Below, one piece after another: positions 1 to 64,000 of a DNA stretch of 64,000 bases. Position 1 is the first letter of the stretch; each line of letters opens with the position of its first letter. The position numbers were made by a program, and so were the translations under genes. The stretch comes from Candidatus Gastranaerophilales bacterium (GTDB taxonomy: Bacteria; Cyanobacteriota; Vampirovibrionia; Gastranaerophilales; Gastranaerophilaceae). The notes beneath the pieces were generated by a model. The model did not search any database, was not told where the DNA came from, and saw only the letters and a list, made by a program, of their open reading frames with translations. The stretch is taken from assembly GCA_944324345.1 (NCBI GenBank), contig CALUVT010000004.1, forward strand, positions 116,246-180,245. The letters are read 5' to 3'.

Positions 1-210
1 AAATTGTCTGGGCTGGAATCTTTATTATTGCAAGGATTTCCTAAAAAGTACGTGATGAAGGCAATGAATCTGACAAATTCTAAATTATTGGCTCAAACAG
101 GTAATGCAATGACAGTTAGTGTTATTCGTGCTATAGGAGAAAATTTAGTCAATTATATAGAAGAGGATACAAAAAATGAATTTAGTCAAAAAAGGATCTC
201 AAACTGCTAG
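1..210 (+). CDS. DNA (cytosine-5)-methyltransferase, C-terminal fragment (5' part outside window)
   Basis: Frame open from base 1. The tail contains LQGFP and TGNAMTVSV (GNAxxV, motif X), typical of C5 MTases. Overlaps the next gene by 35 nt. Confidence 0.8.
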   Translation, partial: KLSGLESLLLQGFPKKYVMKAMNLTNSKLLAQTGNAMTVSVIRAIGENLVNYIEEDTKNEFSQKRISNC

Positions 211-925
211 AGATGGATTTAAAAATGAACAAAATATATGTGACAAATTTAATAATTGGCAATTTGACAATGAGGCTAAGCAATGGCTGACAATCATGCA
301 ATATAACATAAATGAAATTGAATATGTCAGAGCAGTTGTATTGCATGGTTACAAGGCCGATATAAATTTACAGGTACAGATAAAATTAAAGTCCGCAGTT
401 GACGTAGAAAATATACAGGTAAAACTAGTCTCAAATCAAAAGGGATTTAATCAAGTAGATAAACGTTGGTTATCACATTATAAAGAAATGTGGAATATGC
501 CTGATAGTGTCTATCATTTGTTAAAATATTATACTGGGGAAACTGCCCCTTATAGGCAAGATATAAGAGATCCCCGTAGAATGTTCATAGATGAATTTAC
601 AAAGGAAGAGCAAGAGCTATTATTAAACTGGTTTTCAAATAACAAAACATTAATTTTAAGTGATATTATTAAGGGTCGAGGGCAATTTAGTGCGGAATGG
701 ATTTTAGTAGCACAAAAACTAGATAATAACGCTCGTTGGATATTAGTAAATATTAATCAAGCTCTACAACATTATTCATCTGGCAATGTTAGAATTAGTC
801 CTAAAGGTTCAATATATATTGGCAATGTAACTATGCAAAGAAAAGGTGGAGATGGCGGAAGAGAAACTGCAAAGATGTTACAATTTAAATTAGACCCAAC
901 TCAATTATTTGAACGTTTTTCTTAG
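176..925 (+). CDS. Type II restriction endonuclease, HinP1I/MspI-like (putative)
   Basis: 249-aa ORF overlapping the MTase 3' end. Residues D62-X18-Q81-V-K83 fit the (S/T)D-X18-Q-X-K active-site spacing I recall for HinP1I; size is also similar. Not verified by alignment. Confidence 0.7.
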   Translation: MNLVKKGSQTARDGFKNEQNICDKFNNWQFDNEAKQWLTIMQYNINEIEYVRAVVLHGYKADINLQVQIKLKSAVDVENIQVKLVSNQKGFNQVDKRWLSHYKEMWNMPDSVYHLLKYYTGETAPYRQDIRDPRRMFIDEFTKEEQELLLNWFSNNKTLILSDIIKGRGQFSAEWILVAQKLDNNARWILVNINQALQHYSSGNVRISPKGSIYIGNVTMQRKGGDGGRETAKMLQFKLDPTQLFERFS

Positions 926-1099
926 CAACTGAAAAATTACCCCCGATTAGTGCAAAAATTTATAGCAAACCAATTTCAAATTTGTCGTACCAAGTTAAAT
1001 CAAACATACTTTTCAAAACAACTGATGGAATAAATTACACTTTCTTCGGATGAAAATATTTAGAAAATTGGTTAGATTATTATCAAAGGAGGGAATTGT

Positions 1100-1405
1100 A
1101 TGTTTTACAATGTTCTAAAAGCTAAAGAAATATTAGATCTAGGAGAAGAAAAATTTAAACATCACGTTTTAATGGAAGACAATAACAGCTGTTTATCCAT
1201 AATTGCAATTAAAAAAGGAGAAATTATTGATACTCATACTTCGCTATGCGACGCAGCTGTTTACGTTATAGACGGAGAAATTGAAATGCACTTCGATGCT
1301 CAAAAATTTAAAGTTGATAAAGGCGAAATACTTATGTTTAAAAAAGACGTAGAACATAAAGTTTTAGCCTTAAAAGACAGTAAATTTTTGCTTATTAAAA
1401 TTTAA
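1100..1405 (+). CDS. Cupin domain protein
   Basis: 101 aa. Small beta-barrel pattern G-x-I-x-T-H-T ... VYVIDGEIE ... KGEIL ... VEHKV. Strong SD AAAGGAGGG upstream. Confidence 0.55.
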   Translation: MFYNVLKAKEILDLGEEKFKHHVLMEDNNSCLSIIAIKKGEIIDTHTSLCDAAVYVIDGEIEMHFDAQKFKVDKGEILMFKKDVEHKVLALKDSKFLLIKI

Positions 1406-1414
1406 AAAAAACCG

Positions 1415-1445
1415 AAAGGAGCTTTTTTTAAAGCTCCTTTTTGTT
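1415..1445. terminator. Bidirectional rho-independent terminator between convergent genes
   Basis: Perfect inverted repeat AAAGGAGCTTT / AAAGCTCCTTT (1415-1425 / 1430-1440), flanked by A-run and T-run. Confidence 0.7.
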
Positions 1446-2973
1446 ATTTATTGGGATTTACAAAACCTACAGATTTTCTTGATACATTGTTTTTTCCTGA
1501 CAAAAATTCACTCATTGCTGTTTGAAAATCCTCGTATGACAAACGTAAATTTTCCATATCCGATTGAGTAAAAGTTCCATTTTCCATTTTTTCATATATA
1601 CCAGCTCTTTCAAAAGCATGTTCATTGGCTCCATTTACAATATATGCAATATCTGCACCTGTTGCTTGCATATTCAGAAGTTCATCGGCAACTAAATCTT
1701 TTGGAAAATCTTTGTCCAACGCTTTATTTTTTGTGTGTATATCAAAAATTTTCAACACAGCATCTTTTGTATTAGGAGCTTTTACCTCAATATGCTTTCC
1801 AAAACGCCCCGAACGAGTGATGGCACTGTCAAGAATATCAAGTCTGTTAGTTGCTGTAATAACAAATATGTCATCACCATTCTTTTCAACATCACTCATC
1901 AATGTCAAAAGCTGGTTTACAACTTTATCTCCATAAACATCCATACCGCCTCTTTTCTTTGCTACGGCATCAAATTCATCTATAAAGATAATGGCAGGTT
2001 GATTTTCTCTTGCAGTATCAAAAAGCTTACGCCAATTCTCTTCAGAAGCTCCAACCCACTTGGATTCCATTTCTAAGCCATTCAACTTTATAAAGGAGGC
2101 GTTTGTTTCGTTTGCTAAAGCCTGAGCAATAAGAGTCTTGCCGGTTCCAGGAGGACCGTACATTATGTAACCGTGGTTCACTGTAGTATTTCTGTAAGCT
2201 TCAGGGTATTTTATAGGATAAATAATTCCCTTCTTTAATGAGTCTATAACACTATCCTGACCGCCAACATCGGCAAAAGAAAGTTTTTTACCCTTACCTG
2301 CAAATGTTTGCAAAATTGAATGGATTGATTTTTGGTTTTGACGTTTAATTACAGGTTCAACTTCCTTTGAAAAGTCAAACATTTTTGCAAATATTTTTCT
2401 ATGCATACTTAAATCAGTCAATGGTTGTTCTTTTATACTGAGTGTAGTATCACCAAAATTCAAAACATCCCCCGTTTCAAGATAAAAACTATCTCCTGAG
2501 TTCATTGTATATTCGGATTTGCCACTTTTTAAAACAAATGAAAACTTGTTCGGATTGTACGCTTCCAATTCGTTGCTGTGATTTTTATAAAGAGCAAGAG
2601 AAGCTTTTAAGTTATCATCTTCAATATAAAAGAGTCTTTTTATAATACTATGGAAAGAACCGCTTAATTCTTTCAAACTCTTTTGGGCAGACATTAAAGT
2701 TTCATCAACAACAACAACATCTCCTTGTTTTAATATCTGAAGAATAGATGATAAACGATCTTCCAGAGGAATTTTTTTGGCTAAAGAAAGAGCACTGGAC
2801 TGAAGTCCGGTAAAATTTACACCGGAATAGTATCTGTAATTTGGCAATTTATCTATCTGCTTTTGTTTGGGCGAGATAGTTGCAGTTAAATTTGGGGCAA
2901 CATTTTTTTTAAGTTGCAGGTTTTTATTAGTGTACGGGGTACAATAATAATTTTGAACAGGGTTGATTCTCAT
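1444..2973 (-). CDS. AAA+ ATPase (CDC48/FtsH-type single AAA module) with unknown N-terminal region of about 250 aa
   Basis: Walker A GPPGTGKT, Walker B IIFIDEFD, second region of homology ATNRLDILDSAITRSGRF. Start moved to ATG 2973 (MRINPVQNYY): SD AAGGAGG lies 9 nt upstream, whereas the track GTG 2979 is only 3 nt from the SD. Confidence 0.85.
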   Translation of the reverse strand: MRINPVQNYYCTPYTNKNLQLKKNVAPNLTATISPKQKQIDKLPNYRYYSGVNFTGLQSSALSLAKKIPLEDRLSSILQILKQGDVVVVDETLMSAQKSLKELSGSFHSIIKRLFYIEDDNLKASLALYKNHSNELEAYNPNKFSFVLKSGKSEYTMNSGDSFYLETGDVLNFGDTTLSIKEQPLTDLSMHRKIFAKMFDFSKEVEPVIKRQNQKSIHSILQTFAGKGKKLSFADVGGQDSVIDSLKKGIIYPIKYPEAYRNTTVNHGYIMYGPPGTGKTLIAQALANETNASFIKLNGLEMESKWVGASEENWRKLFDTARENQPAIIFIDEFDAVAKKRGGMDVYGDKVVNQLLTLMSDVEKNGDDIFVITATNRLDILDSAITRSGRFGKHIEVKAPNTKDAVLKIFDIHTKNKALDKDFPKDLVADELLNMQATGADIAYIVNGANEHAFERAGIYEKMENGTFTQSDMENLRLSYEDFQTAMSEFLSGKNNVSRKSVGFVNPNK

Positions 2974-3064
2974 ACACACACACCTCCTTGTTTTTTGAAG
3001 ATACTATTTTTTTTCATAATCGTCAATAAGCCGATTTAACACAAAAAATAAGCTTTTAGGATAA

Positions 3065-3084
3065 TATACTACATATGTAGTATA
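3065..3084. promoter_or_regulatory. Perfect 20-bp palindrome TATACTACATATGTAGTATA (candidate operator)
   Basis: Read directly. Lies about 90-110 bp upstream of the AAA+ ATPase start. Half-site ATA(C/T)TACA recurs at 3164-3181. Confidence 0.4.
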
Positions 3085-3163
3085 AATTTCTTAAATTATT
3101 ACCTTTTTGTTTTTCTAAAGTATTTATTTTTTATAAAGTGTGGGTATTTTTATAAAATAATTA

Positions 3164-3181
3164 ATACTACAATTGTAATAT
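3164..3181. promoter_or_regulatory. 18-bp near-palindrome ATACTACAATTGTAATAT (second copy of the half-site)
   Basis: One mismatched pair. Same half-site as the 3065-3084 palindrome; centres are about 98 bp apart. Confidence 0.3.
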
Positions 3182-3278
3182 TTACACTTTTTTGAAATTG
3201 TTACATTTGTTTACTTTATTATCCCTCTTTAATTGCTGGATTTTTGGGCATTTGACTTCAACCATTAAGCAAAAAAAA

Positions 3279-3350
3279 CGGCGGCAACGGGAATTGAACC
3301 CGTGTCAACAGAATGAGAATCTGCTATCCTAACCTCTAGACGATGCCGCT
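3279..3350 (-). tRNA. tRNA-Glu (anticodon CUC)
   Basis: Manual cloverleaf. Acceptor AGCGGCA/TGCCGCC, D-arm GTCTAGAGGTTAGGAT (Glu-type), anticodon stem GCAGA/TCTGT with loop TTCTCAT, T-arm ACGGG-TTCAATT-CCCGT, discriminator G. No encoded CCA. Followed by a T-run. Confidence 0.85.
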
Positions 3351-3376
3351 TCGTGATTTTATTTAATTGTGTCTTT

Positions 3377-3405
3377 ATACTAACACCAATTTTTTATTTA
3401 TTCAA
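3377..3405 (-). promoter_or_regulatory. Candidate sigma70-type promoter for tRNA-Glu
   Basis: Minus strand TTGAAT-17 nt-TAGTAT, about 25-30 nt upstream of the tRNA 5' end. Confidence 0.3.
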
Positions 3406-3423
3406 GCATCGTATTATTAGCTA

Positions 3424-4143
3424 TTATTTTTCGCAATTTGCACAGCTTTTTGGCAAATCTAAATCTTCGCACAGCATTATTGTAACAACTTCTCCTGCCT
3501 TAGCATGGTATTTTAAACCGGGAGTTATCAGCCCTGTTATCAAACCGACCGTCGTACCTACAGGAATACCTATTGCATAACCAACACCAAGTTTTGCTGG
3601 GTTTGGAATAAATGCAAAACCTGTACCTGCACCAGCACCAACTATACCAAGCCCAAGAGTATATGCGGTCAATTTACCTGCAGTATTCCACGGTCCTTCC
3701 TTTAGCGAACCGTCTTTTGTTAAAGGTTTTGCAGACATGGGATACGCAGAACCGTCGGGAAATATTAGACATTCAAAATTCAGATAAACTCTGGCATTCT
3801 TATTTGGAACTCTTTGTTTATCAATTCTTATCACGGTTGCAACAACCTTTGAACCGGCAGGAATTAGCAATGTACCTTCCTGAGTATAAATAGCATCCGA
3901 AACATCAAAATTCACTCTATCGCCTGCCTTGGCACAATCAGACCAAAACTTGCATGTAAAAGCGACTTTAAATGCGTTTCCTTTACATATTATATTTCTA
4001 AGATTTGTAATAGTTACCATATTTGAAAGAGCACCTTTTTCACAGAACATATGCTCTCTTGCACATACCTGCTCATCACATTCTTGAGCTTGTACAGAAA
4101 TTCCAACAAGGATAATAAATACAGATAACAAAAATTTTTTCAT
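3424..4143 (-). CDS. Secreted Cys-rich protein with C-terminal glycine-zipper segment (unknown function)
   Basis: Signal peptide MKKFLLSVFIILVGISVQAQE and about 11 Cys. The middle resembles a TrbI/VirB10-type beta-barrel pattern (LLIPAGSKV ... ARVYLNF ... FPDG). C-terminus GIVGAGAGTGFAF...GIPVGTTVGLITGL. Confidence 0.55.
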   Translation of the reverse strand: MKKFLLSVFIILVGISVQAQECDEQVCAREHMFCEKGALSNMVTITNLRNIICKGNAFKVAFTCKFWSDCAKAGDRVNFDVSDAIYTQEGTLLIPAGSKVVATVIRIDKQRVPNKNARVYLNFECLIFPDGSAYPMSAKPLTKDGSLKEGPWNTAGKLTAYTLGLGIVGAGAGTGFAFIPNPAKLGVGYAIGIPVGTTVGLITGLITPGLKYHAKAGEVVTIMLCEDLDLPKSCANCEK

Positions 4144-4281
4144 AATACACAGAATAATTGTACGATCCAGCGAAAAATGCTATTACCTAAAGGACTATAT
4201 AAATGGATTATATTTTAACGGGTCTTTTCGAGAATTAAAAAAAAAATATCTTCTGAATAAAATGTTTTGAAAGGAGGAACT

Positions 4282-5256
4282 ATGAGTGAACCAAATTCAA
4301 AACACCCGTACTTAGATAGTGTTGCAAAAAACTTCTTAGAAAATCTTAATTCAACAAACAAGGCCATATACGAAATGACAGCTGATGAATCAAGAGAATT
4401 CTTAAAAAATATACAAAAAAAATATTACAAAAATATTGAAGCAGATACACAGGATATAGAAATATCAGACCCTGATATGGGAGAAATAAGTTTAAAACTT
4501 GTACGTCCTGTAAACTCTACAAGTGAACAAGAGCTTCCTTTAATTATTTATTGTCATGGAGGTGGATGGGTTATGGGAGACTCCGACTGTTACGACATGA
4601 CAATAAAAACCATTGCAAACTATACCAACTCTGCTGTTGTTTTCATAAACTATTCAAGAGCTCCGGAATTTCAGTACCCTACTGCATTTAATCAAGTTTA
4701 CTCAGTATTGGAATATTTCTCACAAAACGGAAGTGACTACAAAATTAACCCGCATAAAATAGCAATTATGGGAGATAGTGCAGGAGGGAATTTGGCTGCT
4801 GCAACTGCTATCAGAATAAAATTAGAAGGCGGACCCGAAATATTATTTCAAGTTTTAATATACCCTGTAACAGATGCAGATATGAAAACAGATTCCTACA
4901 GTGAATTTAAAGACGGACCTTGGTTGAGTAAAAAAGCAATGGAATATTTCTGGGATTCGTACTTACCTGAAAAAGATAAAAGAAAAGATATTTACGTCTC
5001 CCCATTGAAATCCGAAATAAAACATTTAAATGGAATTGCTCCTGCACTGATTATCACATCAGAAAATGATGTTTTAAGAGATGAAGGGGAAGCTTATGCT
5101 CGAAAATTAATAGAAGCAGGTGTAGACACGGCTTGTGTAAGAATGAATAACACATTCCACGATTTCATTCTACTTAATGGTTTAAGAGAAAGCAGAGCGG
5201 TAAAATCAACCTACAAACTCATTGGAGAAATGCTAAAACACACTCTACACAAATAA
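4282..5256 (+). CDS. Alpha/beta hydrolase, HSL-family esterase/lipase
   Basis: HGGGW oxyanion motif and GDSAGG nucleophile elbow. Start set to ATG 4282, which has SD AGGAGG 4 nt upstream, rather than TTG 4267. Confidence 0.85.
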   Translation: MSEPNSKHPYLDSVAKNFLENLNSTNKAIYEMTADESREFLKNIQKKYYKNIEADTQDIEISDPDMGEISLKLVRPVNSTSEQELPLIIYCHGGGWVMGDSDCYDMTIKTIANYTNSAVVFINYSRAPEFQYPTAFNQVYSVLEYFSQNGSDYKINPHKIAIMGDSAGGNLAAATAIRIKLEGGPEILFQVLIYPVTDADMKTDSYSEFKDGPWLSKKAMEYFWDSYLPEKDKRKDIYVSPLKSEIKHLNGIAPALIITSENDVLRDEGEAYARKLIEAGVDTACVRMNNTFHDFILLNGLRESRAVKSTYKLIGEMLKHTLHK

Positions 5257-5264
5257 TTTCACAA

Positions 5265-6299
5265 CTAATTTGTTACAGCAATTTTTAAACATCCGTTAGA
5301 CTTTGTTTCAAAAAACTCATAAGCCTTTATAATATCTTCCAGCTTATATCTATGAGTGATTAAAAAGTCTGTATTCAATTTATTCTCAAAAATTAAATTC
5401 ACAAGCTCAGAACACTTAGATGCGTCAACACCGCCAGTTTTAAAAATCAAATTTTTCCCGTACATTTCAGGTAATGGAAGAATTTGATTTTTTTCATACA
5501 TTGCAACAACTGCAACAATAGCGTTAGGACGGGCTATTTTATATGCAAGTTCAAATGTATCGTCAGCTCCTGCAGCCTCAATAACCGAATCCGCTCCTCT
5601 ACCCTGAGTTAAATTCATAATAATTTGGTATAAATCTTCTTTTTTAGGATTAACAAAATAATCTGCAAGATTTTGTTTCCTTGCAACCTCAAGTCTTGTA
5701 TCATCCACATCCAATGCAACAATTTTTGAAGCACCTTGAACTTTTGCACTCATCATTGAACAAAGCCCTACTGGCCCTGCACCAATGATTACAACAACAT
5801 CCTCAGGTTTTATCTCACAAAGTTCTGCACCCCACCAGCCGCTGGATAAAATATCCCCGACAAACAGTGCATTTTCAAAACTTACATCTTCCGGCAGCTT
5901 TGTTAATCCCATATCCGCGTAAGGAACTCTAACATATTCAGCATGGCAACCGTCAATTCTGCAGCCAAGTTCCCAACCGCCTTTTTCACAATTATTAACA
6001 AATCCGTGCCTGCAAAACCAACATTCCCCGCAAAATGTTTCACAATTTGCACTAACTCTATCTCCGGGTTTTAAATTTTTAACACCTGAACCAACACTCA
6101 TAATAGTCCCGACAAATTCATGGCCCAAAACAACCCCCTTTTGAGCTCTTGGGACAAATCCTCTTACAATATGCAAATCACTTGTGCATATAGATGAAAT
6201 TTCAACTTTTACAATTGCATCATTCTCTGAGTGCAAAACAGGTAAAGGCTTTTCTATAAGCTCAATTTCCCCAACATCTTTATAAACTAAAGCTTTCAT
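5265..6299 (-). CDS. Zinc-dependent alcohol dehydrogenase (MDR family)
   Basis: GHEFVG, structural-zinc Cys cluster CGECWFCRHG, Rossmann GAGPVG. Start moved to MKALVYKD (6299) because the longer ORF would read through the upstream terminator hairpin. Confidence 0.85.
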   Translation of the reverse strand: MKALVYKDVGEIELIEKPLPVLHSENDAIVKVEISSICTSDLHIVRGFVPRAQKGVVLGHEFVGTIMSVGSGVKNLKPGDRVSANCETFCGECWFCRHGFVNNCEKGGWELGCRIDGCHAEYVRVPYADMGLTKLPEDVSFENALFVGDILSSGWWGAELCEIKPEDVVVIIGAGPVGLCSMMSAKVQGASKIVALDVDDTRLEVARKQNLADYFVNPKKEDLYQIIMNLTQGRGADSVIEAAGADDTFELAYKIARPNAIVAVVAMYEKNQILPLPEMYGKNLIFKTGGVDASKCSELVNLIFENKLNTDFLITHRYKLEDIIKAYEFFETKSNGCLKIAVTN

Positions 6300-6315
6300 A
6301 AAGAAATAATAACAC

Positions 6316-6344
6316 AAAAAGCTCCTTTTAAAAGGAGCTTTTTT
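6316..6344 (-). terminator. Rho-independent terminator after the DUF360 gene
   Basis: AAAAGCTCCTTTT/AAAAGGAGCTTTT inverted repeat immediately after stop codon 6347-6349. T-run on the minus strand. Confidence 0.65.
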
Positions 6345-6346
6345 CA

Positions 6347-6697
6347 CTAATCTTTGCCATCATTTAGCGTTACCATATTTATTATAAGTCCCAAAAACGA
6401 TAGCACCAACGATCCCAAAAATGCTGCCAAAAATCCGTCTACATATATTCCCGGAGCAATGTATCCCGCAAGCATAAATAATAAAGCATTTACAACAAGA
6501 CCAAATAACCCTAATGTCAAAATGTTAATTGGCAATGTAATAAAGACAATCAACGGTCTTATAAATATATTAATAAGAGCCATTATGACGGTTACAAGCA
6601 TTGCACTTTGAAAATTTTCAACGAAAATTCCCGGAACAAGCCACGCAACAAAAAGAATTGCTAATGTAAAAAATATCCATCTTACAAGTAATACCAT
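6347..6697 (-). CDS. DUF360 / phage-holin-4-like small membrane protein (YvlD-like)
   Basis: 116 aa with four hydrophobic segments. Pattern LV.W......A.L.VAWL.PG ... I.RP.....TLP..ILTLGLF..V.NA is typical of the family. Confidence 0.65.
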   Translation of the reverse strand: MVLLVRWIFFTLAILFVAWLVPGIFVENFQSAMLVTVIMALINIFIRPLIVFITLPINILTLGLFGLVVNALLFMLAGYIAPGIYVDGFLAAFLGSLVLSFLGLIINMVTLNDGKD

Positions 6698-6836
6698 AAC
6701 ACTTTTTCCTTTCTCATATACAAGTTTAAAAGTTTATAATATAAAATTCATTATCTTAAAGCGTAATAACAAACTTGCTAATACTAATTATTAAGTGTAT
6801 AATTATCGAAGGATAATTATAAGAAAGGGACTTTAT

Positions 6837-7181
6837 ATGAAAGAAAATATTTTAATCGCACTTGCAATTGTAATCATAGCATCCATGTGGATTCAATTCT
6901 CAACACAAAATGCAAATGACAGATACAAAGTAATTACCGGAAGCAATATGATGACAATCTTACTTGATAAAAAAACCGGAGTAACTTGGAGAAACTGTAT
7001 ATGTGATACAAAATCAAATATACCGGGATGCTGGGAAAGAATGTATACAATAAATCTTGAAGATTACAGCAAACCAAAAGGAGAAGTTGTTATTACAAAA
7101 AAATTAAGAAGAGACCTGGCTAAACAAGCTAAAAATACACCGGCTCCACAAGGTCAAACTCAAACTCCTGTTGAAAAATAG
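6837..7181 (+). CDS. Hypothetical membrane-anchored protein
   Basis: N-terminal TM MKENILIALAIVIIASMWI. Start at ATG 6837 preferred over the track's 6795. Confidence 0.45.
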   Translation: MKENILIALAIVIIASMWIQFSTQNANDRYKVITGSNMMTILLDKKTGVTWRNCICDTKSNIPGCWERMYTINLEDYSKPKGEVVITKKLRRDLAKQAKNTPAPQGQTQTPVEK

Positions 7182-7205
7182 GCTTTTGAAATAAATAAAA
7201 AACAA

Positions 7206-7244
7206 AAATATTTCCCCTATATTTAAAAGGGGAAATATTTTTTT
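7206..7244. terminator. Bidirectional terminator
   Basis: 12-bp stem AAATATTTCCCC / GGGGAAATATTT with A and T runs, between convergent genes. Confidence 0.7.
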
Positions 7245-7289
7245 AATCCTTAAACATTTAGAAAAATCTTACAAAATTTGTCTAAAGCT

Positions 7290-7637
7290 CTATTTCTTAT
7301 CCAACACCTTTATCAAATGCCACCCAAATTGTGTATAAACAGGTTTTGAAACTTCTCCTACAGGAGTTTCAAATGCTGCTTTTTCAAATTCAGGTACCAT
7401 CTGTCCGTGTGAAAAATACCCCAAATCTCCGCCGTTTCTTCCTGATGGGCAAAGTGAATAAGCTCTGGCATAATACTCAAAATCACCACCATCATCAATT
7501 GCTTTTTTAATCTCTTGAGCCTCTGCAGCAGTTTTGACAAGAATATGTTCTGCCCTAACCGTTTGATATTCTTGAGCAAATACACTTCCACTCAAAAGTA
7601 TAACAAATAGAAATAATTTACATAAATTCTTTATCAT
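7290..7637 (-). CDS. Parvulin-type peptidyl-prolyl cis-trans isomerase (PpiC family), secreted
   Basis: Signal peptide, then HILVKT...A..YS.CPSGRNGGDLGYFSHGQMVPEFE...GWHLIKV. Confidence 0.85.
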   Translation of the reverse strand: MIKNLCKLFLFVILLSGSVFAQEYQTVRAEHILVKTAAEAQEIKKAIDDGGDFEYYARAYSLCPSGRNGGDLGYFSHGQMVPEFEKAAFETPVGEVSKPVYTQFGWHLIKVLDKK

Positions 7638-7674
7638 AATGAACCATCCTATATTATTTTAAACTAAATTCCTA

Positions 7675-8331
7675 TTACCCAAATGACCTAACACAGTTAC
7701 GCCCTTCCTGTTTTGCCCTATATAGAGCCTTATCCGCATTGTCAAACATTCCCTTTAAATCAGGAGAGTCTGAATTTGAAGATATACCGCAGCTGACAGT
7801 AACATCCAAATCATTTCCTTTAAATTTAAATCTATGTTCTTCAACAACCTTTCTAAATCGTTCAACAGGAATGTTTGCCACATCAAAAGGAGTTTCTGTA
7901 AGCAAAACAACAAATTCCTCTCCACCGTAACGGAAAATAATATCTGTCTGGCGAAAATTTTCAACCATAAGCCAGCTGATTTCTTTTAAAACATAATCTC
8001 CGCACAAATGTCCGTATGTATCATTTATACGTTTGAAAAAATCAATATCAAATATAACCATAGACAAATCCGTATTATAACGTTTTGCTCTGGCAAATTC
8101 TCTTTCAAAAGATGTTTCAAAATATCTTCGATTATATAGGTTTGTCAAAGCATCAGTTATAGACATTTGTTTTGTCTGGGTATACATAAAATTTATTTTT
8201 CGAATAACATCGAACTTATTGTCATCGGGAATATCAAAACTTTCAATGATATCCTGTATATTTCTTTGAATTTCATCTAAAACATCCGAAGGTAAATCAA
8301 AATTTGTATTTATCATATTACTGTTTTCCAT
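7675..8331 (-). CDS. Diguanylate cyclase (GGDEF domain)
   Basis: DALTNLYNRRYF, FDIDFFKRINDTYGH, RYGGEEF active-site motif. Confidence 0.85.
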   Translation of the reverse strand: MENSNMINTNFDLPSDVLDEIQRNIQDIIESFDIPDDNKFDVIRKINFMYTQTKQMSITDALTNLYNRRYFETSFEREFARAKRYNTDLSMVIFDIDFFKRINDTYGHLCGDYVLKEISWLMVENFRQTDIIFRYGGEEFVVLLTETPFDVANIPVERFRKVVEEHRFKFKGNDLDVTVSCGISSNSDSPDLKGMFDNADKALYRAKQEGRNCVRSFG

Positions 8332-8396
8332 AACCTTTTTTATAATACCAAAAATATTGTTGTCTATCCATTTTTTTGTTAAATTTAATATTAATT

Positions 8397-8978
8397 ATGA
8401 AACCTACACCAAACGAAATGCTAAAGAGATATGCCAAAGACAAAGAACACGCAAAAAGTGTTAATCGTCTTGCATTAATGATATTTGACGAAACAAGTAA
8501 AAAGATTTATGAAATGCCTCAAATCGAAAAAAATTACCTAGAATCTGCCGCTCTTCTTCACGATATAGGTTACTTCATTGAGGCCAAAAATCATAACAAA
8601 CATTCAATGCAAATGGTTATCCAAGAGGGTCTAAAAGGGTTTGATGATAGGGAAACAAAAATTATAGGCTGTATATGCCGTTACCATAGGGGCAGCCTTC
8701 CAAATAAAGAGGAACACGAAGTTTATAAAACTCTTGAGAAAAACGACAGGAAAATAGTTAAACGTTTGGGAGGAATACTCAAACTCTCCGATGGACTTTG
8801 CAAAGATCATTTATATTCTTTTAAAGACATAAAAATAGAATATGATAACAAAAACAGTATTGCAAAATTTATTCTTATCCCGCAAAGTATTCCCCCTGAC
8901 ATAAGAACAGCAATAAGAAAACGTGACTTGTTTGAAGTTGGATTTAAGTGCCAAAGTGTTTTATTAATGGGCGAATAA
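8397..8978 (+). CDS. HD-domain protein (Ppx/GppA C-terminal HD-like)
   Basis: HAKSVNRLALMIFDE ... AALLHDIGYFI ... HNKHS ... CRYHRG. ATG 8397 preferred over TTG 8376. Confidence 0.6.
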   Translation: MKPTPNEMLKRYAKDKEHAKSVNRLALMIFDETSKKIYEMPQIEKNYLESAALLHDIGYFIEAKNHNKHSMQMVIQEGLKGFDDRETKIIGCICRYHRGSLPNKEEHEVYKTLEKNDRKIVKRLGGILKLSDGLCKDHLYSFKDIKIEYDNKNSIAKFILIPQSIPPDIRTAIRKRDLFEVGFKCQSVLLMGE

Positions 8979-9104
8979 CGCATTGTAAATTTTTTGTTAC
9001 AAAGTTCCAAAAATTGTAACATTTCTTCATGAAAAATACTTTATATATATAAGGGAAAAATATGAAAGGGTTACGATAACAAGTCGTAAGTTACGGTAAA
9101 GAAA

Positions 9105-9386
9105 ATGTCATTCGATGTAAATGTTTTGAGCACAAAACCGGTTATCAAAGCAGCAGCATCCATGCAAAATGACGGAGGCGGCGGCAACCTCGGTTATATG
9201 TCACAAGGCAGAAGAGAAGAAAAACAAGAAAAAAAATATTTGGATGAAAGCATCTTCACACAGAAACCGGAATACGATACTTTCGATTTTGGAGAGGAAA
9301 AAATCGACATCCCTGAAGAAAAATTTTCACTTCACACATTTGTTGAAAAAGTTATTCTTAAGTTAAAAAATATTTTTGTAAAATAA
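9105..9386 (+). CDS. Hypothetical small acidic protein
   Basis: 93-aa ORF, no recognisable domain. Convergent with the XRE gene (4-nt gap). Confidence 0.35.
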   Translation: MSFDVNVLSTKPVIKAAASMQNDGGGGNLGYMSQGRREEKQEKKYLDESIFTQKPEYDTFDFGEEKIDIPEEKFSLHTFVEKVILKLKNIFVK

Positions 9387-9390
9387 TAAA

Positions 9391-9702
9391 TTAGTTCAAA
9401 TTTTTTGAAATTTCATAAAGAAGTTTTAGATTTTTGTTATCAAGCAGTTTTACGGAATCAATAATCCTGTTTTCCAACTCTTCTCTTGATAAACTCTCAC
9501 CATACTTGAAAAAGTCTGAAACATTAATCTGCAAAGCATTAGAAAGTTTTTCTATCAATTCACAGGATGGAAATCCTTTTGCATTCTCCAAAAAAGAAAT
9601 ATAGCGGAAATCCACACCCACAATTTCTGCCAGTTTTTCTTGCGTCATTTTCTTAGATTTCCGAAATTTTTTCAGGTTTTCTGCAAATCTTTCTTTTATC
9701 AT
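9391..9702 (-). CDS. XRE-family helix-turn-helix transcriptional regulator
   Basis: LKKFRKSKKMTQEKLAEIVGVDFRYISFLENAKGFPS is a classic HTH_3 pattern. Confidence 0.8.
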   Translation of the reverse strand: MIKERFAENLKKFRKSKKMTQEKLAEIVGVDFRYISFLENAKGFPSCELIEKLSNALQINVSDFFKYGESLSREELENRIIDSVKLLDNKNLKLLYEISKNLN

Positions 9703-9767
9703 ATAACCTCATATATAGTTTATTAATTAAATTAATAAATTTTTACTAATTATTTTAAAGAATTATA

Positions 9768-9796
9768 TTGACATTTTTCTAATTAATTTATAGAAT
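9768..9796 (+). promoter_or_regulatory. Candidate sigma70 promoter of the glycosyltransferase operon
   Basis: TTGACA (9768-9773), 17-nt spacer, TAGAAT (9791-9796). About 55 nt upstream of ATG 9852. Confidence 0.5.
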
Positions 9797-9834
9797 TTCA
9801 TGTAACTATTTAGAATTATCCTATAGAAATTCAT
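9789..9834 (+). repeat. Three TAGAA-core direct repeats (TATAGAATTTCAT / TTTAGAATTATC / TATAGAAATTCAT)
   Basis: Read directly. They overlap the -10 and leader of the GT operon and sit in the divergent region shared with the XRE regulator. Confidence 0.4.
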
Positions 9835-9851
9835 AAAAGGAGATTGGTAAA

Positions 9852-10718
9852 ATGCCAAAAATTAGTGTTATAGTACCTGTATATAACGTTGAAAAGTTTC
9901 TTGAAAAATGTTTGAAAAGCATAATAGAACAAACTTTTGAAAATCTTGAAATTATATGTATCAATGATGGTTCAACAGACAATAGTCTTTCTATTTTGAA
10001 TTCTTACGCTGCTAAAGATCCAAGAATTAAAATTTTAAGTCAAACAAATCAGGGACAATCCTGTGCAAGAAACGCCGGACTTGAAATTGCATCGGGGGAA
10101 TATATCGGATTTGTGGATTCAGATGATTGGATAGACCTTGATTTTTATGAAAAGCTTTATAATACAGCAAAAAAGTATGACGCTGATATAGCTGTTGCAA
10201 GTATTAAGAGACTAAGAACATACAAGTGGAAATACCACCTGAAAATAGAAAAAGAAGAAGTAACAGAAGATATTAACAAAAAATTTTTCCTCTGCGATGT
10301 CCCTGATAAATGCTACGTTTGGAATAAAATTTATAAAGCTTCTGAACTAAAAAAATACAACATAAAATTTGAACCCGGAGTATTTTTTGAAGACAGATGC
10401 TATACAGCAGAAGTCTTAGTGAATTTAAAAACACTTGTAACTGTTCCTGATACTTATTACAATTATTGGACTAACAATAAATCCACTGTCAAAACAAAAT
10501 CACCTAAAAAATCAGCAGATTCTAAATATACATACAAAAAAATGATGGATTATCTGAAAGAAAATAATATAAATCTTGATCATTACTTTTTAGACATAAA
10601 AAGAATAAAGTTGTTTGGACTTACAATTTTTAAAACCAAAATTTTTAAAGCAAAAAAGCAATACACCTTATTAAATTTTATAAAATTTGAAATAAAACAG
10701 CCGGTTTTACAAAAATAA
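9852..10718 (+). CDS. Glycosyltransferase family 2
   Basis: ISVIVPVYNVEKFLEKCL, INDGSTDNS, DSDD (DxD). Confidence 0.85.
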   Translation: MPKISVIVPVYNVEKFLEKCLKSIIEQTFENLEIICINDGSTDNSLSILNSYAAKDPRIKILSQTNQGQSCARNAGLEIASGEYIGFVDSDDWIDLDFYEKLYNTAKKYDADIAVASIKRLRTYKWKYHLKIEKEEVTEDINKKFFLCDVPDKCYVWNKIYKASELKKYNIKFEPGVFFEDRCYTAEVLVNLKTLVTVPDTYYNYWTNNKSTVKTKSPKKSADSKYTYKKMMDYLKENNINLDHYFLDIKRIKLFGLTIFKTKIFKAKKQYTLLNFIKFEIKQPVLQK

Positions 10719-10743
10719 AATTTATGCTATCATTTTTCTTGTG

Positions 10744-11622
10744 ATGACAAAGATTAGTGTGATAATCCCTGTTTATAATACAGCACAATATTTAGAAAGG
10801 TGTCTTGACAGCCTTCTTAGGCAGACACTTTCAGATATTGAAATTATTTGTATTGACGACGGTTCAAAGGATAATTCTTTAGAAGTTCTTGAAAAAATCA
10901 AAAAATCAAATCCTACCTCAAATTTGCAGATTATCAAACTAGAAAATCAAGGGGTATCTCGGGCAAGAAATGCAGGGATGAAAGTTGCACAGGGAGAATA
11001 TATCGGGTTTGTCGACTCGGATGACTGGATTGATTTAGATTTTTTTGAAAAGCTTTATAATACCGCTAAAAAATATGATGCTGATATAGCTTGTACTGAC
11101 TTTATCAGAGAACATCCAAAAGCACGTAAAATAAGACTAAATATTACGGAAGAAAAGGTTTATACAACCCCTGAGAGCAAATTCCTTGTATGCAAAACAC
11201 ATCGGGAAGGTTGTATCTGGAACAAAATATACAGAACAGAACTATTGAGAGGGATTAAACTTGAATTTATTCCTGATATGTACTATGAAGACAGAGATTT
11301 CACTACACGTGCTTTATATTATGCAAACAAACTTGTAACCGTTCCAAACACCTACTACCATTATTTTGTCAACCCAAAATCAATCGTTAAAAAAGGCGGA
11401 AATAAATTTCAGGATGAACATTATATTCTTTCTCGCCGTCAGGTTTTGGATTTTATTAAAGAAAAAAATATAAATGTTCCCGATGGACTTTATAAAGCCG
11501 AGAAATCAAGATTTAAAATTTTTGGCAAGACACTTTTTTCTATTAGAGAAAGCATTAATACCGAATATGTACTTCTATTTGGTAAGATTAATATTTTTAA
11601 GTACAAAAAGAGGGTAAAATGA
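10744..11622 (+). CDS. Glycosyltransferase family 2 (tandem paralog)
   Basis: ISVIIPVYNTAQYLERCL, IDDGSKDNS, DSDD. Shares a 36-aa block, differing at one residue, with the upstream paralog. Confidence 0.85.
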   Translation: MTKISVIIPVYNTAQYLERCLDSLLRQTLSDIEIICIDDGSKDNSLEVLEKIKKSNPTSNLQIIKLENQGVSRARNAGMKVAQGEYIGFVDSDDWIDLDFFEKLYNTAKKYDADIACTDFIREHPKARKIRLNITEEKVYTTPESKFLVCKTHREGCIWNKIYRTELLRGIKLEFIPDMYYEDRDFTTRALYYANKLVTVPNTYYHYFVNPKSIVKKGGNKFQDEHYILSRRQVLDFIKEKNINVPDGLYKAEKSRFKIFGKTLFSIRESINTEYVLLFGKINIFKYKKRVK

Positions 11623-12530
11623 CAAATATTAACGTTTGTATATCATGTGATGATAATTATGCAAAATATGCATCGGTTGTCATGGCGTCTATACTATCAA
11701 ATGCATCCGAAGAAGATGACTTACATTTTTATATTTTGGATGGAGAGATATCTGACGATAGCAAAGCTAAGATGATGACTTTGAAAGAATTTAAAAATTG
11801 TGAAATAAATTTTGTAAAAGTCGATGAATCCAAACTTGAAATATACAAACGAATAAATACACACAAATACATTACACTTCCGACTTACTATCGGTTAATA
11901 TTATCTGAGCTTTTGCCTAACGTTGAAAGAGTAATATATCTTGATTGTGACACTGTTGTGAACGTAAGTCTTAAAGAATTGTTTGAAACTGATTTAGAAG
12001 AAAATATTATAGCAGGAGTTTTGGACGCAAGAGTAAAACATAAGAAAAAGTGGAAAAATTCTAAATATATCAACGCCGGAATGGTAGTATTTGACCTTGC
12101 AAAAATCCGAAAAGAAAATATTGAACAAAAATTTTACGAATACACAAAAAATAATATTGATAAAATCGAAACCGGTGATCAGGATATAATCAATTACACT
12201 TTAAGTGGCAGAATAAAAATACTTGATGATGATTGGAATGTTCAGGTTAGTGGGTTTGCAAGCAGGACATCTTTTACAAAGCGACCTAAAATTATTCACT
12301 ATATAGGATATTATAAACCTTGGGTATTTGGTTCCTGCACGTTTTTTAAAGATCTTTATTTTAAATATCTTCAAATGACACCTTGGGCTTTAAACGAAGA
12401 AGAACAAAAATATTGGTATGATGAAAACAAAAAAGTCAGCCGTCGAAATTTTTGGAAAAAACGTCCGCTTTGTTTTTTGAACCCTAAATATATTTATGCA
12501 TTTTACTGTTCGTATATTAAACAACAATAA
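11619..12530 (+). CDS. Glycosyltransferase family 8 (LPS/LOS alpha-1,3-hexosyltransferase-like)
   Basis: CDDNYA, YYRL, YLDCDT (DxD), NAGMVVFDL, DQDIIN. ATGA overlap with the preceding gene. Confidence 0.8.
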   Translation: MTNINVCISCDDNYAKYASVVMASILSNASEEDDLHFYILDGEISDDSKAKMMTLKEFKNCEINFVKVDESKLEIYKRINTHKYITLPTYYRLILSELLPNVERVIYLDCDTVVNVSLKELFETDLEENIIAGVLDARVKHKKKWKNSKYINAGMVVFDLAKIRKENIEQKFYEYTKNNIDKIETGDQDIINYTLSGRIKILDDDWNVQVSGFASRTSFTKRPKIIHYIGYYKPWVFGSCTFFKDLYFKYLQMTPWALNEEEQKYWYDENKKVSRRNFWKKRPLCFLNPKYIYAFYCSYIKQQ

Positions 12531-12556
12531 ATTTAATTTTGTGATATCATTAACTT

Positions 12557-13825
12557 ATGGATAAGAAGATTAAAGTTGGGTTAATAGGATTAGGCACAGT
12601 TGGATCAGGGGTTTTTAAAACTCTTAGGAATTTTAATGAAATTGAAGTTTCAAAAATTGCAGTAAAAAATATCAACAAAAAACGTGATATTGAGGGATTA
12701 GAAACTTCGATGCTCACGGATAATGCTTACGAAATTGTTAATAACCCCGAAATTGATATAGTGGCAGAACTTGTCGGCGGGATAGAACCTGCATTTGACT
12801 TAATATCGACAGCAATAAAAAACGGTAAACATATAGTTACCGCAAATAAAGAACTTCTAGCCAAATGCGGCGAAGATATATTTAAACTTGCAGAAAAATA
12901 CAACAGAGTTATTCTTTATGAAGCGGCAATAGCCGGTGGTATTCCTATTATCATGCCTGTAAAAACAATTCTTGCAGGGAATGATATCACTCACATTGAG
13001 GCAATTTTAAACGGAACAACAAATTACATTTTAACAAAAATGGATGTTCAAAAAGCATCTTACGCAGACGTTTTGAAAGAAGCTCAAGAATTGGGTTATG
13101 CGGAAGCTGACCCGACAGGTGATGTTGAGGGATTTGATGCGGCTTATAAAATTGCGACTCTTGCATCAATAACTTTTAACAAACGTATTGATATAAAAAA
13201 AGTTTATAGGGAAGGTATCACAAAAATCAGAGCAAAGGATATGGAAGCTGCAAACGATTTGGGGTACAAAATTAAACTTATTGCCTCTGCAAATATTGAT
13301 GAGAATGACAATGCAGATGTCAGAGTTCATCCTATGCTTGTTTCTAAAAAATCAACTCTTGCACATATTGATTATGTAACAAATGCTGTTATGCTAAAAG
13401 GGCATCCTGTTGGAAGTATAACACTTTCAGGCCCCGGTGCTGGAGAATTCCCGACAGCGAGTTCTGTTGTCGGTGATATCTTAGCAATAGCCGCAGAAAT
13501 TGGGAAATCTGATTATATACTTCCCATGATGAGATGTAAACACAATTCTGCAGCACACATGCTTGATATTTCTGAAACTACAAACAAATATTACATATCA
13601 ATTCACGCCAACAATAACAAGGGTGTAATCGGCAAAATCGGAACGATTTGTGCTGATAATGATATAAGTCTTGCAAGTATAGTACAAAAGTGTGTTTCAG
13701 AGGACAATACTGCAGATATAACAGTTATCACAGAACTTGTTAAAGAAAAGAATATGCAAAATGCTATAAAATTGATTGAAAAAGACGGAAATATTGTCGA
13801 AAATCTAATCAGAGTTCAAGTTTAA
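12557..13825 (+). CDS. hom: Homoserine dehydrogenase
   Basis: [14 protein letters not shown]-binding site, catalytic region, C-terminal ACT-like domain. Confidence 0.9.
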
Positions 13826-13845
13826 ACAAAATAAAAGAGGGATTT

Positions 13846-14898
13846 ATGTACTATCAAGGATTAATAAATACATTTAGAGAATACTTACCTGTGAGTGAAA
13901 AGACTCCTGTCATAACTTTAAATGAAGGGAATACCCCTTTAATAAAGGCCGAAAATCTAGCAAAAAGAATCGGACTAGATGCAGAAATTTACTTAAAATT
14001 TGAAGGCTGCAACCCGACAGGCAGTTTTAAAGATCGTGGAATGACAATGGCAGTATCAAAAGCAAAGGAAGAAGGTTCAGGTGCCATAATTTGTGCCTCT
14101 ACAGGGAACACATCAGCTTCTGCAGCAGCCTATGGGGCAAAAGCTGGAATGAGAACTTTTGTATTAATCCCTGATGGATATATAGCACTTGGCAAACTTT
14201 CACAAGCTATGATGTATGGGGCTGAAATTATTGCTATAAAAGGGAACTTTGATGAAGCATTGGAGATGGTAAGAAAAATTTCTGACAACTATCCTATTAC
14301 ACTTGTAAACTCTGTTAATCCATATAGAATAGAGGGGCAAAAAACAGGTGCATTTGAAATATGCAATGCTTTGGGGCAAGCTCCTGATTACCACTTTATT
14401 CCTGTAGGCAATGCCGGCAATATTACTGCATATTGGAAGGGTTACAAACAATGGCACCAAGCAGGTAAAATCCCTTCATTACCTAAAATGATGGGGTTTG
14501 AAGCAGAAGGTGCAGCAGCTATTGTAAAAGGAGAAAGAATATATAAGCCCGAAACCCTTGCAACAGCAATCCGAATAGGAAATCCTGCAAGCTGGAAACA
14601 AGCAGAAGCGGCCAGAGATGAAAGCAACGGCATGATTAATTTTGTAACTGATGAAGAAATTGTAAAAGCATACAAACTTATCGCATCAACTGAAGGTGTA
14701 CTTGCAGAACCTGCAAGTGCCGCATCTGTTGCAGGTTTAATCAAAGTAAAAGATAAAGTAAAAGAAGGATCAAAAGTCGTTTGTATTTTGACCGGAAACG
14801 GTTTAAAAGACCCTGACAACGCCATAAAATATTCCAACTCAGACGTTAAAAAAACGTCAGTAGATATGACAGAAATTTTAAGGGCAATGAATATTTAA
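13846..14898 (+). CDS. thrC: Threonine synthase
   Basis: PLP-lysine motif [24 protein letters not shown]. Confidence 0.9.
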
Positions 14899-14923
14899 GC
14901 ATTATTACAGTTTTGGCAAAGTT

Positions 14924-15508
14924 TTATTTCTTCGTCAAATCCTCAGTAATAATCCCTCCGGAACCTCTGTCTATTTCACGTTTTATAGGATTTCCGTCTT
15001 TATCAAACCAAGTTTTGACAGAACCTCTTTGTTCATACATTTCAGCTAAAGTGCCATTTTCATCAAACTTGTACATTTTCATAATGTCTGCAGGGTATTC
15101 CTTAACACTTTCTGTTTTTTTTACGCCATTATCATAGTAAGAATATTCATATTCTTTCTTCATAGCCTGCACATTATTTTCATCATATACAATATCAATT
15201 TGATTCACAATTCTGTCAGCTTCATCATATTGACGCCCTATTTCCAGATTTTTGTGACGGGCATATTCGTTAGTAAGCTGCCCTTTATGATTGTATATTC
15301 TTGAAATATACACATTATCGGGGCTTATTTCGTAAACTATATGACCAACTTGGTCATCTTTTTCATAAACTTTTGTCCCATCCTCCTTAATATATGAAGG
15401 AAGCATTTGTGGCGTTTTTTTATCAGAATTTAAGGGATTTGCAAAAAAATTTTCGAACATAAAAGTACTATCGACAAAAATGTACAAAACTTTAAAAATT
15501 TCATACAT
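14924..15508 (-). CDS. Hypothetical protein with YD/MORN-like beta-hairpin repeats
   Basis: Repeated Y-x-(Y/F)-D-x-(N/D)-G units (YSYYDNGVKK, YKFDENGTLA, WFDKDGNPIK). Start uncertain. Confidence 0.45.
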   Translation of the reverse strand: MYEIFKVLYIFVDSTFMFENFFANPLNSDKKTPQMLPSYIKEDGTKVYEKDDQVGHIVYEISPDNVYISRIYNHKGQLTNEYARHKNLEIGRQYDEADRIVNQIDIVYDENNVQAMKKEYEYSYYDNGVKKTESVKEYPADIMKMYKFDENGTLAEMYEQRGSVKTWFDKDGNPIKREIDRGSGGIITEDLTKK

Positions 15509-15537
15509 ATAAATGAAATTATGATATAATTTTTATT

Positions 15538-16419
15538 ATGAAGAAGTTGGTTATTTTATTCTTGTTGTTTCCTTGTCTTTCTGTAATGTCGAATGAGATA
15601 ACAGAAGATTATTTTGATATAGCATCAAATTATGCTACATACGGTCAGTACAAAGAAGCAGGGGAATATCTCGATAAAATCTTAGGAATTGAACCTGCAA
15701 ATTCTGATGCATTTGAACTCAAAAAGATTATTTTCAGAGTAACAAATCCAAATACAAAATCCTACCTCTCAACAAATAATAAAACCGTAAGTAGTGCTGT
15801 ATCGTTTAAAAATAAAGGTGATAAGGACAAAATGATTTCTGCACTTTCCTCAAATCAAAACGATTTTTGGTCTTGTTACCTTCTGGCAAATTTCTACTTA
15901 GAGGATAAAAATTTTCCGGACGCTATAAAATTTTATGAAAAATCAATAACTTTACAACCGAATTTTTCACAAAGTTATCTTGGACTTGGACAAAGCTTTT
16001 TAGGAAATGGCGATTTCCAAAATGCTATAACAAATTTTAACAAGTATCTTTCTTATAACAAAAATTCCGACCTTGCATACGCTTTACGCGGACTTGCCTA
16101 TATGAATGCAGGAGACATAACTCAAGCAGAAAACGATATTAAACAGGCTTTAAAAATAGATGAAAACTTCTCATACCTGCTCATTCAAGCCAAAATTCTG
16201 TACAATAAAGGGGACTATAACACAGCTAAGGAAAAATTCTCTGTCTTATCAAAAAATATTCAAACATCAGAAGTTTACAAATATATGGGTTTGTGCGATT
16301 ATGCTCTAGGCGATTATACAAATGCTTTGCTTAATCTTGATAAAGCAATCATACTCTCTGATGAAGACAAAAGTTTAGATGCAAAGTATAATGAAATAAA
16401 ATCAAAACTGGAAAAGTAA
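15538..16419 (+). CDS. Secreted TPR-repeat protein
   Basis: Signal peptide plus several 34-aa TPR units (A..Y..A..L.P.N). Confidence 0.75.
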   Translation: MKKLVILFLLFPCLSVMSNEITEDYFDIASNYATYGQYKEAGEYLDKILGIEPANSDAFELKKIIFRVTNPNTKSYLSTNNKTVSSAVSFKNKGDKDKMISALSSNQNDFWSCYLLANFYLEDKNFPDAIKFYEKSITLQPNFSQSYLGLGQSFLGNGDFQNAITNFNKYLSYNKNSDLAYALRGLAYMNAGDITQAENDIKQALKIDENFSYLLIQAKILYNKGDYNTAKEKFSVLSKNIQTSEVYKYMGLCDYALGDYTNALLNLDKAIILSDEDKSLDAKYNEIKSKLEK

Positions 16420-17399
16420 TGACAAGAAAACATGTAATGAAAAAAGAATCAACAATGTCAAGAATCAAAAACTGGACAATATCAATACTACTTGCCGGTT
16501 TAATGCTTTTTGGGCTTCAATGTTACAGCTTAAATACGTCATCTCTGAAATTTGCACAAGTAAGCGATGTTCATTATTACACAGGCTCAAATAACACAAC
16601 TTACAAAATGATTGCAGAATCTCCAAAGTTATTGGACGACGCAATTGAACAGATAAATGCAACCCCGAATGTTTCATTTGTAATGTTTACGGGAGATTTG
16701 ATTGATAAAGCTTTTGAAAAGGAACTAAGTGCATTTCTCCCACATACCGAAAAGTTAAAAACTCCTTGGTACTTCGCATTCGGCAATCACGATACGATGT
16801 TAGGAGGATATTTAACCCCGTCAGTTTATATGCAGATGGTGAACAAATACAATAAAAATTACAAATTTGAAAAAACTTATTATTCTTTTAAGCCCCAAGA
16901 AGGTTTTAAAGTAATAGTTTTAGACACGATTATTCGAGAAAGACTCACATCTAACGGAAGATTGGGAGATGAACAGCTTGAATGGCTTGACAATGAACTT
17001 AAAGATTCGCAAAAAGATATTGTCTTGATTTTTATGCATATTCCTGTCGTTGAACCATACGTAAGCCCAAATCACAGATTGCTTGACGGATATAAAATGG
17101 AAGATATTTTAGCTAAATATAAGAACCCTATAGGAGTTTTTCAAGGGCATTACCATGGGGCAAAAATTACTCAAAAAGGTAATATTTTGTACGTTAGCTG
17201 TCCTTCCATGGTAACTTATCCAAACGCATTCAGAATGGTTACAGTAACAAACTACAGAAATAAAGTTGTATTTAATATTGAAAATAAAGAGACAGGTCTT
17301 AAAAATATTCAAAAACTTGCCAAACTTCTTGTGTTTGGATCAAGCGTATACACAGGTTCAGAAAATGACCAGAATGCTACAATTACAATAAAGAAATAG
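16419..17399 (+). CDS. Calcineurin-like metallophosphoesterase, membrane-anchored/secreted
   Basis: QVSDVHY, TGDLID, GNHD, IFMHIP, GHYHG motifs. TAATG overlap with the upstream gene. Confidence 0.75.
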   Translation: MTRKHVMKKESTMSRIKNWTISILLAGLMLFGLQCYSLNTSSLKFAQVSDVHYYTGSNNTTYKMIAESPKLLDDAIEQINATPNVSFVMFTGDLIDKAFEKELSAFLPHTEKLKTPWYFAFGNHDTMLGGYLTPSVYMQMVNKYNKNYKFEKTYYSFKPQEGFKVIVLDTIIRERLTSNGRLGDEQLEWLDNELKDSQKDIVLIFMHIPVVEPYVSPNHRLLDGYKMEDILAKYKNPIGVFQGHYHGAKITQKGNILYVSCPSMVTYPNAFRMVTVTNYRNKVVFNIENKETGLKNIQKLAKLLVFGSSVYTGSENDQNATITIKK

Positions 17400-17426
17400 A
17401 TAAATAAAAAAAACGAGGATAAAAAA

Positions 17427-18359
17427 ATGGGTGAATTTAATGTAAAATTTAGAGGAGTAAGAGGAAGTTATCCTGTTGCTAATAAAGATTTTTTACAATA
17501 CGGGGGAAATACCTCTTGTGTTGAAGTTAATGTTAACGGACATCTTATTATTCTTGATGCCGGAACCGGTTTAATTGAAGTCGGGAACAAACTTTTGAAA
17601 GAATACATCTCTTCAGGGTCAAACTCTGATGATAGAAAGCCAATTAGAGCAACCGTTTTAATTTCACATATACATCAAGATCATCTTCAAGGTTTTACAT
17701 TCTTCAGACCTTTGCATGTGCCTTCTTCTTGCATAAATGTTTTTGGAAATGTAAATTACAACGAAAGTCTGTCAGATGAATTGGCGGAACTTCTTTTTGG
17801 AAAATCTTTCCCTTTGGATTTGGGAGACATTGCAGGCAACCTTAATATCCGGGATATTACGGAAACTGAAGGCATAATACTTCGCCACGGCGAAGACCCA
17901 ATAATTAAACGAATTGAAAATGATAATGATACAAAAGTTGATAATGACGATGTATTAATCACTTGTTACAGATCTTATGCTCACCCTCAGGAAGGAGTTC
18001 TCGTATACAAAATATCATACAAAGATAAAACTCTTGTTTATGCAACAGACAAAGAAAGCTATGCCGGCGGGGATAAAAAACTTGTTAATTTTGCAAGAGG
18101 ATGCAATCTTTTAATCCATGACGCTCAGTACACAACAGAAGACTATATGGATTCTTTTGCTCCAAAACAAGGATACGGTCATTCGACTTTTGAAATGGCA
18201 ATAGAAGCTAAAAATCAATCAGGGGCAGAAAAACTTGTATTCTTCCATTATGATCCGGGTTATGACGATGAGAAGCTCAATGAAATAAAAGAACAACTTA
18301 ACAAAACTAAAGATAATACCATTTTGGCTTATGAAGGTTTGGAAATTGATTTAATGTAA
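17427..18359 (+). CDS. MBL-fold metallo-hydrolase
   Basis: FRGVRGS, YGGNTSC, ILDAGTG, SHIHQDH (HxHxDH). Confidence 0.75.
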   Translation: MGEFNVKFRGVRGSYPVANKDFLQYGGNTSCVEVNVNGHLIILDAGTGLIEVGNKLLKEYISSGSNSDDRKPIRATVLISHIHQDHLQGFTFFRPLHVPSSCINVFGNVNYNESLSDELAELLFGKSFPLDLGDIAGNLNIRDITETEGIILRHGEDPIIKRIENDNDTKVDNDDVLITCYRSYAHPQEGVLVYKISYKDKTLVYATDKESYAGGDKKLVNFARGCNLLIHDAQYTTEDYMDSFAPKQGYGHSTFEMAIEAKNQSGAEKLVFFHYDPGYDDEKLNEIKEQLNKTKDNTILAYEGLEIDLM

Positions 18360-18372
18360 TTAAATAATAAGT

Positions 18373-18933
18373 ATGAAAAAATTTTTGTTAATATTTCTGT
18401 TATTCACAAGTTTTGTAACATCAGGATATCGAAAACCGGATGTTTACGTGATTGATGCAACTAAAAACGCATATCTACACAATAACATGGGGCTTCGTTA
18501 TATGGATGAACGCTGTTATTATGCAGCTATACAGGAATTTAAAATTGCAATCAGCTTAAGTCCTTCTGCTCAAGCAACTGCTGTTTACTACAAAAACCTT
18601 GGAGATGCCTATATGAAAATAGGTTATCCAGATATGGCACGTCAACCTTATGAAGATGCAATAAAGCAATATAGCTTAAACTTTAGTTATTACAAAGACT
18701 TAGCAAAGTGTTACAAAATGCTTGGACTTGCTTCTGAAAAAATTACAGAATATAGAAATGATGAAAATCCTTTAAACAAAGTTATGTTAGGGGTTTTATA
18801 CGTAGAAAACGGTAACCCGAAAAGAGGAGTGACAGTTCTTGATGAATTTGCGGCATCCGAGCCTGATTTAATAATTACACCGGCCGTTAAGCAATATATA
18901 AAAGAAACAGTTAAAAATCTAAATAGTCTATAA
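18373..18933 (+). CDS. Secreted TPR-like protein
   Basis: Signal peptide plus TPR-like helices (YYKNLGDAYMKIGYPDMARQPYEDAIK). 3' end overlaps the convergent cca gene by 23 nt. Confidence 0.5.
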   Translation: MKKFLLIFLLFTSFVTSGYRKPDVYVIDATKNAYLHNNMGLRYMDERCYYAAIQEFKIAISLSPSAQATAVYYKNLGDAYMKIGYPDMARQPYEDAIKQYSLNFSYYKDLAKCYKMLGLASEKITEYRNDENPLNKVMLGVLYVENGNPKRGVTVLDEFAASEPDLIITPAVKQYIKETVKNLNSL

Positions 18934-19996
18934 TTTTTATTTCGTCTTCTTTAGTCATTCGCGGATTTTTCAATTTATGTTTCAAAATTTCATCGAAAAT
19001 AACCTGATATTTAGAAGAAGGCGGAATATTTAGTTTTTGAAGATCTTTTCCCGTAACCGATATTCTTATATTACGCAAATCATCAAGATAATGTCTTGCC
19101 CCTTTTTCGTCAACTAAAATTCCATAAAGTAAAACCGTTTCGATTCTGGAATTTTCAAACATCTTATATAATTCAAAGTCCGATTGTAAAATATTTTTTG
19201 GAACATCGTCAAGAATTTTCTGTTCAATTTTTGTCAAAGGAAGCCTTGATAAATCCCTCAATACTCCCGCATAAACAAGCCATATAAACTCAGGATTGTA
19301 GTCACAAACAAGTTTTTCAATATTTACAACAGGCAACTCCACAAAATCTTCTGTAACTAGTTTGTAAATATTTTCGTCAATAAATCTATTAAAAGCATCT
19401 TGAGAATTAAGACTAAAAGTTTCAACGAGTTCCTTTTTAACCCTTTTATAACTCATATCATAATTGATATTTGCAAGATATTTTTCCTGAAGACATCTTG
19501 TATGCTTGTCCAACTCAAACCCGAAACGCACAGCAAACTTTAACCCTCTTATAATCCGTGTCGGGTCATCAACAAAGCTTTCATCATATAAAACTCTTAA
19601 TTTCCCATTTTTTAAATCATCTAACCCACCGGTATAATCAACAATTTCGCCGGTTGTAACAGATTTTGCAAGTGCATTTACACTAAAATCACGACGCATA
19701 ACATCCTCTTTCAAGGAACAGCCGATTTTTTCAACAACAGGCAAATGCCCTTTTTTAGGATACTTTTCAGATCTTGTAGATGCAAAATCAACGTCTTTTC
19801 CATCAACATTAACTCTTATAGTGCCAAAATCAGGATTTATTTGTACAACCTCTCCAAATTTTGCACAATATTCAATGGCATTCCCGACGTACGTGATATC
19901 AATATCAAAAGATTCCTTACCTAAAAGCTCATCACGGACAACTCCGCCGATATAAAACAATTTATTAGAATTATCCTTTATATTGATGATGTTCAT
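18911..19996 (-). CDS. cca: tRNA nucleotidyltransferase (CCA-adding enzyme / poly(A) polymerase family)
   Basis: GGVVRDELLG, DIDI, RRDFSVNA, DDPTRIIRGLKFAVRFGF. Start at MNIINIK preferred. Confidence 0.8.
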   Translation of the reverse strand: MNIINIKDNSNKLFYIGGVVRDELLGKESFDIDITYVGNAIEYCAKFGEVVQINPDFGTIRVNVDGKDVDFASTRSEKYPKKGHLPVVEKIGCSLKEDVMRRDFSVNALAKSVTTGEIVDYTGGLDDLKNGKLRVLYDESFVDDPTRIIRGLKFAVRFGFELDKHTRCLQEKYLANINYDMSYKRVKKELVETFSLNSQDAFNRFIDENIYKLVTEDFVELPVVNIEKLVCDYNPEFIWLVYAGVLRDLSRLPLTKIEQKILDDVPKNILQSDFELYKMFENSRIETVLLYGILVDEKGARHYLDDLRNIRISVTGKDLQKLNIPPSSKYQVIFDEILKHKLKNPRMTKEDEIKIIDYLDF

Positions 19997-20048
19997 ACCA
20001 AGCATTTTAGCGTAAAATAAAGAAAAATGGAACAGGAGTAATAAAAAC

Positions 20049-23000
20049 ATGCTACAGGAAGCTTCACGAGCAATAAATTCAGCATTTAATAACAGTTTTA
20101 TAAAAAAATTAAGCCAATATCTTCACGACTGCGTAAGAGAAGAAGTCAAAAGTTCAACATTTAGAAACCTTAAAGGAGATAAAGACAACAAATGGATTTT
20201 CCTGAAAGGTGAAGAACAGCTTTTCTCAACCGGAGCAGAATATATATCGCTTGAAGGCAGTGATTCGAAACTCACTGAACTTATGATTCAAAGTGATTTA
20301 GGACAAAAAGACAAATACCTTATATATGGTTATCTTTTCTTGGTAGGAAAGAGTTCAAAAACAAAAAAACAAAACGAATTTTTAACCCCGCTTTTGTACA
20401 TGCCCTGCAAACTCGAGAGAAACGGAGTTAACATAAATTGTCTTCCTCTGGATGAGGTTTTGTCTCTAAACACAGGTGCGTTAGCGGCTTTAATGCGTAA
20501 AAATGATGATGAAGATGAAGTAGATCTTTTACTTGAAGGAATTTTGGATGTAGTTCCGGACCTTCCGATAACACAAGAAAAACTTGATATCTTCCTAACA
20601 ACCCTGAAATCTCTCGTTCCTGAAATAGAAATCGCAGAAAATATCGGAGATTACCAAGAAGACGATAACATTTCAAAAACCAAAGAATTTTACAAAGAAA
20701 AAATCGATGGCGACAATCTGGAAGAAATAATCGAAGAAGAAACAGAACAAGAAAAACAAAAAGTTAAATTGGAAAGAATTGCCGTAACTTATCAAAGTGC
20801 AATAATTCTGACAAAACGTCCATCAGTAACTGCAGGTGTTCTTCACGAGTTGACACAAATTGCGGAAAAACCTTCGGGTATATACAGAGAAACAGCTCTA
20901 AACATAATTAACGAAGAATACGCACAAAGTAAAGAAAAATCAGTTCCGCTCAAAGATATGAATAAAATTACTGATTTTTACCCCATAACACCACTTTCTT
21001 TGAGTGACAGCCAGCTTCAAGTAATCAAAAATATTGATAACAGTAAATTTGTTGCGGTACAAGGCCCTCCCGGAACCGGTAAATCTCAAACAATAGTTAA
21101 TTTGGTAGCACATTTGGTAGCAAATGGAAAAACCGTGCTTGTCGCATCACGTATGGACAAAGCTGTTGATGTTGTTGCGGAAAGATTAAATGATTTGGGT
21201 GCAAGCCATATGGCTTTGAGAGCAGGAAGATTAAATTATCAAAGACAACTGAGTGAAGAATTGAACAACCTTCTTTCACAAAATGCTGGTTTGGATAATG
21301 ATATTGAAGATATTTTGCTTGTCGATACAAAAGATATGAAAGATCATTTGGACATGCTTAAAAATATGGAGAGCAAGTCCGAAACTATTATTAATCTTGA
21401 AAAAGACTGGCACGACAAACTTTTAGAAGTTGAAGAACAAGAAAAGCTTCTCGGTAAAAAAGAGTTTATCAAAAAAAGTCTTAAAAAAGGTGAAATTGAC
21501 ATTGTTGCCGGAATTATAAAAGTTCTTGAACATAATATGGAAAAGGCGGGGTTTATTTCCAAAATCGCAAACTTCACAAGTCTTGGTCAATTAAAGAAGA
21601 TACTTAATTTGAAAGAATTTGACGTGAATTATGAAAGTCTTGGGAGATTGAAACAAGAACTCGAATTTGCAAATATGGAATGGTCTTTGAGAAAAATCGA
21701 AGCTGATATCCAAAAGACAGGCAATCTTCACATGCTGTCAGAACAAATTCGTACAATGAAAAGAAAACAAAAAACTCTTGCAATAAATATATTAAAAAAC
21801 AGACGAAGAGAAGCCCTAAAAAATCTTTTGAGAGATGAAAACAAACGCAGAAGACTAAAAGTTCACAGCAAATCACTTGTTGCGAACAGGAAACGCCTGC
21901 AAACAAATATATTAGAAGAAGAAGACTTTAAACCATTATTAGAAGCATTTCCCTGCTGGTGTGTAACTACATATGCAGTATCAGATTCTCTTCCTTTAAA
22001 ACCTGGAATGTTTGATGTAGCAATTATTGATGAAGCATCACAATGCGATATTGCAAGCTGTTTCCCTATACTTTTCCGTGCAAAACGTGCGGTAATAGTA
22101 GGTGATGACAAACAACTTCCGCATCTTTCATTTTTGGAAAAAGCAAAAGAACAATCCTTCTTAAGCCAATATGGAATTCCGGATAAATACCAGCTTATGT
22201 GGCGTTTCAGAACAAATTCAATGTTTGATTTAGCAGATTACTACTCAATGAATTCTGTAATGCTTGATGAACATTTTAGAAGCCTTCCACCAATTATTAA
22301 TTTTTCAAACCACGAATTTTACAATGACAGAATTCGTGTCATGAGAAAAGACAAACCTGAAGAAAAAGTTTTGGAATTGGTTGAGGTTTTGGATGGTAAA
22401 GTTGATGTTGATGCTACAAGAAATTTGCCCGAAATTGAAGCTCTTGTAAAACGATTACATGAAATAATTATAGAAGATGAACGCCAAAATCCTGATAATC
22501 CCGTGTCTGTTGGTATAATATCACCTTTTAGAGCACAGGTTGAACAATTAAAAATTTCTGTCTCAAAAGTTCTATCTGACTACATGATAAAAAAACACCA
22601 GATAGAAATTGGTACAGCCCATACATTCCAAGGTGATGAACGAGATATTATGATGATATCCTGGGCATTTGCCGATAACAGTTATATGCAAAGTTTAACA
22701 TTCTTGCAAAAGCCAAATCTCTTTAATGTTGCAATAACACGAGGTAGAAACAAAGTCATAAACTTTATTTCACGCAACCCGAGAGAACTGCCTGATGGAC
22801 ATTTTAGAAATTATATTTCCTATTTGCAAGAATATCAGAACCGCAAACAAGCAATGCTTTCTGGAGATATTGACGAAAATATCTACAAAAACTCGCTTGA
22901 ACGGGAAGTCGCAGAAAAGATAAGAGAACTTGATCATAAAGTCGTAGCTGGAGCAAACATTGCAGGTCTAAGTGCAGATTTGGTAGTAGACGACAAATTT

Positions 23001-23165
23001 GTGATAGAAATTGACGGCTTAGAGGATAAAATTAAATCACATATTTCAAATATGAAAAAGCAAGCAATAATTGAGCGTTCAGGTTTTAAAGTTAAACGTA
23101 TAACTTTCCGAGAATGGCAATATTCACCTAAAGCTTGCATTGACAGAGTTCTCATTGAAGAATAA
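20049..23165 (+). CDS. SF1 helicase (Upf1/DNA2-like, AAA_11/AAA_12) fused to a C-terminal DUF559/Vsr-like endonuclease domain
   Basis: Motif I GPPGTGKSQT, motif II IIDEASQ, VGDDKQLP, GTAHTFQGDERD, VAITRGR. About 190-aa coiled-coil insert. C-terminus ADLVVDDKFVIEIDG...RSGFKVKRITFREW. Confidence 0.85.
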   Translation: MLQEASRAINSAFNNSFIKKLSQYLHDCVREEVKSSTFRNLKGDKDNKWIFLKGEEQLFSTGAEYISLEGSDSKLTELMIQSDLGQKDKYLIYGYLFLVGKSSKTKKQNEFLTPLLYMPCKLERNGVNINCLPLDEVLSLNTGALAALMRKNDDEDEVDLLLEGILDVVPDLPITQEKLDIFLTTLKSLVPEIEIAENIGDYQEDDNISKTKEFYKEKIDGDNLEEIIEEETEQEKQKVKLERIAVTYQSAIILTKRPSVTAGVLHELTQIAEKPSGIYRETALNIINEEYAQSKEKSVPLKDMNKITDFYPITPLSLSDSQLQVIKNIDNSKFVAVQGPPGTGKSQTIVNLVAHLVANGKTVLVASRMDKAVDVVAERLNDLGASHMALRAGRLNYQRQLSEELNNLLSQNAGLDNDIEDILLVDTKDMKDHLDMLKNMESKSETIINLEKDWHDKLLEVEEQEKLLGKKEFIKKSLKKGEIDIVAGIIKVLEHNMEKAGFISKIANFTSLGQLKKILNLKEFDVNYESLGRLKQELEFANMEWSLRKIEADIQKTGNLHMLSEQIRTMKRKQKTLAINILKNRRREALKNLLRDENKRRRLKVHSKSLVANRKRLQTNILEEEDFKPLLEAFPCWCVTTYAVSDSLPLKPGMFDVAIIDEASQCDIASCFPILFRAKRAVIVGDDKQLPHLSFLEKAKEQSFLSQYGIPDKYQLMWRFRTNSMFDLADYYSMNSVMLDEHFRSLPPIINFSNHEFYNDRIRVMRKDKPEEKVLELVEVLDGKVDVDATRNLPEIEALVKRLHEIIIEDERQNPDNPVSVGIISPFRAQVEQLKISVSKVLSDYMIKKHQIEIGTAHTFQGDERDIMMISWAFADNSYMQSLTFLQKPNLFNVAITRGRNKVINFISRNPRELPDGHFRNYISYLQEYQNRKQAMLSGDIDENIYKNSLEREVAEKIRELDHKVVAGANIAGLSADLVVDDKFVIEIDGLEDKIKSHISNMKKQAIIERSGFKVKRITFREWQYSPKACIDRVLIEE

Positions 23166-23174
23166 CCTTATAAC

Positions 23175-23205
23175 AAAAAGCTCCTTTTCTAAAAGGAGCT
23201 TTTTA
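23175..23205 (+). terminator. Rho-independent terminator (bidirectional potential)
   Basis: AAAAGCTCCTTTT ct AAAAGGAGCTTTT followed by TTAT. Same stem sequence as the 6316-6344 hairpin. Confidence 0.7.
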
Positions 23206-23229
23206 TTGTACAAAATTAAAATTTATATA

Positions 23230-24483
23230 TTACAGAACTTCTTTTATAACAACAGAAGCATTCTGCCCGCCAAATCCAAACGAATTGGATAACGCAACAT
23301 GAACATCAGCTTTTCTTGCTTTATGTGGTACATAGTCCAAATTTCCAACTCTTTCATCCTGATTATCTAGATTTATTGTCGGTGGAACCAGATGTTCATT
23401 AATTGTCTTGACACAAGCAATACATTCTACAGCACCTGTTGCACCAAGTAAGTGACCATGCATAGACTTTGTCGAACTTACAAGAAGTTTTTTGTTTACG
23501 TCTTTGCTGCCAAACAAGCCTTCAATTGCCTTTGATTCAGCGATGTCACCCAAACCTGTACTTGTACCGTGTGCATTTATATAATCAACATCGGAAGGAT
23601 CTAATCCAGCATCTTCAAGAGCAAACTTCATAGAATGAGTAGCACCCTTACCTTCAGGATCAGGAGCAACTACATCATAAGCATCAGCAGTTTGACCGTA
23701 GCCAACAATTTCTGCATAAATTTTAGCACCACGTTTTTTTGCATGTTCGTATTCTTCAAGAACAAGAACACCTGCACCTTCACTCATAACAAAACCGTCA
23801 CGATCAACATCCCAAGGACGAGAAGCCTTTGTAGGTTCATCATTACGTTTTGAAAGAGTTCTTGCACTAGAGAATGCACCAATACCTACATCACAAATTG
23901 TAGCTTCACATCCACCGGCAACAACGATATCGGCATCTCCATATTGAATTGAACGGAAAGCATCTCCTACAGTATGCGTACCAGTCGCACAGGCTGACAC
24001 TACAACCTTGTTCAATCCTTTAAAACCATACTTCATAGAAATTCTACCTGATGCCATATTTACAATCATCATAGGAATCGTGAACGGAGAACACTTATTA
24101 GGACCTTTTTCTAAAATTCTCACATGGTTTTCTTCAAATGTTCTAAAACCACCTGCTGCAGAACTTACCATTACACCAATCTTGTAAGGATCAACATCAT
24201 TAACTTCCTCAAGTTTGGCATCCTTAATAGCCTCATCTGCTGCAATCATGGCAAACTGAATATATCTATCCATTTTTTTTGCTTCTTTTGGATCAAGATA
24301 TTCTTCAGCATTAAAATTCTTAACTTCTCCTGAGATTTTCACAACGTGTTTTGTTATATCAATCAGCTCAGAAGTGCTTATTCCACTTTTTCCTTCTACA
24401 AGACTATTCCAAAATTTATCAACACCGATACCAAAAGGAGTAACGGCACCAAGTCCTGTGATAACTACTCTTCTTTTTGTCAT
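23230..24483 (-). CDS. fabF: Beta-ketoacyl-ACP synthase II
   Basis: Active-site SACATG, HGTST, HLLGATG. Operon context. Confidence 0.95.
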   Translation of the reverse strand: MTKRRVVITGLGAVTPFGIGVDKFWNSLVEGKSGISTSELIDITKHVVKISGEVKNFNAEEYLDPKEAKKMDRYIQFAMIAADEAIKDAKLEEVNDVDPYKIGVMVSSAAGGFRTFEENHVRILEKGPNKCSPFTIPMMIVNMASGRISMKYGFKGLNKVVVSACATGTHTVGDAFRSIQYGDADIVVAGGCEATICDVGIGAFSSARTLSKRNDEPTKASRPWDVDRDGFVMSEGAGVLVLEEYEHAKKRGAKIYAEIVGYGQTADAYDVVAPDPEGKGATHSMKFALEDAGLDPSDVDYINAHGTSTGLGDIAESKAIEGLFGSKDVNKKLLVSSTKSMHGHLLGATGAVECIACVKTINEHLVPPTINLDNQDERVGNLDYVPHKARKADVHVALSNSFGFGGQNASVVIKEVL

Positions 24484-24518
24484 CTCTTTACCTTTTTAAA
24501 ACTATCTTTTAAATATAT

Positions 24519-24552
24519 GGGGGGAGAAAATTTTTATTCAACTTTCGCCCCC
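24519..24552 (-). terminator. Hairpin between acpP and fabF (partial terminator/attenuator)
   Basis: GGGGGAGAAA / TTTCGCCCCC stem with one mismatch. An acpP-fabF intergenic hairpin is a common arrangement. Confidence 0.4.
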
Positions 24553-24598
24553 GCATAAAATTATTTAGCAAGCGTCTGAGTTAACGCTTTGAATTTAC

Positions 24599-24832
24599 TT
24601 ATTTGCTGTGAGCATCGATGTAGTTTACAGCATCTTGAACTGTTTGAATTTTTTCAGCTTCTTCATCAGGGATTTCGCAACCGAATTCTTCTTCGAAAGC
24701 CATTACTAATTCAACTGTATCTAATGAATCTGCTCCCAAATCAGCTGTAAAGCTTGCTTCTGGAGTAACTAAAGCTTCATCAACGCTTAATTGATCTACT
24801 ACAACTTTTTTTACTTTTTCAAATGTACTCAT
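24599..24832 (-). CDS. acpP: Acyl carrier protein
   Basis: [19 protein letters not shown] phosphopantetheine site. Start at ATG 24832, which has a GAGGA SD. Confidence 0.95.
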
Positions 24833-24882
24833 TTCTAATTTCCTCATAATTTATTGTATTACTATACTATTTGTTCACTAAT

Positions 24883-24911
24883 ATTATACTTAGAGCAAAA
24901 CTTTTTTGCAA
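24883..24911 (-). promoter_or_regulatory. Candidate sigma70 promoter for acpP
   Basis: Minus strand TTGCAA-17 nt-TATAAT. Confidence 0.5.
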
Positions 24912-24989
24912 GAAATTTACAATACTGCACCGATATTGTTAAAAATCTTTACTTTTTACTCTAACAATTTCTCACAATTGTTTGCAGTA

Positions 24990-25724
24990 CTATATAATCA
25001 ATGCACCTGCAACTTCAATTGCCTGACCTGAAACATAGTCTGCATCAAGTGCAAGATATTTAACAGTTTTTGCAATATCTTCAGGTGTTCCGAGTCTTTT
25101 CATAGGAATAGCTTTCAAATACTCTTCAATATTAGGAAGATTTGCTGTCATTGCTGTTTGAATAAAGCCAGGGCAAACTGCGTTTACTCTTATGTTTCTT
25201 GAACCGAATTCTTTTGCAAGAGTTTTTGTCAACCCTACCAAACCAGCTTTAGATGCGGAGTAATTTGCTTGGCCAGGGTTACCGTGAAGACCTACAACAC
25301 TTGACATGTTAATAATTGAACCTTGACGAGCTTTCATCATATGTTTGATAACAGCATGAGTTACGCAATATGCACTTGTAAGATTAATTTTAATAACTCT
25401 TTCCCACTGTTCCATATCCATTCTGATAAACAAGCCGTCTTTTGTAATTCCGGCATTGTTCAATAGAACATCAATTTTACCGTGTTCTGCAATCATTTTG
25501 TCTACATTTTCTTGAACTGCAACAGGATCTGATACATCAAATCTGTAAAAATAAGCATTTGCTCCTAAAGCCTTAATTTCATCCAAAGCAGGTTGAGCTT
25601 TTTCAGCTTCGCAAATGTCGTTGATAATAATGTCACATCCTGCTTTTGCAAGTTCTTTGGCACAAGCAAGACCAATACCGCGAGATCCACCGGTAATCAA
25701 TGCAATTTTTCTTTCTGTCATCAA
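24990..25724 (-). CDS. fabG: 3-oxoacyl-ACP reductase
   Basis: TGGSRGIG, NNAG, YSASKAG. Operon context. Confidence 0.95.
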   Translation of the reverse strand: MMTERKIALITGGSRGIGLACAKELAKAGCDIIINDICEAEKAQPALDEIKALGANAYFYRFDVSDPVAVQENVDKMIAEHGKIDVLLNNAGITKDGLFIRMDMEQWERVIKINLTSAYCVTHAVIKHMMKARQGSIINMSSVVGLHGNPGQANYSASKAGLVGLTKTLAKEFGSRNIRVNAVCPGFIQTAMTANLPNIEEYLKAIPMKRLGTPEDIAKTVKYLALDADYVSGQAIEVAGALII

Positions 25725-25757
25725 TCTTTCTCCTTATTCTTATCGGACAAGTCCGAA

Positions 25758-26705
25758 CTATACACACATTAATTCTTCTTTTAATGAAGCAACAGTTGCA
25801 TCCAAAGATGCTTTATCGTAAATATTAAATACTTTAGCTTCCGGAACAATTTTTTTGTTCAATCCTGCAAGAACTTTTCCGGGTCCAATTTCTACAAAAA
25901 TTTCAACACCTTCTGCTGACATTTTTTGGATTGTTTGAGTCCAATGAACTGATGAATAAATTTGTTTTGGCATTTTTTCTCTAAAATCAGAACTTTCAAC
26001 AGTCGCACAAGCATCAACATTTGTAATAACCGGTACGCTTGCATTATTTAATTGCAAGTCCGATACAAAACTTTCAAATTCATGTCCGGCATTTTCCATA
26101 AATTTTGAATGAAAAGCTCCTGACACAGCCAACGGAACAACTCTTCTTACACCGTTTGCCAACATATAATCAGATGCAGCTTTTACGGCATTTTCATCAC
26201 CAGTAATTACAACTTGAGCGGGAGAATTGTAATTTGCAACATCAACATAACCCACTTTAGAGCCTTCATTCAACCCTGCTTTCAATTGTTCTTCACTTGC
26301 ATTTAAAACAGCAGCCATAGCCCCGCCATGAGTTGAACCCATCAAATCTGCTCTCTTTTGAATAGCTTTCAAAGTTGTCTCTAAAGACATAACCCCTGCT
26401 TCATACATGGCACAATATTCACCCAATGAATGGCCTGCAACATAATCAGGCTTAATATCCAACTGAGATTTCAAAGCTTCTAACGCAGCTATTGACATAG
26501 TTACAATACAAGGCTGAGTATTTACTGTCTGTTTCAAAGCATCTTCAGGCCCCTCAAAGCATAAAGTTGTTATACTTTTACCCAAAGTTTTATCGGCACA
26601 GTCAAAAACATTTTTTGAACTTTCAAAACTATCATACAAATCTTTTCCCATGCCAACAGCTTGAGACCCTTGCCCCGGAAAAAGAAACGCAATTTTCTTT
26701 GTCAT
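25758..26705 (-). CDS. fabD: Malonyl-CoA:ACP transacylase
   Basis: FLFPGQGSQ, GHSLGEY. Start at MTKKIAFLFPGQG (26705). Confidence 0.95.
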   Translation of the reverse strand: MTKKIAFLFPGQGSQAVGMGKDLYDSFESSKNVFDCADKTLGKSITTLCFEGPEDALKQTVNTQPCIVTMSIAALEALKSQLDIKPDYVAGHSLGEYCAMYEAGVMSLETTLKAIQKRADLMGSTHGGAMAAVLNASEEQLKAGLNEGSKVGYVDVANYNSPAQVVITGDENAVKAASDYMLANGVRRVVPLAVSGAFHSKFMENAGHEFESFVSDLQLNNASVPVITNVDACATVESSDFREKMPKQIYSSVHWTQTIQKMSAEGVEIFVEIGPGKVLAGLNKKIVPEAKVFNIYDKASLDATVASLKEELMCV

Positions 26706-26825
26706 AATCATATCCCTCTCTAAATTCCTGTCCTTATTATACAATAAACACGCGAAAAGTAAAATAATTACAAACCGGATAAGAAAATATTCCTATCCGG
26801 TAATCGAAAACTATAAAACTTTCAT

Positions 26826-27836
26826 CTAGCAAATACCTTCACGCAGTCTTACAATAGCACCGCCCCAGGTCATACCAGCACCAAAGCCGCAAAGGACAGC
26901 CGTAGTACCAAGTTTTACATTACCTTTCTCAACACTTTCTGCCAAGGCAATAGGAATTGAAGCTGCAGATGTGTTTCCGTAGTATTTGATATTTGTAACA
27001 ACTTTTTCATCAGGATAACCCAATCTTTCCTGAACAGCCTGAATTATTCTGATATTTGCCTGGTGAGGAATTAAGTAGTCAATATCCTCAGGTTTCAAAC
27101 CTGCTTCTGTAATCAAATTCTCTACATAATGCGGTAATATTTTGGCAACAAACGTGTAAACTCCGCGTCCATTCATCCTGATACCTTTAGGTTTTTCTTC
27201 ATACTGCTCAACCAACGGACAATTTTTACCGTCAAATGAAAGTTCAATTAAATTCCCATAATTTCCATCTGCTTTAATGTCAATTGCGATAATGTCATCA
27301 ACACCGTCTTCAGCCTGTGTAACAACCATCGCACCAGCACCGTCACCAAATAAAATTGAAGTTGAACGATCTTCCCAATTAACCAGACGAGAATTGTTGT
27401 CTGTAGCAACGAGCAAAATATTTTTATACATTCCTGATGCGATATAAGCTCTTGCAATACTCAAAGCGTATATCAAGCCTGAACATGCTGCAGTAATATC
27501 AAACGCAGGAATTTGTGCTTTTATACCTAATCTCTGATGAATATGGCATGCAATCGCAGGGTACAAATCAGGAGGAGCTGACGATGCTGCAATAATTAAG
27601 TCAATGTCGTCTGGAGCCATCTTTGCTTTTTCTAAAGCCTTCTGAGCAGCCTCTAAACCTAAATCAATAGCATTTTGTTCGCCGGAAACAACACGTCTTT
27701 CTTTTATACCTGTACGGGTGTAAATCCACTCATCAGATGTCTCATACAATTTTGTTAAATCGTCATTTGTTATTACTGTTTCGGGTAAACTGTATCCAAC
27801 CCCTGCAATTCTCAGCGGAATTAATTTATCTGTCAT
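26826..27836 (-). CDS. fabH: Beta-ketoacyl-ACP synthase III
   Basis: AACSG active-site Cys, HQAN, GNTSAAS. Confidence 0.95.
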   Translation of the reverse strand: MTDKLIPLRIAGVGYSLPETVITNDDLTKLYETSDEWIYTRTGIKERRVVSGEQNAIDLGLEAAQKALEKAKMAPDDIDLIIAASSAPPDLYPAIACHIHQRLGIKAQIPAFDITAACSGLIYALSIARAYIASGMYKNILLVATDNNSRLVNWEDRSTSILFGDGAGAMVVTQAEDGVDDIIAIDIKADGNYGNLIELSFDGKNCPLVEQYEEKPKGIRMNGRGVYTFVAKILPHYVENLITEAGLKPEDIDYLIPHQANIRIIQAVQERLGYPDEKVVTNIKYYGNTSAASIPIALAESVEKGNVKLGTTAVLCGFGAGMTWGGAIVRLREGIC

Positions 27837-27838
27837 TT

Positions 27839-28897
27839 TTATTCCTCATAATACTTAGCTATTTTTTCGTTTATACCTGTTTCAACGGCATATTTTGCAA
27901 CTCTAACTGCGTTTTTAATTGCATAAGCCTTACTTCTGCCGTGAGATATAACTGTAATACCTTTAACCCCGAGAAGCAAAGCACCACCAAATTCTTCGTA
28001 GTTAATTTTAGTATAAATTCTTTTCATAAACGGCTTCGCAAGCAAGCCTATAATTTTTCCAAGCAAATCAGCCTTAAATTCTTGCTTCAACATTCTAAAC
28101 AGCATTTGAGAAGTCCCTTCGGTAACTTTTAATGCTACGTTACCGACGAAACCGTCACAAACAACAACATCACAAACACTTAAGAAAATTTCTTTACCTT
28201 CGATGTTGCCGACAAAATTAAGTTTATCCTGACGTTCTTCTAAAAGCTTGTAAGTAGCTTGGGCAAGTTCATTACCTTTTCCGGCTTCCTCTCCAATATT
28301 TAAAACACCAACTCTTGGATGTTCGATCCCAAGAACATTCTTAGAAAAAGTTGCACCCATAATTGCAAATTGATGTAACATTTCAGGAGTACAATTACTA
28401 TTTGCACCGCCATCAATAACTACAATAGGTTTTTTGACCGTAGGCAAAGTAACCGCAATAGCAGGTCTGTCAATTCCTGGGATTCTACCCAAACCAAACA
28501 AACTTGATGCCATAGCAGCCCCTGTAGACCCTGCTGCAACAACAGCATCAGAACTACCTTGAGCTACAGCGTCAACTGCTAGAACGATAGATGACTTTTT
28601 CTTCTTACGAATAGCTTGACCTGGTGCCTCTCCCATTTCAATAACTTCAGAGGCATGAGTAATTTTTATATCAAGCTTTGACGTATCTATTTTCACACGA
28701 TATTTTGCTGCACCGCCTTTTCCGCAATCAGTCATGAAACCTTCTTGACTTATCTTGTCAAGTTCCTGTTCTATTCTGTCTTGCTTACCGACTAATTCTA
28801 TTGCAACACCGTATTCTTTAGCTGCCCAAACAGCTCCTGCAACTATCTCGTGCGGAGCATGGTCACCACCCATTGCGTCTATAGCTATTCTTGTCAT
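27839..28897 (-). CDS. plsX: Phosphate acyltransferase
   Basis: IAIDAMGGDHAP, GSTGA, DGFVGN. Confidence 0.95.
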   Translation of the reverse strand: MTRIAIDAMGGDHAPHEIVAGAVWAAKEYGVAIELVGKQDRIEQELDKISQEGFMTDCGKGGAAKYRVKIDTSKLDIKITHASEVIEMGEAPGQAIRKKKKSSIVLAVDAVAQGSSDAVVAAGSTGAAMASSLFGLGRIPGIDRPAIAVTLPTVKKPIVVIDGGANSNCTPEMLHQFAIMGATFSKNVLGIEHPRVGVLNIGEEAGKGNELAQATYKLLEERQDKLNFVGNIEGKEIFLSVCDVVVCDGFVGNVALKVTEGTSQMLFRMLKQEFKADLLGKIIGLLAKPFMKRIYTKINYEEFGGALLLGVKGITVISHGRSKAYAIKNAVRVAKYAVETGINEKIAKYYEE

Positions 28898-28935
28898 CTT
28901 ATCCCTCTCAAATCTAGTTTAACGGTTCAATTTGT

Positions 28936-28967
28936 GAATGGTTGAAAGGTGGAACTCTCAACCATTC
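28936..28967 (-). other. 10-bp-stem hairpin between rpmF and plsX (no T-run)
   Basis: GAATGGTTGA / TCAACCATTC with a 12-nt loop. Possible processing or attenuation site. Confidence 0.3.
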
Positions 28968-28978
28968 TTCAACAATTT

Positions 28979-29311
28979 CTATTTTTCTTCTGTTTCAGAA
29001 GTTTTTTCTTCTGCAGGAGCTTCTTCAACTTTTGGTGCTTCTGCTTCTGATTTTACTTCTTCTACTTTTTCTGCTGCTTTTTTAGTTGATTTTTTTGCCG
29101 GTTTTTTTTCTTCTTTTACCGGAGTTTCTTCAACTCTATCTTTTATACTTACGGGTTTGCCTTTATATGTACCGCAAGCTGTACAAACTGTGTGAGTTAA
29201 TACTGTTGCTCCGCAATTTGGACATTTTGTAGTTTCAGGCTTGGTTGCCTTCCAATTACTTCTTCTGTGTCCTTGAGCGGAATGTCCTGTTCTTTTCTTA
29301 GGTACTGCCAT
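28979..29311 (-). CDS. rpmF: 50S ribosomal protein L32 with K/E/A/P-rich C-terminal extension of about 50 aa
   Basis: MAVPKKRTGHSAQGHRRSNWK, zinc-ribbon CPNCG...CTACG, then KDRVEETPVKEEKKPAKKSTKKAAEKVEEVKSEAEAPKVEEAPAEEKTSETEEK. Confidence 0.9.
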   Translation of the reverse strand: MAVPKKRTGHSAQGHRRSNWKATKPETTKCPNCGATVLTHTVCTACGTYKGKPVSIKDRVEETPVKEEKKPAKKSTKKAAEKVEEVKSEAEAPKVEEAPAEEKTSETEEK

Positions 29312-29342
29312 TTTTCTTTTCCTTTTTATTTTGTCTTACTAC

Positions 29343-29840
29343 TTATATTTCTTTTTTGGTTTCGATTTTGATGTTTTTGAAAACATCTAGCCGCGGATCG
29401 GATAAATTTTCTTCTTTTAAAAATTTATCCCCATTACAATTTATACCACAAACTTTTTTATTTGGTAAATTTAATATTACAGATTGATACAATAAGTCAT
29501 AAATGTCTATCTCATCCTCACCGTTTAAGTCTGTTATAAACTGGCCTTCCTTCAATTCGGTTTCCTGTCCGTATTCATCCAAAAGTGAGTGTTTTGCATA
29601 CATTTCATCTATTTCAAAATCGAAATTATAAGCAAATTCTTTTAAGCAAAGATCACACTCCAAATTCAAAGTTCCCTTAACATTTCCGCTTATTTCTATA
29701 AATTCACCTAAAGATTTTATTTGCAAATCGGCATCTACAGGAGTTAAACAATTAAGTTCTTTCAACTTTTCACTGAAATGAAAATCTATAGTTTTTGAAG
29801 GAGTATTTTCTAATTCTTCAATTGAAATTTTGTATTCCAT
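29343..29840 (-). CDS. yceD: YceD/DUF177 family protein
   Basis: Conserved position upstream of rpmF. CDLCL ... C-terminal Cys pair and acidic pattern typical of DUF177. Confidence 0.8.
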   Translation of the reverse strand: MEYKISIEELENTPSKTIDFHFSEKLKELNCLTPVDADLQIKSLGEFIEISGNVKGTLNLECDLCLKEFAYNFDFEIDEMYAKHSLLDEYGQETELKEGQFITDLNGEDEIDIYDLLYQSVILNLPNKKVCGINCNGDKFLKEENLSDPRLDVFKNIKIETKKEI

Positions 29841-29843
29841 GAT

Positions 29844-30095
29844 TTATCCAACGTATTGTTCTTCCTGTATTGCAACTGCTGCAACTTGATTTGAAATAAA
29901 GCTTACTTTTTTAATCGGGCCGAGAGTTTCTTTTTCGATTAAATTTGCGGCAGAACTTTTTGCTGCTTGTTGAATTTCTGCATATAATTCTTCAGGATTT
30001 TCAACATACAAAACCAAAGGGGCTGTCGAACCCTTTAAAAATACTAAAACTGATACTCTCTTTTTAATATTTTGTGCATTAAACTGCTGTGCCAT
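29844..30095 (-). CDS. Hypothetical protein (83 aa)
   Basis: ORF 4 nt upstream of yceD, same strand. No recognisable domain. Confidence 0.4.
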   Translation of the reverse strand: MAQQFNAQNIKKRVSVLVFLKGSTAPLVLYVENPEELYAEIQQAAKSSAANLIEKETLGPIKKVSFISNQVAAVAIQEEQYVG

Positions 30096-30163
30096 TTTAC
30101 ACTCCTTTTGCTAACATTATAATCGTTGAAATTATAAAATAAAAAGAAGGATAATGCAAATTG

Positions 30164-30598
30164 TTAACCTATATCAGAAAACTTGTCAGAAGCTTTTTGA
30201 ATAAATTCTTCAATATTTTTACAAGTCTGTTCATCTTCCAACAATTTCAATATATCATATTTAGAACCGTATTCTAAAACAACGGAATAATTGCTTAAAT
30301 TGTCTGAAGAATTAGCTTTTATCCTCAATTCTCTTTCTTTTGGTCTTTCTTTGCCAAGAACGGAAGGATGGATGGATATTGTAATATCTTTTATGCCTAG
30401 GTTTTTGTCAGAATTTTTAAAATTTGTCTTTACAACCCTAAAATCACCATATTCAGGAACTGCACGTTCTGATTCAGTGTATAATTTTTTTAACGCTTCA
30501 ACTATCTGTTCCGCGTTATTTTGTAGTTTTTTCTCCTGTTTTGAAAAAACCGTTTTTACTAATCTTTTATTCATAACTTCTTCTGTCGATTTTATCAT
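30164..30598 (-). CDS. Hypothetical protein (144 aa), immediately downstream of the RSH-like gene
   Basis: ORF begins 27 nt after the stop of the 474-aa gene, same strand. No recognisable domain. Confidence 0.45.
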   Translation of the reverse strand: MIKSTEEVMNKRLVKTVFSKQEKKLQNNAEQIVEALKKLYTESERAVPEYGDFRVVKTNFKNSDKNLGIKDITISIHPSVLGKERPKERELRIKANSSDNLSNYSVVLEYGSKYDILKLLEDEQTCKNIEEFIQKASDKFSDIG

Positions 30599-30625
30599 AT
30601 TACCCCCATTATTTTAATGTAATTT

Positions 30626-32050
30626 TTAATTTTTTACAACCTGATTAGTTTTAATTTTTATATTTTGAGCTTTGTTGTGTATTTTTTCTAAGTTTTCAAA
30701 ACTTAAGATTGAATAATCTCTTAATCTCTTTGGAAGATCAGGGAGCTTAAAATCCCCGGGGACTTCTCCTAACTCGTACTTTCTTATATAGTTGTAGCAA
30801 TCTCGAATATATTTATCATAAAGTTTATTGAGCCCGTTTCGTTTTAATTTTGTTGTTGCATCTTGAACAGGTGCAAAGAGTTGTTCAAGTTCAGGGATAT
30901 TCTTGCTTATGTTTTTCCCCATTCTTATATCGTATGGAATATGTTCTATCTCTGCATATTTCATCATCAAGTTCCCTCGAATCTGCAATTCCCCGAGTGC
31001 TCCATTTGCATAGCGTAAATTCATTTGGGTTGTGACATAGCCTGATTCACTCAAACATTTGACTGTTTCTAAGTTTTCTATTTTCATGTGAACTCTGGCT
31101 GCTGATTTTCTTATCTGTTCAAAATGCTTTTCTGTGAAGTAACGTTTTGAACCGTTCGCATAATTACTTAATTCCTGAACATTTATCTTTCCGTGTTCTA
31201 TTGCATCGCATAAATTATCAACTATTTTTTGAATTCCTGAAGGAGAGATATCATCAAGGACAATTCTTGTTCCAACAAGATCGGTAATTTGACCTTTTGC
31301 ATCATCAATGTTTTTTATGTCTATACCTTTTTTTAAAACTTTTTTCATTAATTTATCATAAATTGATTCCGCACTCTTTCCCCTCACCTGAGGCATGACG
31401 CCGAAAATGTTATATATCTGTTCTCCTGCAGAACCGGCTTCAAAACCCACGATATTACCCGATTTGTCTTTAATAACGCCTGCAGCCTTTTGAGCTTCCT
31501 TCTCAAGCTGAACAGCACAAGAATACAAATCATCCTTGACTAAAAAACATTTTTCTATATTTTCGCGGTTTTTGATAATATCATCAGACGTATCAAACAG
31601 CCCCAGAATTTTTTTATAATATGCTGAATCAAAATGATTAAAGTTTTTTTCAATGGTAACTATTTTATGGTAAGTGTCTTTGTCTAAAGTACTTAAAAAC
31701 CTCTCAAGCGATTGTCCTGTAAAAGAACCATCGGAATTGCGAGTAATGTAGCCCAATTTTTCCCCACCTGAAAGCAGTTCCTGAAAATTTTCTTGGGCTT
31801 GTTTAGGCAGATAATTATATAATTTTAAAGCTGTTTTTTTATCAAGCTTAGTGGAGGATATAATTTGTGTTAAATTCTCTCTTGCAGCCTTCAATTTGAC
31901 AACATCAGACAATACATCAGGGGAAAAATTACTTTGTATTGGGTTTGATTTAAACGACAAAACTCTGTTTGTGTGAGGTTTTTTACTCTTTAACACAAAC
32001 TTGCCAAATTTATTTACTACTATTTTTGATATCGTAAAAAAATTAGCCAT
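30626..32050 (-). CDS. RelA/SpoT-homolog (RSH) synthetase-like nucleotide pyrophosphokinase domain protein with unknown N-terminal region of about 220 aa
   Basis: Syn1 VRGKSAESIYDKLMKK, Syn2 ITDLVGTRIVLDD, Syn3-like SGYVTTQ, Syn4 GELQIRGNLMMKYAEIEH, Syn5-like IPYD. Recognised by eye and needs an HMM search. Confidence 0.6.
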   Translation of the reverse strand: MANFFTISKIVVNKFGKFVLKSKKPHTNRVLSFKSNPIQSNFSPDVLSDVVKLKAARENLTQIISSTKLDKKTALKLYNYLPKQAQENFQELLSGGEKLGYITRNSDGSFTGQSLERFLSTLDKDTYHKIVTIEKNFNHFDSAYYKKILGLFDTSDDIIKNRENIEKCFLVKDDLYSCAVQLEKEAQKAAGVIKDKSGNIVGFEAGSAGEQIYNIFGVMPQVRGKSAESIYDKLMKKVLKKGIDIKNIDDAKGQITDLVGTRIVLDDISPSGIQKIVDNLCDAIEHGKINVQELSNYANGSKRYFTEKHFEQIRKSAARVHMKIENLETVKCLSESGYVTTQMNLRYANGALGELQIRGNLMMKYAEIEHIPYDIRMGKNISKNIPELEQLFAPVQDATTKLKRNGLNKLYDKYIRDCYNYIRKYELGEVPGDFKLPDLPKRLRDYSILSFENLEKIHNKAQNIKIKTNQVVKN

Positions 32051-32139
32051 TATCTTAAGTATCCCCTATATTTATTAAAAGGATTTCTGACAAAGATAAT
32101 TGCTAATTTTTCCGATTTATATTACAAATACTTTAAATT

Positions 32140-32514
32140 TTATTTTGACATAATCTCGATTTCGTTGCCATCAGGGTCTTTCAGAAATGCAACGTGCATA
32201 TTTACTTCCGGCATAAAAAACGGCTCATAAAGATATTTGTAACCAAATTTGTTCATTTTTTCCGTAAATTCATCCATTGATTTTGCTTCAAAAGCTAAGT
32301 GACCGAACGCATTACCGTTAACATAGCCATCTTTTGGGGTTTCGTTGTTATACGTCAATTCTATTTGAGTTTGGCCATCTTCGTCACTCAAATAATACAA
32401 AGTTGAATCATCCAATTTAACTTCGCCTGTTCTATTCAAATCCAAAAGTTCAGTGTAAAACTTCATTGATTCATCAATATTTTTTACCCTTATCATTACA
32501 TGTGCAAATCTCAT
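32140..32514 (-). CDS. gloA: Lactoylglutathione lyase / VOC-family glyoxalase I
   Basis: HVMIRVKNIDESMKFY ... GHLAF ... AFLKDPDGNEIEI. Confidence 0.8.
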   Translation of the reverse strand: MRFAHVMIRVKNIDESMKFYTELLDLNRTGEVKLDDSTLYYLSDEDGQTQIELTYNNETPKDGYVNGNAFGHLAFEAKSMDEFTEKMNKFGYKYLYEPFFMPEVNMHVAFLKDPDGNEIEIMSK

Positions 32515-32572
32515 AATATGCCTCCTTTTGTTATTATTTTAGCATATCAAAAAATTTTTAAAAACAAAAATT

Positions 32573-33685
32573 TTAATCCACATGAGAAATTATACCGTTT
32601 GACGCGTTTTTATCAATTTCAATAACATGTCTTATTATTGTATGTGCCATCAAAAGCATATAAGGATTAATTTCATTTGTATTAGACATATTAATCTTTG
32701 CTTGAGGTTTTTCTTGTTTTGTATTAACGGTTGTCTGTTTTGAAGTTTCAAAAGAAAGTACTGATGCCATAGAGTAATGTTTTTCATCACCCTCAATTCT
32801 TCTGCCCAATTCCTCTTTTGGGAATTCTTTCACACACTCAATATTTACGTGCACAGAGTTTGAACTTTCTAAAATTAAAGTTGAAATTACATCCCCAAAA
32901 TTTAATGTCGAGACAGTTATTACAAGAATACTATCAGCTCCATCGCTTTTCTCACCCGCTTCAATATCAAGGTCAAACCCCACACCTTCCTGCAGTGGAA
33001 GCCAAGGGAGATATAACAAAAGTAACATCTTCATTGTCTGAGCGGAATCATTTTGAGAAGCCGCTGCGATGCTTGCATTAATTAATTTTGCAGTATCCTT
33101 CATTTGGGATAAATCTGTAATTCCGAGTTTTGCGGAATTTGCCATTGCGGTGATTAATTTTGCTACAGCATCTTTCCCGTTAGACTGAATCATTGCCGCA
33201 ACTTGAGAAAGATTTATCAAACCGGAAGAAGAAATTGCCAGATTTTTTATCGAATTTTGAAGTTGGTTTAATATAGCTTTATTCCCTGTCAAAAGCATGT
33301 TTTGTGCCTCTGTTAAAGACAATCCCTGAAGTTGAGCTAAAATTTGTGCCTGGGTTTGAGATAAGGAATTCCTTTGCATAGCATATTGATTTGAAAATCT
33401 TTGATTAAACTGTGCCAGAGTAATGTTTTTTTGAAGTATGTATATTAATTCATTCAAATTTTTAGGTAAATTCATCATCTCTTTCACATAAACGGACTGG
33501 TCAACAGATGCCATATTAGACATTTGTACGGGAGTAGAGTTTACTGTGGGAGTTTGCGATGCAGAAGAGGTTGGTGCTGCAAAAGAAGTTTGGGCAGGAG
33601 CTTTTGCAGACGGTTGTTTCTGAGTATTCAACGCCTGATAGTTCACAAACTTTGAAATTAAATAACCCAAATTTAAATCTGCCAT
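32573..33685 (-). CDS. Hypothetical Q/S/T/N-rich protein (370 aa)
   Basis: Long ORF with low-complexity N-terminal third. The N-terminus resembles that of the 474-aa RSH-like protein (MA[DN]..ISK[FI]V.N, SF, P[VI]Q.SN). Confidence 0.5.
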   Translation of the reverse strand: MADLNLGYLISKFVNYQALNTQKQPSAKAPAQTSFAAPTSSASQTPTVNSTPVQMSNMASVDQSVYVKEMMNLPKNLNELIYILQKNITLAQFNQRFSNQYAMQRNSLSQTQAQILAQLQGLSLTEAQNMLLTGNKAILNQLQNSIKNLAISSSGLINLSQVAAMIQSNGKDAVAKLITAMANSAKLGITDLSQMKDTAKLINASIAAASQNDSAQTMKMLLLLYLPWLPLQEGVGFDLDIEAGEKSDGADSILVITVSTLNFGDVISTLILESSNSVHVNIECVKEFPKEELGRRIEGDEKHYSMASVLSFETSKQTTVNTKQEKPQAKINMSNTNEINPYMLLMAHTIIRHVIEIDKNASNGIISHVD

Positions 33686-33730
33686 AGATTAAATTATAAT
33701 GATTTTTTTCATATTGTCCAGTGATTAAAC

Positions 33731-34750
33731 CTAATCCTTAACAGGCAAATATGCTTGAGGGTAATTATAATCTTCTTTAAATCCAAGATGTCTGTACATT
33801 TTTAATGCCTGAAAATTATTAGTTTCAGTCGTTGTATTAACCTCAGTAATAGGTTTTTCACCATTATCTGCCCATTCAAGGAGTTTTTCAACAGACTTTT
33901 TCAGCATATGTTTTGACAAACCCTTACCCTGGTGCTCTTTTATTATAGAAACAATAGGGATATTGGCAATTCTTCCGCCTGTCAAGTTCATAAAACAAAA
34001 ACCAACAGGTTTATCATTATATAGCATAACAGATGTGGCTTCAGGCAAAAACTCCGCATAAATATTTTCGACTATTTTTGAAACTATATCGCGAGTTCCT
34101 TCAATAGTCTTAAACCTCGGATCAAACAGTGCATCTGCAGAAGTTTCAAAACCTTCCTGAACAACTTCCACAGCGTCATCAAAATACTTACCGTCCCATT
34201 CAACGAGTCTATAACCTTCAGATAAATCACTCATCTGCGACATTTTCAATATATCGCGAGAATTTGTACCTGCCATCATAAATCTCAACACCGCAATCCC
34301 GACAAATTTAAATCCATATCTTGCAATATCAGCTATCAAATCTTTTTGAGCACCCAGCATTGGGTAACAAACAATTTTTTCCAATCTTTCGGCTTTGGTA
34401 AGTTCCAAAAACTTTTTAACAAGGTACATTGACCTTACGGTAATGTCCTCCATTTTGAAAGAATGAATAATATTCAATTCAATTGCCTCAGATATTGCTG
34501 TCGTGTAAACTAAAAATGCTACAGGAATTGAATTTTCAAACAATACAAGACAATCAATTAATTTTTTCTCCACAGAATCGACAAAATCTTCAAATGCCAA
34601 AGGTTCAAGCTCAAACTTATATTCATCACAAGCTCTTGTTCTAAAATCATTATAAACAGGAGCGAAACACTTGTAATCTTGAGGAGTTAAAAGTCTGGCC
34701 TCAAAATTTGGATCGTTTTTATCATTTTCATTATGAATATAAGGTAACAT
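33731..34750 (-). CDS. GNAT-family N-acetyltransferase (tandem GNAT domains)
   Basis: Second domain has acetyl-CoA motif HQGKGLSKHMLKK and ALKMYRHLGF. The first half is also GNAT-like. Confidence 0.7.
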   Translation of the reverse strand: MLPYIHNENDKNDPNFEARLLTPQDYKCFAPVYNDFRTRACDEYKFELEPLAFEDFVDSVEKKLIDCLVLFENSIPVAFLVYTTAISEAIELNIIHSFKMEDITVRSMYLVKKFLELTKAERLEKIVCYPMLGAQKDLIADIARYGFKFVGIAVLRFMMAGTNSRDILKMSQMSDLSEGYRLVEWDGKYFDDAVEVVQEGFETSADALFDPRFKTIEGTRDIVSKIVENIYAEFLPEATSVMLYNDKPVGFCFMNLTGGRIANIPIVSIIKEHQGKGLSKHMLKKSVEKLLEWADNGEKPITEVNTTTETNNFQALKMYRHLGFKEDYNYPQAYLPVKD

Positions 34751-34791
34751 GTCTTAATTCCTTGTTTTACCGGTGTTACATTGGGGGAAAA

Positions 34792-36000
34792 TTACAACAT
34801 ATGGTGCATCTTTTCCTTTTTTGTTTCCATATAACGTTTGTTATAGGAGTTAATCTGAGGTTCTATTTTAACTATATCATGCACAGTCAATCCGTAACCA
34901 TTCAAACCGACGATTTTTTTAGGGTTGTTAGTTATGAGGTTAAAATTGTTAAATCCCAAATCTAAAATTACTTGAGCACCCATGCCGTAATCTCTTAAAT
35001 CAGCTTTAAAACCTAAAGAAATATTAGCTTCTACAGTATCTTGCCCTTCTTCTTGAAGATGATATGCTTTAATTTTGTTAATAATACCAATACCTCTGCC
35101 TTCATGACCTTTCATATAAACAACAGCTCCTTTGCCATATTTATCAATCATTTGAAGTGCAGTATGAAGCTGGTAATTGCAATCACACTTCAGACTTCCA
35201 AAAATATCCCCCGTTAAACATTCACTGTGAACACGAACAAGCGGAATCTTATCGGATCCGTCATCTTTAACAAGTGCAACACATTCCTGCCCGGTAACAT
35301 GATTTACATACCCGTATATGTCAAATTCTCCAAACTGTGTAGGAAGATGTGCTTCTGCCTCACGAGTTACAATTTTTTCTGTTTTTAACCTGTAGGCTAT
35401 CAATTCCGCAACGGATATAAACTTAATTCCATGTTTTTTTGCAAATTCATAAAGCTGGTCCCGTTTTGCCATATGCCCGTCCTCTGCCATAATTTCACAC
35501 ATCGGACCCGCAGGGATATGACCGCACAACTTTGCTAAATCAACAACTGCTTCCGTATGGCCGGTACGAGTGAGAACTCCACCCTTTCTTGCTACACAAG
35601 GAAAAAGATGTCCTGGGCGTCTTAGGTCTGATGGCTGAGCATCAGGTGCAAGACAAACTTCTATTGTCTTTGCCCTATCAAATGCCGAAATCCCTGTTGT
35701 AACACCATATTTTTCATGGGCATCTATACTCACGGTAAAAGCTGTTTTCATAGATTCAGTATTTTGATTTACCATTTGAGGCAAATCCATTTTTTCAGCA
35801 ATTTCAGGAGAAATAGCAAGACATATTAAACCTTTAGCATTTTCTGCCATAAATTTTATAATTTCCGGTGTAACCATCTGACCTGAACAAATCAAATCAC
35901 CTTCGTTTTCTCTGTCTTCGTCGTCAGCGACGATAATCATTTTACCGTTTTTAAAATCTTCTAATGCATCTTCTATACTATCAAATTTGAATTTTTCCAT
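34792..36000 (-). CDS. ribBA: Bifunctional 3,4-dihydroxy-2-butanone-4-phosphate synthase / GTP cyclohydrolase II
   Basis: DDEDRENEGDL, RTGHTEA, VRVHSECLTGD, CDC, EGRGIG. Confidence 0.95.
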   Translation of the reverse strand: MEKFKFDSIEDALEDFKNGKMIIVADDEDRENEGDLICSGQMVTPEIIKFMAENAKGLICLAISPEIAEKMDLPQMVNQNTESMKTAFTVSIDAHEKYGVTTGISAFDRAKTIEVCLAPDAQPSDLRRPGHLFPCVARKGGVLTRTGHTEAVVDLAKLCGHIPAGPMCEIMAEDGHMAKRDQLYEFAKKHGIKFISVAELIAYRLKTEKIVTREAEAHLPTQFGEFDIYGYVNHVTGQECVALVKDDGSDKIPLVRVHSECLTGDIFGSLKCDCNYQLHTALQMIDKYGKGAVVYMKGHEGRGIGIINKIKAYHLQEEGQDTVEANISLGFKADLRDYGMGAQVILDLGFNNFNLITNNPKKIVGLNGYGLTVHDIVKIEPQINSYNKRYMETKKEKMHHML

Positions 36001-36001
36001 A

Positions 36002-36595
36002 TTACATAAACCCGTTTTCTTTCAAAAAATCTTCTGTAATGTTATTATTTTTCGTTGATAAAAATTTTTCAACATACCTCCCGAGAATATCTGTTTCAAT
36101 GTTCACAAAATCTCCGATTTTAAGATATTTAAGATTTGTATTTTCAAGTGTATGGGGGATTATTGCAACACCAAAAACATTATTTCTTGCCTCAGAAACA
36201 GTTAAACTTACACCATCAAGCGTAATTGAGCCTTTATACACAATATATTTGTACAAATCTTTTGAAACTTCAAATTTCATATCCCCAAGATATTTCCCAA
36301 CTCCGTCGATATGTCCTTGTACAATATGTCCGCCCATTCGGCTTTTAGGGGTCAAAGCCCTCTCAAGATTTACACAATCAGAGGCTTTGAAACCTTTGGT
36401 AATTTTTAAAGTTTCAGCACTAACATCGGTACTGAAAGTATTTGGACTCATTGCAACAACTGTCTGACAACATCCATTAACAGCAATACTGTCGCCGATA
36501 TTTGTCCCATCTAAAACTTTGGAACACTCTACAACAAGTTTGTGCCCGTCAAAACTTTTTATAAATCCTGTTTCTTCCACAATCCCTGTAAACAT
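36002..36595 (-). CDS. ribE: Riboflavin synthase (alpha chain)
   Basis: MFTGIVEETG, GDSIAVNGCCQTV, internal duplicated lumazine-binding repeat. Confidence 0.9.
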   Translation of the reverse strand: MFTGIVEETGFIKSFDGHKLVVECSKVLDGTNIGDSIAVNGCCQTVVAMSPNTFSTDVSAETLKITKGFKASDCVNLERALTPKSRMGGHIVQGHIDGVGKYLGDMKFEVSKDLYKYIVYKGSITLDGVSLTVSEARNNVFGVAIIPHTLENTNLKYLKIGDFVNIETDILGRYVEKFLSTKNNNITEDFLKENGFM

Positions 36596-36778
36596 AAGTT
36601 CATTTTACCATGAAAATTTATTTCATTATACAAGTAAATGAACTACTATTTTAATATTTACCAATTAAAATTATTTCCACTCGGACAAATCTCAATATAT
36701 TCTTCGGCAAGACATCCGTTATAATTTTTTAGGTAAACAAATTAGGCATCCCCTTCTCTCAATTTTGGTTGACACTAA

Positions 36779-36806
36779 TTGCAATAAAATATTTTCCTCA
36801 TATAAT
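36779..36806 (+). promoter_or_regulatory. Candidate sigma70 promoter for tpiA
   Basis: TTGCAA-16 nt-TATAAT, about 38 nt upstream of ATG 36844. Confidence 0.4.
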
Positions 36807-36843
36807 GTACATGTCAATTGTAGTAAAAAAGGAGAGAATAATT

Positions 36844-37656
36844 ATGTCTAGAAAACCTATTATTGCAGGAAACTGGAAAATGAATTTACTTCGTGGTGAA
36901 GCTAAAGAAGTTTTTGAAGGTGTTAAAAATTTTGTAAAAGATTATACCGCAAAAGAATTGCCAACCGTTGTAATTGCACCTGTATTTACATCAATTTCAG
37001 CAGTAGAAGCAGTAAGATGTGACTGCGGATGCGGCGGAAATAAAATTTCTATCGCAGGCCAAAACTGCCACTGGGAAAAATCAGGAGCATACACAGGTGA
37101 AATTTCTGTCGAAATGCTAAAAGATGCAGGATGTGATTATGTAATCATCGGACACTCCGAAAGAAGACAATACTTCTCAGAAACTGATGAGATGATTAAC
37201 AAAAAAGCAAAAGCTATTTTAGCAGGCGGTTTGATTCCTATTATCTGCTGCGGTGAAACTCTTGAACAAAGGGAATCAGGTGTAACAGATTCTTGGATTG
37301 CAGGTCAAATTAAGGCAGCACTTGAAGGTATCTCATCAGAAGACGTTGCAAAATCAGTTATCGCATATGAACCTATTTGGGCTATCGGCACAGGTAAAAC
37401 TTGTGATGCAGACGAAGCTAACAGAGTAATCGCTATGATTAGAAGTGTTGTAAAAGAAGTTGCAGGAGCATCTGCTGCTGATTCTATAAGAATTCTTTAC
37501 GGCGGATCTGTTAAACCTTCAACTATTGAAGAACAAATGTCTAAATCAGATATCGACGGTGCTTTAATCGGTGGAGCTTCACTAAAAGCAGAAAGCTTAA
37601 ACGAAATTATTGAAAAAACAATGAGATTGATGAGCAAAGAAACAGCTAACGTATAA
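36844..37656 (+). CDS. tpiA: Triosephosphate isomerase
   Basis: AGNWKMN, IGHSERR, AYEPIWAIGTG, GGASL. Start at MSRKPIIAGNWKMN, which has SD GGAGAG. Confidence 0.95.
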   Translation: MSRKPIIAGNWKMNLLRGEAKEVFEGVKNFVKDYTAKELPTVVIAPVFTSISAVEAVRCDCGCGGNKISIAGQNCHWEKSGAYTGEISVEMLKDAGCDYVIIGHSERRQYFSETDEMINKKAKAILAGGLIPIICCGETLEQRESGVTDSWIAGQIKAALEGISSEDVAKSVIAYEPIWAIGTGKTCDADEANRVIAMIRSVVKEVAGASAADSIRILYGGSVKPSTIEEQMSKSDIDGALIGGASLKAESLNEIIEKTMRLMSKETANV

Positions 37657-37676
37657 TCTCTAAGTAGAATTAAAAT

Positions 37677-37712
37677 AAAACCTGTAAATAATTTACAGGT
37701 TTTATTTTTTTT
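37677..37712 (+). terminator. Rho-independent terminator of tpiA
   Basis: AAAACCTGTAAAT / ATTTACAGGTTTT followed by a T-run. Confidence 0.75.
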
Positions 37713-37945
37713 ATTTTTACAATTTTAATAAGTTTAATTCACATTTAGTTACATTATTTTTTTTTGTCTAAAATCCTTTTAATCAAGTAAAATTAAAGAA
37801 TTTTAAAATTTAAATCCTGATTTTACTAGAGAATATATAGAAAATAATAATAATTCCTACTTTACAAATAAACACTTATGTAGTACAATATAAATTGTAG
37901 AAAAAGAGATGCTATTAATTTTGAGAATTTAGAAAGGTGGTCAAA

Positions 37946-38485
37946 ATGGCTAAATTTGTATGTACAGTATGCGGTTGGTCTACAGAAGCTGATAAAGCTC
38001 CTGACAGATGTCCTTTATGCGGAGCAACAACATTTAAAGAAGTTGGCGGAGCTGAAAAAGTTTATGCTTGCGAACATAAAGTAGGCGACGGCGTTGTTGA
38101 AGATAAAGAAGTTATGGAAGGCTTAAGAGCACACTTTACAGGTGAATGCACAGAAGTAGGGATGTACTTGGCAATGGCAAGAGTTGCTGAAAGAGAAGGA
38201 TATCCTGAAGTTGCTGAAGCATATAAAAGATACGCTTTTGAAGAAGCTGAACATGCTGCAAAATTTGCTGAATTACTAGGTGAAGTAGTAACAGATTCTA
38301 CAAAGAAAAATCTTGAAATGAGAGCAGCAGCTGAACACGGAGCTTGTGAAGGCAAACTTGCAATTGCAAGACGTGCTAAAGAACTTGGATATGACGCTAT
38401 CCATGATACAGTTCACGAAATGGCTAAAGATGAAGCTCGTCATGGTAAAGGTTTTGATGGTTTATTGAAGAGATATTTTTCATAA
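37946..38485 (+). CDS. Reverse rubrerythrin (N-terminal rubredoxin-like Cys4 + C-terminal diiron four-helix bundle)
   Basis: CTVCG...CPLCG at the N-terminus, then E..E..H ligand pairs ([18 protein letters not shown]). Start at ATG 37946, which has SD AAAGGTGG. Confidence 0.85.
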
Positions 38486-38505
38486 TTTGATGTCATAATC
38501 AATAA

Positions 38506-38537
38506 CCAAAAAGGCACTTTAAAAAGTGCCTTTTTTT
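38506..38537. terminator. Bidirectional terminator
   Basis: AAGGCACTTT / AAAGTGCCTT with A and T runs, between convergent genes. Confidence 0.7.
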
Positions 38538-38566
38538 ATTTTTTTAAATCCGTCTAACATTAAAAT

Positions 38567-39013
38567 TTATCTTCTGTGAATATCAACATTATTTTCATAG
38601 AGAAGTTGTTTACTTTTTATTTTGTAAAGTTCATTTTTTTGAGATTCAATTTTCCTTAAATTTGCGTAACAGGCTGATTTTGCATCACTGCTTAAAACTT
38701 CACAAGTTTTCAAATACTTTTCAAAGCTGACACGACGTTCAGCCCAATAATTTTTCTTTACTCGTTCAGATTTTACGAAACTGAAAATATTAAAAACATC
38801 ATGACTATCTTTGTAAACCGCATTTTCATAACCTGCTTCACAAAATTCCGACCACCTTGGTGGCAATTCTTCTCTAACAGGAACAACGGGTTTCATGATA
38901 CTTTGAGCTGGTATAACTTCAGATTTTGGCACCGTTATTTCTTCTGCCACATCGTCACACATAACCGGAAGCCCGATAACAAGTAAAGACAATATTATAA
39001 ATATTTTTTTCAT
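38567..39013 (-). CDS. Hypothetical secreted protein (148 aa)
   Basis: Signal peptide MKKIFIILSLLVIGLPVMC. No recognisable domain. Confidence 0.45.
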   Translation of the reverse strand: MKKIFIILSLLVIGLPVMCDDVAEEITVPKSEVIPAQSIMKPVVPVREELPPRWSEFCEAGYENAVYKDSHDVFNIFSFVKSERVKKNYWAERRVSFEKYLKTCEVLSSDAKSACYANLRKIESQKNELYKIKSKQLLYENNVDIHRR

Positions 39014-39022
39014 AAGTGACTC

Positions 39023-40696
39023 CTATACGCTGACAAGCTCTTTTACTTCTTTACGTTTAACTTTTCTTGTTACAGTCCTTGGTAAAGGATTTTTACTTAC
39101 AACTATATTAATCGGTCTTTTGTACGGAGTCAACCTTAATGATAATTTTTTAACCTCATCTTTTATAAGTTTATCTACTGTATCCCAATCGTACTTCTGA
39201 ACAACATCGTCAGCAGGCACAATAACTGCGGATATTTCCTCAGTCCCGTCTTTTGCACCAAAAGTTCTTGAAGTTCCTAAAACACAAACTTCAGCGATGT
39301 ATGGGCTTTTTTCTATTACTGATTCAACCTCTTCCGGAAAAACTTTTTTCCCGCCGGATAGAACAATCATATTTTTTATTCTTCCGGTTATGTAAATATG
39401 CCCTTCCTTACTAATTCTTGCGATATCCCCTGTATGCAGCCATCCGTCAGGTTCTATAACCTCGGCAGTGAGCTCCGGATGATTGTGATAACCTTTCATT
39501 ACACAAGGGCCCTTTAGCATTAACTCGCCTGTCTGCTCATCAATTTTAGCCTCAAAACTGTTTAAAGGCTTTCCTACAGAAGCAATATCTCCACGTCTTT
39601 GGTAATTTACCGATGCTACAGGACTAACTTCCGATAAGCCATAGCCTTGGTAAACCTTTATTCCAATTCTTTCAAAAAATTCTCCCACACTGATATCTAA
39701 AGGGGCACCTCCAGATATGCAACCTGAAAAGTGACCGCCAAATTTTTGGTGAATTTTCTTAAACATCAATTTCTTAATTCTATAGGACGGAATAAATTTT
39801 GCAAGTTTAAACATTAAATTAAACATAACTTGAACATGTTTTGGAGAATTTTTTAATTCATTTTCAATCCCAGTTTCCAAAAGTTTCAAAAATGCAGGGA
39901 CTACAATCATGAATTCAATTTGTTTTTCTCTCATTATACTTAAGACATCTTTAGGCTTAAGACTCGGGGTATAGTAAACAGAAAAACCAAAATTCAAAAA
40001 TGTAGAAAATCCGACAGTCATCTCAAAAAGATGGTTCATAGGCAAAATTGACAATATATTTACATTTTTATATGGCAAAATTTTATCAAGAACAATTTTC
40101 AAATCATCCAGCTGAGCCATCATATTGGAAAAAGTTATTTCAACTCCTTTAGGAGCTCCCGTTGTCCCTGATGTATAAATAATAAAAGCAGTTGAACCGG
40201 AATTTCTAAAACGCCATTTGTAATCATAATTATCAGGCAGTTCATAAATGCTTTTTTCTTCAATATTACAGGACGGCTCATCCATTAAAATAACTTCTTT
40301 TATTGATGGAATAACATCTTTCAAATATCTTGCCATTTCTAGATGACTTTCTGAAACCATAATAACAGATGGTTCACAGTCAGAAAGTATTGATTTAAGT
40401 TCATATTTTGTAAGCTTTACATCCAAAGGGACAGAAACCATGCCTGCAATAACAGATGCAAAAACACAAGCTCCATATTCGGGTTTGGACTCAGATAAAA
40501 TTGCCATCCTTTCACCCTTTTGAATTTTCAGCTCGTTTATTAAGTAATGAGCAATCTTCCTCGACATCAAACCTATTCCGCGATAGGTAAATTCTCTCCA
40601 GCCATATTTGTTTTTCATTCCCAAAGCGACTTTATCTGCATATTTTTCAGTACGTTCCTGCAGCAAAAACAAAACATTTTTCTTACATAATCCCAT
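39023..40696 (-). CDS. Long-chain-fatty-acid--CoA ligase (AMP-binding family)
   Basis: YTSGTTGAPKG, GYGLSE, TGDIA, and the C-terminal KV.RK motif. Start at MGLCKK, which has SD AAAGGTG. Confidence 0.85.
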   Translation of the reverse strand: MGLCKKNVLFLLQERTEKYADKVALGMKNKYGWREFTYRGIGLMSRKIAHYLINELKIQKGERMAILSESKPEYGACVFASVIAGMVSVPLDVKLTKYELKSILSDCEPSVIMVSESHLEMARYLKDVIPSIKEVILMDEPSCNIEEKSIYELPDNYDYKWRFRNSGSTAFIIYTSGTTGAPKGVEITFSNMMAQLDDLKIVLDKILPYKNVNILSILPMNHLFEMTVGFSTFLNFGFSVYYTPSLKPKDVLSIMREKQIEFMIVVPAFLKLLETGIENELKNSPKHVQVMFNLMFKLAKFIPSYRIKKLMFKKIHQKFGGHFSGCISGGAPLDISVGEFFERIGIKVYQGYGLSEVSPVASVNYQRRGDIASVGKPLNSFEAKIDEQTGELMLKGPCVMKGYHNHPELTAEVIEPDGWLHTGDIARISKEGHIYITGRIKNMIVLSGGKKVFPEEVESVIEKSPYIAEVCVLGTSRTFGAKDGTEEISAVIVPADDVVQKYDWDTVDKLIKDEVKKLSLRLTPYKRPINIVVSKNPLPRTVTRKVKRKEVKELVSV

Positions 40697-40821
40697 ACAA
40701 TAAACACCTTTCAAACCATTATGATATTAGGATATATTTTTTTTTGCGGAAAGTCAAGAGTATTAAGTATTTTTGTATTATAATTTAATCAGTTAACATA
40801 AATAGCAGGGAATTTTTGAGA

Positions 40822-42171
40822 ATGAAAAAAGTATATATAGAAACAATGGGCTGCCAAATGAACAAGTCAGATACTGAAAGAATGCTTGGGATGTTATCTT
40901 ATTTGGGATATGAAGAAGTCAAACAGGCTGAAAAAGCAGATTTGCTAATGGTTAACACTTGTTCTATAAGACAACTTAGTGAGGATAAAGCTTTTAGTCA
41001 ACTTGGAGTTTGGGGCAAGTGGAAACAAGACGGCAAAAACATAAAAATCGGTATTTGCGGCTGTGTTGCACAACAAAAAGCTCAAACGATATTTAAGCGA
41101 GCTCCTTATGTAGATTTTGTCTTAGGAACCCATAAAATATATGCATTACCGGAAATTATAAAAAAAGTTAACAACGGGGAAAAAGTCTGCGAGTGTTCTG
41201 AAACCAATTTGACAGAAGATAATCTTTCGAAAAACTACGATATAAAAAGAGTAAAAGGCGTAAATGCCTGGATTCCGATAACCGAAGGATGTAACAATTT
41301 TTGTACGTATTGCATAGTTCCATACACAAGAGGAAGAGAACGTTCAAGATTACCGGAAGTAATACTTAAAGAAGCAAAAGACGCTTTAGATGCAGGTTTT
41401 AAAGAAATTACTCTGCTTGGGCAAAATGTAGATAGTTACGGTAAAGATTTTCCAACAAAACAACCTGAAAAACCGGAACTTGCGAATTATAGACTTGCAC
41501 AACTTTTGAGAGACTTAAATTCAATTGACGGCAAATTTAGGATACGATTTGTCACATCATATCCGACAGATATAACAGATGAACTTATAAAAACTGTTGT
41601 CGAACTTGATAAGGTTTGTGAATATTTTCATATTCCTATGCAATCAGGCAGTTCGGAAGTCTTAAAAGCAATGAACAGACGTTATGATAGAGAAACTTAC
41701 GCTAAAATTGTAAAAAAAGTCCGTGATATGGTTCCCGATGTGACTATAACAAGCGATTTTATAGCAGGTTTCCCCGGAGAAACAGAAGAGCAATTTGAAG
41801 AAACACTCAGTGCAATTGATGAATTTGAACTTGACTACTCAAACCTCGCATCATATTCACCGAGAGAAAAAACCGTCGCAGCCAGATGGGTTGACAAATT
41901 TATTCCGGAAGATGTTAAAGATGAAAGATTCCAAAGACTAAATAAAAAAGTTCAAGAAAACTGTCTGAAATCAAATAAAAAATACGTCGGACGAACAATG
42001 GAAGTACTAATTGAAAATTTTTACGAACATAAAGGTCAAATGATTAATACGGGAAAAACTCGAAATTTCAAAACAGTTCACATTCCTTTTGATAAGGATT
42101 TGACAGGAGAGTTCGTAAACGTAAAAATTTCAGGCACAAAAACCTGGTACCTTCAAGGGGAAATTTTATAA
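40822..42171 (+). CDS. miaB: tRNA-i6A37 methylthiotransferase
   Basis: MTTase N-terminus with TMGCQMN, radical-SAM CNNFCTYCIVP, C-terminal TRAM. Confidence 0.9.
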   Translation: MKKVYIETMGCQMNKSDTERMLGMLSYLGYEEVKQAEKADLLMVNTCSIRQLSEDKAFSQLGVWGKWKQDGKNIKIGICGCVAQQKAQTIFKRAPYVDFVLGTHKIYALPEIIKKVNNGEKVCECSETNLTEDNLSKNYDIKRVKGVNAWIPITEGCNNFCTYCIVPYTRGRERSRLPEVILKEAKDALDAGFKEITLLGQNVDSYGKDFPTKQPEKPELANYRLAQLLRDLNSIDGKFRIRFVTSYPTDITDELIKTVVELDKVCEYFHIPMQSGSSEVLKAMNRRYDRETYAKIVKKVRDMVPDVTITSDFIAGFPGETEEQFEETLSAIDEFELDYSNLASYSPREKTVAARWVDKFIPEDVKDERFQRLNKKVQENCLKSNKKYVGRTMEVLIENFYEHKGQMINTGKTRNFKTVHIPFDKDLTGEFVNVKISGTKTWYLQGEIL

Positions 42172-42296
42172 CTTTTCCGACTAAAATCTAATACAGGTTT
42201 TTATCCTAAGATTAAGTTCTATTTGCCTTTAAAGTTTTATTGTGAAAAAGAACTTATTTGTAATATAATATTTACAGTTAGGGAAAGGGAGAAAAA

Positions 42297-43250
42297 ATGG
42301 TAAAAAATAGAATTGGAATAGATGTCGGCGGAACTAACGTAAAAATAGCTCTTGTGGATGATAGAGGGAATATTGTGTATTCAAATTCAGTTCCAACACG
42401 TGCGGAAATGGGTTATGAATATACTGTCAACAACATAAAACAAGCAATCAGTGATTTACTTAAAGAAACAAAATTAACACCAAAAGATATCGAAGGCATC
42501 GGATTTGGTTTTCCTGGTCAAGTCGATTATAAGGCAGGAATTGTAAGGAATGCTCCTAATATCCCGGGATGGGTTGAAGTGCCTATTGCCAAACTTATTG
42601 AAGATGAATTTCATATCCCTACACGAGTTGATAATGATGTAAGATGTGCAGCTTTGGGAGAACTAAACTATGGTGCAGGTAAAGGATGCGAAAATCTGAT
42701 TTGCATAACAGTCGGTACAGGTATAGGTTCCGGTCTTATAATTAATGGGAAATTAGTTCGCGGAGCATCTAATGCAGCAGGTGAAATAGGACATATTAAA
42801 CTGCAAATGAAAGACGGTCCTATATGTGGATGCGGAGACACAGGCTGTCTGGAAGCTTTTGCATCCGGCCCATCAATTGTTGCAATGGCAAATGATTATA
42901 TAAAAGGTGGAAAATCCGCAAAATTCCGTGAAATGGCTGAAGGCGGAGCAATTACTCCATATATAGTATGCGAAGCCGCAAAAGCAGGAGATCCTGTCGC
43001 TCAAAGAATTTTTGCAATTATGGGCGAATATATCGGAATAGGGATGGCAAGTGTTGTTAACCTCTTAAATCCTGAAAGAATTATCGTCGGCGGCGGTGTT
43101 GCAGATGCAGGAGATTTTCTTTTAAATCCATTGAAAGAAGCTTTGTACAAACGAGCAATGAAGGTTGCCGGATCTGCTGTTGAAGTAGTTCCTGCACAAT
43201 TAGGCAACACAGCAGGCGTAATTGGTGCAAGTTTGCTTATAGAAAGTTAA
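42297..43250 (+). CDS. glk: ROK-family glucokinase
   Basis: GIDVGGTN, GELNYGAG, zinc motif GHIKL...CGCGDTGCLE. Confidence 0.8.
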   Translation: MVKNRIGIDVGGTNVKIALVDDRGNIVYSNSVPTRAEMGYEYTVNNIKQAISDLLKETKLTPKDIEGIGFGFPGQVDYKAGIVRNAPNIPGWVEVPIAKLIEDEFHIPTRVDNDVRCAALGELNYGAGKGCENLICITVGTGIGSGLIINGKLVRGASNAAGEIGHIKLQMKDGPICGCGDTGCLEAFASGPSIVAMANDYIKGGKSAKFREMAEGGAITPYIVCEAAKAGDPVAQRIFAIMGEYIGIGMASVVNLLNPERIIVGGGVADAGDFLLNPLKEALYKRAMKVAGSAVEVVPAQLGNTAGVIGASLLIES

Positions 43251-43260
43251 TTTATAAAAT

Positions 43261-44217
43261 ATGGCAGTATACTTTTTTTACGGCGAAGAAGATTACAATA
43301 TTGAACAGGAAATCGGGAAATTAAAAAAAGGGCTCGATAAAAATTTTCTTGAAATGTCTTTCAAAACCTACGACAACCCGAAGTTTCCCGATTTAGTTTC
43401 AATATTACGTTCACAGCCTATGATGTTTGGGAAAATGCTTATTGTAGTAAACTGCCTTGAATATTTTTCTAAAACTTTTGACGATAAAGAAATCAAAGAA
43501 ATTGAACTGGCATTAGAAAATAATAATGAAAATGTCGATATTGTGTTTGTCGCAACACTAAAGAGAGGAGAAGGAAGTAAACTCGATAGCAGAAGAAAGC
43601 TATTTAAAATCCTGAAAAAATATAATGCGGTTGAGTTTAATGTAATTCCGACTTACAAAACGGCAGAACTTGAAAGCTGGATAATCAAACAGGGTAAATC
43701 AAAAGGAATAAAATTTGATAAAAATGCACTTACTGCAATAATTTCTCAAATAGGGAATAATCTGCGTCAAATTGATAAGGAATTGGATAAGTTAAAACTT
43801 TTTGCATATCCGAATGACACTATAAATTCAGATATGGTAAAAGAAATTTGTGTGTCCAATGAAGATTTGTTTTCTTTTTCGGACTATCTTATGGAAAATA
43901 AAAAAGACTTAGCTCTGTTGGAATACAGAAAACTTTTAGATACACGCTACCCGCTTGAAATCCTATCGACTTTGCAAACAATGCTGAGACGGTGGATTAT
44001 ACTAAAAGCAAAAGCTCATAGTTCAACCGCATTTGAACTTGCCAAATTAACAGGCATGCATGAATACGTTGTAAAACTAAATCTTCAAAAACTTAAAAAC
44101 ACAAATTTAAAAGATTTGGTAAAATTAAAGGAAAATTTAACAAATTCAGAATACCGTATCAAAGCCGGTCTGGTAACAGATGTTGAAAAAGAGGTGGAAA
44201 ATGCTCTCTTTAGATGA
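43261..44217 (+). CDS. holA: DNA polymerase III delta subunit
   Basis: YFFYGEEDYNIEQEI N-terminus, size, and adjacency to the delta' gene. Confidence 0.7.
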   Translation: MAVYFFYGEEDYNIEQEIGKLKKGLDKNFLEMSFKTYDNPKFPDLVSILRSQPMMFGKMLIVVNCLEYFSKTFDDKEIKEIELALENNNENVDIVFVATLKRGEGSKLDSRRKLFKILKKYNAVEFNVIPTYKTAELESWIIKQGKSKGIKFDKNALTAIISQIGNNLRQIDKELDKLKLFAYPNDTINSDMVKEICVSNEDLFSFSDYLMENKKDLALLEYRKLLDTRYPLEILSTLQTMLRRWIILKAKAHSSTAFELAKLTGMHEYVVKLNLQKLKNTNLKDLVKLKENLTNSEYRIKAGLVTDVEKEVENALFR

Positions 44218-45061
44218 AAAATATCCGTTTTTAATCAAATACTTTAAACGTGGAATAGCATCTCAAAACAGACAAATTTCACACTGCATACTATTCTATG
44301 GTTCAGATATTCAAACACAATACGAACTGGCACTTGAGATTGCTCGAATGCTTAATTGCAAAGGCGACCATACCCAAACCTGTCAGTGTCTTAATTGTAA
44401 ATGGATTCGAGAAAACAACCACCCTGCTGTCATGACAATATCAAAAATTGATAACAAGCCTCAAGGAGATAATTCAAAAACCGTAATTTCTATAGAACAA
44501 GCAAGAATGATAAAAAATGACCTGCTTGTAACTTCAGATTATCATAGGGTTTTAATTTTTTGTGACAAAGATAAAGACGGGAATGTTCAAGGTTTAAACC
44601 CGCAAAACTTTCAAGATGATGCAGCAAATGCACTACTAAAAACTTTTGAGGAACCTCCTGCCAACACAACATTTTTCTTCCTGACTAAGGACAAAACGGA
44701 TTTGATTAACACAGTTGTCTCCCGCTCTCAATGTTTTTATGTACCATCTATGAAAAATGAAGATAATGATTTTTCAATTGTAAAAGACGCAATGGAAGGA
44801 TATCTGGGACTTGAACGAGGGGAAGTACTTGACTTTAATGATAAAATTTTAAACCTTGCAAAAGAACATGATCCTGAACTTGTTTTTACACAAATGCAAA
44901 GTTATATCGAAGCTCTTTTGAAATCAAATCTTCAAAACACTACCTTAAAAATTAAACTCATTGATGATTTGAAAGCAATTGAAACTGCTAAAAAAGAATT
45001 TCACTTAAATATGAATATTCAAACAATAATTGAAACACTAAGTTTCAAATTAATATTGTAA
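44201..45061 (+). CDS. holB: DNA polymerase III delta' subunit
   Basis: HCILFYG, Cys-rich module CKGDHTQTCQCLNCKWIRENNHPAV, LLKTFEEPP. Start at ATG 44201, which has SD GAGGTGG. Confidence 0.7.
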   Translation: MLSLDEKYPFLIKYFKRGIASQNRQISHCILFYGSDIQTQYELALEIARMLNCKGDHTQTCQCLNCKWIRENNHPAVMTISKIDNKPQGDNSKTVISIEQARMIKNDLLVTSDYHRVLIFCDKDKDGNVQGLNPQNFQDDAANALLKTFEEPPANTTFFFLTKDKTDLINTVVSRSQCFYVPSMKNEDNDFSIVKDAMEGYLGLERGEVLDFNDKILNLAKEHDPELVFTQMQSYIEALLKSNLQNTTLKIKLIDDLKAIETAKKEFHLNMNIQTIIETLSFKLIL

Positions 45062-45158
45062 GTCAGAAATTAACAAGTTCAGAGGTTATATTTTTTTTAA
45101 AGACTTTATTTAGTTGACAGCAAAACTTCAAAATAAATTGCGATAACTAATCTCTTAA

Positions 45159-45740
45159 TTATTCGGCAAGATTTTTTTTAAAAATAAACGTATCAATCTT
45201 CTTACCATTTACAGTAAAACAAAATTCTTTAACCGGGATAAAGTTATTTTTCTGATAATAATGAAAATCGCAAGTTGTATCAGTCCATAGGTATATATTT
45301 TTAATATCGTTTTCTTTTGCAGCATCGACTAACTTAGACAAAAGAATTTTCCCTCCACCTTTTTTTTGACTTATGAAAAGCCCCATCATTAAATCGTCGG
45401 AATTCATAAAATTCTTAACTTCTTTACCTGCATTTTCAACATATTCAAAAAGATTAAGGGCTATTTGTTTGTCTTTTTCATTAAGTGATAAAATTTTATT
45501 ATTATATTTCTCGATTGTAGAATTTCGGTCTGTTTTTAGTGAAGCAAAAATCAACCCGCATAATATATCATCATAAAGCACAAAAGAAAATTTCTTATTC
45601 AAATAATAATATTCGAGAGTGAAGTCGTAGATAAATTTTTGCAAATCACAACTATTATTTGCATACAGATTTCCCCATACAGCATGGGTAATTTTTGAAG
45701 CATCTTCAATATCACTATCTAAAAATTTTCTAACAATCAT
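45159..45740 (-). CDS. GNAT-family N-acetyltransferase
   Basis: 193 aa. QKKGGGKILLSKLV acetyl-CoA loop and a GNAT-like beta-strand pattern. Confidence 0.55.
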   Translation of the reverse strand: MIVRKFLDSDIEDASKITHAVWGNLYANNSCDLQKFIYDFTLEYYYLNKKFSFVLYDDILCGLIFASLKTDRNSTIEKYNNKILSLNEKDKQIALNLFEYVENAGKEVKNFMNSDDLMMGLFISQKKGGGKILLSKLVDAAKENDIKNIYLWTDTTCDFHYYQKNNFIPVKEFCFTVNGKKIDTFIFKKNLAE

Positions 45741-46843
45741 ATTAAAAATTTACCATTTTCATATATGAGTTTGTCATCTGCATAAATACACGAATTGTGC
45801 TTCATATTCTTAATCATATCCCAGTGAATACCGGAAACATTTTTACCGCCCGTTTCAGGATATGATGCACCGACTGCCATATGTATAGCTCCACCAATCT
45901 TTTCATCAAAAAGAATATTTCCGGTAACTTCTTGAATTTCGTCATTAGTACCTATTGCAATTTCTCCAATATATTTTGAGCCATCATCAGTATTAAGCAT
46001 CGCTTCCAAAAAGTCACGCCCTGTATCTGCATCAAATTTTACAATCTTTCCGTTTTCAATCCATAAATGAACACCTGTTGCACTGTTCCCACGGTAATTC
46101 TGCGGGAAATCAAAATATATTTCCCCGTTAATACCATCTTCCACAGGAGATGTAAAAACTTCACCATCAGGATAATTATTCAATCCAGAACAGCTTATCC
46201 ATTTTCTGCCTTCTACATTAAATGTTATGTCAGTTTTTTCACCAACTATGTGCAAATTTTTAACATTATTCAAATAACTTGCCCATTTTGCCTGTTTTTC
46301 TTCCAATTCTCGCAATTTTGCAACCGGATCATCCAGGTTTAAGTAGCAGGAATTGAATAAAAATTCCGAATACTCATCAAAAGACATCTTAGCTTCTTGT
46401 GCAAGAGCATGAGTTGGGACATCAGCTATAACCCATTTTGCATCTCCATTCGCGGATCTGTCCATTAAGGTTTTGGACAAACCCATAGATGCCTTTGAAC
46501 GACGAGATAGCTTTTGCATATCTGCACGTGCCATGTTTTTGGTATTCATAGGAGCTCCAATTGATATAAATTTATCAATCTTTTCGTATTCAAGTTGCGT
46601 AATAGGATCTATAAAATCAAGCTGTTCATCTGATGCATATTTAATGAATATATCTGAAAAATCTTCAAATGATGTTCTTAAAATAGGATGAGCACCTTTT
46701 TCAAGAACTCTTTTATAAACAGCTTTTACAAGATCTTTTGCATATATACTTGTCGCCCTAATTTGTACAAGGTCGCCTTTTTTCACATCAGTTGAATAAT
46801 CAACCAAAACCTGTGCATATTTATCCCAAATTGTTTTTTGCAT
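45737..46843 (-). CDS. Aminopeptidase, M29 (AmpS/PepS) family
   Basis: YAQVLVDYSTDVKKGDLV, NYPDGEVFTSP, GGAIHMAVG, GIHWDM. Confidence 0.85.
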   Translation of the reverse strand: MQKTIWDKYAQVLVDYSTDVKKGDLVQIRATSIYAKDLVKAVYKRVLEKGAHPILRTSFEDFSDIFIKYASDEQLDFIDPITQLEYEKIDKFISIGAPMNTKNMARADMQKLSRRSKASMGLSKTLMDRSANGDAKWVIADVPTHALAQEAKMSFDEYSEFLFNSCYLNLDDPVAKLRELEEKQAKWASYLNNVKNLHIVGEKTDITFNVEGRKWISCSGLNNYPDGEVFTSPVEDGINGEIYFDFPQNYRGNSATGVHLWIENGKIVKFDADTGRDFLEAMLNTDDGSKYIGEIAIGTNDEIQEVTGNILFDEKIGGAIHMAVGASYPETGGKNVSGIHWDMIKNMKHNSCIYADDKLIYENGKFLI

Positions 46844-46865
46844 AATATCTCCTATTCATATTAGT

Positions 46866-46921
46866 TTAAAAAAGCATCATTATAAATTGTATTCATACAA
46901 AAATGTTTCATAATGATGCTT
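46866..46921 (-). terminator. Terminator downstream of lpxA
   Basis: 12-bp stem AAGCATCATTAT / ATAATGATGCTT (26-nt loop) followed by a T-run on the minus strand. Confidence 0.55.
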
Positions 46922-46951
46922 TGATTTATTGAATAATTTTATACTTAATAA

Positions 46952-47758
46952 TTACTCATCCTGCAAAGATTCATGACCTGATTTATGAGATTTTAAAAGT
47001 ACCCCTCTTTTAGAGGTTTGGATAAAATCTATCATCTTTTCAATATATTCATTCATTGGAATTTCAGCTTTTATCTTCTCGATTGCTTGAGTAGTATTAT
47101 ATTCCTCAGATATTAACAGTTTGAAAGCTTCGTTAACATGTGTTCTAACCTCTTGAGGAACCCCACGACGTTTCAAGGCAATTACATTTAAACCGCGAGG
47201 TACAGGTGGTCTTCCTTCACCTTTGGAATAAGGCAAGATATCTTGACGAGATGCTGAAAAACCACTGATAATTGCCATATCACCAATTCTAATATTTTGA
47301 TGGAATACGCTCATTCCACCGACAAATGCTCCAAAACCAACATGAACATGCCCGCCTAAGGTTACCAAATTTGCCAATATTACTTCATCGGCAAGAACAC
47401 AATTATGAGCAACATGGGAGCCAACCATAAGCAAACATTTTTTACCGATTCTTGTGGTAAAATCACCGCAAGCAGCACCCCTGTGAACAGTTACATTTTC
47501 TTTAATAATTGTGCCATCACCTATTACAACTTTTGTCGGTTCACCTTTGTAACCCAAATCCTGAGGCTCAGAACCTATTGTCGCAAATGGAGAAATTGTA
47601 CAATCATCGCCAATTTCTGCAAATTCTATGTGAGCATTTGAAATTACCCTTGTTCTGTGACCTATAGTTACATTTTCACCTATAACTACGTAAGGGCCTA
47701 TAATTGCATCGTCTGCAATAACAGCAGAAGGGTGGATAATCGCGGTTTTGTCTATCAT
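46952..47758 (-). CDS. lpxA: Acyl-ACP--UDP-N-acetylglucosamine O-acyltransferase
   Basis: Left-handed beta-helix hexapeptide repeats, then a helical C-terminus with G.N..G..RRG. Confidence 0.9.
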   Translation of the reverse strand: MIDKTAIIHPSAVIADDAIIGPYVVIGENVTIGHRTRVISNAHIEFAEIGDDCTISPFATIGSEPQDLGYKGEPTKVVIGDGTIIKENVTVHRGAACGDFTTRIGKKCLLMVGSHVAHNCVLADEVILANLVTLGGHVHVGFGAFVGGMSVFHQNIRIGDMAIISGFSASRQDILPYSKGEGRPPVPRGLNVIALKRRGVPQEVRTHVNEAFKLLISEEYNTTQAIEKIKAEIPMNEYIEKMIDFIQTSKRGVLLKSHKSGHESLQDE

Positions 47759-47828
47759 TTTATTTTCCTCTCTCTATACTATAAGTTCAATTATAGTACA
47801 AATCGGACTTTATAACAATTTTTTTATA

Positions 47829-49424
47829 TTATTTTAATATGACTTCTGGATGCACTGCCAAAGACAGTTCAAATGCATCATCAAGAGCCTTGTTCACAAT
47901 GTCAATCAGCTCCTGACATCTGGTTTTTACTGCATAAGCTGCAAGGGCAATATAATCATCCTGAGCTTCCGGGGTAGATTGAATCCTATATTTTTGCCCA
48001 GACACGCCAACATTATTCCTAACTGTGTATACTGCGTATTCTAAAAGCTCTTTGTACTCATTACGGGGGTATTTTTTTAGATCTTTTAATGCTCCTATAA
48101 TATTAAAAACAGCAATTTGATATGTATCTGCCATTACATTATTTAATCCTTTTATATTTGTGTTTGCTGTAAATATTTCAGACGATTTTGGATCAATTGA
48201 ACTTTTTTGGGTATAGGGATTAAACATTGTATCACTTTTTAGTGCACCAGGTTCTAATCCTAATTTTGCTTCCACAAATCTTGTCAATTGCGTCGGAACC
48301 GTTCTTAAAGCCAAGAAAGTTTCATTTTCTTCCTTAATTTTTTTCCAAGCATATTTCATGTTTTTAGAAAAAGCCTTCTTTGCCCAATCATTTTCTGCCC
48401 AGAATAATTTCATTGCATGCATCTGCTCTTTATCTAATTTTTCCGGAGAAGACTCTACATTAAATTCTTTAATCTTTCTACCTTTCAAAAATTTTGACAA
48501 CGCATATTTTATCCTGTCAGCACCAAAAATATTCCAAGCTTTTTTCAAAACTCTGGTAAGCTCCTCTGCCTTATCAGGGTTGTTTTTGTAGAACTCTTTT
48601 TGTCTTTCTGACATTTCATAAATTCTTTCAGGATTTTCTTCGTAATAACGTTTCAACCCTTCAGAAATTCTTTTTTTGTGTTCAGCAGACAAAGGACCAC
48701 GTTTTATATAAACAGGTTCACCAGTTTCTACCTGAGCCTTTCTATCCAAAGCTATTGCGCGTTTCTCAACCATTTCACGTGTCAAACGTTCATTGTACTC
48801 AGGATCTGAAAATTTCAATATGTGACCATAATCCCTACTTGCAACAGGAATGTGTAATTTTTTCATTGTATGATGCAAATCTTGTCCATCTGCATATCTT
48901 TTTAAATCATTTAGGGAAAAACCTTCTCCCCAATATAGTTTTATCAATTGAACGGTCAAATCTTCATCATTATCAAAATACTCAAGCTCCCCTTTACGAA
49001 ATTTGTCTACGATAGAACCTTTAGCAAAAACTACATCATCTAAGGGTATAGCTTCACCAAATTCGGGGAATTTCTTTTTTATCTCGTCAAGTGTAAAGCA
49101 ATCTTTTAAAGCTGCAAAATATCTTTTATGAACGCTAATTAAAGTTTCCTTTGCTTTATTACCTTCTTCCAAGACCATCCCAGCCCACTCTCTTATATTT
49201 GGCGGATATATTGATGAATTTTTTTGGGCTAACTTATCCAGTTGTTTAATTGTTTGTGCCAAATCTAAGCTGTAACCGCCTGTAAAAGCCAAATACTGTG
49301 CGGTTGTCGGGAGTTGTGTATTTGATGCTACAGGCTTTTGTTCAGATTTAGCAGGTGTAGATGTATATTTATAGGTATTTAGTTTTGGGGTAATATTATA
49401 ATTTTGTATATTATTGATTTTCAT
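47829..49424 (-). CDS. Hypothetical protein (531 aa) inserted between fabZ and lpxA
   Basis: Long uninterrupted ORF with SD GGAG. N-terminus MKINNIQNYNITP...LAFTGGYSLDLAQTI is shared with the AAA+ ATPase. No enzymatic domain recognised. Confidence 0.6.
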   Translation of the reverse strand: MKINNIQNYNITPKLNTYKYTSTPAKSEQKPVASNTQLPTTAQYLAFTGGYSLDLAQTIKQLDKLAQKNSSIYPPNIREWAGMVLEEGNKAKETLISVHKRYFAALKDCFTLDEIKKKFPEFGEAIPLDDVVFAKGSIVDKFRKGELEYFDNDEDLTVQLIKLYWGEGFSLNDLKRYADGQDLHHTMKKLHIPVASRDYGHILKFSDPEYNERLTREMVEKRAIALDRKAQVETGEPVYIKRGPLSAEHKKRISEGLKRYYEENPERIYEMSERQKEFYKNNPDKAEELTRVLKKAWNIFGADRIKYALSKFLKGRKIKEFNVESSPEKLDKEQMHAMKLFWAENDWAKKAFSKNMKYAWKKIKEENETFLALRTVPTQLTRFVEAKLGLEPGALKSDTMFNPYTQKSSIDPKSSEIFTANTNIKGLNNVMADTYQIAVFNIIGALKDLKKYPRNEYKELLEYAVYTVRNNVGVSGQKYRIQSTPEAQDDYIALAAYAVKTRCQELIDIVNKALDDAFELSLAVHPEVILK

Positions 49425-49475
49425 TGATTTTTTCTCCGTGTTTTACAAAAATTGTAATAAAAATTTTTTGCCAAT

Positions 49476-49511
49476 AAAAAAAAGTAAATCCTCTAGAGAT
49501 TTACTTTTTTT
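49476..49511 (-). terminator. Hairpin terminator between fabZ and the 531-aa gene
   Basis: AAGTAAATC / GATTTACTT stem flanked by A-run and T-run. Confidence 0.55.
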
Positions 49512-49531
49512 AACATTAAAAATTGAATAGT

Positions 49532-49984
49532 TTATTTTAATGCAAAAGTCATATCAGCTTCTACACAAACTTTACCATCAACTCTTCCAATACCATGAGC
49601 CTTGCATACAGGGCCTTTAACTTTAGTAAGTTCTACTTCCATTTCAAATTTGTCACCCGGTCTTACGATATTTTTAAATCTTACGCCATCAACACCGGCA
49701 TACAAAGTTAATTTACCATTAAACTCAGGCATAGTCATTAATATAGGAGCAGAACATTGAGCCATAGCTTCCAATTGCAATACACCAGGCATAATCGGAT
49801 TATTTGGGAAATGTCCTTGGAAAAATTCTTCATTCATTGTCAAATTTTTGTAACCTTTTGCACTTTTTCCTGGAATACACTCTGTTATTCTGTCCACAAG
49901 TAAAAACGGATATCTGTGCGGAATCATCTTCATAATGTCCATAATGTCAAAGCTTAATGCTTCAGTTTTAGTTTCTTCTGTCAT
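49532..49984 (-). CDS. fabZ: 3-hydroxyacyl-ACP dehydratase
   Basis: PHRYPFLLVDR, GHFP..PIMPGVLQLEAMAQ. Confidence 0.95.
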   Translation of the reverse strand: MTEETKTEALSFDIMDIMKMIPHRYPFLLVDRITECIPGKSAKGYKNLTMNEEFFQGHFPNNPIMPGVLQLEAMAQCSAPILMTMPEFNGKLTLYAGVDGVRFKNIVRPGDKFEMEVELTKVKGPVCKAHGIGRVDGKVCVEADMTFALK

Positions 49985-49994
49985 TTTTCTCTCC

Positions 49995-50813
49995 TTATTT
50001 ACATTCTATTAATTTCTCTTTTAACATTTTTGCAACTTTTAAGTGAACCGCATGTCCTGCCTCTTTCACTAATATTTGACATCTTAAATTTAGCGGATTA
50101 ACACCTGTTAAATACAAATCCCCGATTAAATCCAGTATTTTATGTTTTATCGGTTCGTTTTCTGAACGCAGGGCCGATGTATACCCGCTGTCTTGCAATC
50201 CAAGGGTATTTTCTATATTAACACCTTGAGCAAAACCAAGCATCTGAAATTTTCTCAAATCCTTATAAAAACCAAAAGTTCTGGCTTCTATGATTTCTTT
50301 TTTGTCTTTAGGATTATATGCAACCCAGCGTCTTGTTAAATCAGGATGATCATAATTCACAGCATAGGAAATATACAAATCTTTATCAGGTAGAACCACA
50401 AGACTTGTTTTCCCATTCAAATAATATACAGGTTCATTCACAGTATAACATTTACTTTTTTCAAACAAATGTTTTTCTATCCCGGCTTTTTCAAAGAGTT
50501 CAACCCATTTTTTGGAACTGCCATCAAGTGCCGGAACTTCCATTTCATCCATACAAATATCAATACTGTCTATTCCGCAAAAAGCCAAAGCCGCAGTTAA
50601 ATGTTCCGTAAGCATAGCCTTAGATTTTTTATCTCCCAATACTACGCAATGATCTGTCGATAGAACATTTTCAACGCAAGCTTCAAAGGGTTCACCGCCG
50701 TTTACAAAATATCGTATTTTGCCTGATTTAGATGGGAAAAAGTTTACGGTACAGGGCTTGTTTTTCATAAGCCCGTTTCCTGATATAGAAATTTCTTTAA
50801 GAATTGTGGTCAT
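49995..50813 (-). CDS. lpxC: UDP-3-O-acyl-N-acetylglucosamine deacetylase
   Basis: [30 protein letters not shown]. Start at MTTILKE (50813), overlapping the lpxD stop by 17 nt. Confidence 0.9.
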
Positions 50814-51900
50814 GTGATATGTTATCCTCAAACTCTTTTAAAAGCGGCTCATATTTACGGAATTTTGCAAAAATCTCTTGAGCATCTTTCAATGTCTTTA
50901 ATTGTTTGATAAAATCTTTTCTCGGCATAGCAGGAATACCGACAACAATTGATTTTTCAGGGAAAGATTTTGTCACACCAGCTTTTGCAGTAATAATTGT
51001 ATCAGAGCCAATCTCAATATGGTCTGCCAAACCTGCCTGACCTGCAATCGTAACTCTGTCTCCAATAACGCAGCTTCCTGCAATACCAACTTGAGACACA
51101 ATGAAACAGCCTTTGCCGATTTTGCAATTGTGGCCAATCATTACAAGGTCATCAATTTTTGTATCATCTCCAATTGTTGTATTTTCAATTGTTCCTCTAT
51201 CAATTGCAGTATTTGCACCGATTTCTACGTTATTTCCTATTACAACAGAACCTATTGAAGGAATTTTGAATATAACTTGTTTTGTCAACGATTCTTTTAT
51301 CTCACCTTCTTTTCTTGCCTGTTCAATATTATCAGGGTTCTCCGTTACGAAACTAAACCCATCAGCACCCAAAGATACTCCGTGATGAAGAATAACGTCA
51401 TTACCAACTTTTACTCGATCTCCGATATTTACTCCCGGGTGGAAGAAACAGTTTTTACCGATAACAGCTCCTCCTCCGACGTAGCAATTTGCTAAAATCT
51501 TTGTATTATCACCGATAACAGCATCATGAGATATTACAACATTTGGCCCTATTTGAACATTTTCACCGAGTTTTGCAGTTTCATGTACAACAGCGGTCGG
51601 ATGAACGCCCTTATTAACCTCAGGAGCTGTATAAAACATATTAAGAAGTTTCATCATCGCAAGCCTTGGTCTTTCGACTTCAATCGTAGTCAAATTATCA
51701 ATTTGAACTCCAAGAGGAACAAGTGCTGCCTTTGCTTTTGATTTAGCAAGATTTGCAATTTCTTCTTCCCCTAAAGCGAGAGCAAGAGTATTTTCATCCG
51801 AAAGCAAAGGTGGAGCTATTTGCGTAATTTTTACGTCCTGAACTTTTGTCAACATTCCGCCGGTAATATGCGTGATTTCTTCTAATGTAAAAGTTTTCAT
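50797..51900 (-). CDS. lpxD: UDP-3-O-(3-hydroxyacyl)glucosamine N-acyltransferase
   Basis: N-terminal LpxD domain plus long hexapeptide-repeat helix. ATG 51900 has SD AAGGAG. Confidence 0.9.
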
Positions 51901-51929
51901 ATACACTTCTCCTTTTATATAAAATTCTA

Positions 51930-52391
51930 TTATTGTTTCATTTTGGCAATGGTATTTGTAGTTGATTTACCTTCAACAAACTCTATAAATTCAACTTTTG
52001 TTCCGTTTTTCTTCATTATGTCAGCTTCAGGTAAAGTTTCCATATTGTAATCGGCACCTTTTGTATAAACATCAGGCTTGATTTCATCCAAGAGATCTTT
52101 AGGACTATCTTCATCAAATAATACCACATAATCAACGTATCTCAAAGCACTTAATATTTCAGCTCTGTCATTTTCGTTATTTATGGGGCGAGATGGTCCT
52201 TTTATGCTTCTTACCGATTTATCGGAATTTAATAAGACAATACAAAAATCTCCGAATGACTTGGTTTTTTGAAGATATCTTACATGACCTACATGAAGAA
52301 TATCAAAACAGCCATTTGTGCAAACCACTGTTTTGCCAGACTTATGAATTTCATCTACTAAAGATTTTATGTTTTCTCTCTTTACCAACAT
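51930..52391 (-). CDS. D-glycero-beta-D-manno-heptose 1-phosphate adenylyltransferase (RfaE/HldE domain II type)
   Basis: [50 protein letters not shown]. Confidence 0.8.
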
Positions 52392-52471
52392 ATCCGCTAA
52401 CTCGTATTCTACGTCTTAATTTTAGCAAAAACATTCTTAAAAATCTTTAAAAGTTACCTTTTGTTAAGCAA

Positions 52472-52497
52472 CAATAAAGCCCGCTTATGCGGGCTTT
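52472..52497 (-). terminator. GC-rich hairpin terminator
   Basis: AAAGCCCGC-TTAT-GCGGGCTTT. On the minus strand it is followed by TTTATTGTT. Confidence 0.65.
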
Positions 52498-52505
52498 GTA
52501 CAACT

Positions 52506-52643
52506 TTAAGCAATCTGCAAGGTCTCATCCAAATAATCACAGGATAATCTTGGCATATCCACTTCTATTTTTTTTGATTTTTGAGAATGTAAAACCTTTT
52601 TAGTTTTTGCTTCCTGCTCCTTTTTTACTTCCAATTTTTCCAT
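52506..52643 (-). CDS. Unannotated small ORF (45 aa, K/E-rich)
   Basis: Hand translation gives MEKLEVKKEQEAKTKKVLHSQKSKKIEVDMPRLSCDYLDETLQIA. GGGGGA lies about 10 nt upstream of the ATG. Terminator follows directly. Below the size cutoff of the ORF track. Confidence 0.3.
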   Translation of the reverse strand: MEKLEVKKEQEAKTKKVLHSQKSKKIEVDMPRLSCDYLDETLQIA

Positions 52644-52748
52644 AACAACGTATCCCCCACTTTTCCATCTAATTTTATAAAAACATTTTATGTGGAATAT
52701 TTGCTCAACCTAAGGGACATGTTAACTTTTGTTAATTATAGATATTTT

Positions 52749-53765
52749 TTAAAACAACTGCATCTCAATAATTTTTTTACAAATTCTTACGGTATTTAAC
52801 GCCGCTCCTATTCGTAAATTATCTGCAACGCACCACAGTGAAATACCGTTTTTAAAGGCAAGATTTTTCCTTATTCTGCCTACAAAAACAGGATCAACTC
52901 CTGATGCATCTTTTGTAGTTGGGTATTCAAAGTTTGCAGGATTGTCAATAACTTTTACACCGAACGAATTTTTCAATATTTCGCGAACCGCATCCGGGGT
53001 AATTTCATTTTCAAATTCAATATCAACAGCTTCTGAATGCCCGTTATAAACAGGTACACGTGCAGCAGTACATGATATCGGCAAATCATCTGGGAGATGA
53101 AGAATTTTTTTTGTTTCATTTACAACTTTCATTTCTTCTTTCGTGTAACCGTTTTCACAGAACACGTCAATTTGCGGAATTACGTTGAAAGCAATCGGTT
53201 TTTTAAAACATTTGTTTTCAAAATCTCTTCCTTCAAGGCGTGCTTTTGTATTTGCAGTTAATTCATTTATAGCAGCTAACCCGGCACCTGATACTGCCTG
53301 ATATGTTGATACTATAAGTCTTTTCATCGGATTCTTATCAATTAACGGTTTTAGAACAAGCATCAATTGAGATGTTGAGCAGTTTGGATTTGCGATAATC
53401 CCTTTATGCTTTCTCAAATCCTCATCATTAACATACGCAATTACAAGCGGAACATCTTCATCCATTCTAAATGCAGAAGAGTTATCTACCAATACACCGC
53501 CTCTTTTTACTATTTCCGGAGCAAAGATTTTTGAAGTTGAAGCTCCGGCCGAGGCAAGAACAATATTAACCCCATCAAAACTTTCGGGTTTAGCTTCCTC
53601 TACGGTATAGGATTTTCCCTTAAATTCAAGCCTCGTTCCTGCGGAACGTGCACTTGACAAAAACTTAATCTCATTAAATTCAATATTAAGCTCGTCAACT
53701 ATTTTTGTAATTTCTCTGCCTACAACCCCTGTAGCACCCAGTATTGCGATATTTGGTTTTCTCAT
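52749..53765 (-). CDS. asd: Aspartate-semialdehyde dehydrogenase
   Basis: ILGATGVVG, active site NPNCSTSQ. Confidence 0.95.
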   Translation of the reverse strand: MRKPNIAILGATGVVGREITKIVDELNIEFNEIKFLSSARSAGTRLEFKGKSYTVEEAKPESFDGVNIVLASAGASTSKIFAPEIVKRGGVLVDNSSAFRMDEDVPLVIAYVNDEDLRKHKGIIANPNCSTSQLMLVLKPLIDKNPMKRLIVSTYQAVSGAGLAAINELTANTKARLEGRDFENKCFKKPIAFNVIPQIDVFCENGYTKEEMKVVNETKKILHLPDDLPISCTAARVPVYNGHSEAVDIEFENEITPDAVREILKNSFGVKVIDNPANFEYPTTKDASGVDPVFVGRIRKNLAFKNGISLWCVADNLRIGAALNTVRICKKIIEMQLF

Positions 53766-53775
53766 TATTAATCCC

Positions 53776-54522
53776 TTACATTATATTATCTAATCCGTAC
53801 ACAAAGTCGTTATTTTCATAAACATGTTTTACTGCGAGCATTACTCCTTGCATGTAACATTTTCTGTCCATTGAATCATGGCGTATTGTCATAATTTGAC
53901 CTGATGAACCAAAGATTACTTCTTGTGATGCAATGTAACCCGGCATTCTGACAGAATGTATATGAATATTTGAATAAGAATTACCGCCTCTTGCACCTTC
54001 TATTGTTTCCGTTTCAGGACAATTATTTTTTGTAAAATCATCTTTGACTTCTGCCATCATAGCAGCCGTTTTAATTGCGGTACCAGATGGAGCATCCTTC
54101 TTTTGATTATGATGAAGCTCTATAATTTCAGCGTTATCAAAATACTTTGATGCCTGACGTGCAAACATCATCATTAAAACTGCACCTGTTGAAAAATTCG
54201 GAGCAATCAAACACCCTGTATTTTTTTCTTTAGAAAGATTTTTCAAAAATTCAATTTCTTCATCTTTCAAACCTGTTGTTCCAATTACGATTTTTATTCC
54301 GTTATTCAAACAATATTTTGCGTTTTCAAAAATTGATTTTGGCTGTGTAAAATCAACCAAAACATCTATGTCACACGCTTTGTGAGCTTCTTCAATAGAC
54401 TTAAATTCTGCACCTGCAATATCTATTTGGGCAGCTAATTCAGTATCTGAGCAATCTTTCACAGCCTGAACAACTTCCGTACCCATTTTTCCCAAAGCTC
54501 CACAAACAGCAACTTTTATCAT
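53776..54522 (-). CDS. dapB: 4-hydroxy-tetrahydrodipicolinate reductase
   Basis: CGALGKMG, ELHHNQKKDAPSGTA. Confidence 0.9.
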   Translation of the reverse strand: MIKVAVCGALGKMGTEVVQAVKDCSDTELAAQIDIAGAEFKSIEEAHKACDIDVLVDFTQPKSIFENAKYCLNNGIKIVIGTTGLKDEEIEFLKNLSKEKNTGCLIAPNFSTGAVLMMMFARQASKYFDNAEIIELHHNQKKDAPSGTAIKTAAMMAEVKDDFTKNNCPETETIEGARGGNSYSNIHIHSVRMPGYIASQEVIFGSSGQIMTIRHDSMDRKCYMQGVMLAVKHVYENNDFVYGLDNIM

Positions 54523-54616
54523 AAAACTTTCTCCTTATTATTTACTTTACTTTATCATAAAAAAAGTTTTCTGTGCTAAGATTAAAATGTAATATTTAAA
54601 TAAGGAGAGATAGAAA

Positions 54617-54853
54617 ATGGCAGATGCAAAAATTTTAGCTACTATTGAAAGAAGTGACACTGAACAATTACAGATTTCCGTCAGCGAATACAAAGGTAGA
54701 AGTTATTTGAATATGAGAATATTTTATACAACTGACGATGGTGCAACCTGGCTGCCTACAAAGAAAGGGGTTACTTTCTCTCCTGATCAGCTTGATTTGT
54801 TGGAAGAAGCTATTCAGGAAGCAAGAAAAGAATTTATGTCAGAAGCTGAGTAG
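54617..54853 (+). CDS. PC4-like (YdbC-type) ssDNA-binding small protein, putative
   Basis: 78 aa. Pattern E.L.IS.SEYKGRSYLN.R.FY..DDG..LPTKKG.TF resembles the bacterial PC4/p15 fold family. Confidence 0.5.
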   Translation: MADAKILATIERSDTEQLQISVSEYKGRSYLNMRIFYTTDDGATWLPTKKGVTFSPDQLDLLEEAIQEARKEFMSEAE

Positions 54854-54908
54854 GTTTTTGCCTACTCTTTCTGTTTCAGATTTTCCATTTTATTAAAAAG
54901 GAGACAGC

Positions 54909-57110
54909 TTGAGTAAATACGCATCAGCACTTGTTAACATTAAAGGTCTCGGGGTTAAAACTTTCAGCTACCTGATACCTGACGATATGAAAGATAAAAT
55001 TAAGATTGGACAGGCCCTGCTTGTCCCTTTTGGCAGACAAGGGCTTATTAATGCTTTTTGTGTAGGGTTTTCGGATTATTTACCGGGCGACTTTAAAATA
55101 AAAAAAATCAACAAAATCTTAGATGAAACCCCTCTGTTTTCAATTGAATATTTAAAACTTCTTGAATGGATAGCAAATTACTATTGCTGCGATTTGGTAA
55201 CCGTTTTAAATGCGGCTATCCCCTTGAAACTTATAGAAAAAGCTTCTAAAACCGAGCAAATCATTGAATTTGTAAAATACGACGGAGCGACAAAAAGACA
55301 AATCGAAATTTTACAACTACTCGAAAAATCAGGTAAAATGCCTCTCATTTTGTTTGAAAAATACGCAAAAACAACAAGAGCAACAATAAAAAAACTTGAA
55401 CAATCAGGCTGTGTGAAACTTGTCCAAGAAGAACTTTACAGAAACCCTCTGGACATTTTAAGAATTACAGAACGTGAACCTTTATTTGAACTTTCAGGAG
55501 ATCAAAAAAAAGTTTACGAAGGAATAAAAGAAAAAATTAATGGTCATGGAGAAATTCTTCTTCACGGCGTAACTGCTTCAGGCAAAACAGAAGTTTATTT
55601 CAAACTCATAGATGACACGATAAAAGCAGGGAAAAACGTTCTATTTCTGGCTCCTGAAATAGCACTTGCATCTCAGCTCACTAAAAGACTTGCAAAAAAA
55701 TTCGGGACAAAAGATGTTGCAATCTGGCACAGCAGCATATCAGACGGGGAAAGATACGATGTATGGCAAAAACTTTATAAAGACGAAATAAAGATTTTAG
55801 CAGGAGCAAGATCTGCAGTATTTGCCCCCTTAAAAAATATCGGATTAATCATTATAGATGAAGAACATGAAGGAGCCTACAAACAAACAACTCCGGCCCC
55901 CAGATATGATGCAAGAGTTGTTGCAAAAAAGTTGGCAGAATTTCACAACTGTCCGCTTTTACTAGGTTCTGCAACACCTGACATCTCTTCTTACTACAAA
56001 GCTATAAATTCCAATAATCTGTTTGAGTTAAAACACAGATACAATAATGCCAAAATTCCGCCGGTAATAGTTATAAATATGCAGGAATACGGCAAAGGTG
56101 CCTACAAAAATGTTATCTCAATTCCCCTCCAAAGTGAAATCAAAGAAACATTATCAAAAGGCCAACAAGTAATTTTATTAATAAACAGACGAGGTTTTTC
56201 AACCTTCACTCAATGCCAAGCATGCGGACACGTCATAGAATGTCCGAACTGTGCAATCCCAATGATATGGCATGCGAAAGATCAAATGCTAAAATGCCAT
56301 TATTGTAATCAAGTTGAATACTTTCCGGACTTCTGCCCCGAATGCGGTTCCGATGCACTAAAAACAAGCGGGACCGGAACTCAGAAAATAGAACAGTATA
56401 TCAAAGATCTTTTCCCGGACAATAATATTGAAAGAATTGACAGTGATATATTAGTAAAAAAAGGTGAACATATAAGACTTTTAGAAAGGTTTCAACGCAA
56501 AGAAATTGATATTCTTGTCGGAACTCAAATGATTGCAAAAGGCTTGGACAATCCAAATGTAACCCTTGTTGGTGTAATTTCCGCAGATGCAAGCTTTAAT
56601 TTGCCCGATTTCAGAGCCTCGGAAAGAGGTTTCCAGCTGCTTACACAAGTCGCAGGCCGAGCAGGAAGAGGTGAGTTTTCTGGGAAAGTTTTGTTCCAAA
56701 CATACAATCCCGACTTCTATGCATTGGAAAGTGCTAAATCGCAAAATTATAATGAATTTTACACAACGGAAATTACAGCCAGAGAAGAATTTGATTATCC
56801 GCCTTTCAGCCAAATAGTCAGACTTATTCTAAGCTGCCCAAACAATTTCAGGGCCGAAAAATCCGCACAAGAAATAGCACTGCGTCTTTGCACAATGATT
56901 GAAAAATTTGGGATTTCAGAAAGACTCGAAGTTCTTGGACCAACACCCTGTGTAATTGAAAGAATCAACGGACAATATCGTTTCCAAATTATAATAAAAA
57001 ACAAACTTGATAAAAAAGGTCACGATTTTATCTCAAGTTTTTTGAATAAAATTACACTCCCAAAAGATATTAAAATGATTATAGATGTCGACCCTTTAGA
57101 CATTTTATAA
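54909..57110 (+). CDS. priA: Primosomal protein N' (replication restart helicase)
   Basis: GVTASGKTEVY, IIDEEHE, Cys4 zinc-finger insert (CQACG..CPNC...CHYC..CPECG), QVAGRAGR. TTG start with SD AAGGAG. Confidence 0.9.
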   Translation: MSKYASALVNIKGLGVKTFSYLIPDDMKDKIKIGQALLVPFGRQGLINAFCVGFSDYLPGDFKIKKINKILDETPLFSIEYLKLLEWIANYYCCDLVTVLNAAIPLKLIEKASKTEQIIEFVKYDGATKRQIEILQLLEKSGKMPLILFEKYAKTTRATIKKLEQSGCVKLVQEELYRNPLDILRITEREPLFELSGDQKKVYEGIKEKINGHGEILLHGVTASGKTEVYFKLIDDTIKAGKNVLFLAPEIALASQLTKRLAKKFGTKDVAIWHSSISDGERYDVWQKLYKDEIKILAGARSAVFAPLKNIGLIIIDEEHEGAYKQTTPAPRYDARVVAKKLAEFHNCPLLLGSATPDISSYYKAINSNNLFELKHRYNNAKIPPVIVINMQEYGKGAYKNVISIPLQSEIKETLSKGQQVILLINRRGFSTFTQCQACGHVIECPNCAIPMIWHAKDQMLKCHYCNQVEYFPDFCPECGSDALKTSGTGTQKIEQYIKDLFPDNNIERIDSDILVKKGEHIRLLERFQRKEIDILVGTQMIAKGLDNPNVTLVGVISADASFNLPDFRASERGFQLLTQVAGRAGRGEFSGKVLFQTYNPDFYALESAKSQNYNEFYTTEITAREEFDYPPFSQIVRLILSCPNNFRAEKSAQEIALRLCTMIEKFGISERLEVLGPTPCVIERINGQYRFQIIIKNKLDKKGHDFISSFLNKITLPKDIKMIIDVDPLDIL

Positions 57111-57142
57111 TTTCATAAACCAAAATTCCTAAAAAAAATAGC

Positions 57143-57176
57143 CGAATTGAATCAATTCGACCTTATATTTTTTGGT
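57143..57176 (+). terminator. Weak AT-rich hairpin after priA
   Basis: CGAATTGA a TCAATTCG palindrome followed by TTATATTTTTT. Confidence 0.3.
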
Positions 57177-57190
57177 GAAAAAATATAAAA

Positions 57191-57718
57191 TTATGCGATA
57201 AAGTCATCTTTCATGACGTTACGCGCAAAACCAGCTAAGAAACCGGCACCAGCACCAGCTACCAAAAACGGTACTGCCGGTCTTTTAAACTTAAGCATTA
57301 CATGGTATGCAACAGCAAACTTTCTAGTCATAGACTTTGAAGTTTCGTTAACATAACGAATAATGTTTCTAAACTCTTTACCTGCTGCAGAATCCTCTCC
57401 GCCTAACTTTGTAACTTTTTCGGTAACATTTTTGAAAGAAAAAGCGTCTTTCTTTATCTTATCTTCATTCTCAATCATTTTTATAAACATGTCCTGAGCA
57501 GGAGATAATTGAGGTTTTAACTTAAATTCCGCAACACAATTTTTATTAGTAACCTTACGGCAGTAATTAATTACAGTACGGGGATTAAAATCATTCTCCT
57601 GTTTTGTCACAGGCCAAAAATACTTGAGAGAATAGCCCGCAGCTGTTCCTAAAGCTGTCGATTTTACGATAGTACTCAAATGTGAATTTTCATTTTGTCC
57701 AACTGCACCTACTGTCAT
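57191..57718 (-). CDS. Hypothetical protein (175 aa) with C-terminal glycine-zipper TM
   Basis: ORF with C-terminus PAVPFLVAGAGAGFLAGFA. No recognisable domain. Confidence 0.45.
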   Translation of the reverse strand: MTVGAVGQNENSHLSTIVKSTALGTAAGYSLKYFWPVTKQENDFNPRTVINYCRKVTNKNCVAEFKLKPQLSPAQDMFIKMIENEDKIKKDAFSFKNVTEKVTKLGGEDSAAGKEFRNIIRYVNETSKSMTRKFAVAYHVMLKFKRPAVPFLVAGAGAGFLAGFARNVMKDDFIA

Positions 57719-57896
57719 AGCTAATAAACCTTTACTTAACTAACACATGTACGACCTTCGCGGTTAAACTTACGAATAAATTTAACTTAGAATGAATATG
57801 GGTGGACTTACACTTAAATATTCTGAACATCTATCTCGTGAAAACGACATGGCTCAAAACTGAGTAATTAAATCCATGTGAGATGATAACACATAA

Positions 57897-58928
57897 TTAT
57901 TTTTTTGTCAATACTTTTATAAAGTTTAGCAACAACATTATAACTACAATTACAAGTATGTATACAAAATAATGTTTGATTGTCTGGCTTCCCATAAATA
58001 AAGACGCCAAAGCACCTGCTATAATTGCAACAGAGGTCAAGATTACAACCGTTTTCTTTTGCGAAAAACCTGCATGAAGAAGCTTATGATGGATATGTTC
58101 AGCATCAGCAACAAACGGAGATTTCCCTTTTGCAATTCTTCTCAAAGATGAGAAGGTAATATCCATAATTGGAACAGCCAAAACCAAAAACGGGAGTAAT
58201 ATCGCCAAAGTTGCGGCCTTCATAACTCCGGTTATTGATATTGTTGCGAGTAAAAATCCGGAAAACAGAGCTCCGCTATCGCCCATAAAAATTTTTGCCG
58301 GATTAAAATTATACGTTAAAAACGCGAGCATTGAACCTGCCAGAATAAATCCTATCAAAGCACTTATAGGATTTGGCGGAGTCATTGCAACAGCTATAAT
58401 TGCAAGAGTTACAGCATTAATCGTGACAACAGATCCTGCCAAACCGTCAACTCCGTCTATAAAGTTTAATGCATTTGAAATACCAACAATCCAAAGCAAA
58501 GTTATAGGATATGAAAATATACCTAAATCCCCTATAAAAGGAACATTATTAATCTGTACACCTAAAAGATATACAAGTGTGGCAATCGAAATTTGTAAAA
58601 ATAACTTGAATTTTGCATTCAGATTGTATATATCATCAACAAGGCCCAATAAAAACATCAGTGAACCGCCGAGTAATATACCTGATAGCAAGCTTCCATA
58701 AGGATAATAACTCATAAACACAAGACATAGAAAAGTAAGCATAGTACTTGCCCATATAGCAACCCCGCCTATTCTTGATATTGGTTTGGTGTGAATTTTC
58801 CTTTCATTTGGTAAATCCACAAGCCCTTCTTTCTTTGAAAAGCTTATTACAAGAGGAACCAAGCATACACCTATCAAATATGCTATTACTGTTCCGATTA
58901 CATGTGCATGAGTTAACTTAATTAACAT
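57897..58928 (-). CDS. Polyprenyl-phosphate N-acetylhexosamine-1-phosphate transferase (MraY/WecA family, GT4)
   Basis: About 10 TM segments. VDDIYNL, NALNFIDGVDGLAG, FMGDSGA, HIHHKL. Confidence 0.85.
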   Translation of the reverse strand: MLIKLTHAHVIGTVIAYLIGVCLVPLVISFSKKEGLVDLPNERKIHTKPISRIGGVAIWASTMLTFLCLVFMSYYPYGSLLSGILLGGSLMFLLGLVDDIYNLNAKFKLFLQISIATLVYLLGVQINNVPFIGDLGIFSYPITLLWIVGISNALNFIDGVDGLAGSVVTINAVTLAIIAVAMTPPNPISALIGFILAGSMLAFLTYNFNPAKIFMGDSGALFSGFLLATISITGVMKAATLAILLPFLVLAVPIMDITFSSLRRIAKGKSPFVADAEHIHHKLLHAGFSQKKTVVILTSVAIIAGALASLFMGSQTIKHYFVYILVIVVIMLLLNFIKVLTKK

Positions 58929-58939
58929 AAACTATCCTT

Positions 58940-60178
58940 TTATTTGTATATCGGGTATTTTTTACAAAGTTTAAGGGAGCGTTCTCTCAAATTTTGCAAT
59001 CCCAGCTCATTATCCGATGAAAATATCGCAGATGCAATAATTTTTGCAACTTCCGTCATATCTTCTTCTTTAAAACCTCTTGTCGTAACTGCAGGAACAC
59101 CTAATCTGATACCGCTTGTAACAAAAGGACTTTGCGGATCATTTGGAACAGTATTTTTATTTGCAGTTATTCCAACGCGTTCCAAAACATTTGCCATATC
59201 TTTACCAGTTTTCCCTGTTTTTCTAAGGTCAAGAGTCATCAAATGGTTCTCTGTCATTCCGCCGACAATATCCATACCTTCGTCCATGAGGCCTTGTGCT
59301 AAAGCTTTCGCATTCTTTAATATTTGTTCCGCATAAGCTTTAAATTCAGGTTTTGATGCTTCCAAAAGAGCAACTGCTTTCCCTGCAATAATGTGTTCTA
59401 AAGGCCCGCCTTGAATACCCGGGAAAATAGCCTTGTCAATAATTTGAGCGAATTCCTCATCACACATAGTAATACCGCCTCTAGGCCCTCTAAGAGATTT
59501 GTGAGTTGTAGTAGTTACAAAGTGTGCATAACCCGCAGGGGAAGGATGTAAGCCAGCTGCAACAAGACCTGCAATGTGGGCAATATCTGCCAGTAGATAC
59601 GCTCCTACTTCATCTGCAATTTCTCTGAACTTTTTAAAATCTATAATCTTTGAATAATTACTTGCTCCGCATATAATCAATTTTGGTTTATGTTCATGGG
59701 CCATTTGACGAACATTTTCGTAATCAATGTTCCCGTACTCATCAACCCCATAACTTTTTACATCAAAATACAAGCCTGAAAAATTCACAGGTGAACCATG
59801 AGAAAGGTGTCCGCCATTAGACAAATCCATACCTAAAATCTTGTCACCGGGTTTTAACACCGCCATAAATACTGCCATATTTGCCTGGGCACCACTATGA
59901 GGCTGAACATTTGCATGAGCCATACCAAAAAGTTCACAAGCCCTTTTTTGAGCAAGTTCCTCTATAACATCAACATGTTCACAGCCGTTATAAAATCTTT
60001 TATGTGGCTTTCCTTCAGCATATTTATTTGTCAAAACACTTCCACACGCTTCCATAACTGCTTGTGAAGTTATATTTTCACTTGCTATAAGTTCAATTGT
60101 ATTTTGCTGTCTTTCAAATTCTTTTTCTATTTCTTCTGCGACCTGCGGATCAACCTTTTTTATATGTTCTATATTCAT
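58940..60178 (-). CDS. glyA: Serine hydroxymethyltransferase
   Basis: [23 protein letters not shown] site. Confidence 0.95.
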
Positions 60179-60233
60179 TTTTTGCCCTCCCTGACAAGTG
60201 TCATCAAAACATTATACGCAAAAATTGAAAATC

Positions 60234-61124
60234 TTACAACTTGTTAAGTAAGTTTTTTATATAATCAAAATACTCATTGTTACGGTAAGTTGCTACAACT
60301 TTTTGCAAATCTTGTTTTGTTACAAAACCCATACGGTAAGCAACCTCCTCAAGACAAGCTATTTTAATCCCCTGATTTTCCTCAATTGTCTTAACATACT
60401 GACTTGCCTGGAGCAGTGAGTTATGAGTCCCGGTATCCAACCATGCAAAACCTCGCGGAAAGAGTTCGACATTTAAATTATTGTTTTTTAAATAAATGTT
60501 GTTTAAATCGGTGATTTCCAACTCCCCTCTCAAAGAAGGTTTCAAATTCTTTGCATACTCAACAACTTTATTGTCATAAAAATACAATCCTGTAACGGCG
60601 TAATTTGATTTAGGATTTGCCGGTTTTTCTTCGATAGAAATAACCTTAAGGGAATCTGCATTACCTTTCTCAAACTCAACAACACCAAACCTTTGCGGGT
60701 CTTTTACAAGGTAGCCGAAAACTGTTGCTCCTCCTTTATTTTCAATATTTTTAACAACACGCCCCAGTTTCCCTGAAAAACCGCCGCCGTAAAATATATT
60801 ATCGCCGAGTATCAAGGCAACATTATCATCCCCTATAAAATCCTCGCCAAGAATAAAAGCCTGAGCAAGACCGTCAGGAGAAGGCTGTTCCTTGTATGAA
60901 AACCTTAATCCAAATTGACTGCCATCGCCGAGAAGACGTTTAAAATTAGGTAAATCCGCCGGTGTAGAAATTATCAAAATATCCCTGATACCTGCAAGCA
61001 TCAAAACAGAAATCGGATGATAAATCATCGGCTTATCGTAAATTGGGAGAAGCTGTTTTGAAACTGCAACAGTACTTGGATATAATCTTGTTCCGGAACC
61101 GCCTGCTAATACTATACCTTTCAT
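60234..61124 (-). CDS. rfbA: Glucose-1-phosphate thymidylyltransferase
   Basis: [30 protein letters not shown]. Confidence 0.9.
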
Positions 61125-61181
61125 ATTCACCTCTGATTTTTACCCTTGACGTATACTACAATAAAAGAACTTGTTTGTCTA

Positions 61182-61586
61182 TTATTTTTCGACTGAAAAT
61201 TCTGCAGCCGCAAGAACTTTGTGAGGATTATCTTTAGAATAAACCTTCATAAAATAATAACCATCATCATGCAAAACAAAATAATCAGTAAAATAATTTA
61301 TCTCTTCATCTTTTAATCTCACATCACGAGTCCAAACCAACTTGTAACCAAATTGACCGTAGTCGTTATCTTTTTTTACAACTTGAATATAAAGGTACCT
61401 TGATTCAACTTTTTTGGGCATTAAAATTATGTAATAAATCCTGTTACCAACAGGAAAAACTTTCTCATAATCATATATATTATCCTTACTGATAGGATAT
61501 TTGTTAAACAAAATTCCTGCCTTGTCACTGCTGCAGGCAGTTGTTAACAAAAGTATTAAAACAATTGCAATTACCAGCTTTTTCAT
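61182..61586 (-). CDS. Probable lipoprotein (134 aa), unknown function
   Basis: MKKLVIAIVLILLLTTAC lipobox-like signal. 4-nt overlap with the upstream TPR gene. Confidence 0.5.
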   Translation of the reverse strand: MKKLVIAIVLILLLTTACSSDKAGILFNKYPISKDNIYDYEKVFPVGNRIYYIILMPKKVESRYLYIQVVKKDNDYGQFGYKLVWTRDVRLKDEEINYFTDYFVLHDDGYYFMKVYSKDNPHKVLAAAEFSVEK

Positions 61587-63595
61587 TTTTCAAGAGCTTT
61601 AATTCTTTCTCTGACAATTTTTTCTACAGCTGCATCCTTATTGCGGGTTAAAAAGATTTTGTAATTGTTGAGAGCTTCTTTCTCATCACCATCCTGATCA
61701 TAAGCAAGTGCCAGAGCATAATATGCATAACCATAATTTGGATCAAGAGTAATTACACGATGGAAACACTCTTTTGCTTTTGACGTATTTTCTTCATTTG
61801 CATATACAAGCCCTAAATTAAACCACCCGTCAGCATAATTCGGATTTACAACAATAGCTTTTTTATAAAAATTCAAGGCATTTTTGTTATCATTTTTTAT
61901 CTTATAGATATTACCGATTTTTAAAAGAGTTATTTCATCCGAAGGATTAAGACTCAAAGCTTCCTGATAATTTTTTATGGAATCATCATATCTTTGATTT
62001 TTGTAATTTTCATCACCCTTTGCAATCAGATTTTTGTTTGCCAAAGTTTCATCAACCTGCTCCTTCTGAGCAGAATCCATTGAAAGCGTAATATCTTTTA
62101 TTTCAACAGAATCCGTCTGCGGAGTTGACATCTCTACAGAAGGCTGATTTGATGCCGAAATAAATTCTGCATATTCATTACTGTAATTTAGATTATCAGG
62201 AGATAAGGCTATAGCTTTTTCGTATGCAGATGCGGCCTTCTCATCCAAATCACAAGCTCTGTATGACTTTGCGAGTCCATAGTATACATAACCCTCTTTT
62301 GTACCTAAATCTGCCGCACGTTCAAATGTTGAAGCAGCTAGAGAATAATTTTTATCATTATAATACTCATCGCCCAAAGCTACCAATGCAGCAGCTAAAT
62401 TATTTTTAACAGCACTATCATCAGCTTTTTGCTTCAACAAATCAGAATATATTGCAATTGCATCGTTATACCGGTTCATAGCGTGAAGGACAAGAGCCTT
62501 ATTATACTTCAAATTATAATCATCTTTTTTAACCAAAAGAACTTCATCATAGTACTTCAAAGCATTAGGGTAATCTTTTTTGATATGGTAACATTCTGCA
62601 AGATCTTCTACCAAGACTATATCTCTTTTATCTTTTTGAAGAGCTAAAGCCTTTTCGTAATTTGCAATAACATCATCATACTGATTCATTCGTTTGTACA
62701 CTACACCTAAATTTTGGTAAGCTCTTGCATCCTGCGGATAGTTTTGGATATAAATTCTGTAATTTGCAATTGCAGCTTCATCCTTGCCCATATCAGCAAG
62801 AAGGTTACCGTAATCAAGACGCAATGAATTCATCCCGGGCTGCTGACGGAAAATTACATCATACTGAGCAAGTGCTAGATCATTCTTTTCCAACTCCTGA
62901 TAAGAAAGAGCTAAACTTATACGGGCAGTTATATTATCAGGATTAGCTTCAACAGCTTTTTCAAGGAATGCTGATGCCTTTTCGTAATTTTTCATTCTAT
63001 ATAAGGCTAAGCCAAAATTTGAATAATCTCTGAATGAAGCCGGATTTCTCATATACAAATTTTCATACTCATTAACAGCACTTGCGTAATTTCCATCATT
63101 CATATAAGAATTTGCCAAATTTTCTCTGGCTTCAGAATGTTGAGAATAGGTAGCTAAAAATTTGTTATAATTTTCTATTGCAGCCTTATAATCTCTAAGC
63201 TGATATTGTACATTTGCAATATTCAAATAGTTATACAAATACTCAGGACACATTTGTGCAACCTTATTATAAGCTTCCAGAGCTTCTTTGTATTTTCCTT
63301 GATTTTCGTATATACTGCCAACACTAATGTAAATATAACCGTCAGTAGGTTTCAGTTCAGCAACTTTTGAATAAGCCAAAAGAGCCTTATCGTATTCTCC
63401 CATCTCACTGTATACGCCGGCAAGCTTAGTATAAAGCATAACATCATTTCCGGAAAGTTTTATGGCTTCCGAAAGTTTTTGCACCGCAGTTTGATAATCC
63501 TCTTTATATTCTGCAGAACATGCCTGCTGATAAAGAAGATTTACCTCAGGAGTCATCGCCTGAGCCGGAATTGATGTAAGCATTAGAGATAACAA
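61583..63595 (-). CDS. Large secreted TPR-repeat protein
   Basis: More than 15 TPR units (Y..A...Y.KA..L.P). Track start is TTG 63595, but the true start is probably upstream at ATT 63622/63625 (see findings). Confidence 0.8.
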   Translation of the reverse strand: MLSLMLTSIPAQAMTPEVNLLYQQACSAEYKEDYQTAVQKLSEAIKLSGNDVMLYTKLAGVYSEMGEYDKALLAYSKVAELKPTDGYIYISVGSIYENQGKYKEALEAYNKVAQMCPEYLYNYLNIANVQYQLRDYKAAIENYNKFLATYSQHSEARENLANSYMNDGNYASAVNEYENLYMRNPASFRDYSNFGLALYRMKNYEKASAFLEKAVEANPDNITARISLALSYQELEKNDLALAQYDVIFRQQPGMNSLRLDYGNLLADMGKDEAAIANYRIYIQNYPQDARAYQNLGVVYKRMNQYDDVIANYEKALALQKDKRDIVLVEDLAECYHIKKDYPNALKYYDEVLLVKKDDYNLKYNKALVLHAMNRYNDAIAIYSDLLKQKADDSAVKNNLAAALVALGDEYYNDKNYSLAASTFERAADLGTKEGYVYYGLAKSYRACDLDEKAASAYEKAIALSPDNLNYSNEYAEFISASNQPSVEMSTPQTDSVEIKDITLSMDSAQKEQVDETLANKNLIAKGDENYKNQRYDDSIKNYQEALSLNPSDEITLLKIGNIYKIKNDNKNALNFYKKAIVVNPNYADGWFNLGLVYANEENTSKAKECFHRVITLDPNYGYAYYALALAYDQDGDEKEALNNYKIFLTRNKDAAVEKIVRERIKALEK

Positions 63596-63670
63596 TGCTG
63601 AAACTAATAACTGTCTTTTAATAATCCCACTCTCCTAATCTTTAGTTATATAACAACATTATAGCAAAAA

Positions 63671-64000
63671 TTATATTTGTGTAAAGCTATGTGAATATAT
63701 TTGTTTATTTAAGAGAATTTCCGCAGTTTTTATAATTCTTGCTTGTTCAGAGGAACTCCTGTCAAATTCAACTTCCTCCAATTCCCCAAAATTTTCCACC
63801 ATATTGGCAAGTGAAACATACAACTTGTCAATATCAGAGTTCGGATTTCCACCTTCAAGCATTTTTAAAATTCTTATAAGCTCATTATCTTTAGCATCAA
63901 CAATTGCAGCATCAAGCCCCGCTCCAAAACATAAAACCGCAAAAACACGATTAACTAAAGGTCTGATTTGTTTTGGACATCCGTTTGAAATATTCGAAAG
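63671..64000 (-). CDS. Pterin-binding-domain protein, C-terminal part (methyltetrahydrofolate methyltransferase / DHPS-like); 5' end outside window
   Basis: Frame open to base 64000. Hand translation gives LSNISNGCPKQIRPLVNRVFAVLCFGAGLDAAIVDAKDN..., matching the GLSN(I/V)SFGLP..R..LN..FL..A...GLD.AI pterin-binding pattern. Confidence 0.5.
   Translation of the reverse strand, partial: LSNISNGCPKQIRPLVNRVFAVLCFGAGLDAAIVDAKDNELIRILKMLEGGNPNSDIDKLYVSLANMVENFGELEEVEFDRSSSEQARIIKTAEILLNKQIYSHSFTQI

Follow-up and report, generated by a model that had tools for sequence, protein, structure and literature searches.

Unrelated proteins of the order Gastranaerophilales begin with a common N-terminal module. 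Selection acts on its protein sequence, it occurs at residue 1 only, and the bodies behind it are unrelated. The module is largely confined to this order, and we consider it a lineage-specific N-terminal recognition signal, that is, a candidate address label of putative function. A shared receptor for it probably exists. The reading that we favour, at a probability of about 0.35, is that the module acts as an export signal for flagellar-type secretion genes retained by the order; the receptor is presumably cytoplasmic, and the flagellar-type III export gate would be the likeliest candidate. The first-pass annotation, made on a window of 64,000 nucleotides (the whole stretch of DNA analysed here, taken from a gut genome of Candidatus Gastranaerophilales), had suggested that one N-terminal module precedes unrelated bodies and had proposed to check whether it is restricted to N-termini. 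The former has been borne out more widely than that annotation could see, and placement at residue 1 was found in all real instances.

The module in the AAA+ ATPase and the 531-aa protein

Four proteins of the window had been proposed as carriers, all of them encoded on the minus strand and with translations that match those given previously. The proposal stands for the AAA+ ATPase and the 531-aa protein, and fell for the RSH-like and the 370-aa proteins. The features concerned are the following:

1444–2973, minus strand: AAA+ ATPase gene, 509 aa, module carrier (Pfam AAA domain at residues 270–398, E 3e-42)
2947–2973, minus strand: AAA+ ATPase head MRINPVQNY, residues 1–9 (coordinates from the translation)
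2821–2946, minus strand: AAA+ ATPase spacer, residues 10–51, rich in N, T, P, K and Q, with acidic residues nearly absent
2737–2820, minus strand: AAA+ ATPase second motif VNFTG (residues 52–56, nt 2806–2820), then LQSSALSLAKKIPLEDRLSSILQ (ortholog comparison and hhalign)
47829–49424, minus strand: gene of the 531-aa protein, function unknown, module carrier, between fabZ and lpxA
49398–49424, minus strand: 531-aa head MKINNIQNY, residues 1–9 (57 distinct family N-termini compared)
49314–49397, minus strand: 531-aa spacer, residues 10–37, disordered and hypervariable (AlphaFold2 and family alignment)
49221–49313, minus strand: 531-aa second motif LPTTAQYLAFTGG (residues 38–50), then YSLDLAQTIKQLDKLAQK; 2.5–4.5 bits per column, nearly invariant
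31685–31957, minus strand: putative motif strings of the RSH-like protein, unsupported as members (not kept in the L197 ortholog)
33515–33586, minus strand: putative motif strings SFAAP and TPVQMSN of the 370-aa protein, unsupported as members (altered in L197 and L073)

Each of the two confirmed proteins starts with a head of the form M-[KR]-I-N-x-[IV]-Q-N-Y; an acid-poor spacer, about 40 residues long, leads from there to an F-T-G with a conserved stretch behind it. Local alignment of their first 79 residues gave z = 4.3, a score reached by 5 of 2000 shuffles, and comparison of the two ortholog alignments with hhalign yielded a probability of 80% (E 1.4e-5, columns 1–76 versus 1–67). Head and FTG were present in every AAA+ and 531-aa ortholog seen. 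Translated in all six frames, the window contains only three copies of the string N[PN][IV]Q[NS], a count made post hoc.

The start codon of the AAA+ ATPase is the ATG at 2973 and not the GTG at 2979, with an AGGAGG located 9 nt 5' of this ATG and kept in orthologs. Heads among these orthologs (L028, L033, L198–L202, P0001, P0162 and P0192) read MRINPVQNY, MRISSVQNY, MKISSVQNY or MRILPVQNY; the spacer varies and is poorly conserved, head and FTG are invariant, and the second motif takes the form [IV][NS]F[TRK]G. The segment containing this motif pairs in hhalign with FTGGYSLDLAQTIKQLDKLA of the 531-aa family. The AlphaFold2 model of the ATPase, built from two sequences, had a mean pLDDT of 34, a protein word-index search with its N-terminal 222 residues returned one fragment, and its PADLOC matches were generic AAA only.

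The gene of the 531-aa protein keeps its place between fabZ and lpxA in related MAGs. At the thresholds used, the sequence of the protein had no counterpart in Pfam, NCBIfam or the PDB, Foldseek comparison of its model with the PDB gave none at E ≤ 0.001, and among its 412 homologs the 120 listed are all unnamed or "hypothetical protein". Comparison of 57 different N-termini from this family showed M1 and an I or V at position 6 in all of them, I3 in 54, Q or T at position 7 in 51 and P or N at position 8 in 45; in some lineages the head is of the M-Q-I-T-K-I-T-P-Y type. The AlphaFold2 model shows residues 1–39 as non-helical with pLDDT < 50, and the folded all-alpha body starts at the second motif; mean pLDDT is at least 80 in each 10-residue block from 51 to 210, dipping to 73 and 79 in the blocks covering 211–230. 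The spacer holds about 1 bit of information per column while its length is constrained, the F lying 33–41 residues from residue 10, and the head is kept even across lineages whose spacers have completely diverged. The second motif, in which LAFTGG occupies residues 45–50 (nt 49275–49292), aligns with KPKASQYLATLGQKAL of the unrelated 143-aa L031 family at an hhalign probability of 84% (E 7.6e-6). Since FTG forms the first fold element of the 531-aa model, it may be structural and not a docking site.

In the RSH-like protein (30626–32050), the strings taken as motifs, SFKSNPIQSNF (residues 32–42) and GSFTGQSLERFLSTL (residues 108–122), become IFVSKPDVPVKNI and GSVTGKSLERFL in the 63% identical L197 ortholog. 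Its alignments were not clearly above shuffles, the best being that with the AAA+ ATPase (z = 1.9, 110 of 2000 shuffles), while 1262 of 2000 shuffles reached the score obtained with the 531-aa protein and 444 of 2000 that obtained with the 370-aa protein. As for the 370-aa protein (32573–33685), its alignment to the AAA+ ATPase scored below the shuffle mean, TPVQMSN changes to SAPQMGS and GIHQMNT in orthologs, the string runs into the conserved body, and a PDB sequence search with this protein was empty.

Spread of the module across families and taxa

The profile search that had been suggested as a check was run on representatives with a module of about 72 columns, chosen because the profile barely detected other head families in local tests. 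It returned 72 matches at E ≤ 1e-3, 70 of them from residue 1 and the two internal ones being repeat-protein false positives. The matches carry two body types and no more, those of the 531-aa superfamily and of the AAA+ family. In local tests a nine-column head profile cannot reach E ≤ 10 in the protein word-index database, where synthetic head alignments matched two fragments only, both of the L031 family.

Collection-wide scans with DNA patterns revealed the head at the very start (residue 1) of proteins from at least 18 unrelated families, adding at least 16 body types beyond the AAA+ and 531-aa proteins, a metagenome scan having contributed five of these families. Carriers were almost confined to Gastranaerophilales-type MAGs, and four of them are encoded in about 82 kb of the source genome. 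The bodies include the AAA+ ATPase, a GH77 glucanotransferase (L064), a HicA toxin (L076), an EF-hand membrane protein, single-pass membrane proteins and many orphans; in four families (L036, L040, L074 and L132) a single membrane helix follows the module. BLAST between carrier bodies was negative for the families compared, the five metagenome families being outside this comparison. A degenerate DNA pattern for M[KR]I[NT]x[IV]QNY matched 51 times in 596 Gb of species-representative genomes, and 18 of these matches fell in MAGs labelled Gastranaerophilales or Gastranaerophilaceae, or judged Gastranaerophilales-like. All 18 lie at most 32 codons after an in-frame stop and hence are ORF starts, two of the ORFs being cut by the locus end; the other matches were mostly short non-ORFs or internal to longer ORFs. 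Viral contigs gave 10 pattern matches, none with more than 31 codons after it, and no head proteins, and in control loci of other taxa, 236 kb in total and in several cases AT-rich, a loose head pattern had no match.

Head codons vary synonymously and the upstream DNA is unconserved. An A/T-rich promoter-like motif seen upstream of several head genes was not enriched, and Rfam held no family overlapping the head-coding DNA. I3 and I/V6 are nearly invariant across all head families. F.?G occurs within residues 10–40 in 10 of 16 independent head families versus 52 of 482 control ORFs (P = 9e-7), and three unrelated proteins of the source genome carry FTG at residues 47–54, versus 8 of 491 controls. 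F...[ILVFYM] was weakly enriched within residues 10–40 (9 of 16 families vs 27% of controls, P = 0.012) and within residues 10–60 (12 of 16 vs 50%, P = 0.037). In the compact families the aromatic motif lies 4–10 residues past the head, with the F mostly at residues 13–17. The pooled spacers contain 19% N, 11% S, 11% T and 10% P, with 2.4% D+E and 4% L, a composition like that of type III signals. The head drifts slowly along the phylogeny with its pattern retained, and QNY-type heads of other families were seen only together with a QNY-like head of the 531-aa ortholog, an association that is confounded by phylogeny.

Candidate export route and rival readings

No known signal type clearly fits the module. 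The first-pass annotation had already judged it not to be a Sec, Tat or lipoprotein signal, and our results agree: by eye, no hydrophobic stretch appeared in the first ~70–110 residues of the AAA+, 531-aa, GH77, HicA and small-family proteins, and the RR motif is missing from every head and spacer. A type IV prepilin leader was rejected because polar residues follow FTG, without E5 or a hydrophobic helix; genuine prepilins (AFTLAE...) occur in these genomes at 2–3 per 100 kb, and type IV pilin genes neighbour head genes at background level (3.2 vs 2.1 per 100 kb). For a double-glycine ABC-exporter leader, GG is found in the 531-aa family alone and the acidic/leucine pattern is missing. For a microcompartment encapsulation peptide, residues 1–39 are non-helical in the model and shell genes are missing from the loci seen; a proline comes soon after the head in most families, including the two proteins of the window.

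The proposed kinship with polymorphic effectors or toxins found no support. Trafficking domains (MIX, LXG, PAAR, Rhs and similar) gave no match in Pfam or NCBIfam at E ≤ 0.1 or in PADLOC at 0.001, the bodies are mostly orphans or housekeeping-type enzymes, and the HicA protein is the one toxin-like carrier. Nor did the likeness that had been drawn between the MRIN start and flagellin extend beyond four residues. When fragments of the flagellin N-terminus, L27, L21, FlhB and FliP were used as tblastn queries, the loci examined gave no match. A protein with a MGLAASQARLLSLT... start near the HicA carrier had no Pfam match.

According to the export reading, the nine-residue head, in general form M-[KRQ]-I-[NST]-x-[IV]-[QT]-[NP]-[YF], which the disordered, acid-poor spacer ties either to a nearby [NST]-P-x-F-x-[GA] or to F-T-G about 50 residues in, would be read by one cytoplasmic receptor. 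The aromatic second motif might dock the carrier, for instance on FlhB by analogy with early flagellar substrates, the small hydrophobic residues 3 and 6 of the free N-terminus could then engage the gate, and the carrier would leave the cell without a Sec signal. Early flagellar substrates combine small hydrophobic residues at positions 3–7 with an FxxxPhi motif at least 26 residues downstream that docks on FlhB (PMC8983047). Export by a flagellar route is made more plausible by the literature on Gastranaerophilales: about 25% of their genomes contain full flagellar sets, and the rest retain flhB, fliI and flgG, for which the authors suggest a role in secretion (bioRxiv 10.64898/2026.04.24.720558; also PMC4040986). 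Furthermore, the chlamydial enzymes MalQ, GlgP and GlgX bear type III signals (PMC6717882).

Several observations count against this reading. The aromatic motif of the compact families lies 4–10 residues past the head, where at least 26 are required, and FTG fits FxxxPhi in some cases only: among the long-spacer proteins the F at residue 47 (FTGGY) fits, whereas those at 54 (FTGLQ) and 50 (FTGDE) do not. AAA+ ATPases, GH77 enzymes and HicA are normally cytoplasmic, and in the four families with a single membrane helix after the module the head would be kept in the cytoplasm. Flagellar or other secretion genes were found neither in the window nor in the ~18 kb beside it, which likewise speaks against export; a type III export apparatus (FlhA, FlhB, FliPQR, FliI) was not seen in the other loci examined either. 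A more ambitious version, which we regard as unlikely, is that head and FTG label an undescribed export route, in which a flagellum-derived type III apparatus, kept even in non-motile Gastranaerophilales, would export the GH77 glucanotransferase, the AAA+ ATPase, the HicA-like RNase and dozens of orphans to the gut or to neighbouring cells.

The main rival, possible if somewhat doubtful, takes the module as a tag for docking or degradation in the cytoplasm. As a short linear motif, the head would bind a hub inside the cell, for instance a scaffold, a landmark of the pole or divisome, or an AAA+ unfoldase or adaptor; soluble and membrane proteins would thereby be gathered at a single site or singled out for regulated turnover, without being exported. 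The typically cytoplasmic bodies (AAA+, GH77, HicA) would suit such a tag, as would the membrane families L036, L040, L074 and L132, in which the module before the single helix would be the sole cytoplasmic part; the slow drift of the head with its pattern kept is expected of a motif co-evolving with a partner, and secretion genes were not seen nearby. However, ordinary docking motifs need not begin at Met1, as every real instance does here, export signals are the more typical setting for such a spacer composition and two-part layout, and the analysis yielded no candidate hub.

It appears improbable that the module is a cleaved pro-peptide, with a dedicated protease cutting behind the aromatic F, where G, A or S comes next, and the carriers inactive until processed. 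In Firmicutes, Prp removes an N-terminal extension from ribosomal protein L27 and some phage capsid proteins. The L27 extension, MLKLNLQFF/ASKKG, loosely resembles the M-K-I-N-x-I-Q-N-Y ... P-x-F/G-x-K of the compact families, whose F often precedes G, S or A and basic residues. Nevertheless, the match to the Prp motif is weak and partial and requires a gap, the F of long-spacer proteins is buried at the fold start in the model, and tblastn found no L27 gene in the loci examined.

We likewise attach a low probability to the absence of any shared reader, whereby the heads would reflect optimisation of translation starts in an AT-rich genome or a passive ancestral remnant spread by recombination. 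In its favour, the codons for K, I, N and Y are A/U-rich and MK-type starts are common in low-GC genomes, and homology is detectable among the modules of three families, so that common descent explains part of the similarity. Yet Q7, N8/P8, Y9 and P-x-F-x-G are kept despite codon variation, the 531-aa heads are conserved although their spacers have fully diverged, and neither the partly AT-rich control loci nor Rfam provided a match. Finally, low-complexity N-termini may resemble each other by chance. This is the case for the RSH-like and 370-aa proteins, for which shuffles were as good and the strings are lost in orthologs, while for the AAA+, 531-aa and other families it is extremely improbable, being already refuted for this core set by the shuffle, profile, enrichment and taxon-restriction results.

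Relation to known systems and significance

The closest parallels in layout are the early flagellar substrates, which share with the module the extreme N-terminal position, the small hydrophobic residues at 3–7, a downstream aromatic motif and a disordered spacer whose length matters (PMC8983047), and the long-spacer families, with F at 47–54, comply with the rule of at least 26 residues. They differ in that the head described here is a defined sequence and not mere hydrophobicity, the bodies are not flagellar parts, the aromatic motif of the compact families sits only 4–10 residues past the head, and docking and export are in our case inferred. Chlamydia GlgX, GlgP and MalQ also place a Sec-free N-terminal signal on cytoplasmic-type enzymes, including a 4-alpha-glucanotransferase comparable to L064 (PMC6717882), but their signals lack a consensus, and an intracellular pathogen with an injectisome contrasts with gut fermenters having at most a flagellar apparatus.

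Encapsulation peptides similarly combine a short N-terminal peptide and a flexible, poorly conserved linker before diverse enzymes with a shared cytoplasmic reader; theirs, however, are amphipathic helices of ~18 residues, whereas the head has nine residues, is soon followed by proline and is modelled as disordered. The ESPR of autotransporters and the YSIRK and KxYKxGKxW motifs are lineage-restricted conserved stretches at or near Met1, and a hydrophobic segment also follows the module in four families. In contrast to these systems, inspection by eye revealed no hydrophobic core within the first ~70–110 residues of most carriers, among them the AAA+, 531-aa, GH77 and HicA proteins, and the module is therefore independent of Sec. 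The type IX C-terminal sorting domains resemble it as a clade-specific tag common to many unrelated, mostly orphan proteins, but they are folded, C-terminal and borne by Sec-exported proteins, whereas the module is short, N-terminal and without a Sec signal.

Gastranaerophilales are uncultured, non-photosynthetic gut relatives of cyanobacteria. They are common in animals and in human populations that are not industrialised, and orphans make up a large share of their genes. Should the module be an export signal, it would explain the flagellar export genes of non-motile members, define the secretome of Gastranaerophilales and provide a rare example of a type III-like signal whose consensus can be read. 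A role in cytoplasmic docking or degradation would instead reveal an organising hub specific to the lineage. As a sequence-defined tag, the module offers a handle on these orphans, which it marks as one functional set with a single predicted receptor.

The module and its carriers in the source genome

The window has a G+C content of about 33%. Its genes (lpxD-lpxC-fabZ-X-lpxA, ribBA, fab genes and other housekeeping genes), together with the fact that the 531-aa protein has its nearest relatives in MAGs labelled Candidatus Gastranaerophilales (47-74% identity), place it in a gut member of the Melainabacteria/Vampirovibrionia, the non-photosynthetic cyanobacterial sister lineage. The first-pass annotation had proposed that four proteins of this DNA share a bipartite N-terminal module, here taken as a nine-residue head, M-[KRQ]-I-[NST]-x-[IV]-[QT]-[NP]-[YF], a spacer and a second motif. 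All four are encoded on the minus strand and contain the quoted strings. Those starting with the head (carriers), together with two additional ones found immediately left of the window in near-identical contigs, from which the flanking DNA was obtained, are:

1444-2973, minus strand: AAA+ ATPase, start ATG at 2973 with AGGAGG 9 nt upstream; MRINPVQNY at the N-terminus, VNFTG at residues 52-56
47829-49424, minus strand: 531-aa protein; MKINNIQNY at the N-terminus, LAFTGG at residues 45-50
left of the window: 120-aa carrier, starting MHINSIQSNYQSNYQPNFKA...
left of the window: 250-aa carrier, MKISNIKVFNY...VRFTG

About 82 kb of this genome thus holds four carriers, and none was found in the right flank. 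The body of the 250-aa carrier, the part behind the module, has no significant similarity to the window's two carrier families.

The two window carriers align over their first 79 residues with z = 4.3, a score reached by 5 of 2000 shuffles, and hhalign matches some 70 columns of their ortholog profiles with 80% probability and E 1.4e-5. Pairwise alignments of the RSH-like and 370-aa proteins were not clearly better than shuffles, and the strings of both are altered in orthologs: SFKSNPIQSNF of the RSH-like protein reads IFVSKPDVPVKNI in a 63%-identical ortholog, where the F of its FTG is replaced by V, while TPVQMSN of the 370-aa protein changes and continues into the conserved body. We therefore find no support for these two as members. 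The finding is real but its membership is redrawn, comprising two of the four proposed proteins and many more beyond the view of the first annotation.

The RSH-like protein (RelA_SpoT domain, E 5.5e-7) is encoded with a 144-aa protein immediately downstream (30164-32050, minus strand), a pairing kept in the ortholog locus L197; the two may represent a small alarmone synthetase and its partner, and PADLOC gave no match. The RSH-like (32018-32050) and 370-aa (33638-33685) proteins, both on the minus strand, have an N-terminal pattern of their own (MANFFTISKIV and MADLNLGYLISKF; ortholog MNFNISKIISGL), and from an alternative start further upstream the 250-aa carrier begins MAKINLSCFHIS (locus L203, 2312-2347, minus strand). 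The pattern may represent a further, or a divergent, type of head; the match is post hoc and not significant. At the window's left edge (4-925, plus strand), a cytosine DNA methylase represented by its C-terminal end and the 249-aa HinP1I-family restriction endonuclease that follows it (Pfam R-HINP1I, precomputed table) form a type II restriction-modification pair.

Anatomy and distribution

Head and second motif occur together well beyond expectation. Using the head as the sole criterion gave 16 independent families, 10 of which have F.?G in residues 10-40, as against 52 of 482 control ORFs from the same genomes (binomial P = 9e-7); FTG falls within residues 40-65 in all three long-spacer families of the window's genome as against 8 of 491 controls. 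A 143-aa family (locus L031) matches the 531-aa N-terminus both at its head and at a QYLAxxG segment; the alignment has a deletion of 19 residues in the spacer (hhalign probability 84%, E 7.6e-6). Together with the AAA+/531-aa profile alignment, this indicates that the module is homologous in at least three families and has moved between genes.

In the profile search called for by the first-pass annotation, a 72-column module profile run against 1.84 billion representative proteins matched 72 at E <= 1e-3, 70 of them from residue 1 (a few from residues 4-8); the two internal matches were repeat proteins of unrelated organisms. Apart from these two, all of the 26 matches read, picked for atypical length, belonged to the AAA+ family or to the 531-aa superfamily, very divergent members included, and the rest had 531-family lengths or were short fragments. 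Hence the full long module is confined to few families, and the widespread form is the head with a compact second motif.

In the lineage whose heads end in Q-N-Y, the consensus reads M-[KR]-I-[NT]-x-[IV]-Q-N-Y. The head drifts within the 531-aa superfamily (MKIYSIIPY, MRITNIQPR, MQINTITPL, MKISSINNF, MHINPISLY), keeping M1, a basic residue or Q at 2, I3, I/V6, Q/T7 and P/N8. Head codons vary synonymously and different families have no common upstream DNA, so that selection acts on the peptide; no Rfam family overlaps the head-coding DNA. The spacer lacks a conserved sequence but has a marked pooled composition, with 19% N, 11% each of S and T, 10% each of P and K, 7% Y, 4% L and 2.4% D+E; in the 531-aa family the F keeps a distance of 33-41 residues from residue 10. 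The second motif is F-[TKR]-G at residues 47-54 in long-spacer families and [NST]-P-x-F-x-[GA], 4-10 residues past the head, in compact ones (NPAFG, NTNFGA, SPNFNG, NPTFG). An AlphaFold2 model of the 531-aa protein (61 homologs, mean pLDDT 82) has pLDDT <50 at residues 1-39 and a confident all-alpha fold from around FTGG.

Pfam, NCBIfam and PDB sequence searches with the 531-aa body returned nothing at the thresholds used, nor did Foldseek with its model against the PDB (E <= 0.001); its stretch RGPLSAEHKKRISEGLKRYY resembles by eye a NUMOD3-type DNA-binding motif. In the window and its near-identical contigs the gene is inserted into the lipid A cluster, flanked by fabZ and lpxA. In eight of the related MAG loci scanned (L004-L023), a conserved protein of about 76 aa, M[KQ]I[ST]KLT[IL]TPL[AS]KGW...RRIPKFLKGFVNPA, lies about 4-5 kb upstream of it (e.g. 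L005 5808) and is missing at the window's matching place (52392-52748). Residues about 140-185 of the AAA+ protein (VLKSGKSEYTMNSGDSFYLETGDVLNFGDTTLSI), between module and ATPase domain, have by eye the look of an FHA-type beta domain and no Pfam match.

DNA encoding M[KR]I[NT]x[IV]QNY was matched 51 times in 596 Gb of genomes, one per bacterial and archaeal species. Eighteen matches fell in MAGs labelled, or judged by us to be, of Gastranaerophilales type, each <=32 codons from an upstream in-frame stop and thus an ORF start; the remainder were mostly short non-ORFs or internal to longer ORFs. Among 2.9 million viral contigs the same pattern gave 10 matches, none followed by >31 codons, and a looser pattern gave none in loci of other taxa totalling 236 kb. 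A metagenome scan added 109 matches and several further families. Besides the AAA+ ATPase and the 531-aa family, carrier bodies include a GH77 4-alpha-glucanotransferase, a HicA toxin, an EF-hand membrane protein, three other single-membrane-helix proteins and about ten small orphan families; those compared have no BLAST match between one another, in agreement with the original claim of one module before different bodies. The marine MAG SI072_bin107 (L047/L194, oxygen-minimum zone), whose taxonomy is not stated, encodes a 166-aa protein that combines a perfect head with an NPNFK motif, so the range may reach beyond gut Gastranaerophilales.

In the HicA-domain carrier (L076 2002-2735), the head forms a 35-residue N-terminal extension and the gene adjoins an XRE-type HTH gene, not a HicB gene. 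A 42-codon ORF (L058 1924-2052) encodes hardly more than the module: MKINNIQNY...VISFGGILTKIP.

Candidate readers of the module

The module fits no described signal family. By eye, hydrophobic core, RR motif and lipobox are all absent, so that the earlier exclusion of Sec, Tat and lipoprotein signals stands. A prepilin leader is rejected, no hydrophobic helix following FTG, as are a double-glycine leader and an encapsulation peptide, the 531-aa model having no amphipathic helix in the module. The suggested polymorphic effector/toxin architecture was not upheld, with no known toxin-trafficking domain among Pfam, NCBIfam and PADLOC matches. Genuine prepilin genes (N-terminal ...AFTLAEVLITLGIIGV...) abound in these genomes, with about 2-3 in every 100 kb and some as divergent pairs (L004-L019, L040, L063, L076, L206, L207), and are not enriched near carriers.

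Its kind is a familiar one: a short, flexibly tethered peptide at the N-terminus that serves sorting or recognition. Its strict position at Met1, the protein-level selection, the single lineage, the disordered tether and the unrelated soluble and membrane bodies together make it likely that a single shared partner reads the module as a signal (probability about 0.8). By analogy, that partner could be a flagellar-type export apparatus, which we propose tentatively as the leading reading. Early flagellar substrates carry small hydrophobic residues near the N-terminus and FxxxPhi at least 26 residues downstream, docking on FlhB (PMC8983047); long-spacer families obey this spacing, whereas compact ones break it and several FTG sites do not match FxxxPhi. 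Full flagellar sets occur in only about a quarter of Gastranaerophilales genomes, and the rest keep flhB, fliI and flgG, with a secretion role suggested by the authors (bioRxiv 10.64898/2026.04.24.720558; PMC4040986). In Chlamydia, MalQ and other glycogen enzymes bear type III signals (PMC6717882). Against export, carrier bodies are mostly cytoplasmic in type and the head would stay inside the cell in four families; none of the carriers was seen to have secretion genes nearby. The main rival, a tag for docking or degradation in the cytoplasm, accounts for the membrane proteins and enzyme bodies at least as well as export, and we consider it only slightly less likely. A cleaved pro-peptide appears improbable, and we give equally little credence to a translation-start or passive-remnant effect; chance resemblance is set aside for the core set.

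For an uncultured gut lineage, the module picks out otherwise orphan proteins as one group open to testing, and it may account for the flagellar export genes kept by non-motile members.

Follow-up and report, generated by a model that had tools for sequence, protein, structure and literature searches.

Two adjacent genes of an uncultured Gastranaerophilales bacterium probably encode a toxic RSH pyrophosphokinase and the protein that neutralises it, a reading to which a probability of roughly 0.7 can be given. The fuller statement, in which this toxin/neutraliser pair is also deployed outward, is tentative and falls somewhat short of even odds. The larger gene belongs to an RSH subfamily not previously described, which occurs in uncultured gut Melainabacteria (Gastranaerophilales), and the smaller is its genuine co-inherited, co-diverging partner. 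The pair was analysed in a stretch of 64,000 nucleotides, here called the window, together with related loci designated by L numbers. The principal features are as follows.

32050..30626, minus strand: 474-aa RSH-like ORF, putative toxin (ORF call and translation)
31922-32050: residues 1-43 of the 474-aa protein, disordered, basic leader
31451-31921: residues 44-200, helical region
30896-31450: residues 201-385, RSH synthetase core
30629-30895: residues 386-474, conserved helical extension, Tyr-rich
Core residues, first part: R223, K225, S229, K233, D257, G260, R262
Core residues, second part: S336-G337-Y338, Q342, E354, Q356, R358, E369-H370, Y373
30598..30164, minus strand: 144-aa partner ORF, putative immunity protein or antitoxin, starting 27 nt past the stop codon of the 474-aa ORF
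30095..29844, minus strand: 83-aa ORF, 68 nt past the 144-aa ORF and ending 3 nt before yceD
32038..32111, minus strand: leader hairpin of the toxin mRNA, a 19-bp inverted repeat (I7), 95% complementary

RSH Synthetase Fold and Catalytic Motifs

An earlier note on this DNA described three minus-strand ORFs of 474, 144 and 83 aa separated by gaps of 27 and 68 nt, and recognised in the first the RSH synthetase motifs in their proper order. Both observations hold, the motifs being located at residues 223 (RGKSAES), 257 (DLVGTR), 336 (SGYVTTQ), 353 (GELQIRG) and 367 (EIEHIPYD); the catalytic Glu is at E354, as had been proposed, and the catalytic Asp is D257 instead of D256. The Pfam family PF04607 (RelA_SpoT) matches residues 223-370 (E 5.5e-7), its score of 30.3 bits exceeding the curated cut-off of 27. 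This is the sole significant Pfam match of the protein, and the same family independently matches 16 of 18 family members (E <= 1e-3).

Among the residues of the Syn1-Syn5 motifs, R223, K225, S229, K233, D257, G260, S336, G337, Y338, E354, Q356, R358, E369, H370 and Y373 are invariant where aligned across 32 sequences, and R262 is replaced by Lys in one sequence. The catalytic motifs deviate in two places: the Syn3 His has become Gln, and the Syn4 Thr has become Gly. Syn3 reads SGY[TV]xxQ throughout the family, and the change to Gln is itself invariant. On comparison with PMC12226406, Syn2 and Syn4 come close to the RSH consensus of the guanosine type, and the G-loop Tyr is kept (Y338 in the window protein).

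The AlphaFold2 model of the 474-aa protein has a mean pLDDT of 86, with residues 1-43 below 50. When this model was compared with the PDB by Foldseek, the best 33 matches were, every one, RSH synthetases, a result far beyond chance for the predicted structure that upholds the fold assignment of the earlier note. The top match is the exported synthetase SaEAS (8vx3, E 1e-4, target-normalised TM 0.53), and other matches include CapRel (7ztb, E 3e-4), Tas1 (6ox6, E 0.09) and FaRel2 (8pu3, E 0.25). A PDB profile search with the family retrieved RelP (E 5e-9), RelQ (approximately 3e-6) and RelSeq (1.5e-3), the RelP and RelQ matches ranging from 5e-9 to 4e-5. Pfam detects no hydrolase, TGS or ACT domain on the 474-aa protein, in agreement with the earlier note, and the combination of an HD hydrolase with TGS and ACT domains that characterises long RSH enzymes is thus lacking. 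The protein is a stand-alone divergent member of the RSH synthetase fold and not a housekeeping long Rel/SpoT.

The isoelectric point is 9.3 for the protein overall and 11.5 for its leader. Neither a transmembrane segment nor a signal peptide is present (maximum 19-residue hydropathy 0.94), and Pfam finds no LXG, XopAD, MuF, DUF4157, Rhs, PAAR or other known trafficking domain. The C-terminal YDKY, considered as a YXXY switch of the pZFD type, was rejected as such, because the model places it on a helix, within an extension that is helical throughout and contains no beta/alpha pZFD.

The N-Terminal Region

About the first 130 residues of the 474-aa protein are specific to the short subfamily, and within the 474-aa family sequence divergence is fastest in the N-terminal region (27-59% identity, versus 54-75% in the catalytic core). 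An exhaustive phmmer search with the N-terminal 220 residues against 1.84 billion representative proteins gave two matches, both from the own family, which rules out a widespread trafficking domain. Because the region is confined in this way, the hallmark of polymorphic toxins, one N-terminus joined to several warheads, is not displayed. The N-terminal classes of the relatives likewise occur only with the RSH domain in the examined loci, two partial matches to non-RSH ORFs being the exception.

It had been suggested that the motifs N-P-[IV]-Q and F-T-G-x-S-L are shared with three other proteins in the window, and this could not be reproduced. By exact and relaxed pattern searches, FTGxSL occurs among the window ORFs in the 474-aa protein only, and the AAA ATPase at 1444-2979 is the one other ORF with an exact instance of the NPIQ motif, in the form NPVQ; BLASTP and phmmer detect no significant similarity between the 474-aa N-terminus and other window ORFs, and neither motif is conserved in the protein's own family. 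Separately, a marginal similarity (E 0.033) was noted between the 511-aa and 531-aa proteins of the window.

The Downstream Partner, the 83-aa ORF and the Leader Hairpin

The 144-aa gene has its own Shine-Dalgarno sequence (GGGGG). In 27 of 31 genome loci and 28 of 34 evaluable metagenome loci, a homologous ORF of approximately 140-150 aa stands directly 3' of the RSH-like gene, irrespective of how the N-terminal part is built. Such conserved pairing with a small neutraliser gene in one bicistronic unit is the feature by which toxSAS are recognised. The gap between the two genes ranges from -4 to 79 nt (median 32), and in 24 of 27 pairs the RSH-like domain lies at the extreme C-terminus with the partner gene directly 3', the arrangement expected of a polymorphic toxin and its immunity gene; the domain is internal in L013, L015 and L030. 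Reverse searches from the partner (P0024, P0047) return to RSH-like genes, the two proteins co-diverge (Mantel r 0.73, with none of 2000 permutations as high), and the pair inverts as a unit relative to its neighbours.

The AlphaFold2 model of the 144-aa protein (pLDDT 81) has an alpha-beta4-alpha fold for which Foldseek returned nothing at E <= 1e-3 in the PDB or BFVD. The protein has no match in Pfam, NCBIfam, PADLOC, PHROG or PDB sequences, consistent with the earlier description of it as having no recognisable domain and as no SAH hydrolase. Its family has few conserved residues, shows neither an HD motif nor another catalytic signature and, across 28 members, matches no Pfam family; the partner is therefore read as a non-enzyme. 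Tis1, pZFD, PanA and SAH hydrolase were each considered as identities for the partner and excluded by the absence of fold and profile matches.

The earlier note placed both small ORFs where an antitoxin or immunity gene would be expected, and allowed that they might instead be conserved with yceD-rpmF independently of the large gene. The first proposal stands for the 144-aa ORF, which remains the partner, and the second describes the 83-aa ORF. In L003 and L036-L038, in which the RSH-like gene and its partner are on the opposite strand, the 83-aa ORF keeps its place 3-4 nt upstream of yceD together with yceD-rpmF; its identity across species is 79-86%, against 46-63% for the toxin of those species, it is missing from all remaining loci with the pair, and the 68-nt gap that precedes it contains a promoter-like site. 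Since its synteny with yceD-rpmF persists when the pair inverts, the 83-aa ORF is a bystander outside the two-gene module.

At the other end of the module, the 3' arm of the leader hairpin contains the ATG of the 474-aa ORF, and its loop holds the Shine-Dalgarno sequence. The predicted RNA fold has a free energy of -24.8 kcal/mol (z -4.26), and none of 200 shuffled sequences was as stable. The same hairpin, with identical arms and a different loop, is found in L001 (z -4.29) and is absent from L003 and L036. No riboswitch or known RNA was found near the locus by Rfam (E <= 1). With the start codon enclosed in this way, toxin dosage may be under tight control, and the element is possibly a translation brake.

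Distribution and Architecture of the Relatives

A scan with two peptide patterns found the family in 31 of 185,579 species representatives, with one locus per genome, which indicates an accessory and not a core family. The pair is chromosomal and syntenic in several species, adjoining yceD-rpmF-plsX-fab. Relative to L002, the toxin is 63% and the partner 68% identical versus 84-100% for neighbouring genes, and relative to L003 the toxin is 47% identical versus 93% for PlsX; toxin and partner thus evolve much faster than their neighbours.

The relatives with a C-terminal RSH domain include proteins of up to 2404 aa. Their N-terminal parts are mosaic, most of the longer forms have hydrophobic segments, many of them Gly/Ala-rich, and the domains fused to the RSH domain comprise PRTase-CE, Ppx-GppA (in one relative) and HD. 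In one relative, L007, the N-terminus is signal-peptide-like and the partner ORF is missing. The examined pairs are placed among housekeeping genes and outside defence islands, with no secretion-system genes beside any of them. No relatives were found among IMG/VR viral contigs, GenBank phages or PLSDB plasmids, PADLOC and PHROGs gave no match, and NCBIfam gave none for either module gene.

Comparison with Known Systems

The exported alarmone synthetases (EAS) SaEAS, VpEAS and AaEAS, as well as Tas1/Apk1-Tis1, also carry an RSH warhead without hydrolase or regulatory domains. EAS lacking a Sec signal have a small immunity ORF 3' of the gene and variable N-terminal delivery regions (Ahmad et al. 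2025, PMC12691689), and exported synthetases that bear a signal peptide have no immunity gene (PMC12691689), a pattern that L007, with its missing partner, resembles. The window protein differs from EAS in having no Sec signal and none of the LXG, XopAD, MuF, DUF4157, Rhs or PAAR domains, and its host differs from the hosts of EAS in being an uncultured non-photosynthetic cyanobacterial lineage; the family was not found in the main text or the text-format supplementary files of PMC12691689. Unlike Tas1 (PDB 6ox6), which is matched weakly by structure (E 0.09), it has neither a Tis1-like partner nor a PAAR-, Rhs- or VgrG-linked N-terminus.

With FaRel, FaRel2, PhRel, PhRel2 and CapRel (PMC7229694, PMC11782079) the family shares a conserved two-gene unit of a synthetase and a small protein, the G-loop Tyr and a similar structural core. 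It nevertheless has no sequence match to these subfamilies, as judged by PADLOC and the PDB profile search; its partner, modelled as alpha-beta4-alpha, resembles no known structure and is not a pZFD or SAH protein; and many of its relatives are giants with hydrophobic segments. The likeness to toxSAS and Tas1 proposed in the earlier note accordingly survives in the stand-alone RSH architecture, whereas membership of FaRel, CapRel or Tas1 is not borne out by sequence.

Apk2 MuF toxins (PMC12226406) are likewise multidomain proteins with a C-terminal RSH-type pyrophosphokinase warhead, followed by a cognate-specific, binding-type immunity gene. The present family lacks the MuF domain, the phage context and the hydrolase immunity gene of Apk2. 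Its Syn3 reads SGY[TV]xxQ, compared with SxH in guanosine RSH and GxN in Apk2, and its Syn2 and Syn4 are, unlike those of Apk2, of the guanosine-RSH type. RelP and RelQ (PDB 6fgk, 5dec, 2be3) provide the nearest sequences and share the RxKxxxSxxxK, DxxGxR, GY and ExQxR motifs. They differ from the family in lacking approximately 200 N-terminal residues, approximately 90 Tyr-rich C-terminal residues, a long insertion between Syn2 and Syn3, the Gln at the Syn3 His, the Gly at the Syn4 Thr, the obligatory partner gene and the fast evolution.

Proposed Mechanism and Alternative Explanations

RSH enzymes in general move the beta-gamma pyrophosphate of ATP to the 3'-OH of an acceptor, and the intact motifs suggest that the 474-aa protein would be an active pyrophosphokinase of this kind. 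The acceptor is most likely a purine nucleotide, which would yield (p)ppGpp and/or (p)ppApp, as suggested by the guanosine-like Syn2 and Syn4, the Ppx-GppA fusion and the (p)ppGpp-making small alarmone synthetases that are nearest in sequence. The acceptor specificity of RSH enzymes is not readable from motifs (PMC12226406), and by analogy with FaRel2 and CapRel a tRNA acceptor may be envisaged as an alternative. An unchecked toxin would drain ATP and GTP and thereby arrest growth, and the 144-aa protein would act as a cognate non-enzymatic inhibitor, bound to the toxin in the cytoplasm of the producer with the active site blocked, the pair being passed on and diversified as a single unit. Deployment against other cells, in the manner of polymorphic toxins or exported alarmone synthetases, is favoured because in other Gastranaerophilales the warhead-plus-immunity cassette terminates proteins as long as 2336 aa, many of which have Gly/Ala-rich hydrophobic segments; the same giant relatives favour the effector/immunity alternative of the earlier note. 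Several observations speak against this explanation, namely the internal position of the domain in L013, L015 and L030, the single locus per genome and the basic pI of 9.3, as well as the lack of export features on the window protein and of neighbouring secretion genes and the restriction of the N-terminus to the family.

Among the alternatives, the one that survives best is an intracellular toxin-antitoxin or abortive-infection module of the FaRel, FaRel2 or CapRel kind, in which the 144-aa protein would be the antitoxin, phage or stress would release the toxin and the fast-evolving N-terminal helices would serve as the sensor. This is regarded as possible though doubtful. The short form without export features, the rapid divergence of the N-terminal region, the start-codon hairpin, the presence of CapRel among the structural matches and the lack of secretion genes nearby are all in keeping with it, as is the bicistronic organisation with its tight gap, the indicator by which toxic small alarmone synthetases were discovered (PMC7229694). 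However, PADLOC gives no match, the nearest sequences are RelP and RelQ, with CapRel, FaRel2 and Tas1 not found at E <= 1, and the partner is not a pZFD, Tis1-like, PanA or SAH. Moreover, relatives of 700-2400 aa with hydrophobic segments or a signal-peptide-like N-terminus are unlike toxin-antitoxin proteins, the pair is missing from the phage and plasmid collections, and its surroundings are housekeeping genes without defence islands.

A physiological small alarmone synthetase, whose (p)ppGpp would serve stress signalling within the cell in the manner of RelP and RelQ and whose activity the 144-aa protein would tune, is improbable. The housekeeping enzymes RelP and RelQ are nearest in sequence and supply several of the best structural matches, and the single copy per genome and the syntenic chromosomal locus beside yceD-rpmF-plsX-fab in several species would suit such a role; yet the divergence of the pair far outpaces that of the adjoining housekeeping genes, variable giants and effector-type domains such as PRTase-CE are found fused to the domain, the family is carried by so few species representatives (31 of 185,579), and the obligatory downstream partner co-diverges as immunity genes do. 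A three-gene module in which the 144-aa and 83-aa ORFs both serve the RSH protein, for instance as two immunity proteins like the IapK and Aph1 of Apk2 (PMC12226406), is very improbable, for although the ORFs are adjacent on one strand, the 83-aa ORF stays with yceD-rpmF when the pair is inverted, is far better conserved than the toxin, is absent from every other locus with the pair and is preceded by a promoter-like site.

Within the preferred reading of a toxin and its neutraliser, an unlikely elaboration is a new delivery route, in which the basic disordered leader or the Gly/Ala-rich membrane-inserting segments would carry the RSH warhead, with immunity of a new fold, and the giants would deliver an alarmone-metabolism toolkit (Ppx-GppA, HD, PRTase) into competitors or prey; the Syn3 Gln and the Tyr-rich extension could also mean an acceptor other than GTP, ATP or tRNA.

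Significance

Toxic RSH enzymes are known from toxin-antitoxin and anti-phage systems and as secreted effectors, and the family described here would add a third context for them. Weapons of this kind are known in bacteria, and the pair, carried by an uncultured gut relative of cyanobacteria, is probably a new version. The separation of the true partner (144 aa) from the bystander (83 aa) by the conservation of gene neighbours is useful for genome scans, and the Ppx-GppA, HD and PRTase fusions offer a handle on the nucleotide product. If the partner is an immunity protein, it would illustrate an additional mode of inhibition at the RSH active site. No antagonism or defence system of Gastranaerophilales, toxins included, was found described in the literature, and the giant relatives with their mosaic N-terminal parts would stand as the first weapon candidates of the lineage.

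Organization of the locus

The feature is real, and it is a module of two genes rather than the three proposed in an earlier note, which had read the locus as a candidate toxSAS-like or effector/immunity module of three ORFs; the 474-aa and 144-aa genes stand, and the 83-aa ORF does not. The arrangement is as follows:

32514..32140, minus strand: glyoxalase gene, upstream of the 474-aa ORF
32050..30626, minus strand: 474-aa ORF, RelA/SpoT-homologue (RSH)-like, putative toxin
30598..30164, minus strand: 144-aa ORF, putative partner
30095..29844, minus strand: 83-aa ORF, upstream of yceD
After the 83-aa ORF, minus strand, in that order: yceD, rpmF, plsX, fabH

The gaps of 27 nt (474-aa/144-aa) and 68 nt (144-aa/83-aa) agree with those first reported, and the yceD start codon lies 3 nt past the stop of the 83-aa ORF. 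The G+C content of the window is about 32-38% throughout, and related loci place the source as a Candidatus Gastranaerophilales bacterium, a member of the gut-associated, non-photosynthetic Melainabacteria/Vampirovibrionia, a lineage not mentioned in the literature searched.

Two neighbours were recorded in passing. A 370-aa protein (32573-33685, minus), whose N-terminal third is rich in Ser/Thr/Pro/Gln, has no significant match in Pfam, NCBIfam, PADLOC or PHROG; it is syntenic in L001, L002 and L004 (related loci of other genomes carrying an RSH-like gene), upstream of the glyoxalase gene or the RSH pair, and is missing at that position in L003 and L036. A 1038-aa superfamily-1 helicase (AAA_11/AAA_12; 20049-23165, plus), 94% identical in L001, ends in a weak, sub-threshold match to the restriction-endonuclease-like MTES_1575 (34.5 bits; cut-off 38.2).

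The 474-aa protein as an RSH synthetase

Membership of the 474-aa protein in the RSH superfamily, as originally claimed, is established by profile, motifs and fold. Residues 223-370 match Pfam RelA_SpoT (PF04607; E 5.5e-7 and 30.3 bits, the curated cut-off being 27 bits), a model that independently recognises 16 of 18 family members. The search gave no HD, TGS or ACT domain for the 474-aa protein, in line with the reported lack of hydrolase and regulatory domains. The family profile recovers RelP (E 5e-9), RelQ-type (about 3e-6) and RelSeq (1.5e-3) sequences from the PDB. The AlphaFold2 model, computed from the family alignment (mean pLDDT 86, pTM 0.79; residues 1-43 disordered), has RSH synthetases as all of its top 33 Foldseek hits among PDB structures, headed by the exported synthetase SaEAS (8vx3; E 1e-4, target-normalised TM 0.53), followed by RelP, RelQ and CapRel and, more weakly, by Tas1 (E 0.09) and FaRel2 (E 0.25).

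The motifs lie where they had been placed, with one correction: D257 in place of D256 as the catalytic Asp. Among 32 relatives, R223, K225, S229, K233, D257, G260, S336-G337-Y338, E354, Q356, R358, E369-H370 and Y373-D374 are invariant where aligned, R262 being Lys in one relative and Q342, the Gln that replaces the expected His of Syn3, being His in one. Because the catalytic residues are invariant and the family has a signature of its own (SGY[TV]xxQxN, E[LFW]Q[IL]RG, EH[IV]xYDxRxGK), these proteins are very probably active enzymes and a distinct RSH subfamily.

A separate observation concerns the Tyr-rich, highly conserved helix YDKYIRDCYNYIRKYE (aa 406-430, window 30761-30835), in which Y414, Y419 and E426 are invariant; it has a YxxY string resembling the inhibitory motif of pZFD antitoxins, but within an all-helical extension.

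The N-terminal region

The motifs N-P-[IV]-Q and F-T-G-x-S-L, said to be common to the N-terminal region and three other window proteins, do not withstand comparison. The AAA ATPase at 1444-2979 is the sole other window ORF with NP[IV]Q, and FTGxSL is confined to the 474-aa protein; residues 1-220 have no significant similarity to any window ORF, and both motifs are unconserved within the protein's own family. When residues 1-220 were searched exhaustively against 1.84 billion representative proteins, only two came back, both of that family.

A different N-terminal pattern, M[RK]IN.[VI]QNY..TP...FTG, is common to this 511-aa AAA ATPase (1444-2979, minus) and a 531-aa protein of unknown function (47829-49424, minus; BLASTP E 0.033), and partner-family proteins of L018, L023 and L032 start M-x-IN-N...F-[TSK]-G. 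Such starts may be a lineage-specific N-terminal tag or a mere composition effect of an AT-rich genome.

The 144-aa partner

The 144-aa ORF, which had been noted at the position of an antitoxin or immunity gene, is a genuine partner of the RSH-like gene. A scan of 185,579 species-representative genomes yielded 31 loci with an RSH-like gene, nearly all in Gastranaerophilales, with a few Vampirovibrionales, a 'Deltaproteobacteria' MAG and a Gammaproteobacteria MAG. At 27 of them a same-strand ORF of 104-162 aa (mostly about 140-150) follows at -4 to 79 nt (median 32); 13 of these ORFs are tied directly to the window protein by pairwise BLASTP, and the rest by iterative search. In a separate metagenome sample, which overlaps the genome loci in part, a partner homologue is present at 28 of the 34 loci that could be evaluated; of the six exceptions, at least three carry an unclassified 144-160-aa ORF in its place, and in a fourth the ORF is cut by the contig end. 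The reverse search led to P0024 and P0047, partner homologues that each directly follow a 704-727-aa protein, RSH-like by the family HMM. Pairwise identities of RSH domains and partners correlate (Mantel r 0.73, a value reached by 0 of 2000 permutations), the partner diverging faster (mean identity 23% vs 33%).

The partner model (pLDDT 81) is disordered at the N-terminus and then has one long helix, a sheet of four strands and two further helices. Foldseek finds nothing in the PDB or BFVD that matches it at E <= 1e-3, and the listed matches include neither Tis1 (6ox6) nor the pZFD antitoxins (7ztb, 8pu3) nor SAH hydrolases. No Pfam family was found across 28 members and no sequence match in the PDB, in line with the earlier description of a protein with no recognisable domain that is not an obvious SAH hydrolase. 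The family has only about 5 near-invariant positions and neither an HD motif nor any other catalytic signature, so a binding protein fits better than an enzyme.

The 83-aa ORF

Co-occurrence links the 474-aa gene with the 144-aa gene and leaves out the 83-aa ORF. The RSH gene and its partner are inverted onto the other strand in L003 and L036-L038, and there the 83-aa ORF still sits 3-4 nt upstream of yceD-rpmF-plsX; it is 79-86% identical between species whose toxins are 46-63% identical, is never beside the pair at the other loci examined, and in related genomes is always directly upstream of yceD-rpmF. It was therefore rejected as a module member, since it stays with yceD-rpmF-plsX when the pair is inverted and is far more conserved. 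Conservation with yceD-rpmF independently of the 474-aa gene had been named as evidence against either small ORF; synteny in the inverted loci, conservation and absence elsewhere reveal it for the 83-aa ORF and not for the 144-aa ORF, whose pairing stands.

The 83-aa ORF appears from its position to be translationally coupled to yceD and seems to be an uncharacterised gene of the yceD-rpmF operon that is specific to this lineage; NCBIfam NF010236 (PRK13683, hypothetical protein) matches it weakly (E 0.0016). In the 68 nt that precede the ORF there is a promoter-like site, of a kind common in AT-rich DNA. In L036, a 185-aa phage-integrase-family ORF (12843-13400) is found about 1 kb from the inverted pair, on the far side of the triosephosphate isomerase gene, and could be related to the inversion in that lineage.

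Proposed mechanism

The mechanism is modelled on known RSH enzymes (PMC7229694, PMC11782079, PMC12691689, PMC12226406). ATP would be the pyrophosphate donor, held by basic residues of Syn1 together with D257 and E354, and the acceptor base would stack on the G-loop Tyr, Y338. A purine nucleotide would be favoured over tRNA as acceptor, because the nearest sequences are (p)ppGpp synthetases and because the related locus L007 fuses the RSH-like domain to a Ppx-GppA domain, whose family includes the pppGpp phosphohydrolase GppA. Syn2 (GTR) and Syn4 (QIR), which follow the guanosine-type consensus and not the Apk2 type, point the same way, RSH substrate specificity not being reliably readable from motifs (PMC12226406). 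The partner would most likely block the donor or acceptor site, the mode of inhibition of Tis1, IapK and pZFD antitoxins, with a different predicted fold.

Translation of the toxin gene may be under an additional layer of repression by a leader hairpin (32038-32111, minus), a 19-bp inverted repeat in which the start codon is base-paired to sequence upstream of it, with the Shine-Dalgarno sequence lying inside (-24.8 kcal/mol, z -4.26). It is also found in L001, with identical arms, and in L002, the loop differing, and is absent from L003 and L036.

Comparison with known systems and possible roles

By analogy, the locus would work like known toxic RSH systems. The 474-aa protein is not a long RSH, and every membership test run placed it outside FaRel, FaRel2, PhRel, CapRel, Tas1/Apk1 and Apk2; the partner lies outside all known antitoxin and immunity classes. 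The preferred reading, a toxic RSH with a protein neutraliser, is given a probability of about 0.7. That the pair is instead a physiological synthetase with its regulator is improbable.

Whether such a toxin is deployed inside or outside the cell divides the evidence. The window protein has no signal peptide or transmembrane segment (maximum 19-residue hydropathy 0.94), a basic leader (pI 11.5) and, by Pfam search, no known secretion domain; no secretion, defence or mobile genes stand beside the pairs examined, apart from the integrase-family ORF in L036, no relatives were found in phage and plasmid collections, and PADLOC and PHROG searches gave no matches. Because export features, secretion or mobile context and phage or plasmid relatives are absent, an intracellular toxin-antitoxin or abortive-infection role is a strong rival, though the less likely of the two.

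Outward, antagonistic deployment of the toxic RSH and its neutraliser is rated somewhat higher, at a little under even odds. As in polymorphic toxins, a C-terminal warhead is followed by a candidate immunity gene; a common N-terminus with alternative warheads was not found. The RSH-like relatives span 342 to 2404 aa. In 24 of 27 pairs the RSH-like domain forms the very C-terminus; L013, L015 and L030 have it internally. The relatives' N-terminal parts are mosaic, of several recombining classes, and most longer relatives have one or two Gly/Ala-rich hydrophobic segments. Some giant relatives join the RSH-like domain to further domains of nucleotide-related or processing type:

L006, 3615-8756: PRTase-CE and RSH-like domain
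L007, 1638-8852: 2404 aa; signal-peptide-like N-terminus, Ppx-GppA, RSH-like domain; partner ORF absent
L013, 5766-12776: internal RSH-like domain, then HD domain
L015, 4803-10457: sub-threshold SprT-like peptidase upstream of RSH-like domain

With its signal-peptide-like start and no partner ORF, L007 resembles the exported alarmone synthetases that have a signal peptide and likewise lack immunity genes (PMC12691689). These architectures, together with the rate of divergence and the sparse distribution of the family, speak for a conflict system. Between the window and L002, flanking genes are 84-100% identical, the RSH protein 63% and the partner 68%; against L003 the figures are 93% for PlsX and 47% for the RSH protein. 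Divergence of the RSH protein is greatest at the N-terminus and affects the catalytic core too. Its occurrence in just 31 of the 185,579 genomes scanned marks the RSH-like family as accessory.
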